Origin: an uncultured Gemmatimonadales bacterium
Lineage (GTDB): Bacteria; Gemmatimonadota; Gemmatimonadetes; Gemmatimonadales; GWC2-71-9
DNA length: 64,000 nucleotides
Direction of reading: 5' to 3'
Assembly (NCBI GenBank): GCA_963730185.1
Contig: CAVSQW010000008.1
Span: 224,001-288,000 of the forward strand
Shown: in pieces, positions 1 to 64,000 of the stretch
How the letters are laid out: every line of letters begins with the position of its first letter
Numbering within the stretch: the first letter of the stretch is position 1
Notes under the pieces: generated by a model
The model's database searches: none
The model's input: only the letters and a program-made list of their open reading frames with translations
Told to the model about the DNA's origin: nothing
Program-made: the position numbers and the translations under genes

Positions 1-2
1 CC

Positions 3-185
3 CGCCGCGCCGTGGGGGGACACCTGCAGGCGTTGCTCCAGGCCCTCGAGCTGCCGGTGTCCTGTGAGGGGAGCCGGGTCAGCGTGCGGACCAAGCCGGG
101 ACTCGCCTTTTGCCCCGAAGACGGTGGTGACGGCGATGCCCTCCTTCACGCGGCCCTGAGCGACGCCATGCTGGCCCATGGGTAG
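3..185 (+). CDS. 3' end of a gene running in from the window edge; resembles the C-terminus of a (degenerate) GGDEF domain
   Basis: Manual translation ...LQALELPVSCEGSRVSVRTKPGLAFCPEDGGDGDALLHAALSDAML* resembles the GGDEF C-terminal 'SiGvA.yPedG.d.eeLl..AD.AMY' segment; its stop overlaps the start of the next gene. Confidence 0.55.
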   Translation, partial: RRAVGGHLQALLQALELPVSCEGSRVSVRTKPGLAFCPEDGGDGDALLHAALSDAMLAHG

Positions 186-1140
186 CGTCGCCGTCGCCGA
201 GCCGCTTCAGGTGCTGTTGGTGGAGGACAACTCGGACGACGCCCTCCTGTTCAGCGGCACCTTCGGAGGGCAAGGGCCGGGGGCCTTCGCGGTCACCCAC
301 GTCCCCTCCCTGCAGGAGGCGGTCCGCGCGATTGGGGAGCGTCCGCCGGACATCATCCTGTTGGACCTTGGGCTTCCGGACTCCGACGGCCTCGATACCC
401 TGGCTCGGATGCTCGAGGTGACCCATTCGATCCCGATCGCGATCATGACCGGTCGAGACGACGACGACGCGGCGCTAATGGCGGTGCGGGCCGGGGCCCA
501 GGACTATTTGGTGAAGGGCTACGCCGACAGCCGGACCGTGAGTCGGGTTCTCCGCTATGCGATCGAACGGCATCGGTTGGTGAACGAGCTCGAGGAGGCC
601 CGACGCCGCGAAGCCTTCCGGGCCACCCACGATGCCCTGACCGGTCTCGCCAACCGGAGCCTCTTCTTCGACCGCCTCGGACACGCGCTGGCGCGAGTCG
701 GCCGGTATGCCGAATCGTTCGCGGTCGCATTCTTGGATGTCAACGACTTCAAGACGATCAACGATCGTCACGGGCACGACGGAGGTGACCGGGTGCTCCG
801 GGTGTTGGCCGAACGCCTTCGCCGGACCACTCGAGCGTCGGACACCGTGGCCCGGGTCGGCGGCGACGAGTTCGCGATCGTGATCGAGCGGGTCCAGCGG
901 GCCGACGCGGACCAGCTGGTGGCCGCGATGATGGAGCGGATTCAGGAGCCGATCGTGGTAGAGACGACGACGCTGTCGCCGACCTTGAGCTACGGCGTGG
1001 CGCACCATCCGGAGGACGGCCAAGATGCCCGGGAGCTGCTCAAGGCCGCGGACGACGCGATGTATCGGATGAAACGGCGGGTCGGCTCCCGAGTCGGGGG
1101 CGCGACCTCGCCGCCGAGCGAACGCCCTAGCTGTAATTGA
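178..1140 (+). CDS. Response regulator / diguanylate cyclase (REC-GGDEF)
   Basis: N-terminal receiver (LLVEDN, LLDLGLPD, YLVKG); HDALTGLANR; intact GGDEF with RASD I-site upstream; the last codons (CN*) are supplied by the IS end. Confidence 0.93.
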   Translation: MGSVAVAEPLQVLLVEDNSDDALLFSGTFGGQGPGAFAVTHVPSLQEAVRAIGERPPDIILLDLGLPDSDGLDTLARMLEVTHSIPIAIMTGRDDDDAALMAVRAGAQDYLVKGYADSRTVSRVLRYAIERHRLVNELEEARRREAFRATHDALTGLANRSLFFDRLGHALARVGRYAESFAVAFLDVNDFKTINDRHGHDGGDRVLRVLAERLRRTTRASDTVARVGGDEFAIVIERVQRADADQLVAAMMERIQEPIVVETTTLSPTLSYGVAHHPEDGQDARELLKAADDAMYRMKRRVGSRVGGATSPPSERPSCN

Positions 1141-2166
1141 TGAGGAGGTTGTTCACTGAGCCGTAGCGCTGCAAGATGGGGTTTGTCGAGAACACTCAAC
1201 CGGCAAACGCCAGAGGACTCAGTGAACCAGCACAAGTTAGCACGGTTAACACCGGTAGGGCGGCAGGGGATGGTGCGGCGGTTGGAGGGGGGCGAGGGGG
1301 TGGCCCGGGTGGCCCGGCAGCTGGGCCTGAGCACGACCACGGTCCGGCGGTGGTGGCGGCGGTATCAGCAGGAGGGGGTCGCGGGCCTGGCGGATCGCTC
1401 GAGCCGACCCCACCGGTCCCCGCGGGCGACGCCCCGGTGGCGGCGGCGCCAGATTGCCCGGCGCCGGGCAGCACGGCGCAGTTCGCTGGAGATCGCGGCC
1501 GAGCTCCGGGTCCCGCTCTCCACGGTGGTGCAAGTCCAGCGGCGGCTCGGGTGGCGGCGGCTCTCGCCCCTAACGCCGAAGCCCCCGGTCTATCGCTATG
1601 AGCGCCGGGTCCCGGGCGCGCTGGTCCACCTGGACATCAAGAAGCTGGGGCGGATCGGCCGGATTGGGCACCGGATTCATGGCGATCGTCGGACGCGGGT
1701 GCGGGGCATCGGCTGGGAGTACTTGCATGTCGCGATCGACGATGCGACCCGGGTGGCCTACGCCGCCTTGCTGCCCGATGAAACGGCGACGAGCACGGCC
1801 GCCTTCCTGCAGACCGCCGTGGCGTGGTTTGCGGCGCAAGGGATCCGGTGGCGCGCCCTGATGACCGATAACGGCGGGGGCTACCGCAGCCACCGGTTTC
1901 AGGCCCTGCGGCGGCAGCTCAAGATCCGCCACCTCTGGACCCGGCCGTACACGCCGCGCACCAACGGCAAGGCGGAACGCTTCATCCGGACCTGCCTGGC
2001 CCGCTGGGCCTACGCGGCGGCCTACCGGACCTCGTTGGTGCGGGCCCGACACCTGCCCGAGTGGCTGCGATATTACAATCAGGAGCGCCCGCATACGGCG
2101 CTGGGCTTCCAAACCCCGATGCAGCGACTGGCGGCGAAATCGTGAACAACGTCCCCATCAACAACA
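1132..2166 (+). mobile_element. Complete IS481-family insertion sequence (1035 bp)
   Basis: TGT...ACA ends; IRL 1132-1156 tgtaattgatgaggaggttgttcac vs reverse complement of IRR 2142-2166 tgttgttgatggggacgttgttcac (21/25 identical); direct repeat CCTAGC at 1126-1131 and 2167-2172. Confidence 0.96.
1222..2145 (+). CDS. IS481-family DDE transposase
   Basis: Starts (V/M)NQHKLARLTP after a GAGGA RBS; N-terminal HTH; catalytic motifs HLDIKKLG, TDNG, TNGKAERF; YNQERPH. Confidence 0.95.
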   Translation: MNQHKLARLTPVGRQGMVRRLEGGEGVARVARQLGLSTTTVRRWWRRYQQEGVAGLADRSSRPHRSPRATPRWRRRQIARRRAARRSSLEIAAELRVPLSTVVQVQRRLGWRRLSPLTPKPPVYRYERRVPGALVHLDIKKLGRIGRIGHRIHGDRRTRVRGIGWEYLHVAIDDATRVAYAALLPDETATSTAAFLQTAVAWFAAQGIRWRALMTDNGGGYRSHRFQALRRQLKIRHLWTRPYTPRTNGKAERFIRTCLARWAYAAAYRTSLVRARHLPEWLRYYNQERPHTALGFQTPMQRLAAKS

Positions 2167-2167
2167 C

Positions 2168-3352
2168 CTAGCGCCCCGTCGTCAGCGCCGCCAGCACCCG
2201 GTCCACCGCCACCTGCCGGCTCAAGCCGGGGCGACCGGGCAGGATGTTCCAGGCGTTGACCACGATCACCAGGTCGTACTCCGGAATCGCCACCGGCAGC
2301 TGGCCGCCGAACCCCGAGCCGGCCCAGGCCAGCTTGGTGGTGTCGGCGCTGTAGGGCGGAAGCCACCACTTGAGGCCGTAGCGAATCGAGGTCTGACCCA
2401 CCGCGACCGCCGGCCTCACCGACTCCTTGACCCACCCCGGGCTCACGATCTCCCGCCCCGTCCACCGCCCGTTCTGCAGGAACATCTGCCAGATCTTGGC
2501 CAGATCGCGCGGGGCCAGGTAGAGCCCGCCCTCGGTGTCGATCAGCCCGGTGGGCGACCGCTTCCAGAACCACTCGCGAATGTCCAACGGTTCGAACAGG
2601 TGGCGGGCGGCGTACTCCTCGATGTCCTGCCCCGTCGCCTGGTGGAAGATGTAGGCCAGCAGACCCGACACCCCGCTGGAGTAGTTGAACCGGGTCCCCG
2701 GCTCCTCCGCCATCGGCCGATCGATGGTGAACGTGACCCAGTCCGGACTCGCCTCGAGCTGCACCGCCGTGTTCGCGGGGTCGGTGTAGGGGAGGCTCTC
2801 GTCCCAGTCGAGCCCGGCCGTCATGGTCAGGAGGTGGCGGATCGTCATCCGCCGCTTCCGGGCGTCGATGTTCTGGACCTTGGTGGTGTCGAAGAACCGG
2901 AGGACCGGGGTGTCGATGCTGGGGAAGTCGCCCCGGGTCACCGCCACCCCGATGACCACGGATGTCACGGTCTTGGTGACCGACTGGAGCGAGTGGATCC
3001 GGCCGGCGTTCCGGTAGTAGGGATGCCACCAGGGGGCGTAGTAGTTGTAGGGGCTGGTGAAGTCGTGCGAGTTGAGCGGCGACGCCACCTTGGCCTCGGC
3101 CCCGTAGATCGTGGCATAGTCGTGGTCGTAGCGCCGCTCCCAGGCCAGCTTCCCGTGCCGGATCACCAGGAGCCGATCGACGTTGCCGTACTTGCCGGCG
3201 GCGATGTCGGCGTCGAACCCGGCCAAGGTGGCGGAGTCGAGGCCGACCGCCGCGGGCCGAGCCGTGGGCCACTGCCAGGGGCTGTACTGGGCGGAGGCCG
3301 GGGTGGCGATGGTCGCGACCAGCGAGACGGCGGCGAGGAGACGAAGGCGCAT
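2168..3352 (-). CDS. Exported serine hydrolase, beta-lactamase/class C-like family
   Basis: Signal peptide (ASA-Q); SVTK (SxxK); LLTMTAG; YSS; GSGFGGQ. Confidence 0.88.
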   Translation of the reverse strand: MRLRLLAAVSLVATIATPASAQYSPWQWPTARPAAVGLDSATLAGFDADIAAGKYGNVDRLLVIRHGKLAWERRYDHDYATIYGAEAKVASPLNSHDFTSPYNYYAPWWHPYYRNAGRIHSLQSVTKTVTSVVIGVAVTRGDFPSIDTPVLRFFDTTKVQNIDARKRRMTIRHLLTMTAGLDWDESLPYTDPANTAVQLEASPDWVTFTIDRPMAEEPGTRFNYSSGVSGLLAYIFHQATGQDIEEYAARHLFEPLDIREWFWKRSPTGLIDTEGGLYLAPRDLAKIWQMFLQNGRWTGREIVSPGWVKESVRPAVAVGQTSIRYGLKWWLPPYSADTTKLAWAGSGFGGQLPVAIPEYDLVIVVNAWNILPGRPGLSRQVAVDRVLAALTTGR

Positions 3353-3497
3353 GGGTCGGTCCGGGGTTGAGGCGAGGTGCTCATTGTACCCGGCCGGCCG
3401 GGGCGGCGCGAGTAGACCGGGGAGCGATCAACGACCCGGCCCCTTCCGCCGCCCTTCGTCGGGGGCTAGCGGGCGGTCGTTCTGCGTTGCCCCCGGA

Positions 3498-4322
3498 TCA
3501 GCGGACGAGACGGGCCCGTTCGAGTGTCCGCTCGATGGCGTCGACGATCAGCGCCGGGTCGCTGCCCGGCACGTCGTGGCGGGAGTGGGTGGCCACCACC
3601 AGCTCGCCGGGCGAGGCCCGCTCCGCCAGCGTCTGGTGGCTGGCCCGCCAGTCGCGGTCGGCCTCGTCCGAGCCCCACCAGGGAATGCCGGCGGTGATCA
3701 CCACCACCGGCACTCCGATCTTCGCCTCCGCCGCCGAGCCCCGCTCGGCCAACTCGGCGATGGTGTGGGTGATCCGGTAGGTCACCGTGTCCTGCGCGGT
3801 GGTCGGGTTGGTGATGTCGGGCACGGTGTGCCGGAGCCAGGGGAGACCGATGGCGTGGATGAAGCCGGCATTCATCGGGTCGACCAGGACCAGGCCGGCG
3901 ACCCGGGCCGGCTGCCGCGCCGCGTGCACCAGCGACAGGAGCCCGCCGTACGAGTGGCCGACCAGGACGATCCGCCGAAGGCCCAGCTGATCGAGCCCCC
4001 GATCCAGCTGGTCGAGCTCGGCCTCGGGGGTCAGGTCGATCGGACCGACCTCGCTCGAGCCCATCCCGGCCCGGTCGTAGGCCACCACAGTGGCGCCGGT
4101 GCGGGCGGCGGTCCGGGCCGGTACCTCCTGCCAGGCGTCGAGCGACGCTCCGCCGCCGGCCTGGAAGACCACCGCGACGGGACCCTCGCCCCGCCAGATC
4201 CGAAAGTGGAGCCGCAGGTGGCCGACGTCGATCAACGTGTCGACCGGCGTCGGGAGCGCGGCGGTCGCCGGCGGGATCGGGGCGCCGAAGACCAGCGCCA
4301 TCGAGCCAAGCAGGCTGAGCAT
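3498..4322 (-). CDS. Alpha/beta hydrolase, probably exported
   Basis: YDRAGMGSS, GHSYGG nucleophile elbow, C-terminal His; start placed at the hydrophobic MLSLLGSMALV. Confidence 0.82.
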   Translation of the reverse strand: MLSLLGSMALVFGAPIPPATAALPTPVDTLIDVGHLRLHFRIWRGEGPVAVVFQAGGGASLDAWQEVPARTAARTGATVVAYDRAGMGSSEVGPIDLTPEAELDQLDRGLDQLGLRRIVLVGHSYGGLLSLVHAARQPARVAGLVLVDPMNAGFIHAIGLPWLRHTVPDITNPTTAQDTVTYRITHTIAELAERGSAAEAKIGVPVVVITAGIPWWGSDEADRDWRASHQTLAERASPGELVVATHSRHDVPGSDPALIVDAIERTLERARLVR

Positions 4323-4435
4323 CAGGATCTCGAGGTCGGGTGACGCGGGCCCATACGTCCGGCCGCCCGTCACGGTTTCGTGATCCCGTCGGCCGCTTCC
4401 GGCCACCCCGCCGCCGGCCGGGATACATTCCTGGC

Positions 4436-5752
4436 ATGGTCACTCGACGCGGCTTCTTCGGCTCCGCCGGCCTGGCCGGCCTCGCGCTCGCCGATCCGAG
4501 GATGGGCGGGCTTCCTCTCCCTGGCAGCCAGGATCCCCTGCCGCCCCTCCACCGACCGACCGGTCCGCCCGAGACGCTCGCCCGCGACGAGGCCTACTGG
4601 CGCCGGGTCGCGGCCTACTACCGGGTCCCGGGCGACTACACCAACCTCGAGGCCGGCTACTTCGGGATGATGGCGGCGCCCGTGCTGGCCGCGTACCACC
4701 GCCACATCGACCGGGTCAATCGGGAGAGCTCGTTTTACGCCCGCCGTCGGTGGGGCGCCGACTTCCAGGCCGCCCGCGATCGGGTGGCCCGGTTCCTGGG
4801 CGCCCAGCCCCAGGAGGTTGCCCTGACCCGGGGGGCCACCGAGGCCCTGCAGCGCCTCATCATGCAGTATCGCGGGGTCGGCCGGGGCGACGTGGTGATG
4901 TACGCCGATCTGGACTACATGGCGATGCAGTACGCGATGAACGCCCTGGCCGAGCAACGGGGGGCGACGGTGGCCCGGCTCACGATTCCCGAGCCGGCCA
5001 GCCGGGCCGCCGTGCTGGCGGCGTACGCCGAGGCCCTGGACCGGCATCCCGGGGTCAGGCTGCTGCTCCTCACTCATCTCAACAACAAGACCGGGCTCAT
5101 CGTGCCGGTCAAGGAGATCGCGGCCCTGGCCCGGGGCCGAGGCGCCGACGTGGTGGTCGACGCGGCCCACTCGTTCGGCCAGTGCGACTTGACCCTGGCC
5201 GACCTGGGCGCGGACTTCGTGGGTCTGAATCTCCACAAGTGGTTGGGGGCGCCGGTCGGGGCCGGCGCGATGTACATCAAGGCCGAGCGGCTCGGCGACA
5301 TCGCCCGGATGCTCGACGACGAGAGCGAGCCGGCCGACAGCATCCAGAGCCGGATTCATACCGGAACCGCCAATTTCGCCACCTTTCTCACCGTGCCGGC
5401 CGCCCTCGACTTCCACGACGCGGTGGGCCCGGCGCTCAAGGCGGCCCGGGTCCGCTACCTCCGCGACCGATGGGTGGATGCCGTCCGCGACCTGCCCGGC
5501 GTCGACGTCCTGACCCCGGACGACCGCGACCTGGTGGCCGCCATCACGTCGTTCCGCCTGCACGGCCGGGGCGGGAAGGCCGAGAACCAGGCGATCGTCG
5601 AGGCCCTGTTCGAGCGCCATCGCCTGTTCACGGTGTGGCGGACCGGGGTCGACGGAGGGGATTGCGTTCGGGTCACGCCGACGCTCTACAACACGCCCGC
5701 CGACGCCGACCGGCTGGCGGGGGCGTTGGGCGAGCTGGCTCGGGAGTCTTGA
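4436..5752 (+). CDS. Class V PLP-dependent aminotransferase (isopenicillin-N-epimerase-like) with Tat signal
   Basis: MVTRRGFFG twin-arginine motif; GATEAL; VDAAHSFG; NLHKWL (PLP lysine); RVTP. Confidence 0.88.
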   Translation: MVTRRGFFGSAGLAGLALADPRMGGLPLPGSQDPLPPLHRPTGPPETLARDEAYWRRVAAYYRVPGDYTNLEAGYFGMMAAPVLAAYHRHIDRVNRESSFYARRRWGADFQAARDRVARFLGAQPQEVALTRGATEALQRLIMQYRGVGRGDVVMYADLDYMAMQYAMNALAEQRGATVARLTIPEPASRAAVLAAYAEALDRHPGVRLLLLTHLNNKTGLIVPVKEIAALARGRGADVVVDAAHSFGQCDLTLADLGADFVGLNLHKWLGAPVGAGAMYIKAERLGDIARMLDDESEPADSIQSRIHTGTANFATFLTVPAALDFHDAVGPALKAARVRYLRDRWVDAVRDLPGVDVLTPDDRDLVAAITSFRLHGRGGKAENQAIVEALFERHRLFTVWRTGVDGGDCVRVTPTLYNTPADADRLAGALGELARES

Positions 5753-5817
5753 GGTGAGGCGAGTCACCGTGGGGCTGACGCTGGCGGCGACGCCGACCCG
5801 TTGGAGACGGGCCGCCG

Positions 5818-6618
5818 TTACGTGATCGCCAGACTCCCGAGAAAGTCGAGGATGGCGTGGTTCACGGCCTCGGGCCGTTCCAAGGCGGCGAGATGCCCCG
5901 CGCCGGCGATCTCCTGGAATCGTGACCCGGGCAGGCGCTCGTGGATCCGCCGGGAGACAGCCGGTGGGAGCGCTCGGTCTTCCGCCCCGGCCAGGATCAG
6001 CGTCGGGGCGGTGATCTCGCCCAGCTGCCCGAGCACCGAGTCACGTCCGAGGAGCGCCTCGAGTCCCCGGAGCATGGAGGGGACGTCCTGCGCCGCCATC
6101 CGGTCCCGCCACTCGCGCACCAGGGCGGCCTGCTCCCGGTGCGTGGTGGCACCGAACATCAACCGGACGATCGACGGGAGGAAAGGCCGCATTCCGATCG
6201 ACCGCACCCCGAGCGCCATGGCCCGGTACCGTAGCCGATGCCAGCCGGTCTCCTCCCCCGCGTCGCTGTCGAGCAGCACCAGACCCGCCACCCGATCGGG
6301 ATGCCGTAGGGCGGCCCGAAGCGCGACCATCCCGCCGATCGAGAGCCCAATCCAGACCGCCCGTGCCACTTGAAGGTGGTCGAGGATCGCGAGCGCGTCG
6401 CCGACGGCGTCGTAGAGCGTGAAGGGCGTCGTGGTGGGGGCCGAGGCGCCATGGCCACGGAGGTCCGGAGTGACGATTCGGTAGCGCCGCTCGAGGCTCG
6501 CCACCTGAGCGCGCCACATCGCCCCCGAGCAGAGAAAGCTGTGCCCCAGGAGCAGCGCGGGGCCCGCGCCGCTCACCTCGTAATGAAGCCGCTGGCCCTG
6601 ATGGAGGAGAACCGGCAC
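5818..6618 (-). CDS. Alpha/beta hydrolase (enol-lactonase-like)
   Basis: DLRGHG, GLSIGG, GAED, AGHL catalytic motifs; GTG start inferred at VPVLLHQG. Confidence 0.82.
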   Translation of the reverse strand: MPVLLHQGQRLHYEVSGAGPALLLGHSFLCSGAMWRAQVASLERRYRIVTPDLRGHGASAPTTTPFTLYDAVGDALAILDHLQVARAVWIGLSIGGMVALRAALRHPDRVAGLVLLDSDAGEETGWHRLRYRAMALGVRSIGMRPFLPSIVRLMFGATTHREQAALVREWRDRMAAQDVPSMLRGLEALLGRDSVLGQLGEITAPTLILAGAEDRALPPAVSRRIHERLPGSRFQEIAGAGHLAALERPEAVNHAILDFLGSLAIT

Positions 6619-6784
6619 AGGGCCGAATGTAGCGAGCCGCCCGGCCCCAGGTGTATCGCAGGGCTGGCGGTCGGGACTTCCTGTGGGGCCCGGACCAGTC
6701 CAGACTTCGAGACGGGCAGGGCTTTTCCCGCACCCCGGCCGGGTGAGGCCCTGCCCGTTCGTCCCTCCTTCGGAGACCGCGCTC

Positions 6785-7689
6785 ATGTCCATCCGTCCCG
6801 TCAAACGTCTCATCAAGGCCAAGCCGACTCTCGAGGGTGCCGGCGTGCATCTCCGCCGCGCCTTCGGGTTCGGCGACACCTCCGAGACCGATCCCTTCTC
6901 TGCTGCTCGACGATTTCCGCAACGATGTCCCTGACGACTATCTCGCCGGATTTCCCTGGCATCCTCATCGCGGCATCGAGACCATCACCTACGTGCTGGC
7001 CGGGACCGTCGAGCACGGCGACAGCATGGGCAACCGCGGTACCATCGGCGCCGGCGACGATCCAGTGGATGACCGCGGGGCGGGGCATCATCCACCAGGA
7101 GATGCCCAAGGGTGATCCGGCCGGCCGGATGCACGGCTTCCAGCTCTGGGCCAACCTGCCCTCGTCGCTCAAGATGACGGACCCGCGCTACCAGGAGGTG
7201 AAGGCCGCCGACATCCCCGAGGTCACCGACGACGACGGCACCCGGGTCAGGGTCGTCTGCGGTGAGTTCTGGGGGAAGCGGGGACCGGTCGATGGCATCG
7301 CGGCGGATCCGATCTACCTCGACGTGTCGGTGCCGCCCGGCCAGCGGAAGTCTCTCCCGGTCGAGACCACCCGTCACGCGTTCGCCTACGTGTTCGCCGG
7401 TGAGGGGAAGTTCTCCAACGCTTCGGGGCCGCTCGCCGTGCCGACCGAGAGCGTAGGATGGCTGGACACGGCGCCGCCCGACACCGCGGACGACCGGTCG
7501 CTGGTCCTGTTCGATCGGGGCGACGAGGTCGTGGTGCAGGCTGGCGAAGAGGGGATCCGGTTCCTGCTGGTGTCCGGCCGGCCCCTGGTCGAGCCCGTGG
7601 CCTGGTACGGTCCGATCGTGATGAACACCCAGGCTGAGTTGCGCCAGGCCTTCGAGGAGCTCCAAGAGGGCACCTTCCTCAAGGGCTGA
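6785..7689 (+). pseudogene. Pirin family protein interrupted by two +1 frameshifts (pseudogene or sequencing error)
   Basis: Three frames join into a pirin: EGAGVHLRRAFG..DPF / LLLDDF..GFPWHPHRGIETITY..HGDSMGN / QWMTAGRGIIHQEMP..GFQLWANLP..GPIVMNT; extra bases at about 6899 and 7059-7060. Confidence 0.88.
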
Positions 7690-7703
7690 GTGTTGTTCCA
7701 GGT

Positions 7704-7733
7704 TGAAACCATTTGGACACGCCGTGCGTCCAA
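7704..7733 (+). promoter_or_regulatory. Candidate ECF sigma promoter TGAAAC-N17-CGTC upstream of the class A PBP gene
   Basis: tgaaac at 7704-7709 and cgtccaa at 7727-7733 with a 17-nt spacer. Confidence 0.45.
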
Positions 7734-7758
7734 TGAGATATCGACGCCCGGAGTTCCT

Positions 7759-9946
7759 CATGACGCTTAAGGCCGTCGCGACCCGGTCCCGCCAGGCGCT
7801 TGCCGCCGTCCGGACCCGACTCACGCTTGGTCGCATCGTCCGGTTCGCCTTCCTTGCGGGGCTGCTCGGCTTCGTCCTGGTGGCTCTCGAGGCCGCGGTG
7901 CGAGCCCGTCTCGGCGAACCCGAAAGTCGAATTCCCACCGCGATTTACACTCGCCCGTCCGCCTGGGGCGACGGCGACGAGACAACCCCGATCGCCATCG
8001 GCACCACCGGCCAGCCGGTGGCCGAGGAGCGGGTGCCGGTGGACCTGTCCAAGGTGCCCGACCGGCTGGTCCAGGCGGTGGTCGCGGTGGAGGACCAGCG
8101 GTTCTATGACCACCATGGGCTCGATCTCAAGCGGATCGGTGGCGCCCTGGTCGCCAACATCCGGGCCGGTGGGATCGCGCAGGGCGGGAGCACCATCACC
8201 CAGCAGCTGGCCAAGAACCTCTTCCTGAGCGCGGCCCGGACGCCCGTCCGGAAGATCCGCGAGGCGGCGATGGCGCTGGTGCTCGAGGCGCGGTACGACA
8301 AGTCGGCGATCCTCGAGGCCTATCTGAACGAGGTGTACCTGGGCCAGGATGGCGCGCGGGCGATCCACGGGGTCGGGGCCGCCTCGCGCTACTACTTCGG
8401 CAAGAGCGTGAGCCGGATCTCGTTGCCGGAGGCGGCGACGTTGGCCGGGATGATCCAAGCGCCCAATCGATACAACCCGACTCGGAACGAGCGTTGGGCC
8501 CGCCAGCGCCGCAATCTGGTTCTCGGCCTGATGGCCGATCAGGATCGGATCAGCCGGCGTACCGCGGAGCAGGCCGAGCGAGCCCGAATGGCGACCCGGG
8601 CCCATTCGGCGCCGGGTTTGGATGCCCGCTACTTCCGCGACCTGGTGCTGGCCCGGCTGCCCGGCCGCCTGCCTCGTCGCGGCGCGGCCGTGTACACCAC
8701 CCTCGACGCCGGGTTGCAGCGCGCCGCCGAGCGGGCCATGAGCCAGGTGCTGCCCCGGCTCCGGACCCGCGGAGCCCAGGGCGCCCTGGTCGCGATCGAT
8801 CCCCGGACCGGCGACATCCTGGCCCTGGTGGGCGGCCGGGACTACGGCGAGTCGCAATTCGACCGGGCCACCGACGCGCGCCGCCAGCCGGGCAGCGCGT
8901 TCAAGCCGATCGTGGCGCTCGCCGCGCTCCACCGTGACGGCGACGATGCTCCGGCGTTCACCCTGGCCTCGCGGGTGGAGGACGAGCCCCTGAGCGTCGC
9001 CTCCGGTGGCAAGCAGTGGCAACCGACCAACTACGATCGCTCCTATCGGGGCGAGGTCACCGTCCGGCAGGCCATCGAGCAATCGTTGAATGTGCCGTTC
9101 GCCCGGATCGGCCTCGCGGTCGGCCCGGACCGGATCGTGAAGACCGCCCGCCGGCTCGGGATGACCAGCGACCTGCACCCGGTGCCGAGCCTGGCGCTCG
9201 GGAGCTCGGAAGTGAGCCTGCTCGAGCTGGTTCGGGCCTACGGCGTGTTCGCGACCGAGGGCCGGCTGGCCGCGACTCGGCTGGTGCTCGGACACTCGTC
9301 GTTAGGCAGCGGGTCCGGCCTCCCACCCAACGGCGGTCCCCCCGAGCTGACCCAGGTGGCGTCGCCGGCGGAGACCTACCTGGTCACGTCGGCGCTCGAA
9401 GGGGTGGTGGCGCGGGGCACCGGTCGGGCCTTGAGTGCGGCCGGCCGCTTCGGGGGCGTGGCCGGCAAGACCGGAACCTCCAACGACTGGCGCGACGCCT
9501 GGTTCGTGGCCTACACCCCCTCGCTGGTGGTCGGGGTCTGGGTGGGCTTCGACGACGGCCGGAGCCTCGGGCTCACCGGCGCCGACGCGGCGCTGCCGGT
9601 CGTGGAGCGGTTTCTGGAGGGGGTCGACCCGGCCGATCGCTGGGAATCGTTCCCGGTGCCGGACGGGATCGAGGTGGCCCAGGTGGGCGGCGGCGACGAC
9701 GGCTGGTCGTTTGACTGCGGCACCCGCGAGGTGTTCCTCGAGGGCACGGCGCCCCGGAGCGAGTGCGGCGAGTTCGATTCCTCGGACTGGGAGCAGCGGG
9801 TCAGCCAATGGCAGGATCGGGTGCAGAGTCGGGCCAGCCGGTTGGTGGCGCGGCTCCTGGAGCGACTCCGCGATCGGGACGACCACGGCCACGCGGGTCG
9901 CAACCGACCGGACGACGGGCGAATTCGGGTCAGGTTCCGACCCTAG
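7759..9946 (+). CDS. Bifunctional class A penicillin-binding protein (transglycosylase + transpeptidase)
   Basis: N-terminal TM helix; EDQRFYDHHG, GGSTITQQLAKN, RKIRE, YLNEVYLG; transpeptidase SAFK, SLN, KTG; start uncertain (7733 or 7759). Confidence 0.93.
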
Positions 9947-10115
9947 CCCGTCCGCGGTGTCCGGCGGTGGTAACACCGGGGTGGCGTAGAGTGGGTTAGG
10001 ATTGATGCGCTCGCCGGAGGCGGTCTCGGCTCGAGACCGGTTTGCCCCTGCCCCGGGGCCCCGGCTACGATTCGGTCGTCTCTCTGGCGTGATTTCAGTC
10101 CCCGACGACCGATCG

Positions 10116-10166
10116 TCGAGCACCTTGGGGAATGTGCCGGGTCAGGGCCGTCTCCAAGGTGCTCGA
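10116..10166. promoter_or_regulatory. 13-bp perfect inverted repeat enclosing a GGAA-N16-CGTC ECF-type promoter motif
   Basis: tcgagcaccttgg (10116-10128) / ccaaggtgctcga (10154-10166); GGAA 10129-10132, CGTC 10149-10152. Confidence 0.55.
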
Positions 10167-10196
10167 GTCGCACCCGTCGCCTCATCGCGGAGCAGC

Positions 10197-11129
10197 ATGT
10201 CGGCCCCACGCCTCGACCCGGAAACCCTGGCCTCGTACCTGGACGGTCGGCTGACGCCGGCCGAACGGGAGCGGGTGCTCGAGATTCTGGCCGAGTCGCC
10301 GGCGGACTACGAGGCGATGCTGGCCACCGCCGAGGTGATGCGCCAGGTGGGCCGGGATCTGGTGGTCTCGTTGCCGGAACCCAGAAGCCGTTTCAACCGC
10401 CGCTGGCTGCTGGTGGCGAGCGCGACGGTCCTGGTCACGATCATCGCGTCGATGGTGTCGCGGCGAGTCTACCGGGCCGATGCCGGGCCGCCCCGGCTGC
10501 TGGCCGCCGCGCTGGACCTGGCCCCCGGGATGGGGCCCGGCAGCCTGGCCCGTCGCCTGGGTCCCGACTGGGTTGAGCCGGCCTGGCCCGTCACCCGGGG
10601 CGGCTCGCCCACGCTGCCGGACCGGGCGACGAGCTTTCGGGTCGGAGCCCGCCTGGTGGACCTCGAGGTCGCCATCCATGCCGAGGACCCGGCCCCGCTG
10701 GGCCGGTTGGACGAGGACTTGGCCCGCCTCGCGGGGCAGGTGAGCGGTGGCGGCGCGGTCGCGTTTCGGTTCGGCGCGCTGCGGAACGCCCAGCGCGACC
10801 CGGCCGACCCCGAGCGGATCCGGGCTGCGGCGGCGGCGCGGAGCCTCGTCGGGGCCTCACCCTGGTTCGACGTTGGCGCCTGGGTCGAAGCGGCCCGCCT
10901 CGCCCTGCTGGTGGACCGGGTGGAGTTCTTCGCCCCGGCGGGCCCGGCCGCGGGCCTCCTTCCGGGGGTGATCTCCGGTCTGGCGGGGGCTCCGGCCGAG
11001 CCGGCCAAGGCCGCGTCGGCGGCTGCCCTGCGCGCGATCGAGACGCTGAGCCACCGGACCGATCCCTCACCCACCGCCGCCGAGTACCGTGTCCTGGTCG
11101 ACACCGTCCAGGCCGAGGGAGCCCGTTAG
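10197..11129 (+). CDS. Membrane-anchored anti-sigma-like protein (zf-HC2-like N-terminus without Cys/His ligands)
   Basis: LDPETLASYLDGRLTPAERERVLEILAESP matches the anti-sigma N-terminal pattern; single TM helix WLLVASATVLVTIIASMV; about 210-aa C-terminal domain. Confidence 0.75.
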   Translation: MSAPRLDPETLASYLDGRLTPAERERVLEILAESPADYEAMLATAEVMRQVGRDLVVSLPEPRSRFNRRWLLVASATVLVTIIASMVSRRVYRADAGPPRLLAAALDLAPGMGPGSLARRLGPDWVEPAWPVTRGGSPTLPDRATSFRVGARLVDLEVAIHAEDPAPLGRLDEDLARLAGQVSGGGAVAFRFGALRNAQRDPADPERIRAAAAARSLVGASPWFDVGAWVEAARLALLVDRVEFFAPAGPAAGLLPGVISGLAGAPAEPAKAASAAALRAIETLSHRTDPSPTAAEYRVLVDTVQAEGAR

Positions 11130-14085
11130 GCGGCTCGTCCTCGCTCTGGCGCTCCTCGGCGCCCTCGCCTGCCGCCCGGAGACGCCCCCGTCGTTCCGGG
11201 CCCGGGTCGGCGCGGCGTTGGGTGATCGTCAGCCGGCGGGCCTGCGGCTGCCCCTGAGCGCCCCGCACCCGCCCCAGCTCGATCGCCTGACCATCCTCGG
11301 CGCCGAGCTGCACGCCACGCTCGAACGGCATCCCAGTCTCGATGCGGTGCATGCCGCCGCGGTTCTCGACCTGGCCCTGACGCCGGCCCAGGCGGGAGTC
11401 GTGGACCGGGCCGCCAGCCGTCTCGGCGAGGTCGTGGCCCGCCGGCCCGACGATGTGGCGGCTCTGGTGGACCTCGCCGCCGCCCGGGCGCTGCAGGGGA
11501 CGCTCCACCGATCGGCCCGGTATCGATTCGAGGCTCTCGAGGCGGTCGAGCGGGCGGCGGCGCTCGACAGCGCCAACCCCGTCGTGCTCTACGATCGGGC
11601 CCTGCTCCTCGATCGCGCCGGCCTGAACGGGCTCGCGGCCTCGACCTGGCGCCGGTATCTCGACGCCAGGCCCGCCCCGGCCGGCGCGGCGACGGCCCGC
11701 GATCGGCTGGCGGCCCTGGTCGAGCCGGGCCGGGGAGTGAGCGTGCGGGAGCGGGTGGTGGATTCGCTGCTGCCCGCGTGGGCGGAGGCCGTCCGCCGCG
11801 GCCGCGAGGATCGAGCCGATCGGCTGTTCCTCGAGGCCGACTCGTTGGCCGAGGAGGCGAGTCTCCGGGGCGATTCGACCGGGTATCACGCGGTCGCCGC
11901 GGTGGCCGGCGCGGGCGATCGGACCCGAGTGGCCGAGGGCTTGGCCGCCTACGCCGACGGCTGGGCCCGCTATCATGCCGGCCGTTTCGAGCAGGCCGTC
12001 GGGCCCTTGGCCCGGGCTGACCGGCTCTTGGCGCCGACGCCCGAACTGGCCGTCTGGCCCCGCCTGCTGCTGGCGGCGGTGGCCCTCTATCGGCGCCGGT
12101 ATCCGGAGGCGCTCGACACCTACACCGCGATCGCCGAGGCGGCCGCCGTCCGGAGCGATCGGAGCCTCCGGGCTCGGGCGGCGGTCGGAGCCGCCCTGGT
12201 CGAGGCCCGGACCGGGCGGATGGATCGGTCCGCCGATTGGTACGCCGTCGCGGCGACGGCCCTGGTCGGGCTCGACGAGCCGGCGTCGCTGGGGAGCGTC
12301 CAGTCCCAGCAGGCGGAGATCGACTGGTATCGGGGCCTCGACGATCGGGCCCTGGCCGCCGCCGAACGGGCCATCGTCCGGCTGGGGGCAGGCCCGGCGG
12401 GCGACCTCCGGGAGAACGCGTTGGCCTCGTTAGGCAGCATGCTGGCCGACCTTCGGATGCCCAGGGCGGCGTTGGCGGTGCTGGCCGAGGGGACCTGGGT
12501 GGCCGATCAGACGGGTCGGGCCAAAGACCCGCCGGAGATGGCGGCCCGCACCGCCGAGGCGGCCGAGGCGCTCGGCCTTCGGGAGCTGGCCCGAGCCCGG
12601 ATCGCCGCCGGCCGGGGGATGGTCGCCGGCCTGTCGGACAGCCTGATGCGATCGCGGATCGCGGCCGACCTGGACCGGGCCGAAGCCGGCCTCCTGGCGG
12701 AGGACGACCCGGCCGGCGCGGCGGCTCGGTTGGACCGGGTGGTGCGGTATTTCGAGGCGGGGTACGAAGTCGCCCTCCCTCCGGTCCTGGTCCGCCGGGC
12801 GGCGGCCCGGCTCGCCGCCGGCGACTCGGCCGGCGCCCGGGCCGATCTCGACCGGGCCGCCCGGTTGGTGGAAGCCCGCGCCGCCGACACGGGCGATCGG
12901 GCCGACCAGGCGGCGCAGCTCGAAGCGCGGGCCGACCTCTTCCACGCCCTCGTGGCGCTCGAGGTGGACCGGGGCGACACCTTGGCGGCCTTCCGAGAGG
13001 TCGATCGCTCCCACCCGGACGTGGGCCGGCCCGGCTCCCGCGACCCCTCGCCGCTCTCGCTGCCGTCCCGGCTCGCGCCCGACCTCGCCGTGGTCGAGTA
13101 CGCGGTGCTCGAGGATCGGACCGTCGCGTGGGTGGTCCGGCGCTCCGGCATCCGGATGGTCGTGACCCCGGTGGATCGGGCGGCCGAGCGGGCGCTGGTC
13201 GACCGGGTCGAGAACCTGGCCCGGCATCCCGGAGACGATCTCGCCGACGATCCCGCGGCGGCGCTCGTGGATCTGCTCATCACCCCGATCGAGCCGGCGT
13301 TGGCCGGCGTCCGGGAGCTGGTGATCGTCCCGGACGGGCTGCTCCGGCGGGTGCCCTTCGCCGCCCTGAGGCGGCGGTCGACGGGCCGCTTTCTGGTGGA
13401 GGATCTCGTCCTTCGGTTCGCGTCCCGGGCGGCCGACGTGGGCAACTCGAGACCCGCCTCGTGGGCGTCGCTCCGGCGCCGCCCCGTCCTGGTGGCCGGG
13501 CCGCGGTTCGACCGAGAGGTCTTTCCGGATCTCGACCCACTGGAGCACGTCGTCGAGGAGGTCGGAGGCATCGCGAGCATCTACCCGGCCGCCCGAACCC
13601 TGGCGCCCCGCCAAGCGACCCGGGCCGGCGTTCTGGCGGCGCTTCTCCACGCCAGCGTCTTCCACTTCGCCGGCCACGTGCGATCCCTCGATGTCTCGAC
13701 CGACGCGACCCATCTGGTGCTCGCCGAAGCGGCCGGCGGACTCCGAGCGAACGCCCTCTTCGGACGGGAAATCGCCCGGCTCGACCTCCGGGGGCTGGAC
13801 CTGGTGGTGCTCTCCGGGTGCGGGACGGTGGCGCGCGACCGGTCGGTGGGAGGGCTCAGCAGCGTGGCGCAGGCCTTTCTGGCGGCCGGCGCGGGCGGGG
13901 TGGTGAGCAGCCTCTGGGAGGTCGACGACCGCGAGACCGCCGAGCTGATGATCGACTTCCATCGGGCGCTGGCCGGGGGCGCGCCGCCGCCGCTGGCGCT
14001 GCAGCGGGCCCAGCGACTGGCGATTCGCCGCTCGGACGGCCGGGTGGCGGCGGCGTGGGCCGCGTTTCGATTCGAGGGTCGCTGA
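11089..14085 (+). CDS. TPR/helical-repeat + CHAT (caspase-HetF) domain protein, putative lipoprotein
   Basis: C-terminal CHAT motifs LVIVPDGLLRRVPFAAL, FHFAGH (His), VVLSGCGT (Cys), AFLAAGA..VVSSLWEVDD, ALQRAQ, WAAF; N-terminal RRLVLALALLGALA-C lipobox. Confidence 0.9.
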   Translation: MSWSTPSRPREPVRRLVLALALLGALACRPETPPSFRARVGAALGDRQPAGLRLPLSAPHPPQLDRLTILGAELHATLERHPSLDAVHAAAVLDLALTPAQAGVVDRAASRLGEVVARRPDDVAALVDLAAARALQGTLHRSARYRFEALEAVERAAALDSANPVVLYDRALLLDRAGLNGLAASTWRRYLDARPAPAGAATARDRLAALVEPGRGVSVRERVVDSLLPAWAEAVRRGREDRADRLFLEADSLAEEASLRGDSTGYHAVAAVAGAGDRTRVAEGLAAYADGWARYHAGRFEQAVGPLARADRLLAPTPELAVWPRLLLAAVALYRRRYPEALDTYTAIAEAAAVRSDRSLRARAAVGAALVEARTGRMDRSADWYAVAATALVGLDEPASLGSVQSQQAEIDWYRGLDDRALAAAERAIVRLGAGPAGDLRENALASLGSMLADLRMPRAALAVLAEGTWVADQTGRAKDPPEMAARTAEAAEALGLRELARARIAAGRGMVAGLSDSLMRSRIAADLDRAEAGLLAEDDPAGAAARLDRVVRYFEAGYEVALPPVLVRRAAARLAAGDSAGARADLDRAARLVEARAADTGDRADQAAQLEARADLFHALVALEVDRGDTLAAFREVDRSHPDVGRPGSRDPSPLSLPSRLAPDLAVVEYAVLEDRTVAWVVRRSGIRMVVTPVDRAAERALVDRVENLARHPGDDLADDPAAALVDLLITPIEPALAGVRELVIVPDGLLRRVPFAALRRRSTGRFLVEDLVLRFASRAADVGNSRPASWASLRRRPVLVAGPRFDREVFPDLDPLEHVVEEVGGIASIYPAARTLAPRQATRAGVLAALLHASVFHFAGHVRSLDVSTDATHLVLAEAAGGLRANALFGREIARLDLRGLDLVVLSGCGTVARDRSVGGLSSVAQAFLAAGAGGVVSSLWEVDDRETAELMIDFHRALAGGAPPPLALQRAQRLAIRRSDGRVAAAWAAFRFEGR

Positions 14086-14169
14086 TCCCTTCGGGAAACG
14101 GAAATCGGCCCGTCGGGCCGTCCAATTCCGGAGGACGTCGTCTCGATCCGCTCTCTCCAGCCCCGCGAG

Positions 14170-14907
14170 ATGCCCATGCCCACCAACGCCGCGCTCACCA
14201 TTCGAGGAGTGATCCTCTTCGATCTCACCGACATCACCCGGATCAAGTTGGTCTTTCCCGAGACCGTCGGGCCCTGGGTCGACTGCCATCACCAGTCGCG
14301 ACACGAGCCGATCCTCACCGTCTGGCACGACGGGACCAAGGGCGCTCAGGTCAAGATCCGGGGGATGGACCTGGTGGCCGCGACCGAACCAGGCCTCGTC
14401 GTGCCCCGTCTGTCGGGGCTCCCCGATTTTCGCCTGCTGAGCCCGCCCGGGGCGGCCCTCGACTCCGGCCTGGTCGCGTCGACCGGCCGGGTTGCGGCGA
14501 CCGTGACCTTGCCTGGCGGCAGTCTCGAGGCGACGAGTCTCTCGCCCGAGATCTGGACCTTCGGAGGAACCAGTCTGGGTCAGCTGGCGAGCGAGGTGAT
14601 CTGGACCGCGCCCAGCGCCGGGCCCGTCCCGCTCCTGGACTCGGCGGGGAAGAACGTCGTGACGCTTCCCCCGGGCGACCTCGTCGTGCTCGGGCACTTC
14701 GATCACCCGGACGACGCCAACAGTCCCAATCCGGTGCCCCATCCCTGCGCGCCGGTCGACGGCCAGGTCGCGGACGTAGATTTCGACTGGCTCAACGATC
14801 TCCTCGTCGGGAGGCCGAGCGGCCGACCGGTGCCGACCACGTCGCTTGGCGTCGCGATGCCGCGAAATCCCTTCACCTCGACCTGCTACGGCGGAACCTG
14901 GCCGTAG
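14170..14907 (+). CDS. Hypothetical protein downstream of the CHAT gene
   Basis: 245-aa ORF with normal GC3 codon bias and globular composition; no recognised domain; ends ...NPFTSTCYGGTWP. Confidence 0.75.
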   Translation: MPMPTNAALTIRGVILFDLTDITRIKLVFPETVGPWVDCHHQSRHEPILTVWHDGTKGAQVKIRGMDLVAATEPGLVVPRLSGLPDFRLLSPPGAALDSGLVASTGRVAATVTLPGGSLEATSLSPEIWTFGGTSLGQLASEVIWTAPSAGPVPLLDSAGKNVVTLPPGDLVVLGHFDHPDDANSPNPVPHPCAPVDGQVADVDFDWLNDLLVGRPSGRPVPTTSLGVAMPRNPFTSTCYGGTWP

Positions 14908-14915
14908 GGAGGAGC

Positions 14916-15140
14916 ATGATCGACCTCATCGGGATCGTCGCCGTCGTGGGCGTGGTGGTCTGGCTCTTCGGGCGCCGGCGCCCGCCGGCCCGGTCGGCCC
15001 CGGAAGACGACCTCACCACTCCGGTCGACCGGGACGAGCTCGAGGACGCGGAGCGCGAGCTGGCCGACGACCCCGACCCCCGGTCTCTCCACGACGGCTG
15101 GGCCGACGACGAGGACGACTGGGGACCGGGCGCGGCCTGA
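14916..15140 (+). CDS. Small single-pass membrane protein with acidic tail (74 aa)
   Basis: GGAGGAG RBS directly after the upstream stop; MIDLIGIVAVVGVVVWLFGRRR then a D/E-rich tail; listed only inside a long shadow ORF in the track. Confidence 0.75.
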   Translation: MIDLIGIVAVVGVVVWLFGRRRPPARSAPEDDLTTPVDRDELEDAERELADDPDPRSLHDGWADDEDDWGPGAA

Positions 15141-15250
15141 AGCGTCGCCACGACGCAGTCCCGTGGCCCCGTCTGGCCAACGTCGGTCCCGATCTCGACT
15201 CGCTCCCAGCCCGGGGTCGGCCCGGCTCCCTCCCGATTTGCCCCCCCGAC

Positions 15251-16628
15251 TCACCGATCCACCGGCAACCCGCTCGGCACCCGGCGCGGCACTACCCGGT
15301 CGAGATACCGGGCCCGCGGATCGGTCAGGGCCGACATGAAGGTCGTCAGCTGGTCCACCGTCTCCGGGGGCAGCACCACGCCGTCGATGATCGTGTCGCG
15401 GGTGACGAGGATCGCCGCGGCGGTCGGCTGGAGCGTGTTCTGGAGCAGCGGCTCCAGCCGGCTCGGGTCGAAGTCCTCGAGCTTGAGGTCGGACTCGCTG
15501 TAGTGATCGATGAAGTCGTGCAGCTGGGCGAAGGCACCGTCGTGACCGTAGGGGCCGGTCAGCTCCACGTTTCGGAGCGGGGTGGTCCGGAACAGGTAGC
15601 GGTCGCTGGTTCGTCCGGTGACCCGCATTCGACCGAAGTCGTCGCGGCCGTTGCTGCCGTCGCCCTCTCCCGGACCGAACTGGGCCAGCGCCACGTTGTG
15701 GAACTGGTTGTCGGTGAACGCCGGGCCGTTGTGGCAGATCGAGCACTTGATCGAGAGGAAGGTCTGGGCGCCGGCCAGCTGATCGTTGGTGAGGGCGCGA
15801 TCGTCCCCGGCCAGGAAGCGATCCCAGGGCGTGTCGGTGAACGTGAACTCGTCGATCAAGAAGCCGGCGATGGCGTTCGACGCGTGGGCGAAGGTCATCT
15901 TCCGGAACGGCGTGCCGGGGTAGGCGGCTTCGAAGAGTCGCCGGTAGGTCGGTGACCCGTCCCAGGCGATCCATCAGTCGTTGCCAGACCGCCTGGGGAT
16001 CGCTGTCGGGTACGGCCGCGAGCTCGTTGCCGCCGTCGCCCCGCATCTCCGACCGCGACAGCACCGGAAAGAGGCCCAGGGCTGAGGCGGGGCCGTATTG
16101 GAGCACTCGCTCCATGGCGGGCGTGATCGCGTTGCCGATCGGGGTCTGGAGGTGTCCGTGCGGGTCCTGCTCGACCCGGCCATCCCAGAAGAGCGACTGC
16201 AGGGCCGTGAGGTTGAAGAGCGACGGGGCATTTCGGGGGATGAAGGCTCCGGCCGGATGAGTTCGGGAGGGACCGAGGCCCAGGCCGCCCTGGCCGATCG
16301 CGAGGCTCCGGGCGTCACCCAGAGCGTAGGCCGGCAGGTGACACGTCATGCACGAGATGTCCCGGTTGCCGCTCAGGATCTTGTCGAAGGCCAGCGCCTG
16401 CCCGAGCTGCACCAGGCTGCGCCGGACGCGGGGTGTCCGGGGCATGGGTCCAATGCCCCGCTGTACGGCCAACTGCCGCACGACGGCGACCAGCGGATCG
16501 GCCGCCGGGCGAGAGGCCCGATTGAAATCCGGGGTGGGACCGAGCGGCTGCTGGTCCTGGCTGCCGCAGGCGGCGAACACCACGAGACAGGCCGTGGAAA
16601 CTACCCGGCCACGCTGACGCATCGACAT
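15251..16628 (-). pseudogene. Di-haem cytochrome c peroxidase/MauG family lipoprotein with one +1 frameshift
   Basis: Lipobox FAAC; LAFDKILSGNRDISCMTCH; RNAPSL; FWDGR; second haem CSICH; FRTTPLRNV; PYGHDG; extra base at about 15953 splits it into two ORFs. Confidence 0.87.
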
Positions 16629-17135
16629 GGGAGCTACCTCCGGGGGTGCGGTCTGGTCTAAGAGGTAAAGCGGATTCGCGGGGCCAGGCCCGACAGACGG
16701 CTGGCGGTGGGGACGGAAGTCCGGCTGCCGGGTTGCCGGGCCGATCGCGGACCGGGGCACCCTGGTCGACGGCCTCCTGACCGCGCCGGATCCGCTGGCG
16801 CTCCGCGACCAGCTTGAGCGAGGGATTCGGCCTATCGACGCTCGAGTGTTGCCCTCGCGCTACATCGAGGTGAACCTCGCGGCCTTTCGGCTCACGGCCG
16901 TCGCCGCCCGGCGCGACTTCAGTCACGGCTAGCATCCGGGGGGGATAGGGCGGGGCTGACCCGCCTCGCTCTGCGGTTCTCCGGACCTCTATGGGTACGA
17001 CCGGGCGCTGGACGAAGGCCGCCGCGAGCCCTTCTCCCCGCGGGGTGGTTGACCTCTACCCGGGCCGTTGGCGCCCTGTCCCTGCGGTCCCTCCGCTCCC
17101 TCGCCCGTCCCCAGAAATTGTATTACTTTATCGTC

Positions 17136-17149
17136 TGTATACGAATATG
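17136..17149 (+). repeat. 14-bp AT-rich motif TGTATACGAATATG, copy 1
   Basis: Identical to 35579-35592; both copies lie in upstream regions. Confidence 0.8.
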
Positions 17150-17182
17150 CACACAAACGTGGACTCAAATCGACCAAGGGAA

Positions 17183-17590
17183 ATGACCGGCATCAAGGTT
17201 CCCCCTCGCCGCGGCTCCCGCCACGGCTCCGCCAAGCTCGACGAAGAGTTCGTCGCGCACGTGCGCCGCTCGGCGCATGAGATGGGGTACTACCCGGTCG
17301 CGCGGATCGCGCGGGCGAACGGGGTGACCTATCGCGCACTCAAGGACGCGCTGATCGGCAAGACCTACACCCACGTCGACCGGGTGGCGTCTCCCTTCCT
17401 GGGTCCGACCCGCAAGCCCTCGTCGGGCTGCGTTGTCCGGATCGACTCCGCTTCGACCCACGGGTGGCAGGCCCGGTTCCGGGGTCGTTCGAAGTTCTTC
17501 TCCGACGGCGTCCACGGCGACCAAGCCCTGCTCCAAGCCAAGACGTGGCTGGCCCGCCAGGCCGCCAACGCGCAGCTCCGTCCAGCCTAG
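17183..17590 (+). CDS. Small DNA-binding protein: homing-endonuclease-type HTH plus AP2-like domain
   Basis: RGSRHGSAKLDEEFV..IARANGVT..GKTYTHV (HTH of the kind found C-terminal to HNH nucleases) and RIDSASTHGWQARF..SKFFSD..AL.QA..W (AP2-like); AAGGGA RBS; alternative start 17147. Confidence 0.68.
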   Translation: MTGIKVPPRRGSRHGSAKLDEEFVAHVRRSAHEMGYYPVARIARANGVTYRALKDALIGKTYTHVDRVASPFLGPTRKPSSGCVVRIDSASTHGWQARFRGRSKFFSDGVHGDQALLQAKTWLARQAANAQLRPA

Positions 17591-19953
17591 TCCGCGGCGC
17601 CCGTCGGATCGGGCATGATGGTGCCGATGGCCGGGGGCAGGGCGACGTTCGCCGCATCGCCGTGGCCGTTCGGTCGCCGCAGATCGGCCAGCGCGCCCCG
17701 CACCCGGTCCGATAGCCGGCGCTCCTCCCGGAGCAGCTCGATCAGGGTTTCGATCCGCCGGGACTCGAGCGGGAGGGCCGCCGCCTTGTCGAAGAGGTGG
17801 TCGACCTCGGCCTTCTGCGCCACCAACGTCTCCAACGCCGCCCGCAGGTCGCCGAGCAAGGCATCGGCGTAGGCCAGCCGCTCTTCGGCCGCCGCCAGCT
17901 GGCGTTGCCGGGCGTCGAGCGTGCCCCCCAGCGTGTCGGCTTCCTGCACCCGAGCCAGGAGTCGATCGAGCTCGGCCCGGGCCTGGGCGAGCTCCGGCTC
18001 GGCCTGAGTCAAGGCTCGCACGTTGACGAGCACCTGTTCCGAGAGTCCGTGAAGTCCTCGAATCTCCGCTTCCAGGCTGGCGATCCCGGCCCGCCGGGCG
18101 ACCGCGCTCTCCATGGCGCGGGCCAGCTGCTGTTCCAGGCCCCGCCATTCCACCAGACGGGCTTCGAAGCCGGTGATCCGGTCCTGGATGGTTCCCAGGC
18201 CGGCGATCTTGAGATCGAGCTCCCGAGTGCGCCCGTCGAGGGTGCCGACCCGCTCGTCCGCCCGGGCCAGCTGATCCTGGACCTCGCGGGTTCGCTGCGC
18301 CAGCGTCTCGGCCACGTCGGACGCCTCGGCCCGGAGGGTGGTGGCCCGGTCCAGGTGCTCGGCGGCCTGCCGGAGCGCCTCTTCCCGGCCGGCCACGTCG
18401 CGACCGAGCCGCTCGATCCGATCGGCGAGCGCTTCGAGGCCGCCGGTCCGTCGTTCCACGGCGCTCGTCGCGCCGTCGGCGGCCTTGACCCGTTGTTCGA
18501 GCGCTCGGGCGTCGGCAGCGAGGGTGTCGAGCTCGGCCTCCATCCGCGCCACCGTCTCGAGGCGGGGCAGCAGCTCGTCGACCCGCGTTTCCACGGTCGC
18601 CAGGTCGTCCCGGGTCCGGTCGAGCGAGGCGCGACCGTCCTGGATCTCGTCCAACGCCTGGCGGATGGCGTCTCGCCCGCCGGCGACGGCGGCGAGATCG
18701 CGCACGGCGTCGTCGAGGGTCGGCCGGGCTGCGTCGATCTGGGCCATCTGCTGGCTCAACCCGTCGAGGGTGGCCTGGAGGCGGTTGGCGTCGTCCCAGC
18801 CGGCCTTGGCACGGCTTGCCAGCTCGGAGACTTGGGCCAGGTCGGCCGCCACCTTCGAGACCTGGGCCGCAACGGCCTCGGCCTCCGCCGCCGAGGGCGC
18901 GAGGGTCTCCAGCCGCTCGGCGGTCTCGGCCAGGCGGGCGTCGGTGTCGCTCACGGCGCTGCGAAGGGCGGCCGTCCGGTCGGTCACCTGTTCGACACTC
19001 CGCCGCTCACTTGCCAGCAGCTCGGCTTGACGGCTCAGTTGGGCGTCGATCTCGTGCAGTCGGCGGCCCGCGTCCGACTGTCCCTTCTCGATGGTCTCGA
19101 GGCGGGTCCGGCTGGCGTCGGCCCGGGCGGCCTGGTCGACCTGCCGGGTGCCGGCCGCGTCGACCGCGGCGCCGAGCTCCGCGACCTGGCGGGCCAGCGC
19201 GGTTTGCCGCTCGATGCCGGCCTCCGCCTGCGCCATCATCGTGGTCAGCCGGTCGAGCGTCACGACGGCCCGATCGATCCCGTCCCGCTGCTGTTCGAGC
19301 ACCGCGACCTTCTGGCCCAGCTGGTCGGCCGCGGCGCGCGCGGCGCCGAGCTGTCGCTTCGTTTGCGCGATGGCCTCGGCGGTGGGGCCGAGGTCCATGG
19401 AGAGTTGCTCCAGGCCGGAGAGCCGGTTGTCGAGCTCGGCCACCCGGCGGGTGGCCCGGGTCCAGTCGGCGTGGAACGACTCGAGCTGCGCGGTCGCCGC
19501 CTGGTGCTGTCCGACGGTGGTTTCGTGCTGGGTCCGGAGCGTTGCGAGGTCGGCTTGGTGGCGCTCCAGCTGCTCGGTCAGGGTCAGGGCCTCGCCCTGC
19601 AGGGCGCGGAAGGGGCTCTCCAGTGCCAGAAACCCGTCGAGGTCGGTCTTGAGGGCCAGGGCCCGGTCGAGCGACTCGGTCAGGGTGGCGACCTGCTCGG
19701 CGAGTCGATCAGTGGCGGCGCGGGATTCGTCGAGCCGGCCGGCCAGCTCGGTCACCACCTCGAGCCTGGTCTCGGCCGCGGAGAGGCGGGCCGCCATGGC
19801 GTCGAGCTGCTCGAGCTGTTGGATCGATCGGTCGGCGTGCTGGACGAGGAGCTCGAGGTTGCCGCGGCGGGACTCGAGCTTGGCCGACATCTCGTCGAGG
19901 CGGGCGAGGTCGCGCGCGGGATCGCGGCGAAGGTTCTTGAGGAAAGACGCCAT
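17587..19953 (-). CDS. Long coiled-coil protein (788 aa), function unknown
   Basis: A/L/E/R/Q-rich heptad pattern throughout; no Walker A, TM helix or signal peptide seen. Confidence 0.85.
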   Translation of the reverse strand: MASFLKNLRRDPARDLARLDEMSAKLESRRGNLELLVQHADRSIQQLEQLDAMAARLSAAETRLEVVTELAGRLDESRAATDRLAEQVATLTESLDRALALKTDLDGFLALESPFRALQGEALTLTEQLERHQADLATLRTQHETTVGQHQAATAQLESFHADWTRATRRVAELDNRLSGLEQLSMDLGPTAEAIAQTKRQLGAARAAADQLGQKVAVLEQQRDGIDRAVVTLDRLTTMMAQAEAGIERQTALARQVAELGAAVDAAGTRQVDQAARADASRTRLETIEKGQSDAGRRLHEIDAQLSRQAELLASERRSVEQVTDRTAALRSAVSDTDARLAETAERLETLAPSAAEAEAVAAQVSKVAADLAQVSELASRAKAGWDDANRLQATLDGLSQQMAQIDAARPTLDDAVRDLAAVAGGRDAIRQALDEIQDGRASLDRTRDDLATVETRVDELLPRLETVARMEAELDTLAADARALEQRVKAADGATSAVERRTGGLEALADRIERLGRDVAGREEALRQAAEHLDRATTLRAEASDVAETLAQRTREVQDQLARADERVGTLDGRTRELDLKIAGLGTIQDRITGFEARLVEWRGLEQQLARAMESAVARRAGIASLEAEIRGLHGLSEQVLVNVRALTQAEPELAQARAELDRLLARVQEADTLGGTLDARQRQLAAAEERLAYADALLGDLRAALETLVAQKAEVDHLFDKAAALPLESRRIETLIELLREERRLSDRVRGALADLRRPNGHGDAANVALPPAIGTIMPDPTGAAD

Positions 19954-20206
19954 CGATGCTGTCCCCCGCGCAAGAGTCGGCAGTGTCCGGAAAGACGGCT
20001 GGCACGCGCCGCGAATCGCGAGGTGAAATGCAAGGTTGAGGCCGGTGGGCGCGGCCGGATCGGTCGGGGGGACAACCGGCGGCGGCGCACTGCGATAGAT
20101 TGGGGGGCCGAACCACGGCCGACCACCCGGGTGGTGGGGGCCGGGACAGGCATTTCGCGGTCCGGTTTGGTATCGTCAACGCATGAATGTCGAGATTTCG
20201 AGGGCC

Positions 20207-20884
20207 ATGCCACGTTCTTCGATCGGTCTGGGAGTGGCGCTGCTGGTGGCGGCGTCCGGGTGCAAGTCGAGCTCCACCACGAATCCCACGACGGATCCGC
20301 CGAACGTCGTCGAGGTCGTCTCCGGCGACGGTCAGTCCGTCGTGGTGCATGAGCCGGCCGCCGAACCGTTGGTGGTGAGGGTGACCGATGGCACCGGCGG
20401 GCCGGTGGCCGGCGTGACGGTCGGCTTCGTGCCCGGCATCGGCGGGAGCTTCTCCACCCCGGTGGCGACCGATGCCGACGGGCGGACGACCTCGACCTTC
20501 ACCGCGTCGTCCCGGGCTGGGGTCGATACCATCCGGGCCTCCGCCCCGACGTCGACGACGAAGGCCGTGTTCGTGTTCACGATCCTGCCAGGTCCGGCCG
20601 CTGGGCTCCGGAAGCTGGCCGGCGACGGACAGGTCGCGCCGCCCGGCACGACCCTGAGCTATCCGTTCGTGGTGGACGTGAAGGATGCCGACGCGAACAA
20701 CTTGCAGGACGTGGCGGTGACCTGGACCACCGCGGCGGGAACGCTGAGCGCCACCGCCACGCCGACCGACTCGACCGGCCAGGCGCAGACGGTGCTCACC
20801 CTTCCGGCCACGGCCGGGACCTTCAAGATCACGGCCCACGTCGACGGGCTGGCCGACGTGACGTTCACGGCCTTCGCCCGGTAG
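20207..20884 (+). CDS. Lipoprotein with two bacterial Ig-like (Big_1-type) domains
   Basis: Lipobox AASG-C; two repeats of the (S/A)GDGQ...P.VV.V.D...V.V.(F/W)...TD..G pattern. Confidence 0.83.
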   Translation: MPRSSIGLGVALLVAASGCKSSSTTNPTTDPPNVVEVVSGDGQSVVVHEPAAEPLVVRVTDGTGGPVAGVTVGFVPGIGGSFSTPVATDADGRTTSTFTASSRAGVDTIRASAPTSTTKAVFVFTILPGPAAGLRKLAGDGQVAPPGTTLSYPFVVDVKDADANNLQDVAVTWTTAAGTLSATATPTDSTGQAQTVLTLPATAGTFKITAHVDGLADVTFTAFAR

Positions 20885-20887
20885 CGT

Positions 20888-21727
20888 CTACTCCGGAAAC
20901 ACCTGCTGGAACAGCTTGAGCATCGCCGCCCAGGACTGCTGGTCCGCCTGGGCGTCGTACCCGAGCTGCGACATGCCGACGCTGTCGGCGTGCGGGTTGG
21001 TGAAGCTGTGCTTGACGCCGGGGTAGGTGATGACCTGCACGTCGGCGCCCGCGGCCTCCATCTCCTTCCGGAAGCTCTCCACCTGCTCGGCCGGCACGAA
21101 CGGATCGGCCCCACCGGTCTGCACCAGAATCCGCGCCTTGACCGCCCCTGAGTCGACCGGGCCGAGGCCGGCCAGGGCTCCGTGAAACGTGGCGACGGCC
21201 GCGAGGTCGGCGCCGGCCCGGGCCATCCCGAGCACCACGGCGCCGCCGAAGCAGTAGCCGATGGCGGCGACCCTGGTCGAATCCACGTGCGGGTCCCGCT
21301 TGAGCTGATCGAGCGCGGCGTTGAACCGGGCGGCCACCACGGCCGGGTCCTTGGTCGCTTCCTGCGCGAAAGCCTGGGCGCTGTCCGGGTGAACCGTGAC
21401 CTTGCCGTCGCCGTACATGTCGAGGGCGAACCCGACGTAGCCGGCCTCGGCCAGCCGGCGGGCCTGGTGTCGGGCGTGGTCGTTCAATCCCCACCACTCG
21501 TGAACGACCAACACCCCGGGGCGCTTGCCCGGAGCGTTCGCGTCCCAGGCCACGAAGCCGTGCAGTCGGGTGTTGCCGACTTGGTAGTCGAGCTCCCGGG
21601 TCTGCACGTCGGGCGCGGCCACGGCGGCGGCCGACGCCTCCCCGGTCTTGGCCCCCTCCGTCTTGCAGGACGCCAGGGTGGTCGCGGTCAGGGCGAGAGT
21701 GAGCAACGTCGAACCGGGACGGGGCAT
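20888..21727 (-). CDS. Dienelactone hydrolase family lipoprotein
   Basis: Lipobox TLAS-C; HEWWG; GYCFGG; D; HSF. Confidence 0.92.
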   Translation of the reverse strand: MPRPGSTLLTLALTATTLASCKTEGAKTGEASAAAVAAPDVQTRELDYQVGNTRLHGFVAWDANAPGKRPGVLVVHEWWGLNDHARHQARRLAEAGYVGFALDMYGDGKVTVHPDSAQAFAQEATKDPAVVAARFNAALDQLKRDPHVDSTRVAAIGYCFGGAVVLGMARAGADLAAVATFHGALAGLGPVDSGAVKARILVQTGGADPFVPAEQVESFRKEMEAAGADVQVITYPGVKHSFTNPHADSVGMSQLGYDAQADQQSWAAMLKLFQQVFPE

Positions 21728-21882
21728 GGCGGCGCTCCAGGAAAGGGTCGTCGTCGGGGTTGATCGGCGGGGGGCACGGCGCCGGGGCGTCGAACCGGTC
21801 CACCGGATGAATTGGTCGATCCCTGAAAATAGCGCGGATGGTGAGGATGCCAGAGCGGGCGCGGGCCGTCGCGGGGCCGGGG

Positions 21883-22575
21883 TCAGTCGCCGGGCGCGAC
21901 CATCGGCTCGGTTTCGGAGGGTCTCGGCCGGCGGTGGCCGGGCTTGGGGTCGAGGGGGCTGTAGACCGCGATTCCCAGGGCCGCCCAGCCGGTTCCCGCC
22001 AGCAGCGCTCCGATCACGTCGCTCGGATAGTGCACGGCCAGGTACACTCGCGAGATCGCGATGGCTAGCGCCAGCGCGAGGCCGGCGCCCGTGGCCAGAG
22101 CCGCGACCCAGCGCGGGCCCGGCCGGGCCAGGAGCAGCGCCCCGAGTCCGAACACCAGGGGCGCCAACATCGCGTGGCCGGAGGGATAGGAGTAGCCCCC
22201 GGCGCTGTCGAGATGAGGCAGGACCGCCGGCCGCGGACGTCCGAAGGCCTGTTTGAGGAGCAGGTTGAGCGCCCAGCCGGAGAGTACGGTCACCAGGTAG
22301 CAGCGCGACGCGATCCGGTCGCCGCGGCGGCGGAGCAGCCAGGCGACCAGCAGCCCGCTCGGGATCGCGATGGCCCCCGCCCCGATCGCGCTCAGGACTC
22401 CCATCCAGCCCGTGAGCGTGTCCGTTCGGAGCCCGGCTACGCGCTCGAGGATTCGCTCGTCCCAGGCCGTGAGCGCCCCGCCCAGGGCCAGGCGCCCCAA
22501 CCCGCCCACCACGAAGAAGGAGAGCAGAACGCCGGCGAGGAGCCAGGCGCGCACGCGGGGATCACGGGTGAGCAT
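21883..22575 (-). CDS. PAP2 family membrane phosphatase
   Basis: KQAFGRPRP, SYPSGH, SRVYLAVHYPSD; several TM helices. Confidence 0.9.
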   Translation of the reverse strand: MLTRDPRVRAWLLAGVLLSFFVVGGLGRLALGGALTAWDERILERVAGLRTDTLTGWMGVLSAIGAGAIAIPSGLLVAWLLRRRGDRIASRCYLVTVLSGWALNLLLKQAFGRPRPAVLPHLDSAGGYSYPSGHAMLAPLVFGLGALLLARPGPRWVAALATGAGLALALAIAISRVYLAVHYPSDVIGALLAGTGWAALGIAVYSPLDPKPGHRRPRPSETEPMVAPGD

Positions 22576-22741
22576 GGACGCAATGTCGCCCCCAAGGCGA
22601 CCGCATCGCCACGGTCGGGACCGGCCGCGCCGAGGAGAGCCGTCGTCGGCCGGCCCGGCCGGCTGAAACCAGGCGGGCGGGCTCGGCGTCGGGACAAGAA
22701 GAGATGTTACCGAATGCAACGCCAGCCGACGGGAGGATGGA

Positions 22742-23221
22742 GTGAACGGACTTACTTTGATGGTGTTGTCCGGGCTGATGGTGGGCGGGGGCCCGGCCAG
22801 CAGCCCGACGATCGATCTCAACCGGGCCACGGTCGACGAACTGTTGGCCTTTCCCGGGATCGGACGCCTCTACGCACACAAGATCGTGGAGGCTCGGCCG
22901 TTCGTGGCCCGAAGCGAGCTGGTCTCGCGCGACGTGATCCCGGTCTCCGTCTACCTGGCCATCAAGAGCCGCCTCTACGTGACCCGGCCGGCGGCGGCGG
23001 GAGCGGAGGCGGGGCCGGTGGTGCCGTTGCCGCCGGGCACGCTGGATCTCAACCGGGCGTCGCGGGATCGGTTGCTGGCGGTGCCGGGGATCGGGATGCG
23101 GTACGCCGATCGGATCATCGCCGGCCGACCGTATCGGACCGAGCTCGAGCTGGTGGCCCGGCGGATCGTGCCGCTGACCGCCTTCGAGAAGATCCAGGGC
23201 TTCCTCGTGGCTCGCCGTTAG
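22742..23221 (+). CDS. Exported helix-hairpin-helix DNA-binding protein (ComEA-like, two HhH domains)
   Basis: Signal-like N-terminus; two DLNRA...L...PGIG..YA..I...RP(F/Y) repeats. Confidence 0.85.
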   Translation: MNGLTLMVLSGLMVGGGPASSPTIDLNRATVDELLAFPGIGRLYAHKIVEARPFVARSELVSRDVIPVSVYLAIKSRLYVTRPAAAGAEAGPVVPLPPGTLDLNRASRDRLLAVPGIGMRYADRIIAGRPYRTELELVARRIVPLTAFEKIQGFLVARR

Positions 23222-23336
23222 GCAGACGGGGTGCGGGCCGGTCCGTCGGGGGCCGGCCCAGCCGGGCCCAGGGGTCGCGCTCGCCCCGAGGGCCCGGGCG
23301 GTGCTAGGTTCCAGCCTTCTCGAGCGAATTCGACGA

Positions 23337-24593
23337 GTGATCAACGGAATTCTGGAGCTCACGGACCGCGGTGTCGGTCACCTCCGCCGGCGGGAAGCCG
23401 GCTACGCGCCCGAGGCGGGCGACCTCCGGGTCGACGACCGCGTCATCCGCGCGCTCGGTCTCCGGTCCGGCGACGAGATCGTCGGCGAGCTCGGGGACGG
23501 CAGTGCCGTTCCCGAGCCGGGGCCGGCGGCCGAGGCGGACGGCGAGCGAGGGCAGGGCCGAAGCCGGCGCGGCCGGGGGCGGAACCGCCGTCGGCGGGGC
23601 GGTGATCGGAGCGGCGGTCGCGGCGAGGGCTCGCGGGGCGGCGGCGGACCGGCGCTGGTGCGGGTCGTCTCGATCAACGGCCGCAAGCCGGAGGAGCTGG
23701 GCGAGCGCCGCCAGTGGGACCGGCTCGGGGCCGTGCACCCGAACGAGCAGCTCCGCCTCGAGTGCCCCCTGATCCGTCGGGGCCAGCCGGACTACACCAC
23801 CCGGGTCATCGATCTGCTCTGTCCGCTCGGCAAGGGGCAGCGAGCTCTGGTGGTGGCTCCCGCCAAGGCGGGCAAGACGATGGTTCTCCAAGCGATCGCC
23901 GAGGGCATCCTCACCAACAATCCCACCGCGACCGTATTCATCCTGCTGGTCGACGAGCGGCCGGAGGAGGTCTTCGAGATGGAGGCCGCCGGCTTCGGGG
24001 AGGTGGTGGCTTCGAGCTTCGATCACCCGCCCGCCCGTCACGTGGCCTGTGCCGAGCTGCTGCTCGAGCGGGCCCGGCGCCGGGTCGAGCTGGGCGAGGA
24101 CGTGGTCTTGATCGTCGACTCGATCACCCGCCTGGCTCGGGCCTACAACGCGGTCGTGAAGGGCACCGGCCGCACCCTCTCGGGCGGGCTCGACGCCCAG
24201 TCCCTCGAGCGCCCCAAGCGCTTTCTCGGCAGCGCCCGAAAGGTCGATGCCGGGCAGGGAGGCGGCTCGCTCACCATCATCGCCACGGCGCTGATCGATA
24301 CTGGCAGCCGGATGGATCAGCTGATCTTCGAGGAGTTCAAGGGCACCGGCAACAGCGAGCTGGTGCTGAGCCGCGATCTGGCCGATCGCCGGGTGTTCCC
24401 GGCCATCGACATCGTCGCGAGCGGCACCCGCCGCGAGGAGCTGTTGCTCTCGGAGGAGGCCCTTGGCGTGGCTCGGCAGATCCGGCAGCGGATCGGCAGG
24501 CAGACCCCGCTGGCGGCGATGAACGACCTGCTCGTCGATCTCAAGCGGAGCCGCTCCAACGCCGAGCTGATTGCGCAGCTGGCCGGCCGCTGA
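23337..24593 (+). CDS. rho: Transcription termination factor Rho, atypical short form
   Basis: PLGKGQR, APAKAGKT (Walker A), LVDERPEEV, DSITRLARAYN, SGGLD, FEEFKGTGNSEL, SGTRREELL. Confidence 0.92.
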   Translation: MINGILELTDRGVGHLRRREAGYAPEAGDLRVDDRVIRALGLRSGDEIVGELGDGSAVPEPGPAAEADGERGQGRSRRGRGRNRRRRGGDRSGGRGEGSRGGGGPALVRVVSINGRKPEELGERRQWDRLGAVHPNEQLRLECPLIRRGQPDYTTRVIDLLCPLGKGQRALVVAPAKAGKTMVLQAIAEGILTNNPTATVFILLVDERPEEVFEMEAAGFGEVVASSFDHPPARHVACAELLLERARRRVELGEDVVLIVDSITRLARAYNAVVKGTGRTLSGGLDAQSLERPKRFLGSARKVDAGQGGGSLTIIATALIDTGSRMDQLIFEEFKGTGNSELVLSRDLADRRVFPAIDIVASGTRREELLLSEEALGVARQIRQRIGRQTPLAAMNDLLVDLKRSRSNAELIAQLAGR

Positions 24594-24726
24594 GCCGGGG
24601 CGGTCGCCTTCCGGCGGGTTCGGGCGTATACTCTCAGCCGGGGCGCATCTCTGGCGGTCGCGATGGTGGCGACTCACGGGACGGGTGCGCTGCTTCACCG
24701 GATTCAGAACTCAGCCTCAGAGCGCC

Positions 24727-25518
24727 ATGTCTCCTCTCTCGCGCGGCCTGGGCCCGGGTCAGCACGACTCTCACCGGCTCTTTCTGGCCGCTCTTCCCGC
24801 CATTCGGCGAATCATCGGCGTCCTGGCTCGTCGTTACGACCTCGAGCCCGCCGACGCGGAAGACTTCGCCTCCTGGAGCGTCGTCCGGCTGCTCGACGAC
24901 GACTGCGCCATCCTCCGGCGGTTTCACGGTCGGAGCGCGCTCGCCACCTACCTGATGGCGGTGATCTGCAACCTGTTCCGGGATTATCGGAACGCGCAGT
25001 GGGGCCGCTGGCGCCCGTCGGCGGCGGCCCGCCGCCTCGGACCGTTAGGCATCGAGCTGGACCGGCTGATCAATCGCGACGGGATCGGCGAGGAGCAGGC
25101 TGCCCGGCTCCTGGCAGAAGCCCGGCGCGGACCCGAGGCCGAGCTCCGGCGGTTGGCTCGCTCGCTGCCCCGCCGGGTCCGCCGTCGCGAGGTCGGACCG
25201 GGGGCGCTCCCGCTCGCGGTGGCGGCGGAGACGGCCGACGACCGGATCGATCGCGAAGAGGCCGAGCGGGCCCGGGCCCGGGCGCTGGAGGCGATGCGGA
25301 CCGTGATCGGCGCGCTGCCGCTCGAGGAGCGCCGGATTCTCCAGATGCGATACTGGGAAGGCCGTTCGATCGCCGACGTGGCCCGGGCGCTCCACTTGGA
25401 GCAGAAGCCGCTCTACCGGCGGCTCGAGTCGATTCAACGGCGCCTCCACCAGGCCCTGCTCGCCCTGGGCGTCGACCGGAGCTGCGCCGCCCTGGCGCTG
25501 GAGCTCGATCGGGCCTGA
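24727..25518 (+). CDS. ECF-type sigma-70 family sigma factor
   Basis: Region 2 DAEDF..FHGRSALATYL..NLFRDY; region 4 LPLEERRILQMRYWEGRSIADVARAL; long linker WGRWRPSAAARRLG; TATACT -10-like box at 24637-24642. Confidence 0.88.
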   Translation: MSPLSRGLGPGQHDSHRLFLAALPAIRRIIGVLARRYDLEPADAEDFASWSVVRLLDDDCAILRRFHGRSALATYLMAVICNLFRDYRNAQWGRWRPSAAARRLGPLGIELDRLINRDGIGEEQAARLLAEARRGPEAELRRLARSLPRRVRRREVGPGALPLAVAAETADDRIDREEAERARARALEAMRTVIGALPLEERRILQMRYWEGRSIADVARALHLEQKPLYRRLESIQRRLHQALLALGVDRSCAALALELDRA

Positions 25519-25564
25519 CGCCTGAGGCCGCGGGCGCGGCCGCCGTCGCTTCGGGAACGGCCAC

Positions 25565-25603
25565 CCCTCGACCTCGAATCCCTCCACCTCGAATTCCGCC
25601 ACC
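25565..25603 (+). repeat. Short 15-bp tandem repeat, about 2.6 copies, between convergent genes
   Basis: ccctcgacctcgaat / ccctccacctcgaat / tccgccacc. Confidence 0.6.
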
Positions 25604-25654
25604 AGCGGCCGACCCGCTCTATGCCGGCGGGCGGCCGTTCGTTAGGCGATCTCG

Positions 25655-26365
25655 TCAGGGAAGAGGGCGGATCCTGATGTTTCGGTACGCCACCCGATCG
25701 CCGTGGTCCTGGAGGCCGATCACCCCCTCGGCGGCCTGGCCGTACTCCGGCCACTCGTGGAACTTGGACCGGGCGACCCGGGCGGTCCAATCGGGGCTCT
25801 TGAGCTGGTACGACACCATCAGCCGGCCGTTGAGCCAGTGCTCCACCTGGTCGCCCCGGACCTCGATCCAGACCGTGTTCCACTGGCCGGCCGGATGGAC
25901 CACGCCCCGGGGGGCGGGGTAGAGACCGTAGTCGGATCCGGCCGAGGTGAGCGGCGACTTGCCGTCGGGGTGGCGGGCGTCGTCGAGCACCTGCATCTCC
26001 GGCGCGCTGAAATAGAGGGCCCGGGCCTCGGGGTCGGCTGCCTCGACGCCCCGATACATGATCCCGCTGTTCCCGCCCGGCGCGATCTTCCAGTCGAGCC
26101 GGAGCTCGAAGTTCCGGAAGGTCCGGTCGGTGACGATGTCGCCGCCCGGCGCCTCCCGGGTCAGGGCCCCGTCGACGATCTTCCAGCCGGCCGGCATCGG
26201 CTTGTGTCCGTAACCGTGCCAGCCGGCCGTGGACCGGCCGTCGAAGAGCAGCTGCCAGCCGGCCGCTTTCTCGGCCGGCGTGAGGGCATTCTGGGCGCTC
26301 TGCGCGAGGAGAGCGGGGGCGGCGGCGAACAGGATCGCGACGGCGATCCCGGAGGTGCGTGGCAT
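25655..26365 (-). CDS. DUF1080 (3-keto-disaccharide hydrolase family) exported protein
   Basis: GWQLLFDG, NFELRLDWK, GNSG, EMQVLD, GQWN, HWLNG, IGLQDHG, YRNIRI. Confidence 0.92.
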   Translation of the reverse strand: MPRTSGIAVAILFAAAPALLAQSAQNALTPAEKAAGWQLLFDGRSTAGWHGYGHKPMPAGWKIVDGALTREAPGGDIVTDRTFRNFELRLDWKIAPGGNSGIMYRGVEAADPEARALYFSAPEMQVLDDARHPDGKSPLTSAGSDYGLYPAPRGVVHPAGQWNTVWIEVRGDQVEHWLNGRLMVSYQLKSPDWTARVARSKFHEWPEYGQAAEGVIGLQDHGDRVAYRNIRIRPLP

Positions 26366-26367
26366 GA

Positions 26368-27858
26368 TCAGACGCTCCATCCCGCGCGGTAGTCGCGGGT
26401 CAGATATCGGTTGGCTTCGGGAACATTGGTGATCCGCATGGCGGGCCCGTCGTAGAGCAGCTTGACGCCCTGGCCGGCGCGGAGTGCCACGATGCCGAGC
26501 AGCATCACCTCGGTGAGCCGCGCGGCGTACGAGAAGGGCGAGGTCGGGGCCCCCTGGCTCCGGCAGGCGTTGGCCCAGTTCAGCTCGTGCGAGGTAGCGA
26601 TCCGCGGCATGGTCTTGGGCACCGCGCGGGTGGCGTCCATCAAGCGCTCCGGATACACGCGGGGGTTGGCCCCGTACGTCTCGTGGATCAGCACCCCGTC
26701 GTCGCCGACGAAGAGGACCCCCCCCTCGCGGCTCATCGCGACCCCGTCGGGCAACGCCGCCGGCCTCTGAGGCATCAAACCTCCATCGTACCAGGTCAGG
26801 CTGACCGGTGGAGCGGAGCCTCGGGCGGGAAACTCGTAGTGCGCCGTCATGGCGAGCGGGTAGGAAACCGGATCATGCTCGGTGCCGCCCCACGGCGTGG
26901 AGGTCGCCTCGACGCTGACCGGGAGGCCCAGGTCCAAAGCCCAGAACGGGTGGTCGACCAAGTGGGCGCCCATGTCGCCCAGGGCGCTCACGCCGAAGTC
27001 CAGCCACCCGCGCCACCGGAAGGGGTGGTAGATCGGGTGGTAGGCGATGTCCGTCGGTACCGGCCCGAGGTAGAGCGGCCAATTGAGCGTCGACGGGATC
27101 GGGAAGTCCCCGGCGAGCGCGCCGCCGACGATGGCGTTCATGGCCCATTGGCCCCACCAGTCCAGCTTGTCGATGCCGGGGAAGTCGGCGGGCGCGGGCG
27201 CGGGGCGGGGAATGCCCTGGGGCCAGATCGGCCGGTTGGTCCAGACGTGAACCTCCCGCACCGGGCCGATCACGCCGGCGGCGATCCACTCGTTGATGAG
27301 CCGGGCATCGTCGCTCGAGTGCCCTTGGTTGCCCATCTGGGTCACCACGCCGGTTCGCTGCGCGGTGTCGGCCAGGACCCGAGCCTCGTGGACCGAATGG
27401 GTCAAGGGCTTCTGGCAGTAGACGTGCTTGCCGGCCTCCATCGCCGCCTTGGCGATCACGGCATGGAGGTGGTCCGGGGTGGCGATCAGGACGGCGTCGA
27501 GATCTCGCTGCCGGGCGAACAGCTCCCGGAAATCGGCGTAGCGGGTGGCCCGCCGGTAGGCGTCGCCGAGCGCCGCGGCGTTGGGGCCGGGCTTGCCGTT
27601 GGCGGGCTTGAGTTGGGAGGCCAGCGAGCGGTCGACGTAGCCGAAGTCGACGTCACAGAGGGCCACGATGTTCTCGCTCAGCAGCTGCTCGGCGTTGTGC
27701 ATCCCCATCCCGCCGGCACCGATGATCGCCACGTTGAGGCGGTCGCTCGGGGCGCGGTAGCCGCGGCCGAGGACGTGGCGGGGGACGATCAGGGCACCGG
27801 CGGCGAGACGGGAGACGTCGGACACGAATTCACGGCGGCTACGCGGTCGGGCGGCCAT
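26368..27858 (-). CDS. Tat-exported Gfo/Idh/MocA oxidoreductase
   Basis: SRREF twin-arginine motif; IGAGGMG; ATPDHLH; YCQKPL; QMGNQ; GDMGAH. Confidence 0.92.
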
Positions 27859-27887
27859 GGTTAAGATCCGGGCAAAAGGAGAGATGG

Positions 27888-29090
27888 ATGAATATATCGC
27901 GTTCGGCGGTCGTGCCTTTGATCGCGGCCGCGCTCGCCGGGCCGGTCCGGGGCCAGGCACCCGCCCCCCGGACCAGGGTGGTCATTCTGGGGGTGTCGCA
28001 CTCGGCCCAGCTGGTGGCAGAGTCGTACCAGCCGGCCGTGTTCCGGGCCTTCTTCGACCGGCTCCGCCCGGACGGCGTGACGGTGGAGCGCCCGCCCGAG
28101 CAATTCGCCCGCGGCGACCAGTACGAGTTCACCTATGAAATCCAATCGATCGTGCTGCCCTATGCCCGGGCGCATCACCTCCCGGTCTTTCCGGTGGACT
28201 GGATGCCGCCCCTCGACGATCAGCTCCTGGGTTGGGGGATCGATCTCGACCGCCCGCCGGTGACCCGGCCGCGGTCGGGCTTCCAGGGGTTTCTGGTCTT
28301 TTCCGATAGCGGCACCCGCCATCTCGACCTCTTCTTCGCCGACGGCGAGGCGGATCGGGCTCGGAACCGGGCCTGGTACCAGCAAGCGGCGCCGCCGGCG
28401 CCGCGCGACCTGGCCCGCCGGCTGTTCCTCTATCGGACCTTCATGCAGGCCCGGCGGATCCAGCACGCCGCCCGCCGCCTGGGCGGGGGAACCCTGCTGG
28501 TGGTGATCGGGTCGATGCACAAGGACGAGCTGGAGCGGATCCTCGCGGCCGACTCGACCCTTGCGATCGTCCAGCCCTCCAGCATCGGCGCTCCGGATTC
28601 GGCGGCGGTGGGTGCCCGGACGACCGCCGCCGATCGCCTCGCGATCGCCACCTTCAACCTGCTCGGGCTTCAGAGCACGGATGGCGGCTTCGATCGCGCC
28701 TGGCTCGCCCGGGTGATGGCGTCGATCGAGGCCGGCCCGTCCACGCCCGAGACCCGGCTCCTCGAGACCCGCTGGGAGCGACTGGAAAACCGGATCTCCC
28801 CGATCGAGGCGGCGCTTCGATACGCGGCGATCGGCCGGGAGGCTCCCGAGCGCCTTCGCTTCACGTGGGACGGCGTGAAGGACCGGAACCGGATCGACTC
28901 CTACGTCGATCCCTTCGGCAATCTGGACGTCGCCCGGCGGGCTTGGCTCGAGGCGGCTCGGGAGTATCTGGCGGCCGGTCGCTCGGCCGACGCGGCCAGC
29001 TGCCGCCGCCGAGTCGAGGAAGGCCTGCCGGCCGGCCAGCTTGCCCAACTCGAGGCCTACTGGCGGGAGTACCTGACGCCCGGCCGCTGA
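27888..29090 (+). CDS. Exported hypothetical protein, possibly TraB/Tiki/EreA/ChaN-like fold
   Basis: Signal peptide; [27 protein letters not shown] motifs in the spacing typical of that superfamily. Confidence 0.6.
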
Positions 29091-29171
29091 GCCGGGACCC
29101 GAGGCGCGTAGCCGTCGGGCTCGCGACCGGCTAGGTTGGTGGACTCCCGACCCGGCCCAACGCCTCGATCA

Positions 29172-30413
29172 ATGGCATCCAAGCGCGAACCCGCCCTTGG
29201 CTTCATCCTGGTGACGTTGCTGATCGACGTCATCGGCCTGGGCATCATCATCCCCGTCATGCCCAAGCTCATCACCCATCTGACCGGTGGAACGATGAGC
29301 GACGCCGCGCGATGGGGCGGGTGGATGACGTTCTCCTACGCGGCGATGCAGTTCGCCTGCGCCCCGATCGTTGGCGGGCTGAGCGACCGGTTCGGGCGGC
29401 GCCCGATCGTGCTCGCGTCGCTCTTCGGGTTCGGGCTCGACTACGTATTCATGGCGGTTGCCCCGACGATCTGGTGGCTCTTCCTGAGCCGGGTGATCGC
29501 CGGGGTCATGGGTGCCAGCTTCACCACCGGGGCGGCCTACATCGCCGACGTCTCGCCACCGGAGCGGCGGGCCCAGAACTTCGGCCTGATCGGCGCGGCG
29601 TTCGGAGTGGGCTTCATTCTTGGCCCGCTGATCGGCGGCGTGCTCGGGGCGTACGGGGCCCGGGTGCCCTTCATCGCGGCGGCGGTGCTGACCCTGGTCA
29701 ACTGGCTCTACGGCTACTTCGTGCTGCCCGAGTCGCTCAAGCCCGAGCACCGGCGTCCGTTCGAGTGGCGCCGCGCCAATCCGATCGGGGCCTTGGGGAC
29801 GATCCGGCGGCATCCGGTCATCCTCGGGATGGTCTGGTCGCTCGTCCTCCTCCAGATCGCGGCGCATGCCGTCCAGAGCAACTGGTCGTACTACACCATG
29901 GAGAAGTTCCTGTGGGACGAGCGGATGGTTGGCGTTTCGCTGGCGGTGATCGGGCTCGTCGCCGGGGTGGTGCAGGGCGGGCTGGTGCGCGCTATCATTC
30001 CCTGGCTGGGCCAGGCGCGGACGGTCTACGTGGGGCTGGGTCTCTACAGCCTGGGGCAGCTCCTCTTTGCCGTCGCCACCAAGACCTGGATGGTGTTCGC
30101 GATCACGATCGTCTACTGCCTGGGCGGGATCGCGGGTCCGGCGCTCCAGGGGATCATCTCCACCCAGGTGCCACCCAACGAGCAGGGGGAGCTGCAAGGG
30201 GCGCTGACCAGTCTGATCAGTCTCACGTCCATCGTCGGACCGCCGCTCATGACCAACACCTTCGCCTGGTTCACCGGACCGCGGGCGCCAATCTATTTCC
30301 CCGGCGCCGCGCTTCTCCTCGGTGGGATTCTCACCTCGATCAGCGCGTTCATGGCGCGGAGCAGCCTGAAGCGGACCGTGCCCCCCGCGCTGGCGCCGGT
30401 CGGGCCCGCATGA
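29172..30413 (+). CDS. MFS transporter, TCR/Tet (TetA-like) family
   Basis: [13 protein letters not shown]; motif [40 protein letters not shown]; 12 TM helices. Confidence 0.93.
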
Positions 30414-31819
30414 GCCGGCGCCCGTTCGACGCGCTCGCGGCCAGCCTCGCCCTGGTCAGCGCCGGGGCCGGACCGGTCGCGGCCCAGAGCCCGGCCGCTC
30501 GGGTCGATGCGATCGCCGCCCCGTACGCGGGCGCGCGCCCTGGTTTCGGCGTGTTGGTGGTGCGGCGCGACTCGGTGCTGCTCGAGCGGGGCTACGGGCT
30601 GGCCAACGTCCAGCGGTCCGAGCCCATCACGCCCCACACCCGCTTCCTGCTCGGCTCGGTCTCGAAGCAGTTCACCGCCATGGCGGTCATGATCCTGGCC
30701 GATCGCTCCGAGCTCGGCTACGACGACCCCATCGCCAAGTACCTGCCCGAGTTCACCGGCCGGGCCGGCCGGATCACCGTGCGGCAGCTGCTCCATCACC
30801 AGGGCGGCCTGCCCGAATACGAGCAGCTGTTCGTGGACCGGGGGCTTGTGGACCGGGATTGGCCCCGGTCGGTCACCACTCCGCCGAGCCGGTTCGAGCC
30901 CACCGCCCGCGACGCGCTGGCATTGCTGGCCGACACCGATTCCCTGGAGTTCGCGCCCGGCACCCGGTTCGCGTACAGCAACTCGGGCTACATGGTGCTC
31001 GCCCAGATCGTCGAGCGGGTCTCGGGTCAACGGTTCGCCGAGTTTCTCCACGACAACGTCTTCGAGCCGCTCGGGATGCGGGAGACGGTGCTCTACGACG
31101 AACGCCGCCCCTCGATTCCGAACCGGGCGTCGAGCTACACCCACGCCGACGGCACCTTCCGGGAGATCGACTACACGCCGTTCAACGCCATCTACGGCGA
31201 AGACAACGTCGTCACTCCGCTCCACGATCTGGTCCAGTGGATCCGGACGCTCGATCATCCGACCCTGGTCCGGCCGGCCACGCAGGCGCTGGCCTTCACC
31301 CCCGGCACCCTGGCCGACGGCGACTCCACCAGCTACGGCTTCGGGTGGTTCGTGGGCGCCGCGCTCGGGGAGCGGCTGATTCTCCACGGCGGCTCGTGGG
31401 TTGGCTTTCGAACGGCCATCGTCCGGTTTCCGGCGGAGACGCTCACCGTCGTGGTGCTCGCCAACGCGGGCGAGACCGATTCCGAGATCCTCGCCGTCCG
31501 AATCGGCCAGGCGTGGCTGGGCGACCGGGCCCCGCTGCCGGTCGCGCGGGCGGTGAGCTCGGCCGTGCTCCGGCGGGCGGAAGGCCGTTACGAGATCCGG
31601 CCCGGGCTGGTCGCGACCCTCGCGGTGTCGGGCGGCCGGCTGGTGTTGGATGCGCCCCGGCTCGGCACCGAGCCCCTCGGCTTCGATTCGGACTCCACCG
31701 CGTTCTTCGCGGGAGACGGCCTGGTGCGGGTGCTCTTCCATGGCGGCCCGGGGCCCTGGCGGGACCTCGAGATCGTTCGCCCGAGCGGCCGGTTCGCCGC
31801 CCGGCGCGTGGACCGGTAG
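30410..31819 (+). CDS. Exported serine hydrolase, beta-lactamase family
   Basis: SVSK, LLHHQGG, YSN, HGG; start overlaps the MFS stop (ATGA). Confidence 0.9.
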
Positions 31820-31952
31820 CCCGTTCCGGCCTCTCCGGAGCGGCTTCGAGCCGGGCCTTGGTGAACGCCCGCCGGCGCCTTGCCGCCGCGGCCCCCGGAC
31901 CCGATCTTCCCGCTGGCATTCCGCACCCAACTCCGCCGTTGGAGCTACCCAT

Positions 31953-33287
31953 ATGTCGAGACCGCTCGCCTCGGTGCTGCTGGCGACCGCCGCGCTGGCC
32001 CTGGCTCCGGGGTCCGCCTGGGCCCAGACCCCGATCGATTCCGCGCTCTACCACTACATTCGCGAGATCCGGGCCGTCGACAACCACACTCACGCCGGAC
32101 TGCCGGTGCCCCCGAGCCAGCCGGCCGATAGCGACTACGATGCCCTCCCGGTCGGGAACCTCCCGCCCTATTCGTTTCCGGTGCGGCTGACGCCGGACAA
32201 TCCGGCGTTCGTGACCGCTTGGCAAGAGCTCTTCGGCTACCCGTACACCGACCGGTCGGAGCCGCACGTGGAGGAGTTGCTCCGGCTCAAGGCCCAGGCG
32301 CGGAGCGAGCACGGCGTGGGTTACGCGGCCTGGGTGCTCGATCAGCTCCACGTCGGCGTCGCGCTCGCCAACCGACTGTCGGTCGGCCCGGGACTCGAGC
32401 CGCCGCGGTTCCGGTGGGTGCCGTTCGCCGACCCCTTGCTCTTTCCGTTCGATCCGTCGGCTCTGGCGCGGGTCACCCCCGATCGAGAAGACCTGGTGCC
32501 CCGCGAGCTGCGGCACAATCGCCGCTATCTGGCTGCTCGGGGGCTTCGGGCGCCGCCGGCCACGCTGGCCACCTATCTGGACCGGGTCGTGACTCCGACC
32601 CTGGACGCGTGGCGCCGGGATGGCGCCGTTGCGATCAAGTATGAAATCGCCTATCTCCGGCCGATCGCGTTCGCCGACGTGCCCGAGGCGAGGGCCGCCG
32701 CGATCTACGCCCGCTCGGTCGGCGGCGGCGTGCCCTCGCTCGCCGACTACACCGCGCTCCAGGACTTTCTCTTTCGGCGGATCGCGCTCGAAGCCGGGCG
32801 TCGTCATCTCGTGGTTCAGATCCACGCCTTCGACGGGGCCGGCGGGTACTTCGTAGCGGCGGGCGCCGATCCATTCCTGTTGGAGCCGGTCCTCAACGAT
32901 CCCGGGCTCCGGGGCACCAATTTTCTCCTGGTTCACGGCGGTTGGCCCTATCCCCGCCATACCCTGTCGCTCTTCGGCAAGCCCAACTTCTACGCCGATT
33001 TCTCGTTTCTGGGCAACGTGAGCTCGCCGGCGATCCTCGCGAGCGTCCTCCGTGAATGGCTCACCTTTTTTCCCGACAAGGTGCTCTACGGCTCGGACGC
33101 CTATCCGGACACGCCGACGGAGGGCTGGGAGGAATGGGGCTGGCTCGGCTCGACCATGGGGCGCAAGGGGCTGGCGATGGCCCTGACGGGGATGCTCCGG
33201 GACGGCGAGATCGATCGCGCCGAAGCCGAGCGGCTGGCGAGGATGGTGATGCGGGAGAATGCCGAACGGCTCTACGGACTCCAATGA
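31953..33287 (+). CDS. Exported amidohydrolase-family metalloprotein
   Basis: Signal peptide; DNHTH, QIH, LVHGGWP, YGSDA. Confidence 0.85.
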   Translation: MSRPLASVLLATAALALAPGSAWAQTPIDSALYHYIREIRAVDNHTHAGLPVPPSQPADSDYDALPVGNLPPYSFPVRLTPDNPAFVTAWQELFGYPYTDRSEPHVEELLRLKAQARSEHGVGYAAWVLDQLHVGVALANRLSVGPGLEPPRFRWVPFADPLLFPFDPSALARVTPDREDLVPRELRHNRRYLAARGLRAPPATLATYLDRVVTPTLDAWRRDGAVAIKYEIAYLRPIAFADVPEARAAAIYARSVGGGVPSLADYTALQDFLFRRIALEAGRRHLVVQIHAFDGAGGYFVAAGADPFLLEPVLNDPGLRGTNFLLVHGGWPYPRHTLSLFGKPNFYADFSFLGNVSSPAILASVLREWLTFFPDKVLYGSDAYPDTPTEGWEEWGWLGSTMGRKGLAMALTGMLRDGEIDRAEAERLARMVMRENAERLYGLQ

Positions 33288-33964
33288 CCGCCGTGACCCG
33301 CCTGCCCGACCGGATCCTCTTCGTGGCCCTGACCCTGGCAATCGGGGCTGCCTGCGCCCGGTCCAACCCGCTGCTCGCGCCCCGACCCGACGACCTGGCT
33401 CGGGTGGCGCCGGACAGTTTCGACGTCCGATTCGAGACCAGCCGCGGCTCGATCCTTGTCCGGGCCCACCGGGCCTGGTCACCCTTGGGCGTCGATCGAT
33501 TCTACTTCCTGGCCCGGCACCGCTACTACGACCAGGCCCGGTTCTTTCGGGTAGTGGGCGGGTTCGTGGCCCAATTCGGGCTCTCGGGCGATTCCGCCGT
33601 GAACGCGGCGTGGGAAGGGAAGAGTATTCCGGACGAACCGGTCCGGGTCTCGAACACGCGGGGCCGGGTTGCCTATGCCCGCGGGGGGCCCGACACCCGC
33701 TCGGTCCAGCTCTACCTCAACCTGGTGGACAACGTCCGGCTCGACACCACCACGACGTTCGGCTTCCCGCCGATCGGCGAGGTGGTGTCCGGCATGGCCG
33801 CGGCCGATTCGCTCACCTTCGAGTACGGGGGCACCCGGACCGACCGGAAGCCGGGGCCGTCCCAGGATTCGATCCGGGTGCGGGGGAACGCCTATCTCGC
33901 CCGGTCGTTCCCCCATCTCGACTACATTCGGACCGCTCGCGTGGTCCGGGAGTGGCGGCGCTAG
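33284..33964 (+). CDS. Cyclophilin-type peptidyl-prolyl isomerase, lipoprotein
   Basis: Lipobox GAA-C; FFRVV.GFVAQFG; SNTRG; ATGA overlap with the upstream gene. Confidence 0.88.
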   Translation: MTAVTRLPDRILFVALTLAIGAACARSNPLLAPRPDDLARVAPDSFDVRFETSRGSILVRAHRAWSPLGVDRFYFLARHRYYDQARFFRVVGGFVAQFGLSGDSAVNAAWEGKSIPDEPVRVSNTRGRVAYARGGPDTRSVQLYLNLVDNVRLDTTTTFGFPPIGEVVSGMAAADSLTFEYGGTRTDRKPGPSQDSIRVRGNAYLARSFPHLDYIRTARVVREWRR

Positions 33965-33965
33965 C

Positions 33966-35525
33966 CTACTTCGCCCCGCTTCCTTCGCGCTCGAACACGA
34001 TTGGGTCGACGGCCGGCTCGAGCGGCAAGGCGACCGTCACGACGTCGCCCTTCTGGTTCATCCCGAACTCAATTCGCCATCCGGCGCCCTGGGCCGGCTT
34101 GTTCTCGTCGGTCGGGACCTCGAACACGTCGTAGTTGAAATGCTGGAGCTGGAGGTCGAAGCTGTTGAACTTCACCGCCAGGGCCCCGTTCCGGACGCTC
34201 ACCGTCACCGACCCGTACGCGGGGTGCGTGTAGGTCCCGGTGTAGTCCGCCAGCGGGTGGCTCGGCTGGGTGCCTTCCTTTCTCTCCGACTGCCGCTTCG
34301 CGCGGGCCGAGTCGGCGCGGGCCCGGCCGTGCGCCTCGGCCGTCTTGTAACGGGCGTTCCAATCGATCGGCGAGAGACCGAGGAGCCGGTCGTAGATCAG
34401 ATACGGGATGAAGTCCCGGGTGGGCGTCCCGTTCATGTTGGTCAGCACCACCACTCCGAGCGAGTCGTGGGGCAGGAAGTTCACCTCGGCGGAAAATCCG
34501 TCGATGTTGCCGCCGTGGTGGACCACCTTGTGCCCCCGGTAGTTCCCGATGAAGAAGGCCAGCCCGTATTGCTGTGCCGCGACCTGGTACCACCCCTCCC
34601 GCTCGGCCGGGTCGCCCGAGATCACCATCTGCTGCTCGTGCATCTCGTCGGCTGCTGCGGCCGGGATGATCTGCTTCCCGTCGAACTTCCCTCGGTTGAG
34701 GTGCATGGTGACGTACTTGATCATCTCCCGCGCGTTGGCGTCGATCGAGCCGGCGGGTCCGATCTGGTCGATGTTCCGGTACGGCATCAGGTAGACGGAG
34801 TCCGACCGGGTCTTGTTGTAGGGGCTCGCGTAGTCGGGGGAACGCTGGAGGTCGTCAACCGAGAAGTCGGCCGTGTTCATCCCGAGCGGCTGGAAGATCA
34901 GCTGGCGGACCGTCTCCTCCCACGAAGTGCCGTTCAGCTTGGCGGCCACGAGGCCGGCGGTCATGAACATCAGGTTGTTGTACTGCCAGTAGCTCCGGAA
35001 CTCGCGGCTGGGCTTGAGATAGCGAAGGCGGTCGAAGATCTGCTGGCGGGTCAGGGGCGACCCGTACCACATCAGGTCGTGCCTCGGCAACCCGGACCGG
35101 TGCGAGAGCATGTCGCGGAGGGTCATTTCCCGGGTCGCCACGTCGTCGTAGAGGCGAAAGTCCGGGAGCACGTCGCGCGTCTTGGTGTCCCAGGTGACCT
35201 TCTTCTGCCCGATCTCGGCCGCGAGCGCGGAGGTCGTGAACGACTTGGTCACCGAGCCGATCGCGAACTTGGTGTCCGGGGTGACCGGGGCCTTGGACTC
35301 CAGGTTTCGCACCCCGTAGCCCTTGAGCATGATGACCTGATCGCCTTTCACGATCCCGATCGCGATACCCGGCACCTTCCAGAGGGCCAGGGTCGAGTCC
35401 ATCAGCCGATCGAACGCCGGACCGAGCGGCTGGCCGGCGCGCTGGCGCTGGGCGAGAAGAGAAGAGGCCGGCGCGAGCAGGATCAGCCCGAGGGCCGCCA
35501 GCCGCCAGGAGCGGGAGAGACGCAT
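33966..35525 (-). CDS. Exported serine hydrolase with C-terminal DUF3471-like domain
   Basis: SVTK, SHRSGLP, YNN, HGGNIDG; YTGTYTHPAYG. Confidence 0.92.
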   Translation of the reverse strand: MRLSRSWRLAALGLILLAPASSLLAQRQRAGQPLGPAFDRLMDSTLALWKVPGIAIGIVKGDQVIMLKGYGVRNLESKAPVTPDTKFAIGSVTKSFTTSALAAEIGQKKVTWDTKTRDVLPDFRLYDDVATREMTLRDMLSHRSGLPRHDLMWYGSPLTRQQIFDRLRYLKPSREFRSYWQYNNLMFMTAGLVAAKLNGTSWEETVRQLIFQPLGMNTADFSVDDLQRSPDYASPYNKTRSDSVYLMPYRNIDQIGPAGSIDANAREMIKYVTMHLNRGKFDGKQIIPAAAADEMHEQQMVISGDPAEREGWYQVAAQQYGLAFFIGNYRGHKVVHHGGNIDGFSAEVNFLPHDSLGVVVLTNMNGTPTRDFIPYLIYDRLLGLSPIDWNARYKTAEAHGRARADSARAKRQSERKEGTQPSHPLADYTGTYTHPAYGSVTVSVRNGALAVKFNSFDLQLQHFNYDVFEVPTDENKPAQGAGWRIEFGMNQKGDVVTVALPLEPAVDPIVFEREGSGAK

Positions 35526-35578
35526 GGGAACTCCGGAGGTCGAAGCCAAAGAGGCCCGCCCGACGGGGACGGGACGCG

Positions 35579-35592
35579 TGTATACGAATATG
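35579..35592 (+). repeat. 14-bp AT-rich motif TGTATACGAATATG, copy 2
   Basis: Identical to 17136-17149; lies in a divergent intergenic region. Confidence 0.8.
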
Positions 35593-35602
35593 GATGCAAA
35601 TT

Positions 35603-35651
35603 CCCCGGCGCACCACCCGGGGTGGGTCGAGCCCCCCCGGATGCGCCGGGG
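35603..35651. repeat. GC-rich inverted repeat (about 19-bp imperfect stem) in a divergent intergenic region
   Basis: ccccggcgca / tgcgccgggg outer arms plus ccgggg-t-ggg / ccc-ccccgg inner arms. Confidence 0.65.
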
Positions 35652-35816
35652 CGGGGACCGTGCCCGCCTCGGCCGAGCGATCGTAACCCGCACTGCCGGA
35701 TGGACTTCCAGGCCGCGTCCGTCTAGGATCCGAGGGTGGGCGTCCCGCGGCCCCGACCTGAAACGGTGGCCCGGGGGCGCCTCCGCCGTCGTGCTGTGTC
35801 TCACCGGGGGTCGCCC

Positions 35817-37073
35817 GTGCTCAACCGTCGTATCGTCATCCTGCTGAGCCTCGTCGCCGCGGGCGCCTGCCGCGAGCGGGCCGCTACGTCGCCGGTCCAA
35901 GCGTCGCACCTCGCGGTGGTCAGTCGTCGCGACGTGGTGGTGAGCGCGATCGCTGCCGGCGTGGTGGAGCCGGTCAAGACGATCGAGGTCAAGTCGAAGG
36001 CCTCCGGCGAAATCGTGGAGGTGAGCGTCGAGGAGGGCGATCGAGTCAGCAAGGGGGAGCTCCTGGTCCGGGTCGATCCCCGGATTCCCCGGAACGCCGT
36101 CGCGCAAGCCGAGGCCGACTCGCTGGTGGCGCGGGCGCAGCTGGACAACGCCGACGCGCAGCTGGAGCGGTCGACGGAGCTCCGGGCCTCCCAGGCCATC
36201 ACTCAGCTCGAGTTCGAGCAGGCCAGGCTGGCCCGCGCCACGGCGTACGCGGCGCTGATCCGGGCGCGGCGGGCCCTCGAGGACGCGAAGATCTCGTACG
36301 AGGACACCGAGGTGCGGGCCCCGTCCGACGGGGTGGTGCTGGGCCGGGCGGTCGAGGTGGGGTCGGTGATCACCTCGGCCAGCCGGGACGTGGGCGGCGG
36401 GGCGGTGCTGCTCCGGATGGCCGCGCTCGACACGGTGCAGGTGCGGGCCCTGGTGGATGAAACCGACATCGGCATGGTCCACCCCGGCCTGCCGGTCACC
36501 ATTCAGGTGTCGGCCTATCCCAACCGCCGGTTCGTGGGCGACGTGCTGCGGATCGGGGCCGAGGCGGTGGTCGACCAGAACGTCACCAACTTCCCGGTCT
36601 TGATCCGGATCGCCAATCGGGACGCCCTGCTCCGACCGGGGATGAACGCGGAGGTGGAGGTGCACATCGGCAACGTGCAGGATGCGCTGACGGTGCCCAA
36701 CGCCGCGCTCCGCCCCCGGAGCGACGTGCCGGCGGCGGCTCGGTTCCTGGGGCTCTCGCCCGACACCGTCGCCCGGGAGCTGGATGCCGCGAGCGGCGAG
36801 GAGGAAGGGCTGCCGGTGACCGGCGCCGACGGCGAGACGGGCTCCTCGGTGCTGGGCGGCGAGTACGTGGCCTTCGTGCGCGACAGCGGGCGCTACCGGG
36901 CCGTCCGGGTCCAGGCCGGACTCACCGACTTCGACTACACCGTGATCGAGTCCGGGCTGACGCAGGGAGACACGGTCGCGGTGCTGCCCACGACGGGCTT
37001 GATCGAGGAGCAGGAGCGCCGGGCCGACTGGATGCGGCGCCGGGCCGGTGGTCCGCTGTCGGGAGGTGACTGA
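35817..37073 (+). CDS. Efflux periplasmic adaptor (MacA-like membrane fusion protein)
   Basis: EVKSKASGEI..V.EGDRV.KG; helical hairpin; VRAPSDGVV; VDETDIG; LRPGMNA. Confidence 0.92.
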   Translation: MLNRRIVILLSLVAAGACRERAATSPVQASHLAVVSRRDVVVSAIAAGVVEPVKTIEVKSKASGEIVEVSVEEGDRVSKGELLVRVDPRIPRNAVAQAEADSLVARAQLDNADAQLERSTELRASQAITQLEFEQARLARATAYAALIRARRALEDAKISYEDTEVRAPSDGVVLGRAVEVGSVITSASRDVGGGAVLLRMAALDTVQVRALVDETDIGMVHPGLPVTIQVSAYPNRRFVGDVLRIGAEAVVDQNVTNFPVLIRIANRDALLRPGMNAEVEVHIGNVQDALTVPNAALRPRSDVPAAARFLGLSPDTVARELDAASGEEEGLPVTGADGETGSSVLGGEYVAFVRDSGRYRAVRVQAGLTDFDYTVIESGLTQGDTVAVLPTTGLIEEQERRADWMRRRAGGPLSGGD

Positions 37074-38290
37074 TGGGTCTGCTCGAGACGCTCCGGGTGG
37101 CCGTGGAGGCCATTCGGGCCGCCAAGCTCCGATCGCTGCTCACCATCCTCGGGGTAGTGATCGGCGTTGCGGCGGTGATCACGATGGTGGCTCTCGGCAC
37201 CGGGGCCCAGTCGGCCGTCAACGCGCAGCTGGAGTCGCTCGGCACCGACCTCCTGTCGATCTCGCCGGGCCAGTCGTACCGCCGGGGCGTGGCTACGGCC
37301 GAGCGGGTGAATCTCACCAGCGACGACGCCGCGGCGCTGGCCCGTGACGCCCACCGGCTGGCCGCGGTGGTCCCGACGCTCGATAGCCGGCTCCAGGTGA
37401 AGTACGAGAACGCCAACGTGAACGTCGACGTTGTGGCCACCGACCCCGCCTTTCTCGAGGTCCATCGCTTCGGGGTGGCGATCGGACGGAGCTTTCGGGG
37501 CGCGGACGACCAGGCGCGGCGGCGGGTCGCGGTTTTGGGGAGCCAGATTCCCGAAGAGTTGGACGTGAAGGATCCGGAGTCGCTGGTGGGCCGTCAGATC
37601 GCGATCCGGGGGATTCCCTTCGAAGTGGTCGGCGTCTTGGCGCCCAAGGGCGACCAGCCGGGGCGCGACGATCCCGACGAGACGGTCTACATCCCCTTCC
37701 GGACCGGTCAGTACCGGATCTTCGGAAGCGACCGCTTGAGCGGGATCACGGTCCAGCTGGCGGAGCCCGATTCGATGGAAGCGGCGCTGCTCGAGATCGA
37801 GCAGGTGCTCCGGAAGGAGCATCGGCTCCGGCCCGACCAGCCCGACGATTTCCGGATCCGGGACCGATCGGCCTTTCTGACCGCCCGGGCCGAGGCGAGC
37901 CAGACGATGACGTGGCTGCTGGGCGGGATCGCCGCGGTGAGCCTATTGGTGGGTGGAATCGGGATCATGAACATCATGCTGGTGTCGGTGACCGAGCGGA
38001 CCCGGGAGATCGGCGTCCGCAAGGCGCTCGGGGCGACCCGCCGTCAGGTCCTGCTCCAGTTCCTGGTCGAGGCGCTGACGCTCTGTCTGGCGGGCGGGCT
38101 CTGCGGGATTCTGGCCGGCATCGGAGCGGCGGCCTTCATCTCGAGCCTGAGCGGCTGGAACGCGGTCGTGTCACCGGCGGCCATCGCGCTCGCGGTGGCT
38201 TTCAGCGGCGTGGTCGGGCTCTTCTTCGGGGTCTGGCCGGCCCGGCGGGCGGCCCGACTGGACCCGATCGAGGCCCTGCGTTACGAATAG
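37073..38290 (+). CDS. MacB/FtsX-type ABC transporter permease without fused ATPase
   Basis: RSLLTILGVVIGVAAVI; VGGIGIMNIMLVSVTERTREIGVRKALGA; DPIEALRYE. Confidence 0.94.
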   Translation: MGLLETLRVAVEAIRAAKLRSLLTILGVVIGVAAVITMVALGTGAQSAVNAQLESLGTDLLSISPGQSYRRGVATAERVNLTSDDAAALARDAHRLAAVVPTLDSRLQVKYENANVNVDVVATDPAFLEVHRFGVAIGRSFRGADDQARRRVAVLGSQIPEELDVKDPESLVGRQIAIRGIPFEVVGVLAPKGDQPGRDDPDETVYIPFRTGQYRIFGSDRLSGITVQLAEPDSMEAALLEIEQVLRKEHRLRPDQPDDFRIRDRSAFLTARAEASQTMTWLLGGIAAVSLLVGGIGIMNIMLVSVTERTREIGVRKALGATRRQVLLQFLVEALTLCLAGGLCGILAGIGAAAFISSLSGWNAVVSPAAIALAVAFSGVVGLFFGVWPARRAARLDPIEALRYE

Positions 38291-38315
38291 AGCTTCTTCA
38301 GTCGGAGCCGGATCG

Positions 38316-39308
38316 ATGCGCGCAGCGTGGTACGATCGCAAGGGGCCGGCCCGCGAGGTCCTCGCCGTCGGCGAGCTCGAGCGGCCGGAGGCGGGCCCCG
38401 GACAGGTGCTGATCCGTCTCCACGCGTCGGCGGTCAATCCCTCCGACACCAAGCAGCGCGCTGGCGCGCGTGGCAACCTCGCCATGCCGTGGCCCCGGAT
38501 CGTGCCCCACCAGGATGGCGCGGGAGTGATCGAGGCGGTTGGCCCCGGCGTGTCCCACGCCCGGGTCGGGGAGCGGGTCTGGGTCTACGAGGCGCAGCGG
38601 GGGAGCCCTTTCGGCACCGCGGCGGAGTACACCGCGGTAGCGGCTCATCGAGCGGTGCCCCTGCCGGAGGGTGTGTCGTTCGCCGAAGGCGCCTGCCTCG
38701 GCGTCCCGGCGATGACGGCGCATCGCGCGGTGTTCGCGGACGGCCCGGTGCATGGTCAGACCATCCTGGTCACCGGTGGGGCGGGCGCGGTCGGTGCCTA
38801 CGCGGTCCAGTTCGCGCGGTGGGGCGGCGCGGCCTCGGTCCTCGCGACCGTGAGCCGGCCCGAGCAAGAGATCGTGGCGCGCGCCTCGGGCGCGGACGAG
38901 GTCATCAACTACCGCACCGAGAACGTCGTCGAGCGGGTCAACGCCCTCACCGCCGGAACCGGGGTGAACCGGGTGGTCGAGGTGGCGTTCGGCCGGAACC
39001 TGGAGACTTCGCTGTCGGTGCTCCGGCCCACCGGCGTGATCGCGACCTATTCCTCGGACGCGGTGCCGGAGCCGGTCCTGCCATACTGGCGGCTGGTGAT
39101 GAAGGATCTGACCGTGCGGTTCGTCCTGGTCTACGAGATGTCGCGGGAGGCGCACGACGCGGCCGCGACGGACATCACCGCCTGCCTGGCCAAGGGCGTG
39201 CTCCGCCACCAGATCGGCGTCCGGGGGCCGCTCGACGACATCGCTCGCCTGCACGAGGCCCAGGAATCGGGCTCGCTGGTCGGCAAGGCGGTCGTCGAGA
39301 TCGGCTGA
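38316..39308 (+). CDS. NADPH:quinone reductase (zeta-crystallin/MDR family)
   Basis: VNPSD, PHQDGAG, GTAAEY, TGGAGAVG. Confidence 0.9.
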   Translation: MRAAWYDRKGPAREVLAVGELERPEAGPGQVLIRLHASAVNPSDTKQRAGARGNLAMPWPRIVPHQDGAGVIEAVGPGVSHARVGERVWVYEAQRGSPFGTAAEYTAVAAHRAVPLPEGVSFAEGACLGVPAMTAHRAVFADGPVHGQTILVTGGAGAVGAYAVQFARWGGAASVLATVSRPEQEIVARASGADEVINYRTENVVERVNALTAGTGVNRVVEVAFGRNLETSLSVLRPTGVIATYSSDAVPEPVLPYWRLVMKDLTVRFVLVYEMSREAHDAAATDITACLAKGVLRHQIGVRGPLDDIARLHEAQESGSLVGKAVVEIG

Positions 39309-39330
39309 CCCGGATCCGATCGGCGGGTGG

Positions 39331-39729
39331 CTAGGGTTTGATCGCGCCTCGACTCACCGCCCACACGTAGGTCGCGACGTCCTTCAGCTCGGCCTCGTTG
39401 ATGTTGCCCGGATGGGAGACCATGGCCGTACCGGGCACGCCCGTCTGGATGATCTTCATGATCGCCTCGAGCGTGCCGTCCCCGTTCTTCCACTTGTGGG
39501 GCCGGAGGGTGGGCGCGATGCCTCCCTCCATATGCTGGCCGTGGCAGGCGAAGCAGGTGCCCTCGCCATGGAAGATCTGGCGACCATGGTCGATCGGCTT
39601 CTTGAGCGCGGCGACGCTGTCCGCCAGGGCCGGGGTGACGGTTGGCTGCTGAGCCTCGGCCGGCGGGGCGAACCCGAGGGCCGCCGTCGCGACGATCGCG
39701 GCGGCGAGCCTGAGATGAGTGCTTGGCAT
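39331..39729 (-). CDS. Periplasmic monohaem c-type cytochrome
   Basis: Signal peptide AEA-Q; CFACH; distal Met in GVPGTAM. Confidence 0.9.
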   Translation of the reverse strand: MPSTHLRLAAAIVATAALGFAPPAEAQQPTVTPALADSVAALKKPIDHGRQIFHGEGTCFACHGQHMEGGIAPTLRPHKWKNGDGTLEAIMKIIQTGVPGTAMVSHPGNINEAELKDVATYVWAVSRGAIKP

Positions 39730-39731
39730 GG

Positions 39732-41111
39732 TCAGAACATCAGCCAGGCGAGGAGGTACAGGGTGTCGTTGTCCCCGGCGCTCCGGCCGGCGCCGTCGTA
39801 ATTGGTTTTCGCGCCGTTGAAGGCAAGGTACTTCACGTACTGCAGCGAAAACCGGGTGTTGAGCCACGGCAGGAACGACACCTCGCCGAGGAGGCCGTCA
39901 CTGTTCGGCTTACCGGCGGCGTAACCGTCCACCTCACCGGGGGCATAGGCCGTCGAGTCGACCCCGCCTCTGGTGCGGAAGTACCCCAGGGTCAGGCCCA
40001 TTCGCCGCGCGTTGTAGGCGGACGCGTCGAAGCGGACGACGCTCAGATGGTTGTCCTGATGGTCGACGGCGCCGGCCGCCAACGAGGCCGGCAAGTGCCG
40101 CGATTCGTGAACGTAGATCGCGTGGGCGCTCAGATTCCCGGTCCCGAGGGGACGCTCGTACTGGCTGTCGAAGCCCAGGTCCGTGTAGCGGTCTCGGAGC
40201 CCGGAGATCCCGTCAGGGTAGAGCGATGCGTTCATCCCGAGGAAGCCCACCATCGCGGTGCCCTGGCCGAGCGGGGTCTCGTAGAACAGGCGCCAGTACG
40301 GCGTCACGCCGTTGATGGCGTTGGCGGCGGAACCATCGGGTGGCTGCGGGCCGCCCTGGAACGCCGACCGGTAGAGGGTCAACTCGCCATAGAGGTGGTT
40401 GTCGAACAGGGCGTAGGCTCCGAGGCCGGCGACCTGCTGTTCCAGGCCGCCGTCGAGCAGCGTCCCGGCGCCCGGCGCCGGCGCGACCGACGAGGAGGCG
40501 TAGGGGTAGCCCCAGGCCGGCACCGAGTTCCAGACATCGCCAACCGTGGGATTGTTGTTGAGGGTGAATCCCACGGTGGCGACCCGGCTGCCGAGATGGA
40601 GGTGGCTGGCGAACCGGATGTCGGCGTTATCCATCCCGATCGATCCGGCTTCCGGGTCGTAGGTGAGCTGCAGGAAGGTGCCGATCTTCGGGGTGATGGC
40701 CTCGCCGAAGAAGAGGCTGAGCTCCTGGGGCAGCTGCACCGTCGAGTTCTGCGCGCCGGGCACGGCGGTCCGCACGTTGGTCATCGACGTCTGTAGCATG
40801 GCCGAGACCGGAGGCACGAGATCCAGTTTCAAGCTGGTCTTGGCGCTGTCTCCCGCGCGAATCACCTGCAGGCCGGTAAGGGTGTACCCGTTGAGCTTGA
40901 ACATCCGCCCAAACGGCGTGAGCTGGGGGAAGGTCGTGTGACAGGCGTTACAGGCCAGGCCGGTTTGGCGGGAGAAGCTGGGGATCATGGCGTGGGCCGC
41001 CGCGGCCCGACCGTAGTCGGCGATGTATCGGTTCGTGGCCGTCGTGAGTGGGTCGCCGGTGGAGGGGCTCGACAGCACCCCCAGGCTTAACAGCAGCGAA
41101 ATGGATGTCAT
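39732..41111 (-). CDS. cyc2: Cyc2-like cytochrome c-porin fusion (outer-membrane beta-barrel with N-terminal haem c)
   Basis: PSFSRQTGLACNACHTTFPQLTPFGRMFKLNGY; alternating beta-strand pattern over about 380 aa; terminal beta-signal LYLLAWLMF; AGGAGG RBS. Confidence 0.8.
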   Translation of the reverse strand: MTSISLLLSLGVLSSPSTGDPLTTATNRYIADYGRAAAAHAMIPSFSRQTGLACNACHTTFPQLTPFGRMFKLNGYTLTGLQVIRAGDSAKTSLKLDLVPPVSAMLQTSMTNVRTAVPGAQNSTVQLPQELSLFFGEAITPKIGTFLQLTYDPEAGSIGMDNADIRFASHLHLGSRVATVGFTLNNNPTVGDVWNSVPAWGYPYASSSVAPAPGAGTLLDGGLEQQVAGLGAYALFDNHLYGELTLYRSAFQGGPQPPDGSAANAINGVTPYWRLFYETPLGQGTAMVGFLGMNASLYPDGISGLRDRYTDLGFDSQYERPLGTGNLSAHAIYVHESRHLPASLAAGAVDHQDNHLSVVRFDASAYNARRMGLTLGYFRTRGGVDSTAYAPGEVDGYAAGKPNSDGLLGEVSFLPWLNTRFSLQYVKYLAFNGAKTNYDGAGRSAGDNDTLYLLAWLMF

Positions 41112-41254
41112 GGAGCCTCCTGACGAGGTGGCTCCGTCTCGAGGGGCGAAATTCGCTCCGAAGAACGGAGAAAGTGAGTCGAGCCTATGCATTCCTTCGT
41201 GAAGCAATGCTGAAGGACCGATGAGCACGACGATAGACGGTCGCGCACGCCTGT

Positions 41255-43060
41255 TCAGGGGGGCGTCGTGACCTGGGGAAAAGCGCGCGCGGCGTAGCGG
41301 ACGGCTCCCCCTCCGATGGTCGCCTGGACCTGGATTTCCGGGAGGGCGGTTCGGGGCACGGTGAAGGGGTCGGCGGACAGCACGACCAGGTTCGCGGGAG
41401 CCCCGGCTCGGATGGTGGGGTCGACCGGGGCTCCGTCCGGCGGGAAGTAGGTGGCGTTCATGCTCCAGGCCAGGCGTCGCGCCTCGGAGTCGGGGCGGCG
41501 CTCGCCGACGGTGCCCTTGAGGGTGAGGGTGGCCAGGAAGCCGGCCAGCGGGCCGCCCGGCCGGGTGAAGTAGTCCGATCCCTCGGCCAACGGGGCGCCC
41601 ATTCGATGGAGTCGGTCCCAGGCGTACACGCGGTCGTCGTTGGCGGCCCCGACCCGCATCGCTCCGAAGGTGGGATGGTCGGTCGGCGCGGAATTGAAGT
41701 TCGACTGGATCGAGAGCACGATCCCCAGCTTGACCGCGCGGGCGAAGTCGGGTTCGCGGGCGTAGGAGAAGTGCTCGATCCGGAGCCGCCGGGGATTGAG
41801 TCCGGGGTGGTCGGCGAGCACCCGCTGGTAGGCGTCGAGCGTCCGCTTCACCGCCTCGTCGCCGATGGCGTGGGTGGCGACTCCCAGTCCGGCGTCGAGG
41901 GCCCGCCGGGTCAGGTCGGCGATCTCGTCCGCCGTCATTCGGGGCACTCCGCTCGTGCCCGGATCGTCGGCGTACGGGTGGGTCAGCGCCGCGCCCCGGC
42001 TGCCGAGGGCACCGTCGGCGAAGAGCTTGAGGTGGGTGATCCGGATCCGCGGTGAGATGACCCGCCGGGCCGGCGGCCAGGCCAGCACCGAGTCGGCCAG
42101 CGCACTCGGGGCCGGGATCATCAGATTGATCTCGAGTGGCAGGGGGGCGGCGGAGTCCGCCCGCCGGAGCAGCGCCAGGTAGTGGAGCAAGTCGGCGTCG
42201 AGCGCGACGATCCCGGGTGGCGGGAGCACGCCGGCGTCGTACACCGTGACCACCCCACGAGCCGCCAGCGCCGCGGCGGCCAGTTGGAAGGCGTGGATCA
42301 CGTCGCTGTCGGCCGGCGGAGGGACCAGCGCGACCATGGGCTCGTTGGCCCGCTCGAGCAACACGCCGAGCGGGGTACCGTCCTGCCTTCGGGGGATGGT
42401 GCCGCCGGGCGGGTCGGGCGCCGCGGCCCACAGGCCGGCCCGCTCCAGCGCGGCGCGATTGGCCCAGCCGGCGTGGCCGTCGATCCGGGCGAGGTACACC
42501 GGGGTCGTGGGGGCGGCTCGGTTCAGCACGTCGTTGCCCGGGAGGCTCTGGGTTCCCCAGGCGGCCTGGCTCCATCCCGCGCCGAGCACCCAGCCGCCCG
42601 CCGGCACCGAATCCGCCCGGGCCTGTACCATCCGGAGCACCTCGTCGAGCGAGGTGACGCCGGTCAGGTCGAGGAGGAGCCGGCCGTGGCTCTCGTCGTT
42701 GAGCAGGGTGTAGCCCACGTCGAACAGATGGACGTGATGGTCGACGAACGCCGGCGCCACCGTGGCGCCGTGGAGGTCCAGCATCCGAGTGCCGTTCCCC
42801 TCCCACCTCGCGACCAGTGTGCTGTCGCCCACCGCGGCGATCCGGCCGTTCCGAATGGCGATGGTCGTGGCGGCCGACGCGGTCGAATCGAGGGTGACGA
42901 CGTGACCGCCGACCAGCAGGAGGTCGGCCGCAGGCCCGCCACAGCCCCCGGCGAGCACGGCGGCGACCAGCACCACCGTTCCTCGCGGACGGCCCCGGCG
43001 CGTTAGCTTCGAGCGGGCCCGTTGCCGCGGTGCCCCTGCTCTCGATCGAGGAGTTCTCAT
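41255..43060 (-). CDS. Amidohydrolase_3 (YtcJ-like) lipoprotein
   Basis: Lipobox AGG-C; FVDHHVH, DGHA, KLFADGALGSRGA, HAIGD, RIEH, GSD; start uncertain. Confidence 0.88.
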   Translation of the reverse strand: MRTPRSRAGAPRQRARSKLTRRGRPRGTVVLVAAVLAGGCGGPAADLLLVGGHVVTLDSTASAATTIAIRNGRIAAVGDSTLVARWEGNGTRMLDLHGATVAPAFVDHHVHLFDVGYTLLNDESHGRLLLDLTGVTSLDEVLRMVQARADSVPAGGWVLGAGWSQAAWGTQSLPGNDVLNRAAPTTPVYLARIDGHAGWANRAALERAGLWAAAPDPPGGTIPRRQDGTPLGVLLERANEPMVALVPPPADSDVIHAFQLAAAALAARGVVTVYDAGVLPPPGIVALDADLLHYLALLRRADSAAPLPLEINLMIPAPSALADSVLAWPPARRVISPRIRITHLKLFADGALGSRGAALTHPYADDPGTSGVPRMTADEIADLTRRALDAGLGVATHAIGDEAVKRTLDAYQRVLADHPGLNPRRLRIEHFSYAREPDFARAVKLGIVLSIQSNFNSAPTDHPTFGAMRVGAANDDRVYAWDRLHRMGAPLAEGSDYFTRPGGPLAGFLATLTLKGTVGERRPDSEARRLAWSMNATYFPPDGAPVDPTIRAGAPANLVVLSADPFTVPRTALPEIQVQATIGGGAVRYAARAFPQVTTPP

Positions 43061-43097
43061 GTCAGCCGGAGTCTGCCGGTCCGGAACGGGTTCCGCA

Positions 43098-45209
43098 ATG
43101 GGGTGGGTGAGGATCCTGGCCGCGGTGCTCGCCGCCGCGGCCGGCAGTGCCGGGCCGGCCGCCGCGCAGCGGCCGGAGCCGGTGGGAGGGTTCTCCGCCG
43201 CGGCCGCGGCCCGCGAGCTCGGGGTCGAGGCCCAGCTGGCCGGCATGCTCGACGCCGACTCCACCGGAGTGGCGTTTCGTTATCTGACCGCCGAGCCGCA
43301 TCCGGCCGGGTCGGTCCGGAACCAGGCGCTGGCCGACTGGATGGCCGACCGCTTCCGGGCCTACGGCTGGGACGAGGTCCGGCTCCATCGCTACGACGTC
43401 TACCTCCCGTGGCCCGAGCATGTCCGAGTGACGATGACCGCCCCCACGCAGTTCGAGGCGACCCTGCGGGAGGACGGCTACGCCGCGGACCCCGACTCGT
43501 GGGCGCCGGTGGGCCCCACCTACCTCGGGATGTCGGCCTCCGGTGACGTCACCGGCCAACTGGTTTACGCCAACAGCGGTAACCCGGCCGACTACGACTG
43601 GCTCCAGGCTCGGGGCATCGACCTCCAGGGCAAGATCGCGATCGTCCGCTATTCGAACCCGTACAGCTACCGTGGTTTCAAGGCGTTGACCGCCCAGCGG
43701 TACGGCCTCAAGGCGGTGTTGATCTACTCCGATCCGGCGGAGGACGGGTACCGCCAGGGGCTGACCTTCCCGGACGGGCCGTGGGGTCCGGCCAGCCACA
43801 TCCAGCGGGGTTCGATCACCTATGACTTCCTGGCGGCCGGTGATCCGCTGACCCCCGGGTGGGCGTCGGTCGAGGGCGCCCGCCGGATCGCGCCGAGCGA
43901 GGCGCTGTCCGTCCCGTCGGTGATCGCGGTGCCACTCTCCGCCCGCGACGCCACGCCGATGCTCGAGGCGCTCGGCGGCCCGGTCGCCCCACCGGCCTGG
44001 CAGGGCGCCTTGCCGTTCACCTATCGCGTCGGACCCGGCGCGACGACGGTCCACGTCGACGTCAAGATGGACGACAGCACCCGGTCGATCTGGGTGGTCG
44101 AGGCGCGGCTCCGTGGGACGGAGCACCCGGACGAGCTGGTGGTGCTCGGGAACCACCGCGATGCCTGGGTGTACGGCGCCGTCGACCCGAGCAGCGGTAC
44201 CGCGACCGAGCTCGAGCTGGCCCGCACACTCGGCCGGCTGGCCCGGGATGGCCATCGCCCCCGGCGCACGATCGTGCTCGGAAGCTGGGACGCCGAGGAG
44301 TGGCACCTGACCGGCTCGACCGAGTGGGGCGAGGAGCTCGCGCCCGAGCTCGACCGCCAGGCCGTGGCTTACCTGAACGTCGACGGGTCGACCAGCGGGT
44401 CGGCCTTCCTGGCCAGCGCGGTCGCCAGCCTGAATCCGTTGATTCGGGAGGTGACCCGAGACGTGATCGACCCCAACTCACGGAAGAGCCTGCTCGAGGC
44501 GTGGCGGACGAGCGCGGGTGCGACCAACGATTCATCGCTGGTCGCCAACCGGTTGGGGAGCGGCTCCGACTACACGGTCTTTCTCAACCGGCTTGGCATC
44601 CCGGTCGCCGACCTGGCGTTCGACGGTCCCTACGGCGTCTACCACTCCGTCTACGACGACTACTACTGGATGACCCATTTCGGCGATCCCGGGTTCCGCT
44701 ACATGACGGCGATGGCGGAGGTGTGGGGTCGGATGGCGCTCCGGTTGGCCAACGCCGAGATCCTGCCCTACGACTATTCGGGGTACGCGGTCCGGGTGGG
44801 GCGATTCGTCGACCAACTCGCGGCGCTCCCCGAGGTGACGTCGCACCTCGACCTGGCCCCGGCCCGGGCCGGGTTGGCCCGATGGCGAGCGGCCGCGGCC
44901 CGCGCCGACGCGCTCAGGAACCGGCTCCTGTCGTCCTCGACGCCCGATCCGGTCCGGGTCGGCCGGATGAACGACGCCCTCCGGGTGGTGGAGCGGCAAT
45001 GGCTCCTGCCCGACGGTCTGCCGGGCCGGCCGTGGTTCCGGCACGCGCTCTACGCCCCCCGGCCGACGTACGCGGCGATGGAGCTGCCGGGCGTCCGGGA
45101 GGCGGTCGAGGCGGGCGATTGGGCCCGCGCGGGGCGCGAGCTCGCGGCCCTCACGGCTCGGATCGAGGCGGTCGCGGAGGCGGTCGACGCGGCGGTGGAG
45201 TCGCGATGA
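43098..45209 (+). CDS. M28 peptidase, glutamate carboxypeptidase II-like (PA + transferrin-receptor dimerisation domains)
   Basis: GNHRDAW, GAVDPSSG, SWDAEE, YLNVD, GSGSDY, YHSVYD, GLPGRPWFRH. Confidence 0.93.
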   Translation: MGWVRILAAVLAAAAGSAGPAAAQRPEPVGGFSAAAAARELGVEAQLAGMLDADSTGVAFRYLTAEPHPAGSVRNQALADWMADRFRAYGWDEVRLHRYDVYLPWPEHVRVTMTAPTQFEATLREDGYAADPDSWAPVGPTYLGMSASGDVTGQLVYANSGNPADYDWLQARGIDLQGKIAIVRYSNPYSYRGFKALTAQRYGLKAVLIYSDPAEDGYRQGLTFPDGPWGPASHIQRGSITYDFLAAGDPLTPGWASVEGARRIAPSEALSVPSVIAVPLSARDATPMLEALGGPVAPPAWQGALPFTYRVGPGATTVHVDVKMDDSTRSIWVVEARLRGTEHPDELVVLGNHRDAWVYGAVDPSSGTATELELARTLGRLARDGHRPRRTIVLGSWDAEEWHLTGSTEWGEELAPELDRQAVAYLNVDGSTSGSAFLASAVASLNPLIREVTRDVIDPNSRKSLLEAWRTSAGATNDSSLVANRLGSGSDYTVFLNRLGIPVADLAFDGPYGVYHSVYDDYYWMTHFGDPGFRYMTAMAEVWGRMALRLANAEILPYDYSGYAVRVGRFVDQLAALPEVTSHLDLAPARAGLARWRAAAARADALRNRLLSSSTPDPVRVGRMNDALRVVERQWLLPDGLPGRPWFRHALYAPRPTYAAMELPGVREAVEAGDWARAGRELAALTARIEAVAEAVDAAVESR

Positions 45210-45327
45210 GCGACTAAGCGAGGTTTCGTCCGACCTTCACGGGCGCGTCACGGCCTCCCCGCCATGTTGGTCCCATGGGTGGGCCGGCCGCGCAGGGGCG
45301 CGGGGCATTTGCCCGGTTGGAGGCTCC

Positions 45328-46365
45328 ATGCGAAATCCGGTTCTGTTGGTCGTCGGCGTCGCGGCGCTGGTCGGGTGCTCCCCGGCGCCGAAGCCCACCT
45401 CCGCATCGTCATCACTCCTTCCCGCCCTGACCGATCAGGTGAGCCCTGCGTCGTTGGCGGCGTTCGCCCCGCTTCCGGCCTCGATGCCGTCGGCGGACAA
45501 TCCGGTCACCGCCGCCAAGGTGGATCTCGGCCGGCGGCTCTACTACGAAACCCTCCTCTCCCGAAGCCACGACGTCTCCTGCAACTCGTGTCACGGGCTC
45601 AACGCGTACGGAGCGGATGGCCGGCGGTTCAGCTTGGGCGACGAAGGGCAGCCCGGGGGCCGGAACGCCCCGAGCGTGTACAATGCGGCCGGGCACGTGG
45701 CCCAGTTCTGGGACGGCCGGGCGGCGACGGTCGAGGAGCAGGCCAAGGGGCCGATCCTCAATCCGGCGGAGATGGGGATGCCAGCCCCGGAAGCGGTCCT
45801 CGAGCATCTCCGGGCCGACCCGTCATACGTCGCGATGTTCCGGAGGGCGTTCCCGGGCGCGGCTAACCCGGTGACCTACGACAACCTGGGCCGGGCGATC
45901 GGCGCGTTCGAGCGGGGGCTGGTGACCCCGTCGCGCTTCGATCGGTTCCTCGCGGGAGACCGGTCCGCGCTCACCGCCGAGGAGCGGATCGGGCTCAATA
46001 CCTTCGTCGCCGCGGGATGCGTGGGGTGCCACAACGGGGCCTTCGTGGGCGGACAGATCTACAACCGGCTGGGCGTGGTCGAGCCGTGGCCGAACCAGGC
46101 CGACCAGGGCCGGGCGGCCGTGACCAAGCGGGCCGCCGACGCCATGGTGTTCAAGGTGGCGTCGCTCCGGAACGTGGCGATGACGGCGCCCTACTTCCAC
46201 GACGGGTCGGTCAGCGATCTGAACGAGGCGGTGCGGCTGATGGGCAAGTACCAGCTGGGGCGCGAGCTCACCGGGCCGGAGATCACCGCGATCGTGGCCT
46301 ACCTCAAGAGCCTGACCGGGGTGATCCCGACCGAGTACATCGCCTACCCGGCGCGACCCAACTGA
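45328..46365 (+). CDS. Di-haem cytochrome c peroxidase (lipoprotein)
   Basis: Lipobox LVG-C; CNSCH; RNAPSV; QFWDGRA; NPAEM; CVGCH; PYFHDG. Confidence 0.93.
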   Translation: MRNPVLLVVGVAALVGCSPAPKPTSASSSLLPALTDQVSPASLAAFAPLPASMPSADNPVTAAKVDLGRRLYYETLLSRSHDVSCNSCHGLNAYGADGRRFSLGDEGQPGGRNAPSVYNAAGHVAQFWDGRAATVEEQAKGPILNPAEMGMPAPEAVLEHLRADPSYVAMFRRAFPGAANPVTYDNLGRAIGAFERGLVTPSRFDRFLAGDRSALTAEERIGLNTFVAAGCVGCHNGAFVGGQIYNRLGVVEPWPNQADQGRAAVTKRAADAMVFKVASLRNVAMTAPYFHDGSVSDLNEAVRLMGKYQLGRELTGPEITAIVAYLKSLTGVIPTEYIAYPARPN

Positions 46366-46369
46366 GCGG

Positions 46370-48079
46370 TCAGAAGCCGCCCCCGCCGCCGCCGCCTCCG
46401 CCTCCGCCCGAGGACCCGCCGCTGAACCCGGAGCCCCCCGAGCTCCGGGGCGACGAGGCCATCGTGGAGCTGGCCTTGGTCGCCATGGCGCTCAGCCGGG
46501 TCGAGAAGGTAGCAGCGTTGAAGGCCTGGTAGCCGGCGGCCCCGGCGTACCAGCGGGGCGGCTCCAGCGCCATGCTCTCGAAGGCCTTGGCCCACTTCTT
46601 CTCGACCCCGAAGGCCATTGCGAAGGGGAGGAACTTCTCGAACATGTCCGGCGTCCGGACGAAGTTCCTGAGCCGGTCGCCCTCGGTCCGGCCTAGGAAC
46701 TCCTCGAACCCCAGCACCTGCTCGAGCGTCCGGGCGCCGCGGACGGTCCGGGCCGGCATGACCAGCCCGAACCCTCCGACGATCGAGGCGGAGATGATCC
46801 CGGCCAGGACGAACGGCAGCGGGGTCATGGAGAGACGGGCGGCGAGGGCCCCGCCCCCACCGACCGCCAGCAGGCCGCCCAGGAACACGGCGCCGACCAT
46901 CCAGCGAGCCTTCACGTTATCGGGCCGCGCCCGGTAGAAGCGGCGGTCGAGCAGCCGGTCGAAGATCGCGTTCTTGATGCCGGTGAGGCTCTTGTAGAAC
47001 TCGTTCTCGAGGTCGGACAGGGCGACCGTCGAGCGGCCCCCGAAGACGCCGTCGAGCACCCGCTTCTCGTGCTCCTGGAGAGCGTCCCACTCGCTCTCCG
47101 GCTTGAGGCGGTGGAAGGTGAAGTCCCGGTCCTTGATCAGCCCGAAGAGCTTCGCGTCCTCGGTCTCCTCGATCTTGAGGTAGCCCTTCACGGCCAGATC
47201 GACGAGCGTGGCGGTGATGTCCCGCATGTCGGCCGAGTTGTCGATCAAGGTGCCGGCCTCGCCCGGCGTGAGCTGGTCGGGCGGATCGTACTGCACGGTG
47301 ATCGGGAGCTGGCGGGGGTCGCGACCCTTGGCCCGCCAGATCGCGAACATCCCGAAAAAGATCGGAATGGGAAGGAACAGGGGCCAGTTGGCCGCCGCGA
47401 AGTCGCCCGCGCGCGCGAGCGCGGTCGGCTGGCGCACCAGGCCCTTGTCCCAGCCCACCACGGCCGTCATGCCTTCGTGAAACGCCAGCGCGTGGGGCAT
47501 GGTGACCTGGACCGACGGACCGTCGATCGCCACCGAGGCGTCCTGGGCCGTGGACCCGTAGGCGCCGTTGAAGGCGATGGCGCGCACCCCGCTGGCCTTG
47601 GCGGGAAGCCGGATCTGGGCGCTGACCGCCTCGATCGGAACGTCCCACTCGTCACCGGTGACGTTCCAGTAGAGCTCGTCGTGCTCGTCGAAGAAGCGGA
47701 GCGCGTTGGTGGCGCGGTAGTGAATGACGACCGTCTTGACCGCGTCCTGGGCGCCCGGGATCCAGATCTTGAGCTTGAGGTAGTGGCGCTCCCGGCTCTG
47801 GTCGGTCCGGAGCGCGTTGCCCTGGCCGTCGGTCACGCTCAAGAGGCTGAACCGGATGGTCCAATTGAAGCCTTGGGGGGTGTGGTAGTCCACCGGGATG
47901 GTGCGGTAGAGCCCGTTCCAGGAGCCGGTGAACTTGGGGACGATGGTCTCGGTGACGTCGATGGTCGCGTTGGTGTCGACCACGATGGCGGCGTCGAATC
48001 GCTGAATCACGAGCGACCGACCCTGGGCCGCGAGCGATCCGGGCAGGGCCGCGAGGACAGCCAGCAGCCGGGCCCTCAC
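46370..48079 (-). CDS. DUF2207 family membrane protein
   Basis: DELYWNVTG, ATLVDLAVKGY, LPFAMAFG and Gly-rich tail GGSSGGGGGGGGGGGF; follows lemA. Confidence 0.9.
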   Translation of the reverse strand: MRARLLAVLAALPGSLAAQGRSLVIQRFDAAIVVDTNATIDVTETIVPKFTGSWNGLYRTIPVDYHTPQGFNWTIRFSLLSVTDGQGNALRTDQSRERHYLKLKIWIPGAQDAVKTVVIHYRATNALRFFDEHDELYWNVTGDEWDVPIEAVSAQIRLPAKASGVRAIAFNGAYGSTAQDASVAIDGPSVQVTMPHALAFHEGMTAVVGWDKGLVRQPTALARAGDFAAANWPLFLPIPIFFGMFAIWRAKGRDPRQLPITVQYDPPDQLTPGEAGTLIDNSADMRDITATLVDLAVKGYLKIEETEDAKLFGLIKDRDFTFHRLKPESEWDALQEHEKRVLDGVFGGRSTVALSDLENEFYKSLTGIKNAIFDRLLDRRFYRARPDNVKARWMVGAVFLGGLLAVGGGGALAARLSMTPLPFVLAGIISASIVGGFGLVMPARTVRGARTLEQVLGFEEFLGRTEGDRLRNFVRTPDMFEKFLPFAMAFGVEKKWAKAFESMALEPPRWYAGAAGYQAFNAATFSTRLSAMATKASSTMASSPRSSGGSGFSGGSSGGGGGGGGGGGF

Positions 48080-48633
48080 GATCCGGACTCCAGGCCCAAC
48101 TGGGGCACCGCGCGGTCGCCGGTGTCGATCCCGAAGAACTCGCGGGGCCGGAATCCGAGGGGACCGGCGATGAGATTGGCGGGGAACTGCGCGATCCGGG
48201 TGTTCAGGTCGCGGACCACCGCGTTGTAGTACCGGCGGGCGTTCTGGATATTGTCCTCGACCTCGCTCAGGCCCTTCTGGAGCTCGAGAAAGCTGGCCGC
48301 CGCCTTGAGGTCCGGATACGACTCGGCCAGCGCGATGAGCCGCCCGACCTGCTGCCCGAGATCTTCTTCGGTCCGGCCGGCGTCGGCCGGACCGCTCGCT
48401 CGCATCGCCTGGTTCCGAGCCGAAACGACCGACTCCAGGGTGCCTTTCTCGTACCCGGCGTGGCCCTTGACCGCCGCGACGAGGTTGGGCACCAGGTCGT
48501 GGCGTCGCTTGAGCTGCACGTCGATGTCGGCCCACGCATTGTCGGCCAGCAGGCGGAGCTGGGCGAGCGAGTTGTAGATCAGGGCGATGCCCAGCCCCAG
48601 CGCGGCGAGAACGACGATCGAGACGAGCCCCAT
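48076..48633 (-). CDS. lemA: LemA family protein
   Basis: AWADIDVQLKRRHDLVPNLV; ESYPDLKA; ARRYYNAVV; FPANLIA. Confidence 0.95.
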   Translation of the reverse strand: MGLVSIVVLAALGLGIALIYNSLAQLRLLADNAWADIDVQLKRRHDLVPNLVAAVKGHAGYEKGTLESVVSARNQAMRASGPADAGRTEEDLGQQVGRLIALAESYPDLKAAASFLELQKGLSEVEDNIQNARRYYNAVVRDLNTRIAQFPANLIAGPLGFRPREFFGIDTGDRAVPQLGLESGS

Positions 48634-48693
48634 GCGCTTACCTCCAGTCGCGGCTCGAAAGAGCCGGGTCGGTGCCGGCCCCTCCGGCGTGCC

Positions 48694-49122
48694 TCAGCCG
48701 GCCAGCACGGCGTCGAGCGTGATCGGAACGCTGGCCAGCGCTTTGGACACCGGGCAGCCCGCCTTGGCCTCATTGGCGATCCGGGCAAAATCGCCGGGGC
48801 TTACGCCGGGAACCACGGCTTTGGTGGCGAGATCGATGCCGACGATCGCGAAGCCCGCGTCGGTCCGGTCGAGGTGGACCACCGCCTTGGTCTCGATGCT
48901 GGTCGGAGGATGGCCGGCCTGCGACAGCGCGTTGGCGAACGCCATCGAGAAGCAGCCGGCGTGGGCCGCGCCGATCAGCTCCTCCGGGTTGGTGCCGGGC
49001 GCCTGCTCGAAGCGGGACCCGAACGAGTACTTGCCCTCGAACGCCCCGCTGCCGAGGCGCATGGTGCCGTTGCCGTCTTTGAGGGTGCCTTCCCAGCGGG
49101 CATTGGCAGTGCGATCGATCAC
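48694..49122 (-). CDS. osmC: OsmC peroxiredoxin
   Basis: SRFE..PGTNPEELIGAAHAGCFSMA; CPVSKAL. Confidence 0.95.
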   Translation of the reverse strand: MIDRTANARWEGTLKDGNGTMRLGSGAFEGKYSFGSRFEQAPGTNPEELIGAAHAGCFSMAFANALSQAGHPPTSIETKAVVHLDRTDAGFAIVGIDLATKAVVPGVSPGDFARIANEAKAGCPVSKALASVPITLDAVLAG

Positions 49123-49238
49123 GTGAATCTCCGTCTCGTCTCTGGCTGGCCCGAGTGACCGGGGAGCGCCCGGCCAGCCAGGGCGGACCTCCCCGCGAGG
49201 TGGTGCCGGTGGCCCGCGCTGGGGCGGGCCGCGCGGCG

Positions 49239-50786
49239 CTACGGGATCGCGTCGTACATCGCAGCCGCGATGTCGCCGGCGGCCTGCCCGACGAGCTCTT
49301 GGAACTGCGATGGCTTCGACACCTTGATCCGGTTGAGGTAGATGGCGAACGCGAGCTGGTGGCCGGCCCGCGTGGTCATGTATCCTGCCAGCCCCTTGCC
49401 TTGGACGATCCAGCCGCGATTCAGCAGGTCCTGATCCACGAAGGTGCCAGTCTTGGCGAACACGTGGCCCGCGGCCGGAGCGTCCACCGAGATCTTGGCC
49501 AGGGTCCCGTCGCGGCCCAGAATCGGCAGACCGTGTTTGAAAGCGGCGAAGGTCGGCTGGGTGGCCATCCAGCGGAGATAGCTCACCATGAAGTTCGGCG
49601 AGAAGAGGGCCGCGCCGCCGGCGCCGTCGCTCTGCACCGCTCCGGTCAGGTCGAGCCCGGCCTTCGCCAGCATCTCGTGCTCGAGGTCGAAGCCGGCCTG
49701 GATCCCGGTGGCCCCCTTCAGCACCGCGCCAAGAACATAAGGCATCATGCTGGCGTGGAGATTCTGACTGACCTTGAGGATCACTTTGGCGGCCTCCCGG
49801 AACGGCAGCGAAACGTGCTCCGCCACCACCTGGGCGGAGTCGTAGGCCGTCGGGAATGCCGGCCTCGTCCGCGATGCCGGGGCCGCGGTCACGCCGGAGT
49901 CCGCCAAGGCACGCCGGAGACCCGCCGCCAGGAAGCGATCGGGCTCGGGCACCTTGTATCCCAACATCCCGGGCGTGCCCCCCAGCCGCTTGGTGCCGCT
50001 CAGGACGATGGTCCGAGACCCGTCGGGGTTGAGGCTATCGGCGGTGATGTCGCCGTCGGTCGTGGAATCGGCCGGCACGGTGACTAGTCGGTTCACCACG
50101 TGCACGTAGGGCGTCTCCGGCAGGATGGTCAGCCGGGCCGGCGCGCCGGGGCGGTCTCCGGGCGCGGCGATGATGTCCACGATGTTGTCGTTCAGCACCG
50201 CCGGCGAGATCATCACCCCGGTGCCGAGCTCGCGCTCGTTGGCGTCGAACAGACGGGCATCCACCAGCACCCGTCCGGTAATCCGCCGGATGCCGTGGCG
50301 CTTGACCTGGCCCGCCAGCTCGCGCATGACCGCCAGGGGATCGCCGGGGACCAGGTCGGTCGCCGGATCGCTGCCGTAGGAATGGTCTTCGTTGACGAAG
50401 AGGAGCGAGTCTCCGCTGATCCGGTCGGAGAGGTTGGGGTCGCCGCTGGCGACGAGGATCAGGTCGCCCCGGAGCGTGCCCTGCACGACGGGCCCGGTGC
50501 GGTAGACCTTGGTGTGAAAGCGATAGTCCGCGCCGAGCAGGTTGAGTGCCGTGCCGACCGTGAGGAGCTTGGTGGTCGATCCGGGGACGAAGAGCTGGTC
50601 GCCGTTCCGGACGTAGTAGGTGGTGTCCCGGTCGAGCGATTCGACTTTGACGCCGATCACGGCGCCCTTGAACTCCGGTCGGTCGGCGATCCGATCGATT
50701 CGCTGGGCGAGCGAGGGGGCCTGGGCGATGGCGCTATGAGCAAGCAGGAGGCCGGTGAGTCCGGCCCACCATGCGCGGTGGATCAT
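49239..50786 (-). CDS. dacB: D-Ala-D-Ala carboxypeptidase/endopeptidase (peptidase S13, PBP4-like)
   Basis: PGSTTK (SxxK), SGDP, SQN, DGAG, AKTGT. Confidence 0.9.
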   Translation of the reverse strand: MIHRAWWAGLTGLLLAHSAIAQAPSLAQRIDRIADRPEFKGAVIGVKVESLDRDTTYYVRNGDQLFVPGSTTKLLTVGTALNLLGADYRFHTKVYRTGPVVQGTLRGDLILVASGDPNLSDRISGDSLLFVNEDHSYGSDPATDLVPGDPLAVMRELAGQVKRHGIRRITGRVLVDARLFDANERELGTGVMISPAVLNDNIVDIIAAPGDRPGAPARLTILPETPYVHVVNRLVTVPADSTTDGDITADSLNPDGSRTIVLSGTKRLGGTPGMLGYKVPEPDRFLAAGLRRALADSGVTAAPASRTRPAFPTAYDSAQVVAEHVSLPFREAAKVILKVSQNLHASMMPYVLGAVLKGATGIQAGFDLEHEMLAKAGLDLTGAVQSDGAGGAALFSPNFMVSYLRWMATQPTFAAFKHGLPILGRDGTLAKISVDAPAAGHVFAKTGTFVDQDLLNRGWIVQGKGLAGYMTTRAGHQLAFAIYLNRIKVSKPSQFQELVGQAAGDIAAAMYDAIP

Positions 50787-50991
50787 TCGAGACACTCCGT
50801 TTCGAGGGTGCTCGTGAAGGGTAGCCGCGCCGTGCTGGTGTCGCCACGCCTTGGGGTCGGGCGGGCGGGTCATACCTGAGGTTGTCCCTCCAGCGGTCTG
50901 GTCGTCCAACCGGGGCTCGCGAGCAGAGGCCGAGTCTGGGCCCGCGCTGCCCACCGGCCGACCCACGCCGCCGATCGGCCCGCCTCCCCGG

Positions 50992-51471
50992 TCACCCGAT
51001 CGTCAGCACGCCGGTCGATGCGTTGTAGGCCGTGGGGTAGGAGCGCATGTTGCCGGTTGGTTGCCCGCCGATCCAGTGTCCGGTCTCGTCGAACTGAGCT
51101 CCATGCACGGTACACCGGAAGCCGCTCGCGTAGCTGTTGATCTGGCCGCCATAGTGCGGGCAGATCCGCGAGAGCGCGACGAACGTGTCCGACCCGGTCC
51201 GGACCACGGCCAGCGGGCTGTTCCCGGCGCTGACGTACGCCACCCCGCCGACGGTGGCCAGGGTCGGGTAGTCCGTCAAGCTGAGCGTCAACGAGACATT
51301 GTTCGGCGCGGTCGGAATACCGGGGAGGGCGCAGGCCGCGAGGGTGACGCTGGCCACGACCGCGCCGCATCGGACCAGGAACACTCGCCGCGAGAGGGCG
51401 TCCGCCACCCAACTGTCGTCGCCGGCGGCGGGCTGTCCCGCCTGGCACGCGCAGCGATGAGATTCGGTCAT
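50992..51471 (-). CDS. Small Rieske [2Fe-2S] protein with Tat (lipo)signal
   Basis: SRRVFL; LAA-C; CPH.G and C.VHGAQF boxes. Confidence 0.88.
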   Translation of the reverse strand: MTESHRCACQAGQPAAGDDSWVADALSRRVFLVRCGAVVASVTLAACALPGIPTAPNNVSLTLSLTDYPTLATVGGVAYVSAGNSPLAVVRTGSDTFVALSRICPHYGGQINSYASGFRCTVHGAQFDETGHWIGGQPTGNMRSYPTAYNASTGVLTIG

Positions 51472-51620
51472 CGGGATGAGCTCCTTTTCGAGTATCTTGC
51501 ACCGCCGGTCGGCGGAGGTCGCGACCGGGGCTGAGCGTCGTTGGCGCCCTGGAGACAAGCGTCGATGGCCGATCCCCCGACCCGGCGAGCGGTGTTCATC
51601 CGGCTGTCATCCGAAAGGGC

Positions 51621-52349
51621 ATGCTCGAGCGACTCGGCAATCTCTTCTTCCGCCGGCGGGGCCCGTTGTCGGGGGTCGTGCTGGTGTTGGTGGTCGTGGC
51701 CACGGGGGCGGCCGCCGCCTGGCGGCCGGTTTCGCCGGCGACGGGCCGGGCGGCGGACCTCCTGGGACTGGCGATCGTGCTGCTCAGCCTGACGGGGCGC
51801 GGGGTGGTGGTGGGGTACACGGCGCCCGGGACGTCGGGACGCAATCAGGAAGGGCAGGTGGCCGAGAGCCTCAACACCCGGGGCGGGTACTCCGTCGTGC
51901 GGCACCCGATCTACCTGCTCAACCTGCTGGGCTGGATCGGGATCGCCGCCCTGTCGGGGACCTGGTGGATTCCGATCGGGGCATTGGCCCTGGGGGTCGG
52001 TCTCTACGGACCGATCCTCGTCGCCGAGGACGCGTTTCTGGCTCGGCGTTTCGGCGCGGAGCATCGGGACTGGGCGGCTCTAACGCCCGCCGTGCGCCCC
52101 CGGATCGCGAGGTGGCGACGGCCCGACCGGCGCTTCTCGTGGCGGGCCGTGCTCCGCCGGGAGTATCCGTCCCTGGTGGTGACGTCGCTCGCGGCATATC
52201 TCGTTCACGCCGCCCGAGGATGGCCGGCGTGGCGGCCGGACCTCGCCGGATGGTGGACCCGGGGACTGCTGGTGGCGCTGGCCCTGGCGACTGGGCTCCG
52301 AATCGTGAGCCACACGACTCGATGGTTCGAAGCGAGAGGAGAACGATGA
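51621..52349 (+). CDS. ICMT/PEMT-family membrane methyltransferase, LmtA (lipid A phosphate methyltransferase)-like
   Basis: GTSGRN...QVAESLNT.G.YSVVRHPIY; AEDAFL..RFG; RREY. Confidence 0.78.
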   Translation: MLERLGNLFFRRRGPLSGVVLVLVVVATGAAAAWRPVSPATGRAADLLGLAIVLLSLTGRGVVVGYTAPGTSGRNQEGQVAESLNTRGGYSVVRHPIYLLNLLGWIGIAALSGTWWIPIGALALGVGLYGPILVAEDAFLARRFGAEHRDWAALTPAVRPRIARWRRPDRRFSWRAVLRREYPSLVVTSLAAYLVHAARGWPAWRPDLAGWWTRGLLVALALATGLRIVSHTTRWFEARGER

Positions 52350-53059
52350 GGTCTTGGTGGCGAGTCGGGTGGATCGGTGCGCTCCTGCTCGGGCCGGGGT
52401 CGAGTGCGGCGCAGCAGCCGGCCGTCGATACCACCGCACTGGTGGCCCCGGCGAACCTCGGGTTCGGGCGCCAGCTCTGGAAGCCGGCGCTGGTGGTTGG
52501 GGCGTCGTTCTTCGTCGACCAGGCGACCCGGGTCACCAGCCAGGACCTCCGTTCGGGGTCGACCAACGCGCTGGCGCGGATGGGGAATCGGTTCGGCGAT
52601 CCCCACTACTTCCTGCCCGCGATCGGCCTCGGCGTGGTGGGCGGATTGATCTTCCATCGGCCTGGATTGACCGAGTGGGGGGTCGAGACGGCCGAAGCCG
52701 GCGGCCTCGCCGGCGCGGCGGTGACGGTGATCAAGGAGATCGTGGGGCGACCCAGGCCGTTCCAGGGGGGCGATCCCGACCAGATCAAGCCCTTCAGCGG
52801 CTATCAGTCGTTCCCGTCGGGTCACACGACGGTGGCGGCGGCATTCGCGACCGTGCTCGCGTCGCGGGTCCGGAGCCCCTGGCTCAAGGGGCTGGTCTAC
52901 GGCGGGGCCGCGCTCACCGGGTTCGCGCGAATCAACGACGACAAACACTGGCTCTCTGACGTGCTGGTGGGCGGCTTGATCGGCCATGCGGCCGGGCGCC
53001 TGATCCTGCACCGGCACGCCCGGAAGCGGGCCGAGCACCGGGCCGGGGCCGGTCAGTAG
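52346..53059 (+). CDS. PAP2 family phosphatase
   Basis: KEIVGRPRP, SFPSGH, ARINDDKHWLSD; ATGA overlap with the methyltransferase. Confidence 0.88.
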   Translation: MRSWWRVGWIGALLLGPGSSAAQQPAVDTTALVAPANLGFGRQLWKPALVVGASFFVDQATRVTSQDLRSGSTNALARMGNRFGDPHYFLPAIGLGVVGGLIFHRPGLTEWGVETAEAGGLAGAAVTVIKEIVGRPRPFQGGDPDQIKPFSGYQSFPSGHTTVAAAFATVLASRVRSPWLKGLVYGGAALTGFARINDDKHWLSDVLVGGLIGHAAGRLILHRHARKRAEHRAGAGQ

Positions 53060-54537
53060 GGCGCGACCGGTACCTGGCAATCGAGGGCCCGGCGAACCGC
53101 GGTCAGCAGCTCCTCCGTGGTGTAGGGCTTGACCAGAACCGTCGCACCCCGAGGCGCCTCGCCGCGGCCCGCGCCGGCGGTCCAGAGATAGGGGCCCCGA
53201 AAGCCGCGGAGGGCGAGGCGCTCGCGGATCGCGTCGCCGCTCGCGTCGGGGAGCACGGCCTCGGTGACCACCAGGCCGGTCCGCTCCGAAATCAGCTCGG
53301 CCGCGCCGCGGACGGTGTCCGCCACGCTCACCCGATAGCCTCGTTCGGCCAGGGCCCGACGCACCATCTCGCGGACCGGTCCATGGGGATCGACCACGAG
53401 AACCTGCTCCGATCCGCCCCTGGGCTCGCGGGCCGGCGGGTTCGGCGCGGGTCCGGATGGACAGGCGCCCGCCGGGAAGTAGAGCCGGACGGTGGTGCCG
53501 CGTCCGAGGGTCGTCGCCACCTGCAGGCCGCCGCAGTGCTGGCGCATCAGGCTCTGCACCATGGGCAATCCCAACCCGGTGCCGGAGCCGGGCGCTTTGG
53601 TAGTGAAGAAGGGCTCGAGCGCGTGCTCCAACGTCGCCGGCGTCATGCCGACTCCGCTGTCGGCCACCTCCAGCACCACGTAGTCGCCCGGGTGGATCGC
53701 CCCGCCGATGCCGTCGCGGGGCGCCACCTCAGTCTCCGCCGCGACCCGGATCCGAAGGGTGCCCCCGTCGGGCATGGCATCCCGGGCGTTGGTGGCCAGG
53801 TTGAGGACGATCTGTTCCAGCGATCCCCGATCACCGAGAATGGGCGGGCTGGGCTGGGTGTCGAGCTCGACCCGAACGTCGGCGGGCAGCACCCTGGTAA
53901 GGAGGGCGGCCGTCCGGCGGGCGAAGTCGTCGAGGGCAACGGGCTGCATGACCAGCGCCGATCGACGGCTCAAGCGAAGCAGCCGCTCCACCAGCTCGGC
54001 TCCGGCCTTCGCGGCTTTGATCACCGCGGCCAGGTCCTCCCGGAGGTCGAGCCGCTCCGCCGGCGTGCTCCGGGCCGCCAGCTCGGCGTGGCCGAAGATG
54101 ACGGTGAGCAGGTTGTTGAAGTCGTGGGCCATTCCTCCGGTGAGCTGGCCGAACATTTCCATCTTCTGCGACTGGCGCAGCTGCTCCTCGAGGCGGTGCT
54201 GGTCCGTCAGGTCCTGCACCAGCAGAGTGACCCCACCCGCCGCGGAGGGCCAGCTCGAGATCCGCACCGCCACCGGCCCGCCCGTGGCCCGGGGCCAGTC
54301 GGCCAGGAGCGATTCGCCGGCGGACAGCCGCGCGAGCTCGTCCGCCCCGGGGACGATCCGACCGAGCTCGGGCAGATCCACCGGCGCGTCGGTGCCGAGG
54401 CCGAGCAGCTGCTTGAGAGCTCGGTTGGCGAAGGCGATCCGGCCACCGGGGTGGAGCTGGACGACGCCGCAGGGGAGGAGATCGGCGTCGATCGCTGGCG
54501 GGCAGGGGGGGGCCGGGTTGTCCACCGAGTCGGGCAC
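53053..54537 (-). CDS. Hybrid sensor histidine kinase (PAS-HisKA-HATPase-degenerate REC)
   Basis: [41 protein letters not shown]; receiver reads LVVTE in place of LVvTD. Confidence 0.9.
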
Positions 54538-54639
54538 GACATCGTCCTGGCGATGGGGCCAAAAAGAAAGGGCGCGAGCAGCGTCCGATCGAATCGGCGA
54601 GTTCGCGCCTGGCGCCTTGCGACGCGCTTCGTCGCCCGG

Positions 54640-56592
54640 TCAGGTAGTGGCGTCGCAATATCCGTCCTCGGTCGGTTCGGGCGCAACCGGGGCGGGGGTG
54701 GCGTCCGGGCCCAGATGGCGGAGCAGCACGGCTTCCAGTGCGGCGGTCTCGAGTGGAATCGACAGAAAGTCGTCCATCCCGGCCGCCAGGCAGCGGATCC
54801 GGTCGGACGGCTCGGTGAGGCCGGTCAAGGCGATGATCAGGTGACGCCGGTCCCATTCGTCCTCGAGCTCCCGGAGGCGGGTGGTCGTCTCGAACCCGTC
54901 CAATACCGGCATCAGGCAGTCGAGGAGCACGACCTCGAAGCCGAGCGTCGAGAGCGTGGTCAGCGCGTCGGCTCCGTTGGCCGCGAAGGCCACGTGCATC
55001 CCGAGTCGCTCCAGCGTCCGGCCGGCGATCCGTCGATTGATCGGGTTGTCATCGACCACCAGGACCCGTCGTCCCTGGAGGGCGGCCAATCCGTCCGCGT
55101 GGCTCGGTCGGGGCGGCGGTCCCTTGGGGATGAGCCGTTCCACGGCCTGGCGGAGCTGCGACTCCCGGACCGGGCGCCGGAGGCGCTCGACCCGTCGGTT
55201 GGGCGGGAGGCCCAACGGGTCCCGGCCCCCGCCGGTCGAGAGCACGCCTACCGGACAGCTGCCCAGAGCGGCGATGAGGGGCGCGGCATCGAATCGCTCG
55301 GGTTCGTGACCGACGATCGCGGCGGCGAGCGGAGGGCGGTCGGCCTGACGAAACCACCGCGCGGCGGCGTCGACGCCGTTCACCAGGATGGTCCTGGCGC
55401 CCCATCCCTGGAGCATGAGCGCCACCGCCACCGCGGTCTGGCGGTGCGGCTCGGCGATCAGCACGGTCCGCCCGGCGAGGGCTGGGGTCGCCGCCTGGGC
55501 CCGTCTCTCCGCGACCGCCAGCGGCAGCTCGACCCAGAAGGTCGCGCCGATGGCCCGGGGCGGGTCGAGTCCCAGGCGTCCCCCCAGGAGTGAGGCGAGC
55601 TGGTGCGAGATCGCGAGGCCGAGGCCGGTCCCGCTCTGCGAGGCGCCGGCCGTGGCGCCGGCCTGGACGAATCGGGCGAAGAGTCGGCCGCGGACCGCCT
55701 CCGGTACGCCCGGCCCCGTGTCCTCCACCTCGATCCGCACCCACGGAAGGGTGTCTTCAGCCGGTCGGCTGGTCACCCGAACCACGACGTGCCCGTCGGT
55801 GGTGAACTTGACGGCGTTGCCCACCAGGTTGAGCGCGATCTGGCGGATCCGTCCCTGGTCGCCGACGACCATTCGCGGGACGGTGGGGTCGAAGTGAAGG
55901 GCCAGGTCGAGCCCCCGTCGATACGCTTCTGGCGCCATCAGGTCGAGACCGTCCTCGAGCATGGTGCGGAGATCGAACGCCACCGGGCTGAGTGTCAGTC
56001 GACCCGCTTCGAGCTTGGCAAAGTCCAGGACGTCGTTCACCAGCCGGAGCAGGAGCTCGGTCGACTGCCGGACCATGCCCAGGTACTCGGCCTGTTCGGA
56101 GTCGAGATCGGTCTCGAAGAGGAGATCGAGCACGCCCCGGATGCCGTTCATGGGCGTCCGGATTTCGTGGCTCACCGTGGCGATGAATTCGCGACGGATC
56201 TGGTCGGCCGCGGCGGCCTGGGCCTCCTTGGCTTCCACGTCGGCGAGGACGCGCTGCAGGTCACGACCGCCGAGCCGTTCGCTGTCGGGGTCGCGCACGA
56301 TCACGATCGTGTGCCGGACGCCGTCATGGGTCACGGTGGCGACCGTCGCGTCGGCGGCGAAACGGGTGCCGTTCCGGCGGTGCGCCGGGATCGTCTGCCG
56401 CGGCGAAGCGGCCTCGTCAGCGATGGTGGGAAAGAGCTCGCTGAGGGGCCGGCCCGCGGCCTCGACCGCCGACAGGCCGAAGATCCGCTCGGCGGAGCGG
56501 TTGAAGACCACGATCCGATGACCGTCGTTCGCCACGACCACCGCGTCCGGCGACTGGTGAACTGCGGCCGACAAGAGTCGCCCATCCGACAT
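54640..56592 (-). CDS. Hybrid sensor histidine kinase (PAS-HisKA-HATPase-REC-REC)
   Basis: [31 protein letters not shown]; first REC degenerate; second REC VVDDN, LLDCLMP. Confidence 0.92.
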
Positions 56593-56727
56593 CTGCGTCA
56601 GGCTCCGGGTTCCGAGAATGCTGAAGGCACGAACCGGGCCGACCGACTCGTGCCTTCTCCTGGCGAGGGCGCGCTCCCCTCGGTCGACGGGACGCGGCCA
56701 CCGAACCTCGAGCCGCGCCCAAGCCCA

Positions 56728-57504
56728 TCAATGACTATCGGCCGGACCAGCGAGGGGCTTGAGCCCCGGGTGCCGCTCGGACGCGATCACGGCCTCGAGC
56801 CGGCGGCGGAGCTCGGCGAGCTGCTTCGATTTGAAGGCGGTCTTGGTCTCCTCCAGGACGGCGACGGTGTCCTCGAGGGCGGCGAGGAGCCGCTGCTGGC
56901 GAGGGCAGTTCAGCAGGTGGCAGGCGCTTCGCTCGGCGGTCCCCTGGGTGAGCGCGCCGGTCAGGTTGCGAACGTCGCGCATGGTCCCGACCACGTTCCG
57001 GAGCGCGCTGTCGATGAAGCCGGCGACGGCCACCCCGGACGGCGCGAGGGTTCCCACGGTCTGTTCGAAGAGCTCCAGCTCCTGCTTCCACCGGCTGGCC
57101 CGCTGTCGCGCCGCCGTGAGCGCCCTGACCGCATGGCGGTCGGCCACGGCGCGGTCGGCGTGACCGATCAGCTCCTCGAAGTCCAGCGGCTTGACCAGAT
57201 ACGCCACCACCGGGAGCCGGATGGCCGAGACCGCTGTGGTCAGGCTGGGATAGCCGGTGACCAGAATCACCGGCGTCCCCGGCCGGATCCGCTCCAGGTG
57301 AGCGACCAGGGCCAGGTCGGCGTTCCCCGCCATCCGGATGTCGGTCACGATCAGATCGAAGTCGTGCCGATCCAGCAGCTCGATCGCTTCGGTTCCGGAC
57401 CGGGCGACCTCCGCCGCCATGCCCCGGCTCCGGAACAGGTCGGCGGTCGACAGCAGAAAGGTCTCTTCGTCGTCGGCGATCAGAACTCGGGTCTGGTCTT
57501 CCAT
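56728..57504 (-). CDS. Response regulator with unrecognised helical C-terminal domain
   Basis: IADDE, VTDIRM, TGYP, VKP receiver; C-terminal ACHLLNCPR...KTAFKSKQLAELR. Confidence 0.88.
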   Translation of the reverse strand: MEDQTRVLIADDEETFLLSTADLFRSRGMAAEVARSGTEAIELLDRHDFDLIVTDIRMAGNADLALVAHLERIRPGTPVILVTGYPSLTTAVSAIRLPVVAYLVKPLDFEELIGHADRAVADRHAVRALTAARQRASRWKQELELFEQTVGTLAPSGVAVAGFIDSALRNVVGTMRDVRNLTGALTQGTAERSACHLLNCPRQQRLLAALEDTVAVLEETKTAFKSKQLAELRRRLEAVIASERHPGLKPLAGPADSH

Positions 57505-57511
57505 CGGGGCG

Positions 57512-59866
57512 CTACTCCCCTCGGGTGGATGGACGGGTGGTCGGGAGAAACACGGAGAAGCGGGCCCCGCCCGTCGGGCCGCTCGAGTGGCCGATCGTGC
57601 CGCCCATGGCCTCGATCAGACCACGGGCGGTCGGCAGGCCGAGCCCGAGCCCGCCGGTGAGTAGGCCGCTCTTGGTGGTGAAAAACGGCTCGAAGATGCG
57701 CTCGCCCAAGCCCAGGTCCACCCCGGGGCCGTCGTCTTCGACGTCGAGCGCCACGCCGCCCGCTGCCTCATGGGCCGAGATCCGGATCGTGCCGCCGTTG
57801 GGCGAGGCTTCGATGGCGTTCTGGAGCAGGTTGAGGAGGACCGGGCGGACCATTGCCTCCGACTGCTGGACCGCCAGCGAATCCAACCCGCTCAGTCTGA
57901 CGTCGAGCCGCTGCTCGGCCAGGCTCCGCTCGAGGAGCGTCAGGACGTCTTCCAGAACCGCGCCCAGCTCCACCCGGCCCACCGTTGCCGGCGCGGGGCG
58001 ATAGAGGTCGAACATCTGGCGGACGATCGCGGCGATCCGGTCGATCTCCCGCTCGATCCGGGCCACGTAGTGGAAGTGCGGGTGGGTCGGCGAGACGGCC
58101 GACTTCACCAGCTGGAAGGCGTTGCGGATGCCGCCGAGCGGGTTGTTGATCTCGTGCGCGACCCGGGCGGCCATCCGGCCGGTGGCCGCGAGCTTCTCGC
58201 TCTCCTGCAACCGCCGGCTGGTTCGGCGGATCTCGGTGACGTCGGTCGCCACCAGCAGTACGTAGGCCGGCTGGCCGTCGGGCCCGGCGATCGGCCGTTT
58301 CGTGGCGCTCATGGTGCGGGGCCCGGCGGGGGTGTCGATCGTCTGCTCCGGCAGGACCAACGGTTCGTCCGTGGCCAGCACCCGCTGATCCTCGGCCAGC
58401 CGGCGCCCGCACTCCTCCGGGTCGGGACAAAGGGCGCGGTAGGACCGACCTTCGAGGTCGGCCGCGGTCGCCCCGCGGGCGGCGGCCTGCGCCGCATTGA
58501 TCAGGACGATCCGTCCTTCGACGTCGGTGACGAGGATGAAGCTGGGGTTGGCGTCGATCAGCTGGCGGAGGAAGATCTCGGTGGTGCGCCGTTGTTGGAC
58601 CTCGCCGTGGAGCCGCCGATTGGCGGCTTCCAGCTCGGTCGTTCGAACCCGGACCAGCTCCTCCAGCGAATGGTGGGACCGGGCCAGCTCGTCCTCCGCG
58701 GCGCGCCGGGCGGTGACGTCGCCGATGAACCCGCCGACCATCCGAGGGCGGCCGTCCGGTCCGGGAATGGGGAAACCGCGCACCGAGAGCCAGGTCGTGG
58801 CCCCCGACTCCCGGGCCAGCCGGAGCTCGACGGTGGCGGCCGCGCCCTCGCGGAGCGTCGCCACCCAGGTGTCCAGGGCGGGGCGATCGTCGGCGGTCAC
58901 CGCGGCGCGGAACCCCTCGGGCCAGGCCCCGAAGTCGACCGGAGTGCCGGTGATTCGCTCCCAGGCCTCGCTGAGGAAGAGGATCCGGTTCAGGTCGGGC
59001 GATGCCATGAACAGCGCCTGGTCGGCGTGCTCGGCGAAGGCCCGAAACCGCGCCTCGGTGGCCCGGAGCTGCTCCAGCGCCTCGACCTCCGGGGAGATGT
59101 CGGTGAACATCCCGAGGGCGCCCGCGAACGAGCCGTCGAGGCTGGGCAGCGGATTGGCGGCGATCCGGCAGTGGATCCGGTTGCCGGACCGTGCCAGCAG
59201 GCTCAGGTCGTATTCCTCCGAGCGTCCTTCCCGCCGGCGTCTGGTATGCTCCTCGAAGACTGCCCGGTCTTCGGACGCCACCAGCTCCGCGAAGGGACGG
59301 CCGATGAGCTCGGTGATCTGATACCCCACCATGCGGGCGAACCGGCGATTGGCGAAGGTGAATCGAAAGTCCGGACTCACGGTCACGACGCCCTCGCGGG
59401 CGGTTTCGAGCAGCCGCCGGTACTCGATCTCGGTCTCGCGGAGGGTGGCCTCGACCGCCATCCGGTCGCTGACGTCGACCGTGACCCCCGCGATCAGCTC
59501 GGGCACCCCGACCGGGTCGCGCTCCAGCACGGCGCTCGTGGTATGGAGCCAACGCCAGCGGCCGTCGGCGTGGCGGACCCGATAGGTATGGTGCCAGTGG
59601 AGTGCGTCGACCGAAGACACCGGGCGGCGAAGGCCCCGTTCGATCGGAGGCCAATCCTCGGGATGGACGATCTCCCGGGCAAAGGCGAGCCCCCCGGCAA
59701 GAAAGCGCTCGCTGGGATAGCCGAGGATCGGCCGGGTGGCGCTGCTGACGAACCGGTAGCCCCAGCGCGGCACGTCGACGACTGCGGTGATCGCGGGGAG
59801 GAGGTCCGCGAGGCCGTTGGGGTCGAGCAGGCGATTGGGGAGCTCGTCTTGATCGGTTGCGGCCAT
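57512..59866 (-). CDS. Multi-PAS cytoplasmic sensor histidine kinase
   Basis: About four PAS/PAC units; AHEINNPLG, NLLQNA, DDGPG, EPFFTTK, GLGL; no TM helix. Confidence 0.92.
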   Translation of the reverse strand: MAATDQDELPNRLLDPNGLADLLPAITAVVDVPRWGYRFVSSATRPILGYPSERFLAGGLAFAREIVHPEDWPPIERGLRRPVSSVDALHWHHTYRVRHADGRWRWLHTTSAVLERDPVGVPELIAGVTVDVSDRMAVEATLRETEIEYRRLLETAREGVVTVSPDFRFTFANRRFARMVGYQITELIGRPFAELVASEDRAVFEEHTRRRREGRSEEYDLSLLARSGNRIHCRIAANPLPSLDGSFAGALGMFTDISPEVEALEQLRATEARFRAFAEHADQALFMASPDLNRILFLSEAWERITGTPVDFGAWPEGFRAAVTADDRPALDTWVATLREGAAATVELRLARESGATTWLSVRGFPIPGPDGRPRMVGGFIGDVTARRAAEDELARSHHSLEELVRVRTTELEAANRRLHGEVQQRRTTEIFLRQLIDANPSFILVTDVEGRIVLINAAQAAARGATAADLEGRSYRALCPDPEECGRRLAEDQRVLATDEPLVLPEQTIDTPAGPRTMSATKRPIAGPDGQPAYVLLVATDVTEIRRTSRRLQESEKLAATGRMAARVAHEINNPLGGIRNAFQLVKSAVSPTHPHFHYVARIEREIDRIAAIVRQMFDLYRPAPATVGRVELGAVLEDVLTLLERSLAEQRLDVRLSGLDSLAVQQSEAMVRPVLLNLLQNAIEASPNGGTIRISAHEAAGGVALDVEDDGPGVDLGLGERIFEPFFTTKSGLLTGGLGLGLPTARGLIEAMGGTIGHSSGPTGGARFSVFLPTTRPSTRGE

Positions 59867-59887
59867 GGGTGGGTCTCCGATCGAGCT

Positions 59888-59923
59888 GGCTAGGGACAAA
59901 TGGCCCTAGCCAATTGCATGCAA
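59888..59923. promoter_or_regulatory. Inverted repeat plus palindrome upstream of the kinase cluster
   Basis: ggctaggg-N8-ccctagcc (59888-59911) and ttgcatgcaa (59914-59923). Confidence 0.5.
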
Positions 59924-60033
59924 ATATGTACTCCGATGGCGCTGGGATCAAGCCGACCCGGGTTGGCGCCCCGGGTGCCATAGTCCGGTGCGTCGAGCCA
60001 CGGTTAGGCCGCGCCGGCGGGGTTCCGGCGGTT

Positions 60034-60393
60034 TCAGGCCTCGGCGGGCCGGGAGGGCAGCGAGTGGTCGGCGACGACCAACTCGAAATGGTCGGTGTGG
60101 AGGTCCTTCCGGACCAGGAAGGCCTCGTCCTCGGGGTAGAAGCGGGCCCGGCCGGGGTCGTCACCGGCGAAGCGGCGGACGGCCTCCATCGATTCCCAGA
60201 GCGACAGGGTGAGGAATTCCGTTTCGGGGCCGGCCTCCCTCCGGAAGAGGAGGAAGCCGCGGTTGCCCGGGGTTCGCCGGGACTCCGCCATGCCGGTATC
60301 GGCGACGTACCGCTCGTAGCGGTCCGCGTCGGTGGCGCTGGTCACGCCGTGCCAGGTGCGGGCGATCAGCCCCCGGTCGGGGCCCTCAGCCAC
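60034..60393 (-). CDS. ABM-like (antibiotic biosynthesis monooxygenase fold) small protein
   Basis: IARTWHG..TPGNRG..EFLTLSLWESMEAVRRFAG..ARFYPED; GTG start overlaps the DinB stop. Confidence 0.85.
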   Translation of the reverse strand: MAEGPDRGLIARTWHGVTSATDADRYERYVADTGMAESRRTPGNRGFLLFRREAGPETEFLTLSLWESMEAVRRFAGDDPGRARFYPEDEAFLVRKDLHTDHFELVVADHSLPSRPAEA

Positions 60394-60868
60394 GGAGCGC
60401 CCGCTTGAGCAGGCCGATCTGACCGGCGTGGTAGGCGTCGTGCTGGAGAATGCCCATCGCGGCCTGCCAGCCGGTGTCCGGCGTGGCGACGCCGGGGCGG
60501 GTGTCGCGGGTGAGTTGGTCGAGGCCCTCGTCGCCCAGCCGCCGAACCTCGGCGAGCAGCTCCCGGTGGGCCTCCTCGAGTGCCGCGCGAACCTCACGCC
60601 AGCCGCCCTCCCGGTCGGACGGCACCGCGGGCCAGTCTCCCTGGGACGGTGAACCCGCCGACTGGCCCCGGAGCCGGGCGGCAACCTCTCGCTTCCATCC
60701 GGCCAGGTGGAGTGCCAGCTCGAAGATGCTGTGAGCCGCCCCGATCGGGCGGGCCGCAGCCTCGGCGGCCGTGACGTCGGCGACGAGCGTCTTCAGGGGG
60801 CGGTCGTGCCAGGGCTCGCCGTCATAGGCTCTGGTCAACTGATCGATGAGGCGGTCGGTGGCGGTCAT
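60386..60868 (-). CDS. DinB/YfiT family protein
   Basis: HSIFELALHL; QHDAYHAGQI. Confidence 0.9.
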   Translation of the reverse strand: MTATDRLIDQLTRAYDGEPWHDRPLKTLVADVTAAEAAARPIGAAHSIFELALHLAGWKREVAARLRGQSAGSPSQGDWPAVPSDREGGWREVRAALEEAHRELLAEVRRLGDEGLDQLTRDTRPGVATPDTGWQAAMGILQHDAYHAGQIGLLKRALRG

Positions 60869-60884
60869 GGTCCCCTGTCGCGTA

Positions 60885-60912
60885 TTACCATTAAAACCTA
60901 ATATACTGGTAA
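60885..60912. promoter_or_regulatory. Candidate operator TTACCA-N16-TGGTAA between the divergent dinB-family and CGNR genes
   Basis: Perfect 6-bp inverted arms around an AT-rich spacer in an 88-bp divergent gap. Confidence 0.65.
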
Positions 60913-60956
60913 GAGTCGTCTCTCGCCACCCAAACCGGATCCGCTATGATTCGAGG

Positions 60957-61565
60957 ATGACAGTCTCCCGCTTTCGGTTCGTCGGTGGCCAGTTGGTCGC
61001 CGACTTCGTCAACACCGTCGACTGGGGCGAGCCCGGCGTGCCGTTCGAAAGCGAGCGGCTGGCTGCGCCGGAGGGGTGGCGCGCGTGGCTCGAGGCGGCG
61101 GGGGTGGTGAGCGTCGCCGGGGCGCGCCGTCTGGTGGTGGAGGGACGCTCGGCCGAGCGGGCCCTCAAGCAGGTGCATGCGACCCGAGCGCTGATGCACC
61201 GGATCCTGACCGCGCTGGGCCGGGGGCGGGTGTTGGCCCCGGATGACCGCGCGGCGTTGGCCCGGCTGGCGGCGGGGGCGGCGAGCCGGCGGCGGTTGGA
61301 GGTCAGGGCGTCGGGCGCCGAATGGCGGTGGGAGCCGGACCCTGGTCGGCCGGAACGCTGGCTCCATCCAGTTGTGTGGGATGCGGCCGATCTGCTTGCC
61401 GGCCCGGATCGGGCCCGAATCCGGGTGTGCGACGGACCCCGGTGCGGTTGGGTGTTCGTGGACCGGAGCCGGAACGGTCGCCGGCGCTGGTGCGCGATGG
61501 ATCTGTGCGGTAGCCGCGCCAAGGCCCGGGCCTACTACGCCCGGACCCGGCGGGGGAACCGTTAG
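60957..61565 (+). CDS. ABATE/CGNR zinc-finger transcriptional regulator
   Basis: DFVNT; C-x4-C..FVDRSRNGRRRWC.M..CGSRAK. Confidence 0.92.
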   Translation: MTVSRFRFVGGQLVADFVNTVDWGEPGVPFESERLAAPEGWRAWLEAAGVVSVAGARRLVVEGRSAERALKQVHATRALMHRILTALGRGRVLAPDDRAALARLAAGAASRRRLEVRASGAEWRWEPDPGRPERWLHPVVWDAADLLAGPDRARIRVCDGPRCGWVFVDRSRNGRRRWCAMDLCGSRAKARAYYARTRRGNR

Positions 61566-61568
61566 TGG

Positions 61569-63998
61569 CTACTCGCGCCGGACCGCGGCGAGGGGCTCGA
61601 TCCGGGTCGCCCGGAGGCCCGGTCCCAGGGTGGCGACCAGGGCGACCGCGGCGAGCAGGAGCGGAACCGTCACGAAGGTGATCGGATCGGTCGCCGAGAC
61701 GCCCCAGAGCATCGCGGTCATGAGCCGGCCCAGGGCGAGCGCGCCGAGCAGGCCCGCGGCGGCCCCGCCGAGGGCGACTGCCACCCCGCGTCCGACGACC
61801 AGGCGCAGGACCTCCCGCCGCCCAGCACCGAGGGCCATCCGGATCCCGATTTCGCGAGTGCGGCGGGCCACCGCATGGCTCATCACGCCGTAGATGCCGA
61901 CCGCGGCGAGGACCACGGCCACGGCGGCGAAGGTCGCCAGCAACACCAGGTAGAACCGCGGCTCCGCGTTGGCCTGGCCCACCACCTCCTCGAGGCTCCG
62001 AACACTGGAGACGGGCACCCCGCGATCGATCGACGCCAGCACCTGGCGCACGGTCGCCTCCACGCCGTCGGGCGGGGAGGGGGAGCGGACCACCAGTGAC
62101 ACGAAGGAGAAGGCCGGGCCGCCGCCCGTGAGATAGAGGTCGGTCTGGAGCAGGGGGAGATAGACCGCCGGGCGGATGGGCGAGGCCCAGTCGCCCTGCA
62201 CCTCGTCGTGACTCACCCCCACGACGGTACGCCAATGATCGGCCGAGCCGCCGACGGCCAGCCGTTTGCCGATCGGGCTCTCGCCCGGCCATTCGCGCTC
62301 GGCCAGAGTCCGGTTCACGATGACCACGCCGGGTGTGTCGGCCTGGTCGGCCCAGGCCACGTCGCGGCCCTCGACCACGGGCAGTCGCATGGTCGCGAAA
62401 TAGCCGGGGAGCACCGCCCGGAACACCGCCGTCGACTCGTTGCCGGGCGCGGCGTCGGGCCGGCCCTCGATCCGATAGGGGAAGCCCCAGACGTCTCCGG
62501 CGATCGGCAGATGGTTGATGCCGCCGACCGCGTCGACGCCCGGCGCCTGACCCAGGCGGTCCAGGAGCTCGCGGTAGAACGTGGCCCGTCGTCCCGGCTG
62601 GCCCGACTCGGTGCCGGCCACGGAGACGATCATGCCGGTCACCCCGCGGGGGTCGAAGCCGGGGTCGATGGCCCGGAGCGCGGCGAAGGTCCGGATGGCG
62701 AGCCCGGCGCCGATCAGGAGGATCACCGCCAGGGCGAACTCCGAGGCGACCAGCAGGTCCTGGGTCCGATGGTGGCGGGCGGTCCCCGTGCCGGCCCGGC
62801 TGGCGCCCGCCTTGAGGGTCTCGGACACTCCCACGTCGGCGGTGGTCAGGGCGGGAAGGAGGCCGAAGCCGAGCCCCGTGAGGAGCGACATTGCCACCGT
62901 GAAGAGCAAGACCGGTCCGTCGAGGGTAACCCCCGCCAGGCGGGGGATCGACGCCGGCCCGAGCCCGATCAGAAGGCGGACCGCCCCGGCGGCGAGGAGC
63001 AGCCCGACGGCGCCGCCCAGCCCGGCCAGCAGCGCGCTCTCGGTAAGCAGCTGCCGGACCAGGCGGCCCCGACTCGCCCCCAGTGCGCTGCGGACGGCCA
63101 GCTCCTGCCGGCGGGCGGCCGCCCGGGCCAGCAGGAGGTGGGCGACGTTGGCGCAGGCGATCAGGAGAACGAATCCCACGGCCGCGGCCAGGATCCAGAG
63201 CGCCGGCCGGACGCCGCTCACGACCCGGTCGGTCAGTCCCACCACTCGCACATCGCGATTGGTGCCGGGGTAGGCGGCCTCCAGCCGTCGGGTGATCGTG
63301 GTGATCTCCGCCTGGGCCCGCTCGAGCGAGACCCCGGGGGCGAGCCGGGCGAACGCGCGGAGACTGTTGCCCCCGCGATCCGTCGCCCTGGGCGCCAGGG
63401 GGAGCGGTGTCCAGATCTCGGTGCCGGTGGCCCAGAAGGGCGGGAAGCGGAAGTCGGGCCCCATGACCCCGACCACGGTGTACGGTACCCCGTCCAGCTG
63501 AACGGTTCGCCCCACGATCTCAGGGGCGGCGCCGAAGTTCCGGACCCAGAGTGAGTGGGCCAGGATGACCTCGTGCTCCCGGCCGGGCTCGCCTTCGTCC
63601 GCCCGGAACAGCCGGCCGAGGGCGGGCCGGACGCCGAGCAGGCCGAAGAGATCGGCCGTAACCCGGAGCCCCGAGACCCGCTCCGGCCGTTCCGCGCCCG
63701 CCAGGGTGGCCGCCCAGAGCTCGGCCGCCCCGACGCCCGAGAACGAGGTCGCCTCGCGACGCCAGTCGAGGAGGTTGGCGGCGCTCACCGGGTCGGTCCC
63801 ATGATGCAGCACCACCGCCAGGCGCTCGGGCTGGTCGTAGGGGAGGGGGCGCAGCAGAACCGCGTCGACGACGCTGAAGATGGCGGTGTTGGCGCCGATG
63901 CCGAGCCCGAGGGCGATGACTGCCAGGACGGTGAAGCCGGGGCTCCGGCGGATCAGACGAAGGCTCAGGCGGACGTCGTCGACCAGGCCGGGGAGCCG
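61569..63998 (-). CDS. ADOP-type duplicated ABC permease (5' end beyond the window)
   Basis: Frame is open to the window edge: SPGFT..ALGLGIGANTAIFSVVDAVLLRPLPY; LLIACANVA; RTREIGIRMALGA. Confidence 0.93.
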   Translation of the reverse strand, partial: RLPGLVDDVRLSLRLIRRSPGFTVLAVIALGLGIGANTAIFSVVDAVLLRPLPYDQPERLAVVLHHGTDPVSAANLLDWRREATSFSGVGAAELWAATLAGAERPERVSGLRVTADLFGLLGVRPALGRLFRADEGEPGREHEVILAHSLWVRNFGAAPEIVGRTVQLDGVPYTVVGVMGPDFRFPPFWATGTEIWTPLPLAPRATDRGGNSLRAFARLAPGVSLERAQAEITTITRRLEAAYPGTNRDVRVVGLTDRVVSGVRPALWILAAAVGFVLLIACANVAHLLLARAAARRQELAVRSALGASRGRLVRQLLTESALLAGLGGAVGLLLAAGAVRLLIGLGPASIPRLAGVTLDGPVLLFTVAMSLLTGLGFGLLPALTTADVGVSETLKAGASRAGTGTARHHRTQDLLVASEFALAVILLIGAGLAIRTFAALRAIDPGFDPRGVTGMIVSVAGTESGQPGRRATFYRELLDRLGQAPGVDAVGGINHLPIAGDVWGFPYRIEGRPDAAPGNESTAVFRAVLPGYFATMRLPVVEGRDVAWADQADTPGVVIVNRTLAEREWPGESPIGKRLAVGGSADHWRTVVGVSHDEVQGDWASPIRPAVYLPLLQTDLYLTGGGPAFSFVSLVVRSPSPPDGVEATVRQVLASIDRGVPVSSVRSLEEVVGQANAEPRFYLVLLATFAAVAVVLAAVGIYGVMSHAVARRTREIGIRMALGAGRREVLRLVVGRGVAVALGGAAAGLLGALALGRLMTAMLWGVSATDPITFVTVPLLLAAVALVATLGPGLRATRIEPLAAVRRE

Positions 63999-64000
63999 GG

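Follow-up and report, generated by a model that had tools for sequence, protein, structure and literature searches.

Four co-oriented genes and a more distant sigma factor gene were considered within the window (the whole 64,000-nt stretch of DNA analyzed). The four were genuine ORFs on the same strand, as first described, with intact frames and host-like composition (GC3 0.86–0.90). Genes 1 and 2 overlapped by 41 nt, gene 3 had a second ATG at 14176 (giving 243 aa), and the immediate neighbors at the locus were a PBP and a di-haem peroxidase (Pfam). The original prediction joined all four genes into one signaling system; genes 1 to 3 proved to be members of a conserved module, but gene 4 was not, and an ECF sigma factor 9.6 kb downstream of the operon had been missed. 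Coordinates are given in Table 1.

Table 1. Genes and predicted promoters of the module and of gene 4, in window coordinates.
Feature	Position	Strand	Remark
Predicted ECF promoter, anti-sigma/CHAT operon	10129..10156	+	68 nt before gene 1 ATG
Gene 1, anti-sigma	10197-11129	+	310 aa ORF
Gene 2, TPR-CHAT protease	11089-14085	+	998 aa ORF
Predicted ECF promoter, gene 3	14100..14126	+	matrix score 21.1 bits
Gene 3	14170-14907	+	245 aa ORF
Gene 4, small TM/acidic protein	14916-15140	+	74 aa ORF
ECF sigma factor, inferred cognate	24727-25518	+	263 aa; TIGR02937 over cut-off

The description of gene 1 as an anti-sigma-like protein with one TM segment agreed with its single hydrophobic peak (residues 70–88) and with its predicted architecture, a cytoplasmic three-helix N-terminal domain, a TM helix (about 68–95), an outer loop (122–141) and a helical outer domain. 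The match to zf-HC2 was weak and below cut-off (Pfam, E = 0.017), and the N-terminal domain had no zinc motif (ZAS, CHCC), being without any Cys or His; HxxxCxxC was present in 4 of 45 anti-sigma homologues. A TM peak of at least 1.6 was found in 38/45, with approximately 200 residues following the peak, and the genome held one anti-sigma of this type. Arg134-Gly135 lay within the outer loop. An Arg at this position followed by G, S or A was kept in 43/45 anti-sigmas, where the model shows no helix, and Arg134 is a candidate cut site on this pattern of conservation. The two exceptions (L048 and L049) both lacked gene 3, and the CHAT of L049 was of another type.

For gene 2, the CHAT domain was placed at residues 721–993 (Pfam, E = 1.7e-48), with the catalytic motifs FHFAGH and LSGC and a His-Cys dyad (H863, C911). 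H863, C911, E824 and D947 were invariant in 36/36 CHAT homologues, at 22–34% overall identity. Separase is described as cleaving after Arg by means of a pocket Asp (PMC10317155). D947 may be the counterpart of that Asp. The N-terminus consisted of an n-region, an h-region and an LGALAC lipobox at Cys28, and both this lipobox and the catalytic residues were as originally read. An N-terminal hydrophobic segment was present in 36/36 homologues and a lipobox-like Cys in 25. Signal peptides were assessed by hydropathy and pattern only, and on this basis gene 2 is predicted to be an exported lipoprotein; its predicted side of the membrane was that of the anti-sigma outer domain, as had been supposed.

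Gene 3 was modeled as an all-beta protein without a signal peptide (AF2, pLDDT 92.6, pTM 0.91). G13 and H45 were invariant, and H/D204, W145 and C239, near the C-terminus, were also conserved. Its 50 members returned no Pfam family save one stray match, and by these comparisons gene 3 founds an unassigned family of all-beta proteins. The loop at 211–240 was variable in length, had the lowest pLDDT and carried no conserved Arg among the homologues aligned. Across the surveyed loci a Tat-like signal was found in only 2 gene 3 homologues, and most would therefore be located across the membrane from the protease.

A gene-neighborhood survey bore out the grouping of genes 1 to 3, which were co-conserved with one ECF sigma subfamily as a four-gene module of Gemmatimonadota and Acidobacteriota. 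Among the matches listed, 25 sigma-anchored loci had full context (at least 5 kb upstream and 6 kb downstream), and the anti-sigma was present in 22, CHAT in 20, gene 3 in 18 and all three in 17; for all 47 sigma-anchored loci among the matches listed the numbers were 37, 31, 29 and 25, the partner profiles having been built from the same loci as were counted, and kin loci not being independent. Gene 3 was within 10 kb in 36/39 distinct sigma+CHAT loci, and directly behind CHAT in 29. As a control, 9 other CHAT loci and the second CHAT locus of the genome were examined, and all lacked gene 3, the anti-sigma and the sigma of the module. Sigma and anti-sigma occurred without a nearby CHAT in L017, L028, L030, L046 and L092, and five anti-sigma-like genes (L096, L097, L099, L101, L104) had neither sigma nor CHAT within the fetched DNA. 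The anti-sigma and TPR-CHAT were separate in most relatives and fused in two Acidobacteriota loci only (L012 and L014), where the anti-sigma head and TM were joined to TPR-CHAT (hhalign 98.3%, E = 1e-14); the 170-residue helical outer domain of the split anti-sigma was missing from these fused forms. Gene 4 had been counted as part of the system. Its homologues occurred in 83/166 genomes of the same family, with no module neighbors in the 14 loci inspected, and it was absent from all 69 other loci surveyed; it is a real gene but a bystander.

No other sigma of the genome fell in the subfamily of this factor (E = 4e-133; 1e-4 for the next match). In relatives the same subfamily was encoded directly before the anti-sigma, usually with an intervening promoter, and we infer from this arrangement that the displaced sigma is the cognate partner of gene 1. 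The genome-wide matrix scan gave no strong cognate promoter site before it. Among the matches listed, named loci of this sigma belonged to Gemmatimonadota or Acidobacteriota or were unclassified. It was present in 2/21 genomes of the same genus, and the module was patchy.

Promoter motifs of the form GGAA-N15/16-CGTC had been reported before genes 1 and 3, and matches were found there (at 10129 and 14100). As written, this short pattern was at chance level, since it occurred 9 times in the window vs. 8.4 expected; a fuller motif, from a matrix learned from relatives alone with the window held out, was recovered at both sites. By this held-out matrix, only two distinct sites in the 5.27-Mb genome scored above the gene 3 promoter. 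The gene 1 promoter scored 11.4 bits, at the same position as in relatives, and such a site was found in 0.26% of random 100-nt genome stretches. The motif reached at least 8 bits in 46/50 anti-sigma leaders, which were also the training set. The 23 genes behind predicted promoters (Pfam) included NB-ARC, TIR, subtilase, M1 peptidase, LuxR and methyltransferase genes, 8 without a family and none of Cas or CBASS families. In L008 and L087 a cognate promoter preceded an S53 subtilase gene, and 10 relatives had a promoter inside the CHAT gene, of which the window had no counterpart.

The module had been put forward as having no characterized system of the same topology. The topology is not unprecedented, because the two Acidobacteriota loci fuse the head to TPR-CHAT as in Myxococcus xanthus DdvA, the nearest system that has been characterized, described as a periplasmic TPR-CHAT on a transmembrane anti-sigma (PMC11506125). 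That account proposes the DdvA CHAT as site-1 protease, gives DdvA clipped at about residue 128 as an RseP substrate, and reports that H862A and C907A mutants still repress and that phage Mx4 triggered no autoproteolysis (PMC11506125). As far as these descriptions go, DdvS-DdvA shares with the module an ECF sigma, a three-helix anti-sigma head, one TM, a TPR-CHAT with a His-Cys dyad (predicted to be periplasmic here), a candidate linker cut approximately 35–45 residues after the TM and RseP as putative second protease. The promoters are also alike (GTAA-n16-CGT for DdvS, PMC6061681; GGAA-n15/16-CGTC(C/T)AAT here), and an induced gene of no known function (MXAN_7287) occupies the position of gene 3, directly behind the CHAT gene. 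DdvA is one polypeptide, whereas here the anti-sigma and TPR-CHAT are split, gene 2 has its own predicted signal peptide and is a predicted lipoprotein, and gene 1, without the zinc motif, carries a helical outer domain of its own. The cognate sigma of DdvA is directly before it and translationally coupled, rather than 9.6 kb downstream, and the sigma-type promoter of the module lies between sigma and anti-sigma, not before both. The DdvS regulon is a CBASS/CRISPR defense island; CBASS and CRISPR genes were not among the 23 candidate outputs scanned here, and the phyla listed for DdvA-type proteins are Myxococcota and one Comamonas (PMC11506125), in contrast to Gemmatimonadota and Acidobacteriota.

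Type III-E craspase (Csx29-Csx30-RpoE), originally cited as an established example, is a more distant analogue than DdvA. It too has a TPR-CHAT protease described as cutting a sigma-binding protein (PMC10028731, PMC11506125), but Csx29 is described as cytoplasmic and RNA-activated via Cas7-11, whereas gene 2 carries a predicted export signal; against the Csx29 family gene 2 scored 12.9 bits (cut-off 300). The description of ECF54 likewise has TPR-CHAT and subtilase genes in the neighborhood of an ECF sigma, but this group, compared by description, is given as entirely (100%) actinobacterial, the +1 gene encoding a carboxypeptidase-regulatory-like protein (PMC7826278).

We favor, with a probability of about 0.62, a split DdvA-type trans-envelope switch in which sigma is released after the protease cuts the anti-sigma. 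Gene 1 would hold the sigma at the inner membrane, a ligand would activate the lipoprotein TPR-CHAT protease, and the activated protease would cut the outer loop after Arg134. RseP, for which the genome has a gene over cut-off, would then cleave the stub within the membrane, and the freed sigma would strongly transcribe gene 3, along with a varying group of further genes and, as feedback that resets the switch, the anti-sigma/protease operon. The sigma/anti-sigma pairing, the topology, the cleavage and its site, and the RseP step are read from sequence and predicted structure. Against such a switch, an outward-facing outer-membrane lipoprotein could not reach the anti-sigma, and the sigma is 9.6 kb away without a strong cognate site before it. 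The loci with sigma and anti-sigma but no nearby CHAT, the anti-sigma-like genes standing alone, the continued repression by DdvA dyad mutants and the failure of Mx4 to trigger autoproteolysis (PMC11506125) also count against it, as does the predicted placing of most gene 3 homologues on the other side of the membrane.

TPR-CHAT could instead bind the anti-sigma outer domain as a sensor or shield, like RseB, without cutting, another protease acting at site 1. The 170-residue helical domain of the split anti-sigma would suit such docking, and DdvA dyad mutants are described as without phenotype in resting cells, with an active site that looks incomplete (PMC11506125), but the invariance of His, Cys and two acidic residues at such low overall identity and the retention of the exposed Arg-small motif in nearly all anti-sigmas make this unlikely. 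We regard as quite unlikely that gene 3 is the substrate, a loop cut before the Cys tail unmasking an effector, in the way that caspase-like proteases act on bacterial gasdermins, and the sigma pair serving expression control only. The closeness of gene 3 to CHAT and its variable, least confidently modeled loop would fit, and the internal CHAT promoter of 10 relatives could give a signal-less protease; however, the loop has no conserved Arg, no conserved in-frame start follows the internal promoter, which the window lacks, the membrane is predicted to separate gene 3 from the protease in most loci, and the fusions link the protease to the anti-sigma. That the operon is in decay or has become uncoupled, its sigma moved off and its genes no longer a circuit, is very improbable: the displaced sigma, the patchy module and the weak gene 1 promoter point that way, but none of the four frames is broken, GC3 is host-like, every conserved residue is retained and the promoter of gene 3 is close to consensus.

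Within the split switch as best explanation, gene 3 would be the output to which the module is dedicated. It may be an enzyme or bind metal, with a site made up of His45, His/Asp204 and Cys239, a tentative assignment at slightly below even odds; its association with the protease suggests feedback on the protease, which is possible if doubtful. It is improbable that gene 3 is itself the signal, reaching the periplasmic TPR-CHAT on inner-membrane breach or neighbor lysis, activating the protease and being induced by the freed sigma, as a positive-feedback alarm for damage that is specific to kin. Gene 3 is fast-diverging, signal-peptide-less and possibly of a new fold, and on that reading Tat export of two homologues would serve to bring these variants to the protease side.

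The module is thus likely, as judged by comparison of its genes, a split two-protein form of the DdvA-type switch with gene 3 as constant partner. For DdvA, in which the enzyme is part of its own substrate, CHAT as site-1 protease is a proposal. The split module separates enzyme from substrate and gives a candidate cut site (R134-G135) and catalytic residue (C911); it also offers a probable cognate sigma, a near-consensus promoter before gene 3, and gene 3 itself as a small protein constantly present, possibly ligand, inhibitor or output, from a confidently modeled protein family without an assigned function. If the split switch is true, two soil phyla that are abundant and barely cultured would commonly use exported caspase-like proteases to transduce signals.

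The four open reading frames, the lipobox of gene 2 (the TPR-CHAT predicted lipoprotein protease) and its CHAT dyad were all seen again in the sequence as originally predicted, and the overlap between gene 1 (the one-TM anti-sigma) and gene 2 is real, at 41 nt. The host genome is 5.27 Mb, ~70% GC and 82% complete; those homologues that carry names suggest Gemmatimonadota. A search of 401 genomes of the phylum recovered 3 other loci via homologues of gene 3 (the 245-aa protein), and 3/3 also encoded the gene 1 type of anti-sigma, a TPR-CHAT protein and an ECF sigma of 260 aa that carries a long insert. An ECF sigma of that subfamily, missed by the original prediction, is displaced within the window and is its sole member in the host genome, in which tblastn found no gene 1 paralogue. 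Tandem pairs of sigmas were present in two surveyed loci, L044 and L046.

Two scans gave at least 48 sigma-anchored loci; partial locus L056 was left out, and among the matches listed the remaining 47 had anti-sigma in 37, CHAT in 31 and gene 3 in 29. In the full-context subset (≥5 kb of upstream and ≥6 kb of downstream sequence; 25 loci among the matches listed) these numbers were 22, 20 and 18. The neighbourhood survey showed genes 1–3 to be co-conserved, with the ECF sigma, all three partners being present in 17/25 full-context loci (among the matches listed), where partner profiles were iterated on the same loci that were counted and related loci are not independent samples. The anti-sigma-anchored set (21 loci picked from the 60/401 genomes with a match, most with a match extending past the N-domain; three had initially been located via gene 3) included sigma in 16, CHAT and gene 3 in 14, and neither in 5. 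Anti-sigma outer-domain homologues lay without sigma or CHAT within the fetched DNA at L096, L097, L099, L101 and L104. Gene 3 was present in 36/39 sigma and CHAT loci (four duplicates removed; among the matches listed), immediately after CHAT in 29; gene order and strand varied between loci. Gene 3 tracks CHAT more closely than it does the sigma pair, as only L017 of five full-context sigma loci lacking CHAT has it (among the matches listed). Module partners were absent from 9/9 unrelated CHAT loci and from the host genome's second CHAT locus. The module is patchy, with the sigma in 2/21 congeners.

The GGAA-N15/16-CGTC motif, noted in the original prediction, is by itself at chance level (9 matches in the window vs. 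8.4 expected). A motif was instead learned by EM on 50 anti-sigma leaders with the window left out, giving (G)GA(A/C)A-N12-G(T/G)CC(G/A)TC(C/T)AA, which reached 8 bits or more in 46/50 leaders; 60 sigma leaders independently yielded the identical motif, mostly facing away from the sigma (orientation by inspection). The site before gene 3 scored 21.1 bits (rank 3 in the host genome), and that before gene 1 is weak (11.4 bits) but correctly placed. Leader sites of at least 12 bits were found in 14/43 gene 3 leaders, the window among them, vs. 0/43 gene-internal controls. Across 36 loci, classified at 10.5 bits (a cut-off picked once scores were known), the site was in the gene 3 leader only in 11, inside the CHAT gene only in 14, in both in 0 and in neither in 11; the Fisher test gives P = 0.002, a significance inflated by relatedness among the loci. 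Ten CHAT-internal sites share one position and outscore synonymous recodings (≤1/1000 each); these predicted promoters are retained at synonymous positions, 2.8 kb ahead of gene 3, and no conserved start codon was found 3' of them in those ten loci. Judged from sequence, gene 3 is a retained predicted target that the sigma would reach in two ways, through leader sites or through CHAT-internal ones. Further predicted targets (23 scanned) differ by locus and include S53 subtilase, M1 peptidase, LuxR regulators, methyltransferases, TIR and secreted unknowns. Three genes or operons behind strong sites in the host genome form a candidate regulon suggestive of defence; these sites could also serve other ECF sigmas.

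Coordinates of features in the window, the host genome (G000, contigs C6, C7 and C9) and surveyed loci (L numbers)
Feature	Location	Strand	Remark
ECF sigma of the module subfamily	window 24727-25518
Rho-like gene	window 23301-24593	+	immediately 5' of the displaced sigma; read by eye
Pirin-like gene	window 6370-7689	+	frame-split, fits assembly indel errors
Di-haem peroxidase/MauG-like gene	window 15251-16760	-	frame-split, fits assembly indel errors
Possible DNA-binding protein	window 16991-17590	-	199 aa
Coiled-coil protein	window 17587-19953	-	788 aa
CHAT-internal cognate-type promoter	~2700-2830 nt before CHAT stop		L008, L009, L024, L025, L027, L035, L036, L040, L041, L087
Strong site	G000 C6:30324	-	before low-GC 891-aa NB-ARC/TPR gene
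Strong site	G000 C6:526940	+	before TolC-MFP-RND operon (read by eye)
Strong site	G000 C9:9988	-	before WYL gene pair (read by eye)
Second ECF sigma/zf-HC2-like anti-sigma/lipoprotein TPR-CHAT locus	G000:C7:643100-647060 (L001 5139-9056)		other subtype, without gene 3; fragmented by frameshifts resembling assembly errors
Region behind gene 3 homologue	L007 1330-8569		several short Cys-rich ORFs that resemble RiPP precursors, a small CHAT-like protein lacking a signal, and a caspase-like protein that matches NF047832 weakly; read by eye

Fifty gene 3 members were aligned (14–33% identity). All of them have G13 and H45, and all have either His or Asp at position 204; C239 and W145 are each retained in 47/50 and C15 in 29/50. 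A Pfam scan of the 50 gave one stray hit, and the proteins have no assigned family. The structure model (pLDDT 92.6) is all-beta apart from two or three short helices, and after a variable loop the tail returns as a folded-back strand. Two homologues have a Tat-like signal, one of them with a lipobox, and none was found in the remainder, the window's included. Gene 3 is read as a dedicated output with a candidate His/Cys/His-Asp site. L021, L024 and L042 hold two copies.

Gene 4, the 74-aa TM/acidic protein, had been counted as a system member and is dropped, being common without module neighbours and missing from every other module locus surveyed. It is widespread in the family (83/166 genomes, among them the unpublished G057), and the 14 loci inspected mostly place it near gyrB or another unrelated gene. 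In a close relative's protein (P0015) gene 3 (79% identity) is joined to gene 4, apparently by frameshift, so the adjacency is common to near kin only.

The gene 1 structure model has a three-helix head, whose alignments to RsiW, MucA and RslA give intermediate Z scores, a TM and ~215 outer residues. The motif W-x(3)-R-(G/S/A) falls within its non-helical stretch 122–141, and R134, retained in 43/45 homologues, marks a candidate cut site. CHAT residues H863, C911, E824 and D947 are retained in 36/36 aligned sequences (one fusion, L014, included), and D947, in LWxVDD, is a candidate equivalent of the separase pocket Asp. A hydrophobic segment lies at the N-terminus of all 36 (KD ≥ 1.8 in 33; 1.7 plus a lipobox in the other 3), and 25/36 have a lipobox-like Cys. 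Separase, a structural relative of the CHAT of DdvA, the Myxococcus xanthus anti-sigma/TPR-CHAT fusion, cleaves after Arg via a pocket Asp (PMC10317155). In the Acidobacteriota loci L012 and L014 the anti-sigma head and TM are continuous with TPR-CHAT, which is the DdvA architecture (PMC11506125); L014 residues 1–94 match the gene 1 family at 98.3% in hhalign, stopping at the TM. The same paper reports that RseP degrades DdvA truncations ending at residue 128 or 140, and proposes the DdvA CHAT as the site-1 protease. RseP is encoded in the host genome.

No paper on the split form was found, within limited literature coverage. The module would work like DdvS-DdvA yet is not a member, because here the anti-sigma and TPR-CHAT are separate proteins, the anti-sigma is without a zinc motif, the protease is a predicted lipoprotein, the promoter layout differs and no defence island was seen among the 23 predicted targets scanned. 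The new elements are the promoter predicted with the window held out, the Arg site, the pattern of internal promoters and a family profile for gene 3.
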